Positions 1 to 25,320 of a DNA stretch of 25,320 nucleotides are shown piece after piece (the stretch's first letter is position 1; each line of letters opens with the position of its first letter). The stretch is taken from positions 1 to 25,320 of the IMG/VR virus record IMGVR_UViG_3300025635_000142. One strand, written 5' to 3'. This DNA comes from a virus. Lineage: Duplodnaviria > Caudoviricetes. The position numbers and the translations under genes were made by a program. Below the pieces are notes generated by a model, which saw only the letters and a program-made list of their open reading frames with translations, did not search any database and had not been told where the DNA came from.

Positions 1-399
1 GCGACCGCCGCCTCCTTGACCAAGCTGGTTGTTGGCAAGAGTTCCAGCCAACTGGCTTCGGGCGCGATCTGCGGACTGCCCAATAGCGGCAGCTCGACTC
101 TTTCGCATGGCGGCAAGATCCTCGGCAGTCCTGCCCATTGCGATGTTGTTCAGCGCGGAAATGTCCTGATTCGCAAAGCCTTGCAACTGAGGAGTATTGG
201 CTCGCAGAGCATTTGCGTAGTCGGTAATCGCACTCGCTCCAGATCCACGCAGGGCATCAAAACCGGAGAACAGGGAATTAAGGCGCGTGTCAACCTGCGG
301 CGATTTCACGTTCGTGATCGTCTCAAACGGGTTCGGCGCGGTCGTTTTAGCCGGGGTAAACCCCTGCCAACCAAATGATCCCCAAGCGTTAGTAGGCAT
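1..399 (-). CDS. 5' part of a G/A/N/Q-rich protein running off the left edge; possibly a virion internal/ejection protein
   Basis: Manual translation from ATG at 399: MPTNAWGSFGWQGFTPAKTTAPNPFETITNVKSPQVDTRLNSLFSGFDALRGSGASAITDYANALRANTPQ...QLGQGGGGR, open for 133 codons. Not in the ORF track because it has no stop in the window. Function is a guess from composition. Confidence 0.7.
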   Translation of the reverse strand, partial: MPTNAWGSFGWQGFTPAKTTAPNPFETITNVKSPQVDTRLNSLFSGFDALRGSGASAITDYANALRANTPQLQGFANQDISALNNIAMGRTAEDLAAMRKSRAAAIGQSADRARSQLAGTLANNQLGQGGGGR

Positions 400-454
400 A
401 CTTTATCGTTAATCCTGACACAATTAGCCCACCGAACGCATGTCAGTGCAACGC

Positions 455-486
455 AAAAAGCCGGTCGCCAATTAAGGCAACCGGCT
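455..486 (-). terminator. Rho-independent terminator
   Basis: Minus strand AGCCGGTTGCC-TTAATT-GGCGACCGGCT followed by TTTT, 44 nt after the stop of 530..877, at the end of a long minus-strand operon. Confidence 0.8.
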
Positions 487-529
487 CGTTATGACTCATG
501 AATACGCCTCAAGAACAGCTTGGGCGTCT

Positions 530-877
530 TTAGTTTGCTACAGGAACCTCTTCTGTCAACTTCTTTGGCATGAGAAGTTTGATGGCGTCGATGGCCAGTT
601 TATGGTCGAACTTGTGGTCCGGCGCGTTAATGGCCAGCGCAGCCTGCAAGCTGTTAATGACGCCAGCGATGTTCAGCGCCTCTTCTTTTGTAAGCCAGAC
701 GGTTGGCAAGACTCCTTGAGCCTCATTGCCAAACATTGCGTTCGTGTAAAGAACGGCGTTTGCCAAGTCGCGAACCATGGATTCCAACTCGTGCTTGTTG
801 GCTCCAAGCGGCCTATTATTAATGGCGTGGTCGCAGATTGCGTTGTAACGCTCAGGGGAGAGTTTCGATTTTGTCAT
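530..877 (-). CDS. hypothetical phage protein
   Basis: 115-aa ORF in a tightly packed operon, ends just before the terminator. Confidence 0.65.
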   Translation of the reverse strand: MTKSKLSPERYNAICDHAINNRPLGANKHELESMVRDLANAVLYTNAMFGNEAQGVLPTVWLTKEEALNIAGVINSLQAALAINAPDHKFDHKLAIDAIKLLMPKKLTEEVPVAN

Positions 878-1154
878 CGGGAAGCTTTCGCCAGTTTGAG
901 TTGTAGGGTTTGCACCGGCTCGGATCTGGCAATGCGCCGACTCCTCCGGTTTCTTTCATGAAGAAGTCGGGCAGGCTCAGAAGGATTCGCCAGCCAGGAG
1001 GGTACGCATTGTTTTGAGCGCAGTAATGAATCACCTCCGCTCTGTTCGGGAGCGTTCCAAGATCCTCAAGCGAGTTGAGCAGGCTTTTGTCAAGCTTCTT
1101 GGTAAGCGTTGGCGTTCGACGCGGTGGACGCGGAATTGGTGTGGTGTTTGTCAT
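852..1154 (-). CDS. hypothetical phage protein
   Basis: 100-aa ORF, ATGA overlap with the upstream gene stop. Confidence 0.55.
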   Translation of the reverse strand: MTNTTPIPRPPRRTPTLTKKLDKSLLNSLEDLGTLPNRAEVIHYCAQNNAYPPGWRILLSLPDFFMKETGGVGALPDPSRCKPYNSNWRKLPDDKIETLP

Positions 1155-1432
1155 TTGAATCCAAGTAGGACTTCGAGTTGCTTCAAAGCGTCTTCAGGCT
1201 TTACGTGACCAGAGCGCCAATTGTGAACGACAAGGCAAATCTTGTTGTACTTCTCGATGGCCGTGCAGATGTACGTAAACAGGTCAACCGCTTCGTCCTT
1301 AATGTCGGAAAGCGTGTTTCGATCCCAAAGGTTTCCGCCGTGCTCGGCTTGGCCTTTTCTGTACTTGGCGTCAACCGATGCCTCGAACGATGATTTGATG
1401 TCGCGAAGATGTGATTCTTGAGCTGGTGTCAT
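1151..1432 (-). CDS. small all-alpha NTP pyrophosphohydrolase-like phage protein (tentative)
   Basis: Start moved to MTPAQESH (ATGA overlap with the 1429 stop). Motif KYRKGQAEHGGNLW...DIKDEAVDLFTY resembles MazG-like acidic helix motifs. Confidence 0.5.
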   Translation of the reverse strand: MTPAQESHLRDIKSSFEASVDAKYRKGQAEHGGNLWDRNTLSDIKDEAVDLFTYICTAIEKYNKICLVVHNWRSGHVKPEDALKQLEVLLGFK

Positions 1433-1785
1433 TTGATGATGTCCATGAATTGCTGGAAATTCCATACTACGTGAGGGTTGTGCCCTAGCTTTTTTGCCCA
1501 GTGATGCAAGTCGCGTTGTGCGTCGGATAGCTTGTTTCCGCCGACCTTGCATTCGACGAACAGGACTCTTCCGCCATCTGCAAGTATCGTGAAGTCAAAC
1601 TCTCCTTCGGTGCGAAATGTCCTATGCGCCATTGACCCATGAAGCGGAATCCATCCTCTTCGTTTGCATTCCTCAAGGATCTGAGCGTGCAGCTCGGATT
1701 CACTTCCGGTTGATTCGGATGGTTTTGACTTGTTGGCATTTCGCCTTGCCTCGTATTGGTTAAGCCACGCTTGATCTACTCTCAC
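1429..1785 (-). CDS. VRR-NUC (PD-(D/E)XK) nuclease / putative resolvase
   Basis: ESELHAQI...GEFDF...FVECKVGGNKLSDAQ motifs. Probable GTG start overlapping the upstream TGA. Confidence 0.85.
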   Translation of the reverse strand: MRVDQAWLNQYEARRNANKSKPSESTGSESELHAQILEECKRRGWIPLHGSMAHRTFRTEGEFDFTILADGGRVLFVECKVGGNKLSDAQRDLHHWAKKLGHNPHVVWNFQQFMDIIK

Positions 1786-2867
1786 CGCATCAAGCATGAC
1801 ATGAGCGAGCCGTTTGCGACAGAAAATAGGATGAAGTTGTTCCCGGTCCAGTGGGAAAGCTCGATAAATTCGTCCTCGACTTTTCCGAGCAGCGGAAGCA
1901 AGTCGTCACACGAGACGTGAAGAACGCATGTGCCGCTTGTCTCGCATTCGATTCGAGTCTCAGATTCAGCATCAGAGCTTCGTGAACGCACTTCGATTCC
2001 TCCGCAGATGTCCACGATTGCAGAGGTTTCTTTGTTGGTGCTCATGCTCTTGATCGACTTCAGGGCCAGCAAGAACTCGACGCGGTTGAGCTTTGCCGTG
2101 ACGAGTTGGCCTTCCTGTGACGCTGTGACTTTGTGATAAGATTCCAGGATGTTGCGGGTCGTCTCGATTTGCTGCGACTCAATGTAGAGCCCGCCAATCA
2201 GGAATCCGATAGCCTTGTCGCGCAGGCTAATTGTAATGTCGCCGTCGTGATGGCCAAGATGCCGGACAACCTCTTCGCAGGTGGCGTCTGGAATTGCAAC
2301 GCGACCATCTCGCGTGGACGACACGCTCCCAATCTTGAACACCGACAGGGATCGACGATTGGTGGACGCGACATTTAAGTTTCCACCGCCAACCGTCAGC
2401 TCGACGAATCGGAAGTCTTCAATGAGGCACCTGTTAGCCGTGTTGGACGCGCTGGACAGTGGGACCAGAAGCAGCTTTGAGTCGCAAATGATCCGGTCGC
2501 ATTGAGGTGCAACGTCTCTCGACTGCCAGTTTTCCAGCGTCATTGGCATCACTGGAATAATCGACTTTCGAGAACCAGATGTCACCTTTGCTCGGCCATC
2601 TAGAATTTCAATGGATGTCTCCGGAGACGCTGTTGTTATGGAGCATTGCAACAGATCCGCGTGAATCAGGGCGTCGAGATTGTCACCGACAACCCCCGTG
2701 ATTTCGTTCGAGCAATACAGCCGGTCGTTTTGCGCTGCAATGGTCGCAAGTGAGTGGTCGCCAGTCGCAAGACGGACGTAGGAATGCAAACCAGACTGCG
2801 GCTTCTTGGTCGGCGCAATAACCGATTGCAAAGCTGAGTACAGGCTAGATGACGGAAACGTGGTCAT
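1782..2867 (-). CDS. DNA polymerase III beta sliding clamp-like protein (divergent)
   Basis: About 361 aa from MTTFPSSSLYSALQSV. Clamp-like segments (NVASTNRRSLS, LNRVEFLLALK, C-terminal SCLMR) and typical length. Confidence 0.7.
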   Translation of the reverse strand: MTTFPSSSLYSALQSVIAPTKKPQSGLHSYVRLATGDHSLATIAAQNDRLYCSNEITGVVGDNLDALIHADLLQCSITTASPETSIEILDGRAKVTSGSRKSIIPVMPMTLENWQSRDVAPQCDRIICDSKLLLVPLSSASNTANRCLIEDFRFVELTVGGGNLNVASTNRRSLSVFKIGSVSSTRDGRVAIPDATCEEVVRHLGHHDGDITISLRDKAIGFLIGGLYIESQQIETTRNILESYHKVTASQEGQLVTAKLNRVEFLLALKSIKSMSTNKETSAIVDICGGIEVRSRSSDAESETRIECETSGTCVLHVSCDDLLPLLGKVEDEFIELSHWTGNNFILFSVANGSLMSCLMR

Positions 2868-2878
2868 TTTCGGATGCG

Positions 2879-3175
2879 TTAAAAGGTGTGAAAAATTCTG
2901 TCCCACTTGCACTTCATTTCCTTGTTTTCGTCCTTCAGCTCGTCGTTTTCAGATTCAATCTTGCTCAAATCTCGCTTTAACTGTTCAACTTCAGACCTCA
3001 AGTCGCTGATTTCAGATTCAGCGGACTCGATCTCTGCAATTGCTTTCGACTCTTGAATCGTTAAAAGCGACGTTCGCTTGTTATCCAACTTGAATTCAAC
3101 AGGGCTTGCAATTCGCGTGTCTCCGTCAAGCTTTTGAAGCGCCTCGATAAGGTCGCGCACTCGTTGTTCGTTCAT
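2879..3175 (-). CDS. coiled-coil hypothetical protein
   Basis: Heptad-rich E/K/S C-terminal half. Confidence 0.65.
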   Translation of the reverse strand: MNEQRVRDLIEALQKLDGDTRIASPVEFKLDNKRTSLLTIQESKAIAEIESAESEISDLRSEVEQLKRDLSKIESENDELKDENKEMKCKWDRIFHTF

Positions 3176-3203
3176 TTTGTGTTGGTGTTAGTTGTTGCTG
3201 TGA

Positions 3204-3497
3204 TCAAAACGGAACGCTTTGATCGTCATCATCCGCTGGTTTTTCAGATTTTTGTGCAGCAGTGGGTTTTGGCGTCGCCTGCTTTTGTTTTGCTCCCACA
3301 TGTCGCCAATTTCCAATGATAGGGCCTTTTTCTCCCTTATCACGCTTCTCCTTGCTGACGGATTGCGTAATGAACCCGTCGTCGCCAAAGTCATTTGGTT
3401 TATCGTGAAGCGCGGCGTCGAGAAACTTGCCGCCTTTTTTCCCGACGAAAAGATCCTCTTTGGAAATCTTCGTCACGTCAATTTTGAGAACAATCAT
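3204..3497 (-). CDS. phage single-stranded DNA-binding protein-like
   Basis: KIDVTKI...GKKGGKFLD...GFITQSVSKE...GPIIGN, acidic tail DDDDQSVPF, next to recombination genes. Confidence 0.75.
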   Translation of the reverse strand: MIVLKIDVTKISKEDLFVGKKGGKFLDAALHDKPNDFGDDGFITQSVSKEKRDKGEKGPIIGNWRHVGAKQKQATPKPTAAQKSEKPADDDDQSVPF

Positions 3498-3498
3498 G

Positions 3499-4320
3499 TT
3501 AGTACTTGGTAATTCCGATCACTTCAACTTCCGGCTTGTAACCGGGCCAGACTCCGGTTTTTTCGCACTCGACAAGTTTTGTCAGTAGTTGACCAAACAA
3601 TTCGAGTCCAATTTTTATCGAAGGTTTTTCCATCTCGAACACGCGAACGTGGTATGGGCCAGTCGATTCAACGGTGACATTCATCCAGCGATAGCGCGGG
3701 TTGTCCGTCACGATTTGGTTCCACAAGGCAAGGTACACACCAGCCTGCATATTGTAGTTTAGTTCGCGAGCTTGCTTTGCGAATGGAGACTGAAGCCAAT
3801 ACGGCTCGTTCTTTCCGTCTTCCCAGCGTCCAGGCGTGTTATCCCGCGTCTTTTTCAGGTCGATGAGGTAATCAACGCCAACTGGAACACGGTCGATCCT
3901 AGCCTTGACTGGGCAGTGGAACAGCTCGCCAACAAGTGTGACTTCGGAATTGCCTTCGCCGGTCAGCATTGGGCCTGCGATTGGGTCTTCAATGAGCGCC
4001 TGCGCTGCGAGCGTTGCATTCTTCAGGTTGGCTTCACTGATGACTGTTAAGCCTGCCGCCTCCTGTTGCTCTGCCCAGCCTTTTGGAGCCCTTGGTTCAG
4101 GCTTTACAGCAAACCCCTCCAGCGGGTCACGCAACGGCTCAAGAGACATGCGGTTGATGAGTGTCCCAATGTTCATGTCATCGGAAGGTGGCGTCGGATT
4201 CTCAGTGGACCACTTGTAATCCTTGGCCGTTGGCAACATGCGCTTCACTTGAGAGTAGGAATACGCTTTGATTGCGCGGTACTCCTTGTCGGGAAGGTTG
4301 AAGTAAATGCCGGGGGTCAT
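3499..4320 (-). CDS. RecE/exonuclease VIII-like PD-(D/E)XK nuclease (DUF3799-like)
   Basis: PGIYFNLPDKEYRA..SYS, SEV...VKARIDR...IDLKKT, YNMQAGVY, WPGY. Confidence 0.85.
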   Translation of the reverse strand: MTPGIYFNLPDKEYRAIKAYSYSQVKRMLPTAKDYKWSTENPTPPSDDMNIGTLINRMSLEPLRDPLEGFAVKPEPRAPKGWAEQQEAAGLTVISEANLKNATLAAQALIEDPIAGPMLTGEGNSEVTLVGELFHCPVKARIDRVPVGVDYLIDLKKTRDNTPGRWEDGKNEPYWLQSPFAKQARELNYNMQAGVYLALWNQIVTDNPRYRWMNVTVESTGPYHVRVFEMEKPSIKIGLELFGQLLTKLVECEKTGVWPGYKPEVEVIGITKY

Positions 4321-4547
4321 TGTCCCCTCGCTTTCAGCATGGCGTCTGCAAACTGGTAGGCCGCCAAAGCAGCCTCTTCAGTGTTCAGATCGCACCCGCA
4401 GCCAATGTGAGGCAGCGCAACTAAAGCCTGTCCTGCAAACCAGTCGCGAAGCGTCATCCCGAATTGCTCATTCATTCTCGCCAATACTTCAGGATTAGAG
4501 GTCCATCCATGTTGAGGAAACGCTGGCCCTCCGTCGTTTGCGCTCAT
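4317..4547 (-). CDS. conserved small phage protein (GGPAFP...GMTLRDWFAGQAL family)
   Basis: Widespread phage motif GGPAFP / MTLRDWFA / AYQFADAML. Confidence 0.8.
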   Translation of the reverse strand: MSANDGGPAFPQHGWTSNPEVLARMNEQFGMTLRDWFAGQALVALPHIGCGCDLNTEEAALAAYQFADAMLKARGQ

Positions 4548-4882
4548 TGTTGAATCTCCTGTTGCAAGCTCTCGATTTGTTCACCAAGAGCGTTCACTTT
4601 TGCGATGAAGTTTGCGACGTACTCTTCTCGATAGTTCCTTTTCATGCCTTCAAACAAAGCTTTTTTAGCCTCTTTAACTATGTGCGGAGGCCAGACTTCG
4701 CTTAATACTTTGAAATACCCATCACCAGACAGCGCGTCTGGCTGCGCGTGGTCCATCTTTCCGGAATGCAAACCGTTGTATGCAAAGTCCGAGATTGGCT
4801 TGAACAAGGCTTCAAGCTTTTCACTAAGCTCAAAGTCCGCTTTTGCGAATAGCTTGTCGTTCAGGGTTTCAGCGGTTTTCAT
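4544..4882 (-). CDS. hypothetical phage protein
   Basis: 112 aa, ATGA-coupled on both sides. Confidence 0.65.
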   Translation of the reverse strand: MKTAETLNDKLFAKADFELSEKLEALFKPISDFAYNGLHSGKMDHAQPDALSGDGYFKVLSEVWPPHIVKEAKKALFEGMKRNYREEYVANFIAKVNALGEQIESLQQEIQQ

Positions 4883-5988
4883 TGAGCACCCCCACTCTTC
4901 TTAATCTTCAGCGCGTTCGGATCAGAAACATCAAGCTTCTCAATGATGTTTCCGGCGTGCAGGTCTGACACGTCTCCGCAGTTGTTCCAGAGTTCGGCGC
5001 TCAGCTTCAGCGTTCGCGTTGTGATGGCCCACGCCTTGAGCTGGTCAAAAGTGACGCCAGCATCGAACAGGAATTTGCCAAGCTTGACTTGGGGTGTTGG
5101 TTCCGACGCTGGCGAAGACTCAGGATCATTGGCGGTGCCGCTATGGTCCGCCTCGGGTTTTGGATCTGGTTTTGGTTCTGTTCGCTGTTGCGGAAGCTTA
5201 ACCTCAGAAGCCGTGCCGCGAACCGGGCCGTCCTTGATAATTGGAAACGCCTCTTCCAAAGTCACTTCACCATCCTTGATTGCGGTTCCAAGTCCGACAA
5301 GAATTTCAAGCTGCTCCAACCCAACATCGTCCGATTTCTTACATGACACAGCGGCCAAGATTCGATCTTCAGTTGCGCCCATTTGCTTCAGCCGGTCAAT
5401 AACCTTTCCGCGCCGTTCGACAATGCTCTTCACTTCTCCGACAGCAACTCGCTTTGCCTGCTCGTACACGGGCTTGATGAGTGCGCCGGGAATCACCTTG
5501 AACACGGCATCTCGAAAGGCGATTGCCGAACCAGCGTTTGCGGCCAGTTGAATGTCGTCGTCGGACACCGGCTTGCGAGATCCATCCTGATTCTTCTTTG
5601 TTGTAATGCGACGACGCTTTTCGATGGAGATGGACACGTTGTTCTGGATGTCTTGGCAAACGGCTTGAACAATTACGTGCGGGTTTTCGCTGGTTGAATC
5701 CACGGACAAAACGCGGGCTCCAGCCTTGATGTTTTGGTACGAACTAAGCGCAATTTCAGCCAACCGGACACTTGGCCCCTGAATCGACTTGCCGCCGCGA
5801 GGGAGTGTGTAAAAGCACGATGACGCGGTTTCCTCATCAAGCGTCGCAAACTCGATCATCTTCGCCTTTACCGTTGCTAGAATGCGCGGGAACTTGCGAG
5901 CGGTTGCAATGGCAACGTCGGTTTCTGCGCGTGTGATTGTTGAGAGGGCGTCCGATTGGACAATCTCAAGTTGTTCTGTTGTTTCCAT
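4879..5988 (-). CDS. putative single-strand annealing/recombination protein
   Basis: ATARKFPR...CFYTLPRGGKSIQGPSVRLAE motif, low-complexity P/E/K linker, in operon with RecE-like nuclease and SSB. Function inferred from context. Confidence 0.6.
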   Translation of the reverse strand: METTEQLEIVQSDALSTITRAETDVAIATARKFPRILATVKAKMIEFATLDEETASSCFYTLPRGGKSIQGPSVRLAEIALSSYQNIKAGARVLSVDSTSENPHVIVQAVCQDIQNNVSISIEKRRRITTKKNQDGSRKPVSDDDIQLAANAGSAIAFRDAVFKVIPGALIKPVYEQAKRVAVGEVKSIVERRGKVIDRLKQMGATEDRILAAVSCKKSDDVGLEQLEILVGLGTAIKDGEVTLEEAFPIIKDGPVRGTASEVKLPQQRTEPKPDPKPEADHSGTANDPESSPASEPTPQVKLGKFLFDAGVTFDQLKAWAITTRTLKLSAELWNNCGDVSDLHAGNIIEKLDVSDPNALKIKKSGGAQ

Positions 5989-5993
5989 AGGTT

Positions 5994-6464
5994 TTACTTG
6001 TTCACCAAATCCGCGAATTTCTTGCACCGCTGTAGAGTTGTTCCGCGCAATCTGCCATTCATGGCGTGCGTCGGCTTGTTCCAGAGCCCGTAAGTTTCCA
6101 CCAAGTTCGGCCTGCGTCCAATCTTTTTCTCGAAATTCTGCATTCGAGTCGAAAGGATGCGTTCAGCCACCAACCTGGATTGCTTCGGATTCCTTGGGTT
6201 CAAACCGGCTCCGTACTGATTCCAAACGACCGGCATTATTTGGTAGCGACTTACTTCACCGTCATGACCAACAGCCTTGTCGTTATCGTTACTCTCGATT
6301 TTGGACAGGGCGGAAAGGAGATCCGACATGGAAACACGCTTTGCGGCAGGGGATGCCTGAAGGGTGGAGCAAATCACCTTGAAAGGCGCGTGCTGAACCA
6401 TGTCGGATGGGGGTGTTGCATTAGCCGAAGCCAATGCGAAGATGGGTAGAAGGATGAGTTTCAT
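5994..6464 (-). CDS. secreted lysozyme-like / SLT-type lytic transglycosylase
   Basis: Signal peptide MKLILLPIFALASANA, catalytic-like IES, then AVGHDGEVSRYQI and GLWN. Confidence 0.75.
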   Translation of the reverse strand: MKLILLPIFALASANATPPSDMVQHAPFKVICSTLQASPAAKRVSMSDLLSALSKIESNDNDKAVGHDGEVSRYQIMPVVWNQYGAGLNPRNPKQSRLVAERILSTRMQNFEKKIGRRPNLVETYGLWNKPTHAMNGRLRGTTLQRCKKFADLVNK

Positions 6465-7301
6465 TTAGAACTTGAGCTTTGCGGCTTGCTTGGCGGCATG
6501 ATCGTTTGCGAGGAAAGCGTACTTCTTGGCGAGCAATGCGCCCCCGTCACTATGTCCGGCCCAGCGCGCAATCGTGGCGAAGTCAATTCCAGCCATGACG
6601 CATTGGCTAACGAAGTGGCGGCGGAAATCGTGGAAGCCGACCCAGTTCAAGTTGGAGCGCGAGCGAGCAAAGTTCAGGTGCGTTCGGAACGATGTTTCAT
6701 CTCCAAACAGCAAACCCATGCTGCATCGGCAACCCATTTGTTCCAACAGCACCCGCAGCGATTCAGAGAAATCAACCCAGCGAGACTTGCCATTCTTGGA
6801 TTCTCCATCCGCGCCAATGCAAACGCGGCGATTCTTGAAGTCAACGTCGGTCCACCGAACCCGTATTGCCTCCTTTTCACGCGCCCCAGTGTATTGCAGA
6901 AAGCGCAGGTATTGCTTGAACGATTGCGTCGTTGAGAACTCGCACAGCCTATCAATCTCATCCGCCGTCAAAAACCTCCGCTCCGGTTTCTTCACCTTCA
7001 GCTTGCTCACGGCATCACACGGGTTCACCTTGCACGCCTCACGCTTGATGGCGTAGATGAACACCTTGGACATGATTGCCACTTCTCCGTTTATTGTGGA
7101 CGCGGCAATGCCCATTCCCGTGCGCTTGTTCTGGTAGTTCTCAACGTCCAGAGGCTTGATGCACGCAATGTCCTTTTCCGCAAAGTCGCCAAAGTCGAGA
7201 ATGCGCGAAATGATCGACATCTCGCACCGACTCGTGGACGGCTTGACCCTATGCTTGTTCCAGCAGATGAAGTTCTGCGCTTCTGTTTGGAAGTTACTCA
7301 T
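6465..7301 (-). CDS. tyrosine recombinase/integrase
   Basis: TGAR, KNGK, HDFRRHF, AGH, KKY catalytic set. 278 aa from MSNFQ. Confidence 0.92.
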   Translation of the reverse strand: MSNFQTEAQNFICWNKHRVKPSTSRCEMSIISRILDFGDFAEKDIACIKPLDVENYQNKRTGMGIAASTINGEVAIMSKVFIYAIKREACKVNPCDAVSKLKVKKPERRFLTADEIDRLCEFSTTQSFKQYLRFLQYTGAREKEAIRVRWTDVDFKNRRVCIGADGESKNGKSRWVDFSESLRVLLEQMGCRCSMGLLFGDETSFRTHLNFARSRSNLNWVGFHDFRRHFVSQCVMAGIDFATIARWAGHSDGGALLAKKYAFLANDHAAKQAAKLKF

Positions 7302-7337
7302 TGGCTTGTTTGTAGCGCCAACAAGTAGCGGAGTCAA
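7302..7337 (-). promoter_or_regulatory. putative leaderless promoter of the recombinase
   Basis: TTGACT-17 nt-TACAAA-7 nt-ATG. Confidence 0.7.
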
Positions 7338-7340
7338 GTT

Positions 7341-7988
7341 TCAGCGCAAAAAAGTTGGGCTTTGATGCTGCTTTCCGTTTGCCCACGCCGAACACACCCC
7401 ATCGACGGCTAGATGTTGAATCAGATTTGGATTGCAAACAAACAGAGGCACGCCCATCTGAATGCAAAACTCCGCAATGCACGCATCGGTCGAGTAGTCT
7501 ATCGGGTGTTTGCTAACTAACTTTTTACCAAACCACCAACACAGACTGGGCGCAACCTTCTTTGGAACAAAAATTCCTTGAGATCCGTACCAGCATTTCG
7601 GGTTGACGGAATCAACCGGCTTATCAGCTAATGTATTTGGGCTGTAAAGCGACAAAATGTACGTCTGGAATGGTATTGATTTGATACACTTTTCCAGCTT
7701 TTCAACCACGTTTCGACAAAAGTAAGTGTCCTCTTCAACCGTTACCGATCCTGGGTGCATGGAAATGGATTCCATGAACGACCGCGTAGCCCTCCATCTC
7801 GGGGGCGATATGGCATGATTGTTGTCGCCAATCCCACTAAGGCTTGAAGTGCATGTAGTCGATGTGATCTTGTCGTTTGAAGGCGCACTTGTTCCGTCGT
7901 GAAAAACATGAACTTCGTCAAATCCGGTGGCGGTCGAAAACAGTTTTGCAGAACTGTTTCGGTCGCAGCTAACAATGTTGAGTTTCAC
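7341..7988 (-). CDS. GT-A-like glycosyltransferase
   Basis: EEDTYF (DxD-like), YGSQG, D..I, PNLIQH motifs. Confidence 0.6.
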   Translation of the reverse strand: MKLNIVSCDRNSSAKLFSTATGFDEVHVFHDGTSAPSNDKITSTTCTSSLSGIGDNNHAISPPRWRATRSFMESISMHPGSVTVEEDTYFCRNVVEKLEKCIKSIPFQTYILSLYSPNTLADKPVDSVNPKCWYGSQGIFVPKKVAPSLCWWFGKKLVSKHPIDYSTDACIAEFCIQMGVPLFVCNPNLIQHLAVDGVCSAWANGKQHQSPTFLR

Positions 7989-8512
7989 AGTTTTACAGCT
8001 ACAAACAAGATGTTGTAATCTCCAGGGCCGCGAACTCCTGTTAATGAATCACGCTCAACCGATACTTTACCGCTTCTTTGCGCCCATTCGGAAAGCTCGC
8101 CCACGTAAAATTCATGCTTGTGGTTTCCATTCCCACTTTGACCACCGGCAACAGCCTTGTTGAACAGAACCTTATCCGGAACCATGATAATCAATCGACC
8201 TCCAATCCGGACGACGCGAAGCCATTCCGATAGCAATTGCTCCCACTCGTTGTAATCCTCCAGTAAATGGGACGAGAAAACCGTGTCAAAAACACCATCT
8301 TTGAATGGGAGATTTTTGTGGAAATCAACCCCTCTCAATTGGGGTTGAATCCGAGGCTTAAACGCATGCCCATACTGGCAAAACAAATGCTCAGGAAGAT
8401 CTATCTGGACAGCGTAATCAACAATCGGATCGCCCCCAGATCCAATGTCCAATACGTTCCCGTGAACGTATGGCATTACCAGGTGTCTTGAGTAGGCCGT
8501 TTCAGAACTCAT
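7985..8512 (-). CDS. class I SAM-dependent methyltransferase (type 11-like)
   Basis: LDIGSGG, FDTVFSSHLLED, EWLRVVRIGGRL. Start at MSSETA by ATGA overlap. Confidence 0.88.
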   Translation of the reverse strand: MSSETAYSRHLVMPYVHGNVLDIGSGGDPIVDYAVQIDLPEHLFCQYGHAFKPRIQPQLRGVDFHKNLPFKDGVFDTVFSSHLLEDYNEWEQLLSEWLRVVRIGGRLIIMVPDKVLFNKAVAGGQSGNGNHKHEFYVGELSEWAQRSGKVSVERDSLTGVRGPGDYNILFVAVKL

Positions 8513-9210
8513 AAGTTGGGAAGGTAAATGGTTTTTCCAAAAGAGTAGTGGCAATTGATTGAACGCTCCATACCGTTGCACGACGCCCTGCTCATTTCGC
8601 AAACAGTCGGGTGGTGCATGGCATGAGCAATAGCCAACGGACAACTCTGGTTGCCAATGAACAACTTGGACCCCTTGATAAAGGCTGCTATGTCGTACAA
8701 GTCGTCAGTTGGAAGGCGGTCAATCTTTCCGTAATGCGTCTCAAATTGCTGGTGTTCCGAAACGGTCCCAATAAATGCAGCCGCGTTTTTGTACTTTTCG
8801 TACACGTCTCCCCAAGGAAATTCACGAGTCCTGTATCGCTCTGTCAAATTGATTATTACGTCAGCGCCGTAACGTTTATCAACGTCAATCCAAGGCTTCA
8901 TCAGCTCCGATTCCGGAACGTTGAACTCCCGGCAGTGCATCTGCGTTATCGTCTCGCAATAATGGTTTCGGAATCGCGTCCTGAACTGGTCCAAGCTAAA
9001 TGTTACATCTTCGCCGTAGTTGAACCTGAAATCGTGGATGTACGGCTGCGCCTCCAACAGCCGCTCAAAAAGCGGTATGCGTTTCGGTGTGGAATGAACC
9101 CGCGTAAACTTCTCTCCGCGCAGGTAAAAAATTCCAGGGCCATGATAGCGCACAACTGGAAGCGAATAGATAATGTCTCCAGCGTCGCCAGATGATGCAA
9201 AAGATTTCAT
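8509..9210 (-). CDS. GT9 (heptosyltransferase)-like glycosyltransferase
   Basis: GDAGDIIYSLP at the N-terminus and LFIGNQSCPLAIAHAM near the C-terminus. Confidence 0.75.
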   Translation of the reverse strand: MKSFASSGDAGDIIYSLPVVRYHGPGIFYLRGEKFTRVHSTPKRIPLFERLLEAQPYIHDFRFNYGEDVTFSLDQFRTRFRNHYCETITQMHCREFNVPESELMKPWIDVDKRYGADVIINLTERYRTREFPWGDVYEKYKNAAAFIGTVSEHQQFETHYGKIDRLPTDDLYDIAAFIKGSKLFIGNQSCPLAIAHAMHHPTVCEMSRASCNGMERSINCHYSFGKTIYLPNL

Positions 9211-9211
9211 C

Positions 9212-10186
9212 TCAGATAACTCCTAGCGACTTGAGAAATTTACCCCAGTTGACAGGCGGGTAAACTGCGTTTCTGCAACGCTCTTTTCTTTGCGAAAACT
9301 CGCACTTATCGTAATACGCAAATCGCATGGCGTCGGCCACCTCGTGCTTATCTAACACAAACTTCCCCCCTGTAAACTTTGCAAACACTGGATACCCAAT
9401 TTGGTCCCAAACGCGCTCCCGAAGCGCAAATTGGTTGCCCATTGGAACAGCCCCGCACTTGACGGCACAATCCATAGTGAGATCAATCCCTTGAAATTCA
9501 TGGGTTGAAACAAAGCAATCGAGCGACTGAAACCATTCCATCAATTGCCAGTTTTGGGTGCTTGAATGCGTGAACTCTATGCGCTCATCATGATGCTTTG
9601 ATTTGTGCGAATCTGGATGTGTAAGTATTCTAATCCGCATTCCGCGCATACCACTGAACGCCCACTCAAAAGCCTCAAGAACCGTGTCGATATGGCCTTT
9701 GCAAATCGAGAACGGAGTCCAGTCTACAACGCCAAACGTAAACAAATCCTCTTTTAGCGACGAATCTTCACTCCAAATCTCCTGCGTTCCTAGAGGATCT
9801 AGAAGTGTGCTGATCGCGCTCACTCCCCAGAATCGAATCGCCTCCTCGGAAAACTTGTTAAAGACAATCACAGCTTTGTACATCTTTAGAATGTCCACTG
9901 CTGCGAGGTTTAAATTCGCATTGTCAACCGTTGTTACAAGCACAGAATTTGGCGACGGAATGTGCATCCAGTCAATCGGAGCAAAAACCACTTCTGGCCC
10001 AATCGGTTTTTCAGTAAACGAGTCCTTTATGATCTGCGGAAAAAGAAGCGTTTTTGAACGAAGCGTTTCGTTTTTTACAAGCGGAAGAAACCTTACATCT
10101 TCTCCTGTTCTCCTGAAATCAGAGAAACACGCTGTCGCCATCTTCCCAAACCCATCAAACGTGCAAGCTGGAGCCGTAATAGTCAT
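9212..10186 (-). CDS. divergent GT-B (GT4-like) glycosyltransferase
   Basis: DGFGK N-terminus, FTFG...KGHIDTVLEAF, LDCFVSTHEFQG (degenerate EGFG motif). Confidence 0.6.
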   Translation of the reverse strand: MTITAPACTFDGFGKMATACFSDFRRTGEDVRFLPLVKNETLRSKTLLFPQIIKDSFTEKPIGPEVVFAPIDWMHIPSPNSVLVTTVDNANLNLAAVDILKMYKAVIVFNKFSEEAIRFWGVSAISTLLDPLGTQEIWSEDSSLKEDLFTFGVVDWTPFSICKGHIDTVLEAFEWAFSGMRGMRIRILTHPDSHKSKHHDERIEFTHSSTQNWQLMEWFQSLDCFVSTHEFQGIDLTMDCAVKCGAVPMGNQFALRERVWDQIGYPVFAKFTGGKFVLDKHEVADAMRFAYYDKCEFSQRKERCRNAVYPPVNWGKFLKSLGVI

Positions 10187-10244
10187 CGCAGAGTGTTCAA
10201 ATGAGGGAAACAGAACAAACCCCGTTCGGAATCATCTTCCGACT

Positions 10245-10418
10245 CTATGCCTCTGCTTTGGTGGACTCAGTGGTGCGAAATTGCGTCTTGCCAGCTTCCA
10301 TGTACTTACGCATGGCTTCGCGGGCTTTTGCGAGATTGAGTCGAGCTTGCGCCGTCTTCTTTTCAGACTTCACGCTTCCCGCTTTTCTAGCTCGCTCAGT
10401 TCGTTGTTTTTCCAACAT
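10245..10418 (-). CDS. small basic protein (57 aa), not in ORF track
   Basis: MLEKQRTERARKAGSVKSEKKTAQARLNLAKAREAMRKYMEAGKTQFRTTESTKAEA. ATG is 6 nt after a promoter -10. Confidence 0.7.
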   Translation of the reverse strand: MLEKQRTERARKAGSVKSEKKTAQARLNLAKAREAMRKYMEAGKTQFRTTESTKAEA

Positions 10419-10453
10419 GGGCTTTGTGTAACTGGAGATTGCGTTCGTGTCAA
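10419..10453 (-). promoter_or_regulatory. putative leaderless promoter
   Basis: TTGACA-17 nt-TACACA-6 nt-ATG. Confidence 0.65.
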
Positions 10454-10470
10454 TAGCTAGTGTTTAACGA

Positions 10471-11880
10471 TCACTCTTCGATCTCCCGTGAAAGGTTCGC
10501 AAACTTGGTGTAGACCGGCATGAACATCAGCGGGATGTCCATTTCCTTTCCGCCGCCACGTTGCTTGCAAACCCGCAAGTTGATCTGCCTGTTGTCTGAC
10601 GGCCTAAGCTCATCCTGGTTTTGGTTCGGATTGTAAAGGATGCCAATGAAGTCGGCGTCCTGTTCGATCTGGCCAGACTCGCGAAGGTCCGACATCCGAG
10701 GCTTTCGTTTCGCTTCCTTCTCAACCTCGCGATTCAACTGGGAGAGCGCAATCACGGGGACGTTCAACTCTTTCGCCAACCTTTTCAAATCTCTACTAAT
10801 CCCATCGACTTCCTCGCGTCTCTGCCCACGATTGTCACCTTGGATCAATTGGAGGTAGTCCACGATGAACAGTCCAGCATTGTTCCTTCGGTAGTAGTGC
10901 CGAGCCTTCGCCATCATTGCAGCCATCGACATGCTGGATGTTGGGTCGATAATCATGTGCTTGTTCAGGGCGGACAGGCCCGTGACGGCCTTGAACAGTT
11001 TCTTCATCTCACCCTCGGTCATTCCCGGCCCAATAGTTCGCAAGTTCACCTCGCTGGCACCAGCAACCATTCGTTCACCAATGGCAATCTCGCTCATCTC
11101 CAACGAGAAGATGACCACCGACTTGTCCACCTTCTGCTCGATCCACGCTCTGGCGATGTTCTCCCCAATGTTCACGGATAGCGCCGTTTTGCCGCAAGAG
11201 GGCCTTCCTGCGATTATCCAGAGCTGTTGGGCATCCAGACCGTCCGTGGCTGTGTCGATGTCGTGGAAGCCTGTTTTTATGCCAACACGACGCCCCTGGA
11301 AGCGCATGTCCATTCGGTTTGCGACCTCCTTGGCGATTCCTTTCATGTCCAGCAAGGCGCGTGTGACGCAATCAGAGCCGATTCCCATGATCTCTTTTTC
11401 GAGGTGGGCGACGGTTTCGTTTGCGGGCTTCTCACCAGCCTTCAGTTCTCGAACCGTTTTCTCGCAGCATTCGATGACTCGACGCGCAATCCACTTTTCG
11501 CGGAGGACTGTTAGGTAGCTGGTGAAGTTTGCCGCGCTTGGAACGATTCCTGACAGACTGGACAGGTACACGATGCCGCCAGCAACATCCATTGAGGACG
11601 ACTTGTGAAGCGATGCCGCTACGGTAATCACGTCGATTGCGCTTCCAGATGTGTAGCAGTCGAGGATGGCCAGGAAGATCGCCCGATGCCTTTGGTCGTG
11701 GAAATGGTTGATTCCAATCCCGGTCTGCATGATTTCGTCAGCGCATTCTTTCGCGTCCAGCAGCATGCATCCAAGGATTCCCTGCTCAGATTCAGCCGAG
11801 TAGGTTGGCAAATCCTTCAGCTCTGGTGCTGATTCCAGAACTGGAGGCGTTTCGGATAGGAGTTCAAATGGGTCGCTCAT
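10471..11880 (-). CDS. dnaB: replicative DNA helicase DnaB
   Basis: SEQGILG, Walker A GRPSCGKT, FSLEMS, IVDYLQL, LSQLNR, DLRESGQIEQDAD. Confidence 0.97.
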   Translation of the reverse strand: MSDPFELLSETPPVLESAPELKDLPTYSAESEQGILGCMLLDAKECADEIMQTGIGINHFHDQRHRAIFLAILDCYTSGSAIDVITVAASLHKSSSMDVAGGIVYLSSLSGIVPSAANFTSYLTVLREKWIARRVIECCEKTVRELKAGEKPANETVAHLEKEIMGIGSDCVTRALLDMKGIAKEVANRMDMRFQGRRVGIKTGFHDIDTATDGLDAQQLWIIAGRPSCGKTALSVNIGENIARAWIEQKVDKSVVIFSLEMSEIAIGERMVAGASEVNLRTIGPGMTEGEMKKLFKAVTGLSALNKHMIIDPTSSMSMAAMMAKARHYYRRNNAGLFIVDYLQLIQGDNRGQRREEVDGISRDLKRLAKELNVPVIALSQLNREVEKEAKRKPRMSDLRESGQIEQDADFIGILYNPNQNQDELRPSDNRQINLRVCKQRGGGKEMDIPLMFMPVYTKFANLSREIEE

Positions 11881-12779
11881 TTGCGCGTGGAAGCCATTTT
11901 CGATTCAACTTCAGAAAGTCGCTTGCGAAGCTCGCGAAGGTCGTCAAGCTGCTCTTTGGTGGGATTGTCGCTGGCTCCGATGTATTCCCGGTTGGCGACG
12001 TGTTCTTGGATGGCTGTTCGTAACGCGAACGCTTTTTGGGTCAACTGGTGAAACGATTCGGGAGCGGCCCTCTTAATCCATGTGGATTCGTCATCGTCAT
12101 AACGACCAGCATTGAACCATGAAGCTGGGTGAGGAACAAACACCAACTGATCCTCTGGCCATTCACGAACGCATGCGGCATATCGCGACACCCTTTCGAG
12201 CAAGTAATCGAACGAGTGGTCTTTCATGGCTTTTAAGATCGCCTTTAGCGCGTTGTTCTTCCCAACTTTTCTCGGGTAGCTCTTGTAGAGAGCTAACGCC
12301 AATGACTCCTTGCTGTTTGGATCTTCTGACGGTTTGTTTTTTCTCTCAGCCGAAGGCGGGGATAGATAAGTCTCTTCGTTAGTCTCTTTACTTACTGTAG
12401 TATGGCGCATTCCGCCATCACTGCTTGGCGCATTCCGACTTTCTAGTATGGCGCATTCCGCCATACTGTGGCTTGGGTTCAAAGCTGACAGCAAAAGCTC
12501 AAGATCCACTCGAAAATGAAGCTTTCCGGGGAGCCCTCGAACCTCTTCTTTCCAAAACGTAAATTGGCAAAGCGACCGCCTGGCAGTTTCCTGTTCCCGC
12601 CTGCTTAATCCGGTTTCAGATTCCCACTTATCTTGCGTCTGAAACCACCATTGGCCATCCTCGTTTTTTCGCTGCCAGTACACAGCCTGAGAAAGCATGA
12701 GTGCTGCGTTCACGCTTCCGGTCAGCGTTACGAAGCAGCGATGGAATGCGATTGGTCTGTCAAGTAATTGGGTGTTCAT
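11877..12779 (-). CDS. lambda O-like replication initiator
   Basis: DRPIAFHR..LTGSVNAALMLSQAVYW N-terminal wHTH, central iteron region, C-terminal YPRKVGK...PHPASWFNAGRY, ATGA-coupled to dnaB. Confidence 0.85.
   Translation of the reverse strand: MNTQLLDRPIAFHRCFVTLTGSVNAALMLSQAVYWQRKNEDGQWWFQTQDKWESETGLSRREQETARRSLCQFTFWKEEVRGLPGKLHFRVDLELLLSALNPSHSMAECAILESRNAPSSDGGMRHTTVSKETNEETYLSPPSAERKNKPSEDPNSKESLALALYKSYPRKVGKNNALKAILKAMKDHSFDYLLERVSRYAACVREWPEDQLVFVPHPASWFNAGRYDDDESTWIKRAAPESFHQLTQKAFALRTAIQEHVANREYIGASDNPTKEQLDDLRELRKRLSEVESKMASTRK
12398..12467. repeat. iterons / replication origin within the initiator gene
   Basis: TGGCGCATTCCG at 12403, 12426 and 12449 (23-bp period). The third copy is part of the inverted repeat AGTATGGCG-N5-CGCCATACT. 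AT-rich tract at 12361-12400. Confidence 0.8.
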
Positions 12780-12805
12780 TTGTTCTTTCGATTGAAGCTG
12801 TAGAA

Positions 12806-12872
12806 GCTCTACCCCAAATTTTCCTCCCGTCAACCATTGACTTCCACTTTTGTTCCAACTACAAACGCGGCA
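12806..12872. promoter_or_regulatory. divergent promoter pair
   Basis: CGTCAA-CCA-TTGACT. Plus strand TTGACT-17-TACAAA-7-ATG(12873); minus strand TTGACG-16-TAGAGC toward the initiator gene. Confidence 0.65.
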
Positions 12873-13079
12873 ATGAAAATCAGGACTCACATCCATCCGG
12901 TTCAGCGCGTAGGTAAACTCCATGTGTACCCGTGGGGTGATCTACTTGTTGGCGACACGTTTATCTGGCCCAATGAAATCTCACGGGAGACGGTTCGCAA
13001 GCTGGTTGTTAACGCTAACAAGCGCATGAAGCCGACCAAGTTCGCAAGCTCTTGGCAATTCTGCATCCGCGTCAAATGA
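12873..13079 (+). CDS. small phage protein, YPW..L.VGD.F family (putative DNA-binding)
   Basis: YPWGDLLVGDTF...IRVK motif. ATG 7 nt after the -10. Confidence 0.7.
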   Translation: MKIRTHIHPVQRVGKLHVYPWGDLLVGDTFIWPNEISRETVRKLVVNANKRMKPTKFASSWQFCIRVK

Positions 13080-13300
13080 AAGTCAAAGGCACCCTTAAGC
13101 ACGATTACTGCACGGACACTGTTTTCCAAATCATCCGTCGCGCAACTGAACCTGGAAGCGACATTACTCGCGAAGACTTGCTGTTTATTTTGGAGAACGC
13201 CAACTGTGTCGTGTTGAACTTGCAAATGAACATTCAAGCTGCAACTGAACAAACCAGAAACGCCATAGATCGACTGAATGGAATTTACCACCATGAGTGA
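13076..13300 (+). CDS. hypothetical protein
   Basis: ATGA-coupled ORF MKVKGTLKH. Confidence 0.6.
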   Translation: MKVKGTLKHDYCTDTVFQIIRRATEPGSDITREDLLFILENANCVVLNLQMNIQAATEQTRNAIDRLNGIYHHE

Positions 13301-13484
13301 CCTTAAATACTGCGTCACAACAATCCATAAACTGCTGACCGAGCCAAGGGATGTTGAATTTACACCAGCCGAATTTCGCGCCATTGCACTTCGCGCCAAC
13401 CAAGAAGTCGCCCGCCTTCAAGATCGAATCCGCATGCTTTCAACTAACCTGCAAATCATCACGAATCAACTGAATGAAAACTGA
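13293..13484 (+). CDS. hypothetical protein
   Basis: Overlapping ORF MSDLKYC with a coiled-coil end. Confidence 0.55.
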   Translation: MSDLKYCVTTIHKLLTEPRDVEFTPAEFRAIALRANQEVARLQDRIRMLSTNLQIITNQLNEN

Positions 13485-13923
13485 GTACGAAATGGTCAAG
13501 GAGTTCATGCAAACCTTTGGGCAGGAGTGTCCGAGTGAGTTTGTTTTTCTCAGCAACAAGAAGCGTGAATTTCGGCACGAACTAACTTACGAGGAGAATC
13601 AAGAACTCAGGGACGCTAAAGACAAAGTAGCATACCTGGATGCTGTCTGCGACAAGCTGTACGTCACGTTTGGCGATGCTGTTGCGGCTGGAATTGACGC
13701 GCATACGCTTCTGGCGGCGTTTGCTGAAGTTCACCGCAGCAACATGAGCAAGTTGTGGAAACGCTCTGAGGTTGACGCAATTACGCACTCACAACACGAC
13801 ATCCAAGCTATTTGTAACTTCAACAAGCGCGAGATTGTTGGCTATCTGGTTAAGCGAAAAGACGGCAAAGTCCTGAAATCGCCCTCTTACTCACCGGCTC
13901 AACTGGAGCAGTTTTGCTCATAA
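13474..13923 (+). CDS. MazG-like/PRA-PH NTP pyrophosphohydrolase
   Basis: VKEFMQTFGQ, EENQEL, LDAVCDKLYVTFG, EVHRSNMSK, DGKVLKSPSYSP. Confidence 0.88.
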   Translation: MKTEYEMVKEFMQTFGQECPSEFVFLSNKKREFRHELTYEENQELRDAKDKVAYLDAVCDKLYVTFGDAVAAGIDAHTLLAAFAEVHRSNMSKLWKRSEVDAITHSQHDIQAICNFNKREIVGYLVKRKDGKVLKSPSYSPAQLEQFCS

Positions 13924-13936
13924 CGTATCCTAACAC

Positions 13937-13966
13937 AAAAAAGGCCACCCGTAAAAAGGTGGCCTT
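13937..13966 (-). terminator. Rho-independent terminator between convergent genes
   Basis: AAGGCCACC-8 nt-GGTGGCCTT stem with a T-run on the minus strand. Confidence 0.8.
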
Positions 13967-13983
13967 CGTGCTTTACGGACCTA

Positions 13984-14235
13984 TTAAGGCCAGTCGTTGT
14001 AGACCACTGTTCCGTTTCCTTTGGAGTCCGTGATCTCGTAGGCGCTCACGCGAGGCAGCTCAGAGACAACCTTGGCCAGCTTGTTGAACTGGCTCCTGGC
14101 GTTGTTGCGGACTGCGGTTTGAATGTCGGCGTTGTCGTACTTCTCTTTCACTTCGGGCTCTGTACGCCAAACACGGACGGTGATTGACCCAACTTCTACG
14201 CGGGTCATTGATTCGATTGCGGATGGTTTTTTCAT
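13984..14235 (-). CDS. hypothetical protein
   Basis: 83 aa, ATGA-coupled, ends before the terminator. Confidence 0.65.
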   Translation of the reverse strand: MKKPSAIESMTRVEVGSITVRVWRTEPEVKEKYDNADIQTAVRNNARSQFNKLAKVVSELPRVSAYEITDSKGNGTVVYNDWP

Positions 14236-14612
14236 CGGAGTGCGGATTTTGGAATGGGGTGTGTATCGGGTAGCGGCTTCATAAGTTCCTTTTCAGGCTG
14301 ATAATCAACGAAACACTTACGGAATTGATCTGGCGTCAGCTTGACATCGCCAACGCCTTTGACGAAAACAGTGTCGCCAGTAACTGCATGTGTTGCGTCA
14401 GCGATCCCGTATTGCTTTGTGATTGTCGGCTCGCTTCGGTTAAGAAGCGTGGTTCCACCAAAGCTTTGGTTCTGGACGGGCTCTTGGTTTGCTGAGCAAT
14501 TCCGGATCGGTTGAATCGTATGCGTAGCGTGTATGCGTAACGCCTCTGCTTCCTCACTCGTCAGCTCAAACGTCTGACCTCGAATTGTTAATGTGTACTT
14601 GGCGGTAATCAT
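14232..14612 (-). CDS. hypothetical protein
   Basis: 126 aa, ATGA-coupled. Confidence 0.6.
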   Translation of the reverse strand: MITAKYTLTIRGQTFELTSEEAEALRIHATHTIQPIRNCSANQEPVQNQSFGGTTLLNRSEPTITKQYGIADATHAVTGDTVFVKGVGDVKLTPDQFRKCFVDYQPEKELMKPLPDTHPIPKSALR

Positions 14613-14836
14613 AACTGCCTCTCCTTGATCGGTTTCGGATGTGGAATGTTGAGCATTTCGTTACCCATGACGCGGATCTCCGATGAATCAACGTGGATAA
14701 CTTCTCCAGTGTCGAACAGCGCCACAACCCAGACTGAGTTGTGGTTGATGTCGTAGTCGAACAGGAAATGGGTGAAGCCCTCGCCTTTGGGTGTATTGAC
14801 CCAAATTGGCGGAGAGCATTGGTGGATGGATGTCAT
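14609..14836 (-). CDS. conserved small phage protein (TPKGEG..H..DY family)
   Basis: PPIWVNTPKGEGFTHFLFDY...WVVAL.DTGE motif. Confidence 0.7.
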   Translation of the reverse strand: MTSIHQCSPPIWVNTPKGEGFTHFLFDYDINHNSVWVVALFDTGEVIHVDSSEIRVMGNEMLNIPHPKPIKERQL

Positions 14837-15183
14837 TCGAGAATGGGGCTGCGAAACTCCTTGCGGTCAACGTTTCCAGCGTTTGTGACGAGGAGTTTTT
14901 GAGACATTTTCTGCTTCAGATCTTCAACAGCCGTTTCTGGCGTTTCTCCATTTCCAAAGCAAGACGACAAGATGGGTCCATCTTTAATTTCGCAATGTGG
15001 ATCTGCGACGGCGTAGTACCGCTCGATATGATACCCTTTGAGCGCATTGCCTTTGGATGTGTAGTATTGCCGCTCATGCACCGCGACATTAAGCTCGTGC
15101 TCATCCATGAACTCTTCAAACTTGCGGCGCGCCAAATTGTTAATCGTGATTTTCATGTTCAATTTTCCGACTGTAAACTTCAA
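14833..15183 (-). CDS. hypothetical protein
   Basis: 116 aa, contains FGNGETPETAVEDL. Confidence 0.6.
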   Translation of the reverse strand: MKFTVGKLNMKITINNLARRKFEEFMDEHELNVAVHERQYYTSKGNALKGYHIERYYAVADPHCEIKDGPILSSCFGNGETPETAVEDLKQKMSQKLLVTNAGNVDRKEFRSPILE

Positions 15184-15272
15184 CCAGGCTCATCCCGAGT
15201 ATCGAAACCGCAAACCGGGACGGTGCAAAACGCGCCATTCTTGATTCCGGCGATGATCCAGTACGTGTTCAC
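15180..15272 (-). CDS. 30-aa leader ORF (MNTYWIIAGIKNGAFCTVPVCGFDTRDEPG)
   Basis: GTG 6 nt after a -10. Stop overlaps the TTG start of the next gene. Confidence 0.4.
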   Translation of the reverse strand: MNTYWIIAGIKNGAFCTVPVCGFDTRDEPG

Positions 15273-15344
15273 TTGTTTGAACTAACAACAAAAAATCCCA
15301 GTGTCAAATCTTGACATGGTGAAACTTGTTGCTACTAACAACGC
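15273..15344. promoter_or_regulatory. divergent promoter pair
   Basis: TGTCAA-ATC-TTGACA. Plus strand TTGACA-16-TACTAA-6-ATG(15345); minus strand TTGACA-17-TAGTTC-6-GTG(15272). Confidence 0.72.
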
Positions 15345-15563
15345 ATGTCGAATCCACTCGATACTCAGGTTGGCGGGAGTCATTACAAGAGCATGCCAAT
15401 TCAACCTATCGAGTTCTGCTTCAGGAATCGCATACCATACCTTGAGGGAGCTGCCATCAAGTACATCTGCCGACACCGTGAGAAGGGTGGAAAGCAAGAC
15501 TTAGACAAGGCGATCCACTATTTGGAGATACTGAAATCGTTGGAATATCCGGAGGCGAAATGA
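15345..15563 (+). CDS. DUF3310 (T7 gp1.7-like nucleotide kinase) protein
   Basis: QVGGSHYK..IQPIEF...EGAAIKY.CR...KGG..DL.KAIHYLE. Confidence 0.88.
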   Translation: MSNPLDTQVGGSHYKSMPIQPIEFCFRNRIPYLEGAAIKYICRHREKGGKQDLDKAIHYLEILKSLEYPEAK

Positions 15564-16321
15564 GAACAACGCAATACGATAACTGGTGGCACGCCGCTGC
15601 ATCCACGCGACGCGCCCGAGTTGAATGGGTTGTCAGTCTTAAGCGAAACTTCAGCATCAACTTTGAGGTCGGCGGCGGAGAAGGTGGGGACGCTCTCTGT
15701 TTTCAAATCGGAATCCCATTTGTTGCGACCGTGTACGTTACTATTGATGGCGTGTTTGCAGCGCCTACCAAAAACCGAGAGTTCCGATTGGCTTACCATG
15801 ACAATGCTATTTATCTGAAGCCGTGGGGACACGCGCACGAATGGAACTCCAAAGATCCTTGGTGGATGAGGGGGCTGTCAGTAGATATGCCGTGGCAACC
15901 AGACCATCAGTACATGCAAGTTTTGGACGAGAACAGGAATGTTGTGTACACAAGACGCGATAGGAATTTCTGGCAGCGTTTGTTTAACATTGGTGAAAAG
16001 CGTAGCTGGTTGGCCGACATTCACGAGTGCGACAAGGCTGCCGAGTCGGTGAGTAAATCGTTTCCGTTTACGCATGTCACAAAACATGGTGATGTCCAAA
16101 ACCGAACAGTCACTTGCCATATCGAGCGGAGAGTGTGGGGTTGGCGGTGGCTTCCGTTCATACAGCGATCCAGCACGTACATGGATTACAAGTTTGACAA
16201 GGGGACTGGCAAAGGGGTTGGGTCTTGGAAAGGTGGAACAATAGCATCTGCGATTGACATCAAAGACGGTGAATCAATGGCGGATTGCGTAAAGCGACTA
16301 GAAGTGGAGTTTGAGCGATGA
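15560..16321 (+). CDS. Trp-rich hypothetical phage protein
   Basis: 253 aa, ATGA-coupled, contains GKGVGSWKGGT. Confidence 0.7.
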   Translation: MRTTQYDNWWHAAASTRRARVEWVVSLKRNFSINFEVGGGEGGDALCFQIGIPFVATVYVTIDGVFAAPTKNREFRLAYHDNAIYLKPWGHAHEWNSKDPWWMRGLSVDMPWQPDHQYMQVLDENRNVVYTRRDRNFWQRLFNIGEKRSWLADIHECDKAAESVSKSFPFTHVTKHGDVQNRTVTCHIERRVWGWRWLPFIQRSSTYMDYKFDKGTGKGVGSWKGGTIASAIDIKDGESMADCVKRLEVEFER

Positions 16322-16590
16322 ACCCGCTCTGTAAAATCTGGGGCCACAAGTTTGACGACAAGGATATTTGGAATGGACCGTTCCATTGTTCTAGGTGCGA
16401 GCATGTTTTTGACCCGTACAACTATTACGGCGAGGAGCATTACGAAAGCGGGTCATTTGATCTTGGCGGCAAACTGTGGTTGCTGAAGAATCGCATCAGG
16501 AGCATCAACGTGAAGCGTTACTTCCAAAAGTGCCCAGATTGCGGAAAGCGGTTTAACAAGCATGACTGGGACATTTGTCCGCCCTTCTGA
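16318..16590 (+). CDS. small Cys/His-rich (zinc-binding) protein
   Basis: LCKIWGHKF..CSRC..CPDCGKR. Confidence 0.65.
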   Translation: MNPLCKIWGHKFDDKDIWNGPFHCSRCEHVFDPYNYYGEEHYESGSFDLGGKLWLLKNRIRSINVKRYFQKCPDCGKRFNKHDWDICPPF

Positions 16591-16592
16591 AA

Positions 16593-16787
16593 ATGAAACA
16601 CAAACCAATCACACTCGAACAAGCGTTGCTGTACGAAATTGCAACCATGCCGTCTTGGATGCTGCTTCTTTGCAATTTCCAGTGGTACAACACGCTTCTG
16701 GCCCGATACAACGTTTGGAAAACAAAGCGTAAATACGCGCTGTATTCCGTAAGCGTGGAGCGTAGAAAGAATCGGGGTGAGCTATGA
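16593..16787 (+). CDS. hypothetical protein
   Basis: Fills the operon gap, ATGA-coupled to the next gene. Confidence 0.5.
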   Translation: MKHKPITLEQALLYEIATMPSWMLLLCNFQWYNTLLARYNVWKTKRKYALYSVSVERRKNRGEL

Positions 16788-17044
16788 AACCAACCACATC
16801 CAAACTCTCTGACAAGCTCGCTGAAGAATGGTGCGTGAAGCTGCTGATTAATGGCAAGGAGCGCACTCGATTGCGGCATGGGTTGTCTGAGTTGATTCAC
16901 GACATTATATCAAAGCCGTGGTTAGGAAATGCATCAACAGGATTGTTGCTTGACGAAATTCGAGAGCGTGTCGATTGCGAATACACTACAGCTCAATTTG
17001 ACGAGCGACAGATTCCAAACTCACAACTCAAGATCCGACCATGA
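16784..17044 (+). CDS. hypothetical protein
   Basis: 86 aa, ATGA-coupled. Confidence 0.6.
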   Translation: MKPTTSKLSDKLAEEWCVKLLINGKERTRLRHGLSELIHDIISKPWLGNASTGLLLDEIRERVDCEYTTAQFDERQIPNSQLKIRP

Positions 17045-17244
17045 CCATCGACTTCGTATTCGCACTCGGCGAAACCGTCGAGATTCCAGCCATAAAAACG
17101 ACGGCTCTTATCGAAGGTGCTCGCGTGATGGGCAATGGCAAATACGATCCCACCTCGATCCGCAACGAATACTGCGTGGCGTTCTGGATGAATGGGGAAC
17201 GCAAGTCGCTTTGGATCATTGGAACGGAGTTGAATAAGGTATGA
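17041..17244 (+). CDS. small beta-rich (YodC/SH3-like) hypothetical protein
   Basis: FALGETV...YCVAFWMNGER..WI...EL pattern. Confidence 0.6.
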   Translation: MTIDFVFALGETVEIPAIKTTALIEGARVMGNGKYDPTSIRNEYCVAFWMNGERKSLWIIGTELNKV

Positions 17245-17471
17245 AACTCTTCCTAAACCGCTACAACCGAGCAAGACGCATCCAAAAGCGCGAGCTTGCC
17301 CGTGGAAACAATCTTATCAACAAGGTTGGCCCTGCTGACGTAACGATTGAAAAACTCCTTGGCGACGGCAATCCGCGCAACCTGGTGTATGTTAAACCTG
17401 AGTGGGTATCGACACCGGCAAAGCGGAGGAAGTTTAGGCGGGAACGGGCGGGGAGGAGATTGAAGCAATGA
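17241..17471 (+). CDS. basic hypothetical protein
   Basis: Arg/Lys-rich, ATGA-coupled. Confidence 0.55.
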   Translation: MKLFLNRYNRARRIQKRELARGNNLINKVGPADVTIEKLLGDGNPRNLVYVKPEWVSTPAKRRKFRRERAGRRLKQ

Positions 17472-17518
17472 AAATCCTAATCGGATGCGAGTGTAGCGGT
17501 GTTGTGCGTGATGTATGA
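17468..17518 (+). pseudogene. 16-codon remnant of a phage cytosine methyltransferase N-terminus
   Basis: MKILIGCECSGVVRDV* resembles the MKVLIACExSGxVRDAF start of a phage C5-MTase-like family. Confidence 0.6.
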
Positions 17519-18153
17519 AAAAATGGAAGATTCTCAATCTGTACGCTGGGCTTGGTGGAAACAGGAAGCTTTGGCCAAATGATCTATGTGACGTAACATC
17601 TGTTGAAATGGATGAGAAAATAGCATCCGTTTACGCCAGATTGCACCCGCTTGACAAGTTAATCGTTGGTGATGCCCACCAGTACCTACTGGAGCACTTC
17701 GACAAGTTTGACTTCATCTGGTCAAGCCCACCCTGTCAGACGCACTCAAGAATGGCCAAAGCAACCAGGCACAGCCTAAAGCGATACCCAGACATGTCGC
17801 TGTACCAAGAGGTGATTTTCTTGAAGAACTACTTCAAAGGGCTGTGGGTTGTTGAAAATGTTGAGCCCTATTACGGCGTTCTCATTCCAGCCCAGCGTGT
17901 CGGAAGGCACATGTTTTGGTCCAACTTCCCAATTCATGCGCGTGATGTAAAGCGGCCTGGCGGGTTCATTTCCAAATGCAACCTTGCTGGAAAAAAGGCC
18001 ATGCAACAATGGCTCGGAATCGAGTACGAGGAGAACATTTACTACGGATCAAACCATTGCCCCGCTCAGATTTTACGCAATTGCGTGCATCCAAGCATTG
18101 GTCTGGACGTGCTTAATTCTGCCAGAAAGACGCTACACGGGACACTTCTTTAA
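17515..18153 (+). CDS. C5 cytosine DNA methyltransferase (short phage type)
   Basis: LYAGLGG (motif I), SPPCQ (IV), VENV (VI), RNCV (X). Confidence 0.9.
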   Translation: MKKWKILNLYAGLGGNRKLWPNDLCDVTSVEMDEKIASVYARLHPLDKLIVGDAHQYLLEHFDKFDFIWSSPPCQTHSRMAKATRHSLKRYPDMSLYQEVIFLKNYFKGLWVVENVEPYYGVLIPAQRVGRHMFWSNFPIHARDVKRPGGFISKCNLAGKKAMQQWLGIEYEENIYYGSNHCPAQILRNCVHPSIGLDVLNSARKTLHGTLL

Positions 18154-18317
18154 CTCCCCGCCGTGTACTGGTCATACACGCCAAGCTCTTCTTCCAGGTA
18201 AACAGGCTTCACCTTCTTGAGCTTGCCTTTCACAACGCGACACAAGTGACCAATGTGTCGAACTTCGGGAAGGTGGAGCAAGAGCCCGTAGGCGGTTTCA
18301 ATCTTCGGTCGTTTCAT
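18150..18317 (-). CDS. hypothetical protein
   Basis: MKRPKIETAY..., converges on the MTase stop. Confidence 0.45.
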   Translation of the reverse strand: MKRPKIETAYGLLLHLPEVRHIGHLCRVVKGKLKKVKPVYLEEELGVYDQYTAGS

Positions 18318-18441
18318 CTTCTGGAGCGTCGTCGAAGTGACCTTGTTTGGCAACCAATTCGTTGGCGCACGGTTCGCATATTGCGATCCAGTCGTGAAAA
18401 GCCGTGAATGAATCTCCGCAGGTTTGGCAGAACTTCTTCAT
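18298..18441 (-). CDS. small CxxC..CxxC zinc-finger protein with acidic tail
   Basis: MKKFCQTCGDSF...ICEPC...EDETTED, immediately downstream of the RNA array. Confidence 0.55.
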   Translation of the reverse strand: MKKFCQTCGDSFTAFHDWIAICEPCANELVAKQGHFDDAPEDETTED

Positions 18442-18465
18442 TGCGAAGAGTGTCACCAAAAATAC

Positions 18466-18543
18466 TGGACGCCAACGCTGGATTTGAACCAGCAACCCCC
18501 GAGAGCTACCACGGCGCTCTTATCCGTTTGAGCTTAGTTGGCG
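18466..18543 (-). ncRNA. tRNA-like RNA 4 (degenerate anticodon arm, encoded CCA)
   Basis: CGCCAAC/GTTGGCG acceptor + TCCA, D-arm GCTC-AAACGGATAA-GAGC, T-arm GCTGG-TTCAAAT-CCAGC, anticodon arm CCGTG-GTAGCT-CTCGG (mismatch, 6-nt loop). Confidence 0.85.
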
Positions 18544-18553
18544 ATAAAAGTAA

Positions 18554-18649
18554 TGATGTCGGCAAGATTTGAACTTGCAAGGCCCTTCCAACATGCTGGA
18601 GCAGGCCGACCGTTGCAACGGCTTGCGTTATCCCATACGCCCCGACATC
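18554..18649 (-). ncRNA. tRNA-like RNA 3 (short anticodon loop, very long variable arm)
   Basis: GATGTCG/CGACATC acceptor, D-arm GCGT-ATGGGATA-ACGC, GCCG-TTGCAA-CGGT, 27-nt extra arm, T-arm GCAAG-TTCAAAT-CTTGC. Confidence 0.82.
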
Positions 18650-18654
18650 AAAAT

Positions 18655-18804
18655 TGGACGAGTCGCCGGTATGAGTCTGAGGATTTCACGGTTGTTTCAG
18701 TTGGAAGCCTACAGCCGCCTCCTGCCTATCTCAGCAAGTTACCGGACTACTGGCGCTCACCGCCAGCGTGCTTTATCCGTCGATATTCTTTACACTACGA
18801 CTCG
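18655..18804 (-). ncRNA. tRNA-like RNA 2 (150 nt, expanded D- and T-loops, encoded CCA)
   Basis: CGAGTCG/CGACTCG acceptor + TCCA, D-stem GTGT/GCAC with 20-nt loop, CTGGC-GGTGAGC-GCCAG arm, T-stem CCGGT/ACCGG enclosing 70 nt. Confidence 0.75.
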
Positions 18805-18812
18805 AAAAGTGC

Positions 18813-18870
18813 AGATAGCGGCTGGACTCGAACCAGCGACCCAAGGCTCTACCAACTGAGCTACGCTATC
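18813..18870 (-). ncRNA. tRNA-like RNA 1 (no anticodon arm)
   Basis: GATAGCG TA GCTC AGTTGGTA GAGC CTTGGGTC GCTGG TTCGAGT CCAGC CGCTATC T: canonical acceptor, D and T arms with only 8 nt between D- and T-stems. Confidence 0.88.
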
Positions 18871-18904
18871 TAGTTACTTGTAGCAACAAGCGGAGACATG
18901 TCAA
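18871..18904 (-). promoter_or_regulatory. promoter of the tRNA-like array
   Basis: TTGACA-16-TACAAG-6 nt-G1 of RNA 1. Shares CTTGTTGCTAC with the 15311 promoter. Confidence 0.75.
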
Positions 18905-19173
18905 GGTTCCGCTGTGTATCCAGGCGTGTACCGGCGCATGGATTGCAACTCGCGGATGTGGTCTTCTTGGTCGCGGATGGTTTCTTTGAGCGACTGGATC
19001 TCAAAGTTGGCTTCGTCAAAGGCTTCTTTTGTTGCATTTAGCTCTCGTTCGAGTTGGCGGGCTAACTGCATGTCATTTTCAAAGGCGCAACACATCTCCT
19101 TGCGTGATGCCCAATCCAAATAAATGGAATGCAAACGTGCGTATTCCGCGTCCGTCCTGGGTGTATCGCTCAT
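18901..19173 (-). CDS. phage protein, MSDTPRTDA...ARQLERELN family
   Basis: Characteristic N-terminal motif and coiled coil. Confidence 0.75.
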   Translation of the reverse strand: MSDTPRTDAEYARLHSIYLDWASRKEMCCAFENDMQLARQLERELNATKEAFDEANFEIQSLKETIRDQEDHIRELQSMRRYTPGYTAEP

Positions 19174-19385
19174 ATTCCAACCTCCATCAATTTCCAGGAT
19201 TCAACTCCGGTTCCGTTGCAGCTTTTGCATTTCTCAAAGTTTGCGTTTCCAGAGCCATCCGTGTTTATGAAGTCTCCCATTCCGTCACACCAGAAACAGC
19301 TAATTGATTCGATGTCGAATCCGCAGTGCTTACAAGTGAAGCAGAATGCAGCGATTGGCGAATCGGGCTCGTGTTTGCAGCTCAT
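19170..19385 (-). CDS. DnaJ-type zinc-finger small protein
   Basis: CFWCDGMG and CKSCNGTG repeats. Confidence 0.7.
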   Translation of the reverse strand: MSCKHEPDSPIAAFCFTCKHCGFDIESISCFWCDGMGDFINTDGSGNANFEKCKSCNGTGVESWKLMEVGI

Positions 19386-19511
19386 AAAAAACTCAACAGC
19401 GGTCGCAATTAAGCGATGTTATGCTCACCAGCTTTGCGATTGGGAATTTCCAGACCTGTAGGTGTAAATCGTAAACCACCCGGTCGCGTTCTTCCGCTGT
19501 TGATAAAGTGT

Positions 19512-19787
19512 TCATCGACGACAAAGCGCACGCGCCTCGACTCGTCTTGGATTGTTCCAAGCAACCTCCAGCGGCAACCTGTTCAATGGATGCGACTCGT
19601 CTTGAATTGGATCCATGTGTTTTGATACCCAAAGATTCAGCCACTTGTGCTGATCTTCTGCGCGCTGAAATGCGGCATGGTCGTTTGCTGTGATTAGTCC
19701 GCTTCTGAGTTTCGATTTCATTTCATTGAGGCTACCGCGCTTACCTCCAAGAGCAAGTTTTACTTCTTGGCAAATTTCGAGTTCCAC
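19512..19787 (-). CDS. hypothetical protein
   Basis: 91 aa within the operon. A 40-aa coupled ORF (19393..19515) may follow. Confidence 0.5.
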   Translation of the reverse strand: MELEICQEVKLALGGKRGSLNEMKSKLRSGLITANDHAAFQRAEDQHKWLNLWVSKHMDPIQDESHPLNRLPLEVAWNNPRRVEARALCRR

Positions 19788-19981
19788 TCATCAACGATGG
19801 CCATAAACTGTTTGCTGGACGTGTCGATGATGCCGTTCTTGGGTTTGTAATCGCTTGTTCTTGATGCACACGGGCTGAAAACGCCGTCGTCGCAGGCGAT
19901 GAATACTAGATTGTGAAAGATGCCAACTGACGGGTTGCCTCCGCATCGACATTTATGAAGGGTTGTGCCGTTGATTTTCAT
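19760..19981 (-). CDS. Lar-like zinc-binding protein (divergent)
   Basis: LHKCRCGGNP...IAC...C...EWN pattern. Confidence 0.55.
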   Translation of the reverse strand: MKINGTTLHKCRCGGNPSVGIFHNLVFIACDDGVFSPCASRTSDYKPKNGIIDTSSKQFMAIVDEWNSKFAKK

Positions 19982-20193
19982 TTGCAATACCTCGTTGAGA
20001 ATTTGTGAGCAGCCTGGCAAAGCGTCTTCGCCTCCAACTTTTCCATGATGACTCGGATTAAGTAGTGAATGGACTGCTCTGTTTTACCAAGCTGTGTCGC
20101 GACTGACTTTATCCGGTGGCCAGCGCAGAGCAAATTCATTATCGCGAATTCATGCTCGCCAAGTGGATCTCCTGTGCATTTGCGGATTTTCAT
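19978..20193 (-). CDS. stand-alone LuxR-type HTH protein
   Basis: LGEHEFAIMNLLCAGHRIKSVATQLGKTEQSIHYLIRVIMEKLEAKT. Confidence 0.75.
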   Translation of the reverse strand: MKIRKCTGDPLGEHEFAIMNLLCAGHRIKSVATQLGKTEQSIHYLIRVIMEKLEAKTLCQAAHKFSTRYCK

Positions 20194-20414
20194 TTTGAGT
20201 ACCGTTTCCACAGCAAACACGGCTCGCAAACCAAAGGTCCAGTTTCAGAATCGGTCGTGTAGAAATCGCGAGTCGGAGTGCAAATTTCCACCTTTCCACA
20301 ACGCGAACACTTGCACGATTTATATCCGCGATCTGTTCCGCCGCGTGTAATCGGATTAGACAGTTGTTCAATTTGATTGAACATGTCGTTATTGTTGAGG
20401 TATTGCGTGGTCAT
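20190..20414 (-). CDS. small zinc-finger protein
   Basis: CSRC...CEPC, ATGA-coupled. Confidence 0.6.
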   Translation of the reverse strand: MTTQYLNNNDMFNQIEQLSNPITRGGTDRGYKSCKCSRCGKVEICTPTRDFYTTDSETGPLVCEPCLLWKRYSK

Positions 20415-20578
20415 TTCGCCTCCTGTTCGCTCCGTTTGTTCCAAGCCTCGTCAGCTTCCTTTGCTGTGAGCTTTGCAGGTCCGCAAGCATGGCAATCATC
20501 GCACCATGCTGAGACTGGGAATCCAATCACATCAGCTTGGTTGATGTTGTGCGATCCGCAAAATGGGCAAGGTTTCAT
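20411..20578 (-). CDS. Lar family restriction-alleviation protein (55 aa, not in ORF track)
   Basis: MKPCPFCGSHNINQADVIGFPVSAWCDDCHACGPAKLTAKEADEAWNKRSEQEAK. Confidence 0.85.
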   Translation of the reverse strand: MKPCPFCGSHNINQADVIGFPVSAWCDDCHACGPAKLTAKEADEAWNKRSEQEAK

Positions 20579-20793
20579 TCGTTCAACCTCGCCTCTCCGC
20601 GAATGATTTTGTAGCTGTTTCCTTCGCCACCATAAGACCCAAGATCAATTGGGACTTCACGAATAGCCGTGCCAACGGCCTCTCGAAACAACGCCTCGCT
20701 ATCACCTTCGCAATCGTAGAAAATGTGCATCGGCACGATCAGCTCAATTGTGACTTTCTTTCGGCGTGTTGCTTTTGGCGTTTTCATTCTCAA
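20575..20793 (-). CDS. hypothetical protein
   Basis: About 70 aa, preceded by TTGACT-16-TAACGT (20798-20825). Confidence 0.55.
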   Translation of the reverse strand: MRMKTPKATRRKKVTIELIVPMHIFYDCEGDSEALFREAVGTAIREVPIDLGSYGGEGNSYKIIRGEARLNE

Positions 20794-20827
20794 AGCGACG
20801 TTACCCGCTCAAACTTTCGAGTCAAGT

Positions 20828-21064
20828 TTAGTTTGTGGTTGGAACTACAGGTTGCTCGGCCTCCTTGAGCTTTCGGAACAACTCTTCAGCATCGCGAAGC
20901 TGGTCTATAATCGTATCACCACTTGGTCCTTGAGGTGGATTCAGCGACTCGTAAAGCATCTCGGAGCAGCGTTTCCAGTCTTCCAACTTCCTCTCTAACG
21001 CTCTTACGTCGGTGATGTGAACTACCTCGTGTTCCCATATTTTAACGATTTTGTAAGCACTCAT
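20828..21064 (-). CDS. hypothetical protein
   Basis: 78 aa, ATGA-coupled. Confidence 0.6.
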   Translation of the reverse strand: MSAYKIVKIWEHEVVHITDVRALERKLEDWKRCSEMLYESLNPPQGPSGDTIIDQLRDAEELFRKLKEAEQPVVPTTN

Positions 21065-21294
21065 TTGGTAGCCTTCTCACGACGCTTAAGCCACCTGTAG
21101 TATGCCTTCCAGACGGGATGCTTTTCTCCAGGTTGCCTTTTGCGATCCGTTCCATCCCTGTTGATCCATGCAGGCCCGCAATAGTTGTGATGGTCCCAGC
21201 GCCATTTGCGACCGTTTACGATAGCTTCTCCATGCGCGTCGGATACAGTGACAACGCATGAGGTTCCACCAATTTCCAAAAACAGGTCTTTCAT
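21061..21294 (-). CDS. hypothetical phage protein
   Basis: WRWDHHNYCGP...DG..RKRQPGEKHPVWKA, ATGA-coupled. Confidence 0.65.
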   Translation of the reverse strand: MKDLFLEIGGTSCVVTVSDAHGEAIVNGRKWRWDHHNYCGPAWINRDGTDRKRQPGEKHPVWKAYYRWLKRREKATK

Positions 21295-21443
21295 CGCATT
21301 CCTTTCGCGTTTATCCGCTTAACCAACGCCAAGATTCCAAGAGCAACCAGTAGCGACACGAGTCCTAAAGACTCGTCAAAACGGATGATGCGCGGAACTG
21401 GTCCGATGTTGACGGGTGTTTGGGTTATGGTGCTGTTATTCAC
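21291..21443 (-). CDS. small membrane-anchored peptide
   Basis: C-terminal hydrophobic helix LGLVSLLVALGILALV followed by KR. Start uncertain. Confidence 0.45.
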   Translation of the reverse strand: MNNSTITQTPVNIGPVPRIIRFDESLGLVSLLVALGILALVKRINAKGMR

Positions 21444-21527
21444 GAGTTCCCTTTTCGCAAATGTACAGAGCAATGACCGCTCCAATGGCGAACTCTTTGA
21501 TTGTGGACAGGATGCGGAATGGAGGTT

Positions 21528-21920
21528 TCACTTTGCCACCTCGCTTTTTTCTGGGGGAACAATGGGGCCTGTAATTGTTCCAATGTAGGTGTAGTTCGCG
21601 TTCATTTGAGCGCCACTCTTTATCTTTGCGCCACTCACCAAAGTGAACCGGCCCGCAGGATCGTCTCGGAAGTGGTACACATGCACCACCTCTACCTTTG
21701 GAGCGAAGAAGAGGTCCCATCTATCAGGAGGACTCTCCGCTAAAATACCAGACCGTCCATTGTCCTGCCAAGATTGTGGAGTCTTATTTGATCCAGCATA
21801 TCCAACGACCGGATATTTTCCTCTACCTTTTACGCTGATGATCTCTACCGGCTCTCCATCGCGACCAACCACAGGCGTCTCCTCGTTGCTGATGAATTCT
21901 GATGCGTTGAATTGTTTCAT
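21528..21920 (-). CDS. conserved phage protein (VV.RDG..V.I...YPVVG family)
   Basis: Motif PVVGRDGEPVEII...KYPVVG...GR...DLFFAP. Confidence 0.7.
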   Translation of the reverse strand: MKQFNASEFISNEETPVVGRDGEPVEIISVKGRGKYPVVGYAGSNKTPQSWQDNGRSGILAESPPDRWDLFFAPKVEVVHVYHFRDDPAGRFTLVSGAKIKSGAQMNANYTYIGTITGPIVPPEKSEVAK

Positions 21921-21934
21921 TTGGTTGGCAAGTT

Positions 21935-22255
21935 TTAATCGCGCTCTGAGTTGTATCTGACGGCTTCTGCGATGGCTTCGATGTCGGTTGTAACCATCCA
22001 GTTTTCAGCATCTCGACTTCTCCACGTCCTAATCAGCTTGCAGCACAAGTCCCGCAAGTGACCGTATTCCATTTGCGCTCCAAATTCCGGACAGCCAATT
22101 GCGTCGTCAGCTCTAGCACATCCAGGAAAACCGCTCTTGCACTTGGACCACTCGTCCTTTGGAAGCTGGCAGTAGCGGCACGCGCCGGGTGAATTCGCCA
22201 ATGCTGCGCGGAGACGGGTATTTTCTTCTGTGAGTGATTGGAGTTCTGGGTTCAT
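21935..22255 (-). CDS. Cys-rich phage protein
   Basis: CRYCQLP...KCKSGFPGCARADD..GCP. Confidence 0.65.
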   Translation of the reverse strand: MNPELQSLTEENTRLRAALANSPGACRYCQLPKDEWSKCKSGFPGCARADDAIGCPEFGAQMEYGHLRDLCCKLIRTWRSRDAENWMVTTDIEAIAEAVRYNSERD

Positions 22256-22491
22256 TGCGGTCCTCCAATTTTCCAAATGTCTTGTTCTCCGAAATCGCTC
22301 ATGTCTGCGGCGATCCAGATGTATGATTTTGTTTCAGCCATGTAGCTTGTTTCGCCCGTTTGAATTATCTGGTCAAACCAGTTCAGTGCCACATCACTTG
22401 GAACGTCGACGCATGATTCATCTTTTAAGAATGCGGTTGCCTGTTTTGTTTTTAGCAGCTCGATAAGCTGGAGTTTGGTTAGTGTTTTCAT
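22252..22491 (-). CDS. hypothetical protein
   Basis: 79 aa, ATGA-coupled. Confidence 0.55.
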   Translation of the reverse strand: MKTLTKLQLIELLKTKQATAFLKDESCVDVPSDVALNWFDQIIQTGETSYMAETKSYIWIAADMSDFGEQDIWKIGGPQ

Positions 22492-22886
22492 TGTGTATCA
22501 TCAACCTTCTTAAAAGTATGTGCGGAAAAATCGAACCACGGCCTCTTCTCTCCAACGAACCACCCAAAATAACGCGCAACGTATTCGCCTTGATCTGGAA
22601 TCCACATCTTTTCAACGCGAACGCCGTCTTTGAATACGTGGTACACGCCCGGCTTTGTTGGAGCCTCATCGCTTGACCACTCTGGAATATGCGCCCAACG
22701 GATTGGTTTCTTGTGACCCTTTGTATTTGATCTAGAGTGATTCCATTCGCGAGGCTTCCCTTCTTCCATGCTGTAATACCACTGTCCGTGAGATAATCTG
22801 CTGGATTCTCCGTCGTCACCAATAACCCAATTGTCGTCTTCAGGAACAACGTCGGACACGTTGAACCATTTGATTTTTGTGCTCAT
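22488..22886 (-). CDS. DUF551-like phage protein
   Basis: W..VSDVVPE...V...RWAHIP followed by WSSDEAPTKPGVY. Confidence 0.6.
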   Translation of the reverse strand: MSTKIKWFNVSDVVPEDDNWVIGDDGESSRLSHGQWYYSMEEGKPREWNHSRSNTKGHKKPIRWAHIPEWSSDEAPTKPGVYHVFKDGVRVEKMWIPDQGEYVARYFGWFVGEKRPWFDFSAHTFKKVDDTQ

Positions 22887-22887
22887 G

Positions 22888-23250
22888 TTACCTAGGAATT
22901 CCAAGTCCTTCGATGGCGTTGAGGCGGTCTTTCAAGCGTTGGTTTTCGGATTCGAGTGTTTCAATCCGGATGCTGTTACGGGCAAAAGATTCAAAAAGCG
23001 TGCTCATCGTTTTTGATAATGCAGAGACGGTTTTTGAAAGTTCTGCGATTTGGGTTTCGGTATGTGGGCATGTGGCTGGAGTGGCTTTCTCGGAAGTATC
23101 AATTTGCTTCCTGAAGCTTGTGACGCTTCCTTCCAAATCTACAAGAAGGTCGTATCCGCCATAGAATCGCCGCGTCGTTCCAAATTCGTCTACCGTTTGA
23201 ATGTAGCCGATTTCCCATACTCTACCCGTTTCGCGGTCTCGTAATTTCAT
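22888..23250 (-). CDS. hypothetical protein with coiled-coil C-terminus
   Basis: 120 aa, preceded by TTGACA-16-GACAGT-6-ATG (23251-23284). Confidence 0.65.
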   Translation of the reverse strand: MKLRDRETGRVWEIGYIQTVDEFGTTRRFYGGYDLLVDLEGSVTSFRKQIDTSEKATPATCPHTETQIAELSKTVSALSKTMSTLFESFARNSIRIETLESENQRLKDRLNAIEGLGIPR

Positions 23251-23291
23251 GTTGTTACTGTCTCGAACAAATGAGGGGTGTCAAATGGGAA

Positions 23292-23534
23292 TTAGGGTTT
23301 CATCTTGATTCCAATCTCGTCGAACAAGGCCTGGATGCTGCTCTCCTTGTCCGCGTCGCGAAGCATGCGGGTCACTTCTTCAGTGATGATTTGTTCCCAC
23401 TTGTTGCGGATGTCCACGTTCTTGGTGTTGGGCGAGATTTGATCCCACTCGCCACCAATTCCACGGCGGGCGCTGATGTCCTTATCCAGCCGGTTGAAGA
23501 TTCGACGGGCTAGTATGTTGAGTTCGTGGGTCAT
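23292..23534 (-). CDS. hypothetical phage protein
   Basis: DISARRGIGGEWDQI...IRNKWEQII. Confidence 0.65.
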   Translation of the reverse strand: MTHELNILARRIFNRLDKDISARRGIGGEWDQISPNTKNVDIRNKWEQIITEEVTRMLRDADKESSIQALFDEIGIKMKP

Positions 23535-23722
23535 TGTGGGTCCTTCATCTTGAACACCGGGTATCCACTTGGTCCGTTGGTGTAGTAGGCAAAGCCGTGT
23601 TTGACGAGTTCGCGCTCGGAGATTTCGACTTGACGGTCGCCTAAAGCTACCATTGTCACAGTGAGTCCAAGCAACACGCCCACGAAAAAACCAGCGGCAA
23701 ATGTGGATATGTCAACATTCAC
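23531..23722 (-). CDS. small membrane protein
   Basis: Hydrophobic FAAGFFVGVLLGLTVTMVALG. GTG start overlaps the HNH stop. Confidence 0.6.
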   Translation of the reverse strand: MNVDISTFAAGFFVGVLLGLTVTMVALGDRQVEISERELVKHGFAYYTNGPSGYPVFKMKDPQ

Positions 23723-24189
23723 GACTCCACCTCCACGCCACAGGGTTTTCTGTTTGGCGTCGTGATAGCCCGCTCCGGATTCACCCCTCTTAATATGCGC
23801 TTTCGCAATCCTGCGTAACCAGTTTTGCACATTTCATGCCTAGACCACTCCGCGATGGTTTTCGTTTCTCCGAACGCTGTTATCCGCACGTTTTTTGTTT
23901 GGTTGTTCATTTGTTGAATGGTTGTGGCCCACCTGCAATTGTCTTTTGAATACCCCTTGGAATTATCAATCCTGTCAATTCCGTAACCATCCGGCCTTTC
24001 ACCCATGTCTTTCAAAAACGATTCAAACGATGACCAGCTTTCACAAACTGTTATGTTTTTAGATAGATAATGCGGGTGATTCAAGCATCTGCGCCTCATT
24101 TGAATCCATGCTGCGTATGTTCTTGATTTATTGTTCCATCTGGCGTGTCCGTGCTTTGTTTTGAACGGCCTTCCTCTTACATTACTCAT
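23719..24189 (-). CDS. HNH-type homing endonuclease
   Basis: KHGH...TYAAWIQMRRRC, ITVCESW..FESFLKDMGERP..IDRIDNSKGYSKDNCRWAT..QMNN. Confidence 0.9.
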   Translation of the reverse strand: MSNVRGRPFKTKHGHARWNNKSRTYAAWIQMRRRCLNHPHYLSKNITVCESWSSFESFLKDMGERPDGYGIDRIDNSKGYSKDNCRWATTIQQMNNQTKNVRITAFGETKTIAEWSRHEMCKTGYAGLRKRILRGVNPERAITTPNRKPCGVEVES

Positions 24190-24243
24190 AAATCACTTTA
24201 GCGGCTTTTTTGATTTCTTTGTTGGTCATTTGAATCCTTTCAC

Positions 24244-24277
24244 ACCACGTTTGTAGCAGGAACTTGAGAGATGTCAA
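24244..24277 (-). promoter_or_regulatory. putative promoter
   Basis: TTGACA-16-TACAAA-6-GTG, with AAAGGA ahead of ATG 24229. Confidence 0.7.
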
Positions 24278-24293
24278 ATGGGGTTTACACAGA

Positions 24294-24782
24294 CTACAGC
24301 GGACACTCGTCATCCCGCCTGATTGTATTGATCTCCCGAACAGACGGTCCAGACACACTCTTCTTGGGCCGCTTTTGGGCATTGATGGCATCTTTCTTCT
24401 CGTCAGCCCTATCCATCACCCTCTGATTCTCTCGCTTCACAGACTCCCATACAGACTTCCTGGAACGCTTGAACACCTCGGACATCTGCTTCTGGTACTT
24501 GGCGTGGTTCAAAACCATCCACCCGCCCGGTATCGCCTTGATTCTGCGACCCTCGTATTCAGGCGACGATGACTCTGGATCTGGACCCGCCAACTCCGCC
24601 AAAGCCTTGTTGCACTCCTCCGGCGTCAATCCAGCGGTTCTTGCCAAAGCTGATGGAACTCCAGCCACAAACCCATTCCTATCCTTCATGGCAAGCATGG
24701 TTATCCACAGGATCTTGGTTTCCTTGGACGCCATCCAAATTGAGGACATCACGATACTGGACCAAAGAGGCGTAAATGACAT
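24294..24782 (-). CDS. wHTH replisome-organiser-like phage protein
   Basis: SSIV.SSIW....KILWITMLA.KDRNG...LARTAG...PDPES.SPEYEGRRI...GGW.VLNH.KY. Confidence 0.7.
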   Translation of the reverse strand: MSFTPLWSSIVMSSIWMASKETKILWITMLAMKDRNGFVAGVPSALARTAGLTPEECNKALAELAGPDPESSSPEYEGRRIKAIPGGWMVLNHAKYQKQMSEVFKRSRKSVWESVKRENQRVMDRADEKKDAINAQKRPKKSVSGPSVREINTIRRDDECPL

Positions 24783-24847
24783 GTGGACCTTTGTGGACTC
24801 TTGTGGACCTTTTGTAAAGTGTGGACTCTTCCCGACTTAGTGTGGAC
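24782..24847. repeat. five TGTGGAC direct repeats
   Basis: Copies at 24782, 24792, 24802, 24820 and 24841, directly upstream of and touching the ATG of 24294..24782. Confidence 0.85.
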
Positions 24848-25320
24848 ACCTTAAGCTAAGGCTAAAGCTAGGGGTTATGTTGGGGGGTAGGCGCTATGCA
24901 ACCTTGGTAGTTATGGGGTGGTTTGTAGTGGGAACTACTTTTTGGAAATTGAATGGGGTGAATCACGGGCCAATACGTATAGACATCAGCACCCTCCACC
25001 CTTACCCCGCGCCCCCGTATGCGCCCTGGCGCGTAGACGCACGCCGGCGCACACGTTGACGCACGCTGGCGGGTGCGTTGTCGCGTGGGGGCGAGCGCGT
25101 CTATGCGTGCGGGCGGGCGCGGAGGGGAGGCCCGCTTTTGGCTGGGCTAAACCCGTCATGATTGTCCGAAAACTATTGAGTCTTTGCCTTGCTTCCCTTG
25201 CTTGGCTTGCGCCCCAACGGTTTACGTTCATTGCCTCCTAATTCCCCCGACAAAAGAGCGTCTAGACCGTGTGTGTGGATCAGCTTTAGCGCGAATCGCG
25301 CCGTTGAACTGGGGTGTCGC

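Follow-up and report, generated by a model that had tools for sequence, protein, structure and literature searches.

The locus and its tRNA-like array

The stretch of DNA analyzed here (25,320 nt, hereafter "the window") is a 25-kb fragment of a freshwater phage genome, estimated to be 30% complete, whose genes include an integrase, a DnaB-like helicase, exonuclease VIII and a DNA methyltransferase. Its minus strand carries an array of four tRNA-like RNAs with U-rich spacers between them (E1 to E4; Table 1), and a normal anticodon loop is absent from all four modules. E1, at the head of the array, had been described from the sequence alone as a 58-nt tRNA-like RNA that had lost its anticodon arm. 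This was confirmed on the minus strand by the Rfam tRNA model (RF00005), which matched E1 with 46.5 bits (E = 3.6 × 10−7) while skipping an 18-column anticodon arm, and by a parse of the sequence; ARAGORN, run on the window, did not call E1. The U8, A14, G18G19, T loop and 8-nt linker of the sequence-only reading were all recovered in the parse, which has 7/7 acceptor pairs, U8 and A9, a 4-bp D stem with A14, G15 and G18G19, a 5/5 T stem with a canonical loop and discriminator U73. The gene continues after U73 with GCA rather than CCA, again as first read. Within the linker, two U residues stand between C26 and an intact variable region (44 to 48), 2 nt replacing an anticodon arm of 17 nt, and C26-G44 and G15-C48 are predicted to pair. 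The combined D and T motif did not arise by chance in any of 100 shuffles. In a two-dimensional energy model, to which tertiary contacts are external, an alternative pairing of the D region was favored over the tRNA-core fold of E1 by 0.7 kcal/mol and the probability of the D stem was 0.11; the D stem was part of the minimum-energy fold in 45 of 70 family members with 8- to 9-nt linkers. A reading of E1 as an attP site was rejected, since E1 contains the two acceptor strands as a complete pair and is separated from the integrase by 11 kb.

TABLE 1 Features of the E1 locus and related records, with the basis of each assignment
Feature	Position	Strand	Basis
E1, armless tRNA core, 58 nt	18813..18870	(-)	Rfam tRNA model, parse, contigs, family alignment
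E1 acceptor	18870-18864 paired with 18820-18814	(-)	
E1 D arm	18861-18846	(-)	
E1 T arm	18837-18821	(-)	
E1 U73	18813	(-)	
E1 linker, 8 nt: C26, two-base loop, G44, variable region 45-48	18838..18845	(-)	26:44 complementarity, 15:48 covariation
E1 3' trailer GCA and U-rich spacer, module boundary	18805..18812	(-)	Swap boundary in sisters
E2, tRNA-like RNA, 150 nt: 7-bp acceptor, encoded CCA, no 7-nt anticodon loop	18655..18804	(-)	Fold z -1.77
E3, tRNA-like RNA, 96 nt: short anticodon loop, long variable arm, no encoded CCA	18554..18649	(-)	Fold z -3.11
E4, tRNA-like RNA: altered anticodon loop, encoded CCA	18466..18543	(-)	Homolog of tRNA-Arg(TCT) in L441
Two small ORFs 3' of array, 47 and 55 aa, no family	18150..18441	(-)	Conserved in sisters
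-35 hexamer TTGACA, phage promoter family; overlaps stop codon of upstream 90-aa ORF	18899..18904	(-)	Motif copies; unchanged in L439 though spacer differs
-10-like hexamer TACAAG, 16-nt spacer	18877..18882	(-)	Start inferred from apparently leaderless ORFs at 3/4 other copies
Promoter motif copies in window	7337, 12837, 15311, 18904, 24277	(-), (+), (+), (-), (-)	
Upstream 90-aa ORF, no family	18901..19173	(-)	About 90% DNA identity in L439 over 18872-19029
Genome assemblies with NN gap, fake armless tRNAs	L149, L151, L160, L168, L184-L187, L195, L203, L212, L213		

Contigs from runs X1 and X2 spanned positions 18300 to 19100, and contigs from X3 and X4 covered E1, in each case without a difference; X1 is a possible source of the record, and all four are contigs rather than raw reads, from 2017 freshwater runs that were possibly part of one campaign. 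Diverged relatives agree in architecture. Sister contig X5 record 9 aligned to 18651-18870 over 221 letters with 16 differences and 3 gaps; at this length the alignment could not accommodate a 15-nt arm. A short contig of X8 had 3 differences and 1 gap over 18813-18870. A full arm in sister genomes would have undone the original description; the sister contigs that hold the element are all armless.

In E2, a domain of ~75 nt, variable in its hairpin but invariant in its 3' part, takes the place of the T loop; Rfam returned no match to E2, and its invariant motif had no other match in viral sequences. E3 is replaced in X5 record 9 by 75 other letters, and at the position of E4 a relative (L441) carries an intact tRNA-Arg(TCT). 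A metagenome scan for sisters yielded five loci, four of them related in DNA and none with E1, and no sister phages were found among viral contigs via the methylase (best 69%) or the E2 motifs. In sister L439, the slot behind the same promoter is taken by a different RNA of 117 nt (2203-2319), and E2 is retained (2324-2473) with stem-preserving changes; a contig of run X22 links 18808 to 18872, perhaps with other letters in between. The array is a site of modular exchange among sisters and, on these comparisons, E1 is accessory cargo rather than needed punctuation, because E2 comes with a separate acceptor stem and is retained by L439 without E1. Plus-strand frames over the array (18538-18873 and 18569-18859) are unlikely to be genes, the replacement of the region by other modules in L439 arguing against them. 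The 117-nt RNA of L439 has multiple hairpins, ends in CCA and had no Rfam match. A Leu-like tRNA mimic, whose anticodon loop has 8 nt and whose variable arm is very long, also occurs in L439 (2562-2675) and L440 (20-137); neither ARAGORN nor Rfam detected it.

Promoter and likely start site

The motif TTGAC-N16-19-CTACWA occurs five times in the window, against 0.02 copies expected, and one copy precedes E1. At three of the other four copies, an ATG falls on the 7th or 8th base past the hexamer. The reading frames that begin there have 68, 72 and 278 codons, and the longest is the integrase; the fourth has no such ATG frame. The arrangement suggests that these three promoter-driven genes, integrase included, are leaderless (the true start of the integrase is likely 7301). 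G1 of E1 is the 7th base after its -10-like hexamer, as the sequence-only reading had noticed, and the motif copies and their ATG positions support G1 as the likely transcription start in this genome. Processing of the 5' end by RNase P would then be unnecessary here, as had been proposed, but this does not extend to X5 record 9, where 85 extra letters separate promoter and E1; E1 is not always first. A generic sigma-70 scan found 0 sites at E1 because the -10-like hexamer does not end in T. Across the family, a TANNNT box 4 to 8 nt before G1 was not enriched (8/74 versus 6 in a shifted control).

A family of armless cores in phages

A scan with a strict motif returned 31 viral stretches, 18 of them with the exact spacing of E1 and none called as a tRNA by ARAGORN (0/31); a relaxed motif returned about 230, of which 120 were listed. 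The window and both motif sets together gave 142 matches and, among the matches listed, at least 105 distinct cores, whose linkers of 6 to 13 nt were represented 2, 3, 33, 30, 13, 11, 4 and 9 times, respectively. Stems were intact (acceptor ≥6/7, T stem ≥4/5) in 89 of the 105, the pairing positions of both stems having been left unfixed by the scan motif. Linkers of 14 to 19 nt were found in about 560 stretches, compared with about 230 for 3 to 13 nt; among 120 listed, they numbered 3, 3, 8, 11, 28 and 67 and mostly formed short hairpins with small loops. The armless cores thus make up a peak of their own, at one extreme of a broader spectrum of phage tRNAs with anticodon defects. Many of the shortened-arm stretches (L214-L333, from the ~560) have 3- to 5-nt loops on intact cores, a larger class of non-decoding phage tRNA. 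A model (R1) was rejected as a definition of the family, since full tRNAs also score. In L016 (1494-1551), an armless core with an acceptor stem longer by 16 pairs overlaps a permuted-tmRNA call by ARAGORN.

Among 185,579 species genomes there were 71 matches, of which 59 parsed (58 distinct, 31 passing). In 12 of the 71, an NN scaffold gap falls in the anticodon arm, and a few others sit in chromosomal tRNA clusters (L191). Where neighbors of the genome matches had a Pfam match, they included terminase or HNH genes, among them those of a Methanocorpusculum record; further matches were false members, either chromosomal or linked to Ro60. Bacteroidota matches were rejected as members for their tandem order of T arm, hairpin and D arm; these tandem units of YrlA-like order (L165, L171 and others) adjoin Ro60 in L206 and lie near RtcB in L161. 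Armless cores occur in archaeal records L193, L194 and L208, that of L193 upstream of a terminase gene.

Two cultured phages connect the family to isolates. Polaribacter phage Danklef_1 (MT732458.1, 43546-43603) carries a 58-nt core with an 8-nt linker, filed as "tRNA-OTHER, Undet (NNN)", an automatic label in a record that names neither function nor family, and Lactobacillus phage JNU_P5 matches the armless locus L066 at 95% over 180 nt. Members stood alone, with no other T arm within 800 nt on the same strand, in 67 of 102 cases. Judged by nearest ORFs, the surroundings of 45 viral loci varied, apart from 12 loci next to terminase, portal or HNH genes, and no defense, toxin or transferase neighbor was shared among the 45. 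Many members are found where the packaging operon begins, in the interval from terminase to portal, or directly downstream of the capsid gene. Slots next to terminase, portal and HNH genes also house ordinary phage tRNAs. In the L002 lineage, the core sits right behind a long hairpin, 46 nt past the major capsid gene, and this lineage is the best candidate for a role in cis at a 3' end. The literature search found no description of an armless phage core family; subscription papers mostly lay outside it, as did supplements, so tables of undetermined tRNAs could list members. E1 is a real, conserved and apparently undescribed variant of tRNA mimicry, whose function we infer below.

Probable origin by loss of the anticodon arm

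The upstream flank of the armless core of L011 is also present in Streptococcus phage Javan565, where a full tRNA-Phe(GAA) follows it; the two sites are homologous, and armless cores therefore arise by deletion. For E1 itself, an unrelated phage (L334) has a full tRNA-Asn with nearly the same core, a single case and a possible parent type. Acceptor stems and discriminators are mixed across the family, which points to repeated origins and to no single amino acid. Lactococcus P335-group phages (30 records matched, three inspected) have a tRNA remnant of 61 nt that differs in its deletion and in which the D region is re-paired; it is unannotated in L444 (1494-1554) and L445 (199-259) and follows the lysin gene in both temperate-type records viewed.

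Signs of selection on structure

An alignment was made of 23 passing cores, hand-picked from those with 8-nt linkers. Pairing holds in 98.3% of its cells, and 12 of its 18 pairs vary in both partners, an upper view given that the cores were chosen for pairing. The 15:48 pair was G-C in 79, A-U in 20 and other in 3 of 102 distinct passing cores, variation that could have been inherited from different parent tRNAs. Pairing of 26:44, which would close the stump, is harder to account for in this way, being rare in full tRNAs. Among 8-nt linkers, 26:44 was Watson-Crick in 26/38 versus 12.0 expected, and at one core per recognized lineage in 20/32 versus 9.6 expected (P = 1 × 10−4), a statistic that unrecognized kinship could inflate. 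Enrichment was seen among 9-nt linkers (13/32 versus 6.7 expected) and was absent at 10 to 11 nt; full-length tRNA controls had the pair in 2/21, and four other pairings within 8-nt linkers, including 26:45 and 27:44, were not enriched.

The tally of stem changes within lineages that share flanks came to 20. Pairing survives in 17, with both strands altered in 3 of these; about 3 changes are counted twice, and the rows had been pre-filtered for pairing. When 80 loci were picked by a neighboring protein, a D or T motif lay upstream in 18 and both in 17 (11 distinct); the other 62 had no motif, and fully decayed copies would be invisible to this count. All 17 two-motif loci had acceptors of ≥6/7 and T stems of ≥4/5, with linkers of 6 to 25 nt and varying anticodon loop sizes. 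Identity elements showed no comparable constancy: N73 of the 102 distinct passing cores was A in 52, C in 20, G in 18 and U in 12, CCA was encoded in 10/102, and G3:U70 was present in 9 of 89 intact-stem cores. Conservation extends to a general tRNA shape and not to amino-acid identity; the elbow and acceptor core first described in E1 is borne out as a structure conserved across many phages. At L452-L465, upstream of a gene that these loci share, a single tRNA slot keeps its acceptor and T arm constant, but its anticodon arm, unusually variable, comes in at least five versions (loops of 4 to 7 nt).

Comparison with known tRNA-like RNAs

Canonical phage tRNAs (RF00005) share with E1 the 7-bp acceptor, the D arm with A14 and G18G19, the 5-bp T arm and all invariant core residues and are its likely ancestor. 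In place of an anticodon stem with a 7-nt loop, E1 has the 8-nt linker; it has no anticodon stem-loop, cannot decode and has the new, predicted 26:44 pair. A tmRNA alanine-accepting domain, already excluded by the sequence-only reading, does not fit, for pair 3:70 is U-A rather than G-U and no mRNA-like tag domain separates the halves, 8 nt apart; no tmRNA was called in the window. YrlA (RF02553), also present in phages, mimics D arm, T arm and acceptor (PMC4201824), but its order as described there is T, acceptor hairpin and D, and a stem that binds Ro60 goes with it, as does a Ro60 gene. E1 runs acceptor, D, T, acceptor, lacks a stem of this kind and had no RF02553 match at E ≤ 1; Ro60 (TROVE) genes numbered 0 in the window, an estimated 30% of the genome, and were found in 2 of 51 carrier records (2 of the 16 that were ≥90% complete).

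The likeness to eukaryotic mascRNA that had been suggested holds in part. According to PMC11693755, mascRNA and menRNA match E1 in length (about 58 nt), 7-bp acceptor, T arm, D/T elbow and CCA that is not encoded, so that size and the acceptor-T-elbow half of the comparison stand; the claimed similarity of shape does not, since mascRNA retains a stem equivalent to that of the anticodon arm, whereas its D arm is small and the eight linker residues are missing. E1 is the reverse, keeping residues 8, 9, 26 and 44-48 and a 4-bp D stem and having lost the anticodon stem, and it does not belong to the mascRNA/menRNA group. Plant-mitochondrial t-elements mark mRNA ends (PMC1920247), and the nad6 t-element of Arabidopsis, a type that E1 resembles in outline, is described without an anticodon arm (PMC5499578). 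With E1, nad6-type elements share the acceptor, the T arm, the missing arm and candidacy as RNase P/Z substrate. However, t-elements are portrayed in these sources as degenerate and as acting in cis at mRNA ends, whereas the phage family keeps a complete D arm and core and E1 starts at a predicted promoter inside an RNA array. Irregular-tRNA polycistrons and allo-tRNAs (PMC5389517) likewise form odd tRNA-like arrays, some thought to be non-translational and near toxin-antitoxin genes; the RNAs of that account combine an anticodon arm with 8/4 or 9/3 branches or extra loops, unlike E1, which is 7/5 and armless.

Possible functions

We tentatively favor a trans-acting role for E1, in which this RNA, unable to decode, would serve as a decoy for those anti-phage toxins of the host that hold on to the body of tRNA. 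The phage promoter would transcribe E1 from G1 as a 5'-triphosphate RNA, release from the four-module precursor would proceed by cuts in the U-rich spacer and 3' trimming, and host enzymes would likely trim the RNA and add CCA. It would then fold into a short L with a D/T elbow, the 15:48 pair and the new 26:44 pair capping the D stem. Most synthetases read the tRNA anticodon, and E1 would for that reason be poorly charged, keeping a free 3' end; it could neither misread codons nor be cleaved in an anticodon arm, the absence of an arm for nucleases to cut, as originally pointed out, being a matter of anatomy. Such an RNA could compete for enzymes that read the acceptor or body, for example toxSAS pyrophosphokinases, or alternatively could sit uncut on a tRNA nuclease. 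Defenses that target tRNA by reading the acceptor stem are described (PMC11559606), and competition of viral tRNA with AriB has been suggested as a possibility (PMC12409363). We count in favor of the decoy the conservation of shape only, the 26:44 pair, the intact stems at loci picked by neighbor, the start of E1 at its predicted +1, its place as accessory cargo and the want of a normal anticodon loop throughout E1 to E4. Several points weigh against it. The tRNA-based escapes described in PMC12409363 and PMC13096335 supply decoding tRNAs, which is impossible for E1; a large host tRNA pool must be outcompeted; no defense or toxin gene is common to the neighborhoods of members; and the energy model gives the D stem of E1 its low probability. 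Nucleases that recognize the anticodon arm may, moreover, fail to bind an armless RNA at all. It is more doubtful whether phages and proviruses of bacteria and archaea have on many occasions pared tRNA genes to a 58-nt core, stabilized anew by a 26:44 pair, and whether the products form a widespread class of anti-defense RNA that would be uncuttable and unchargeable, would inhibit immune toxins in trans and would be swapped as cassettes in non-decoding arrays; family members may also differ in role.

The alternative that survives best, although we consider it rather unlikely, is a cis-acting processing signal akin to a t-element, in which the fold would recruit RNase P and RNase Z or exonucleases to long phage transcripts, or cap the 5' end of the array, the released RNA being a by-product. 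RNase P, RNase Z and the CCA enzyme recognize just the parts conserved here, the 12-bp acceptor-T stack and the elbow (PMC4810234), the armless nad6 element (PMC5499578) and the position of t-elements at mRNA ends (PMC1920247) offer precedents, and the preponderance of members standing alone, many of them in the packaging and capsid slots noted above, agrees with such a role. For E1 in particular, however, the predicted +1 coincides with the first base, a position that rules out a role at the 3' end of a preceding message, and E1 is absent from L439, which keeps E2. Terminator-like hairpins upstream were not clearly enriched (7/68 armless cores versus 2/42 canonical tRNAs), and neither upstream nor downstream terminators separated the two groups. 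The T arm and acceptor are described as enough for bacterial RNase P (PMC5499578), yet the D arm, 15:48 and 26:44 are kept.

Armless cores may instead be tidy relics of tRNA genes that lose the anticodon hairpin by deletion, the stump being either recent or harmless when well folded, while a misfolded one would disturb its operon. The Javan565 and L011 pair, the continuum of linker lengths (about 560 versus about 230 stretches), E4 as a degraded form of the intact tRNA-Arg of L441, the full tRNA-Asn of L334 and the ease with which the module is lost among sisters all speak for relics. We nevertheless regard this as unlikely, for linkers peak at 8 to 9 nt (33 and 30 of 105 distinct cores) with troughs at 12 nt (4) and 14 to 15 nt (3 and 3 of 120 listed), stem changes within lineages mostly keep pairing, subject to the double counting and pre-filtering of that tally, and 26:44 is not inherited from typical tRNAs (2/21). 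Much less probable is that E1 serves away from the ribosome as an aminoacyl carrier, or else as an EF-Tu sponge, after charging by a synthetase indifferent to the anticodon: the canonical 7/5 acceptor-T branch, G1-C72 in 44/102 and A73 in 52/102 would suit it, but there is no shared identity element (N73 is mixed and G3:U70 found in 9/89), no long variable arm and no shared neighboring transferase gene. That assembly collapsed the anticodon hairpin of a normal tRNA is scarcely tenable and already largely refuted, for although such artifacts exist (the 12 NN-gap matches of 71, and perhaps the few in chromosomal tRNA clusters, such as L191), E1 has identical letters in four runs, is armless in diverged sister contigs and shares its architecture with the finished Danklef_1 genome.

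The presence of tRNA genes in phages has long called for an explanation, and every current answer requires decoding. An armless core under structural constraint would point to a role independent of decoding, one that could be tested with the cultured carriers Danklef_1 and JNU_P5, and E1 offers a natural minimal L-shaped tRNA body for structural work. The class is missed by annotation, as by ARAGORN in the strict set, or is filed as undetermined tRNA. Even if armless cores were only tidy relics, they would still show which half of a phage tRNA is under constraint.
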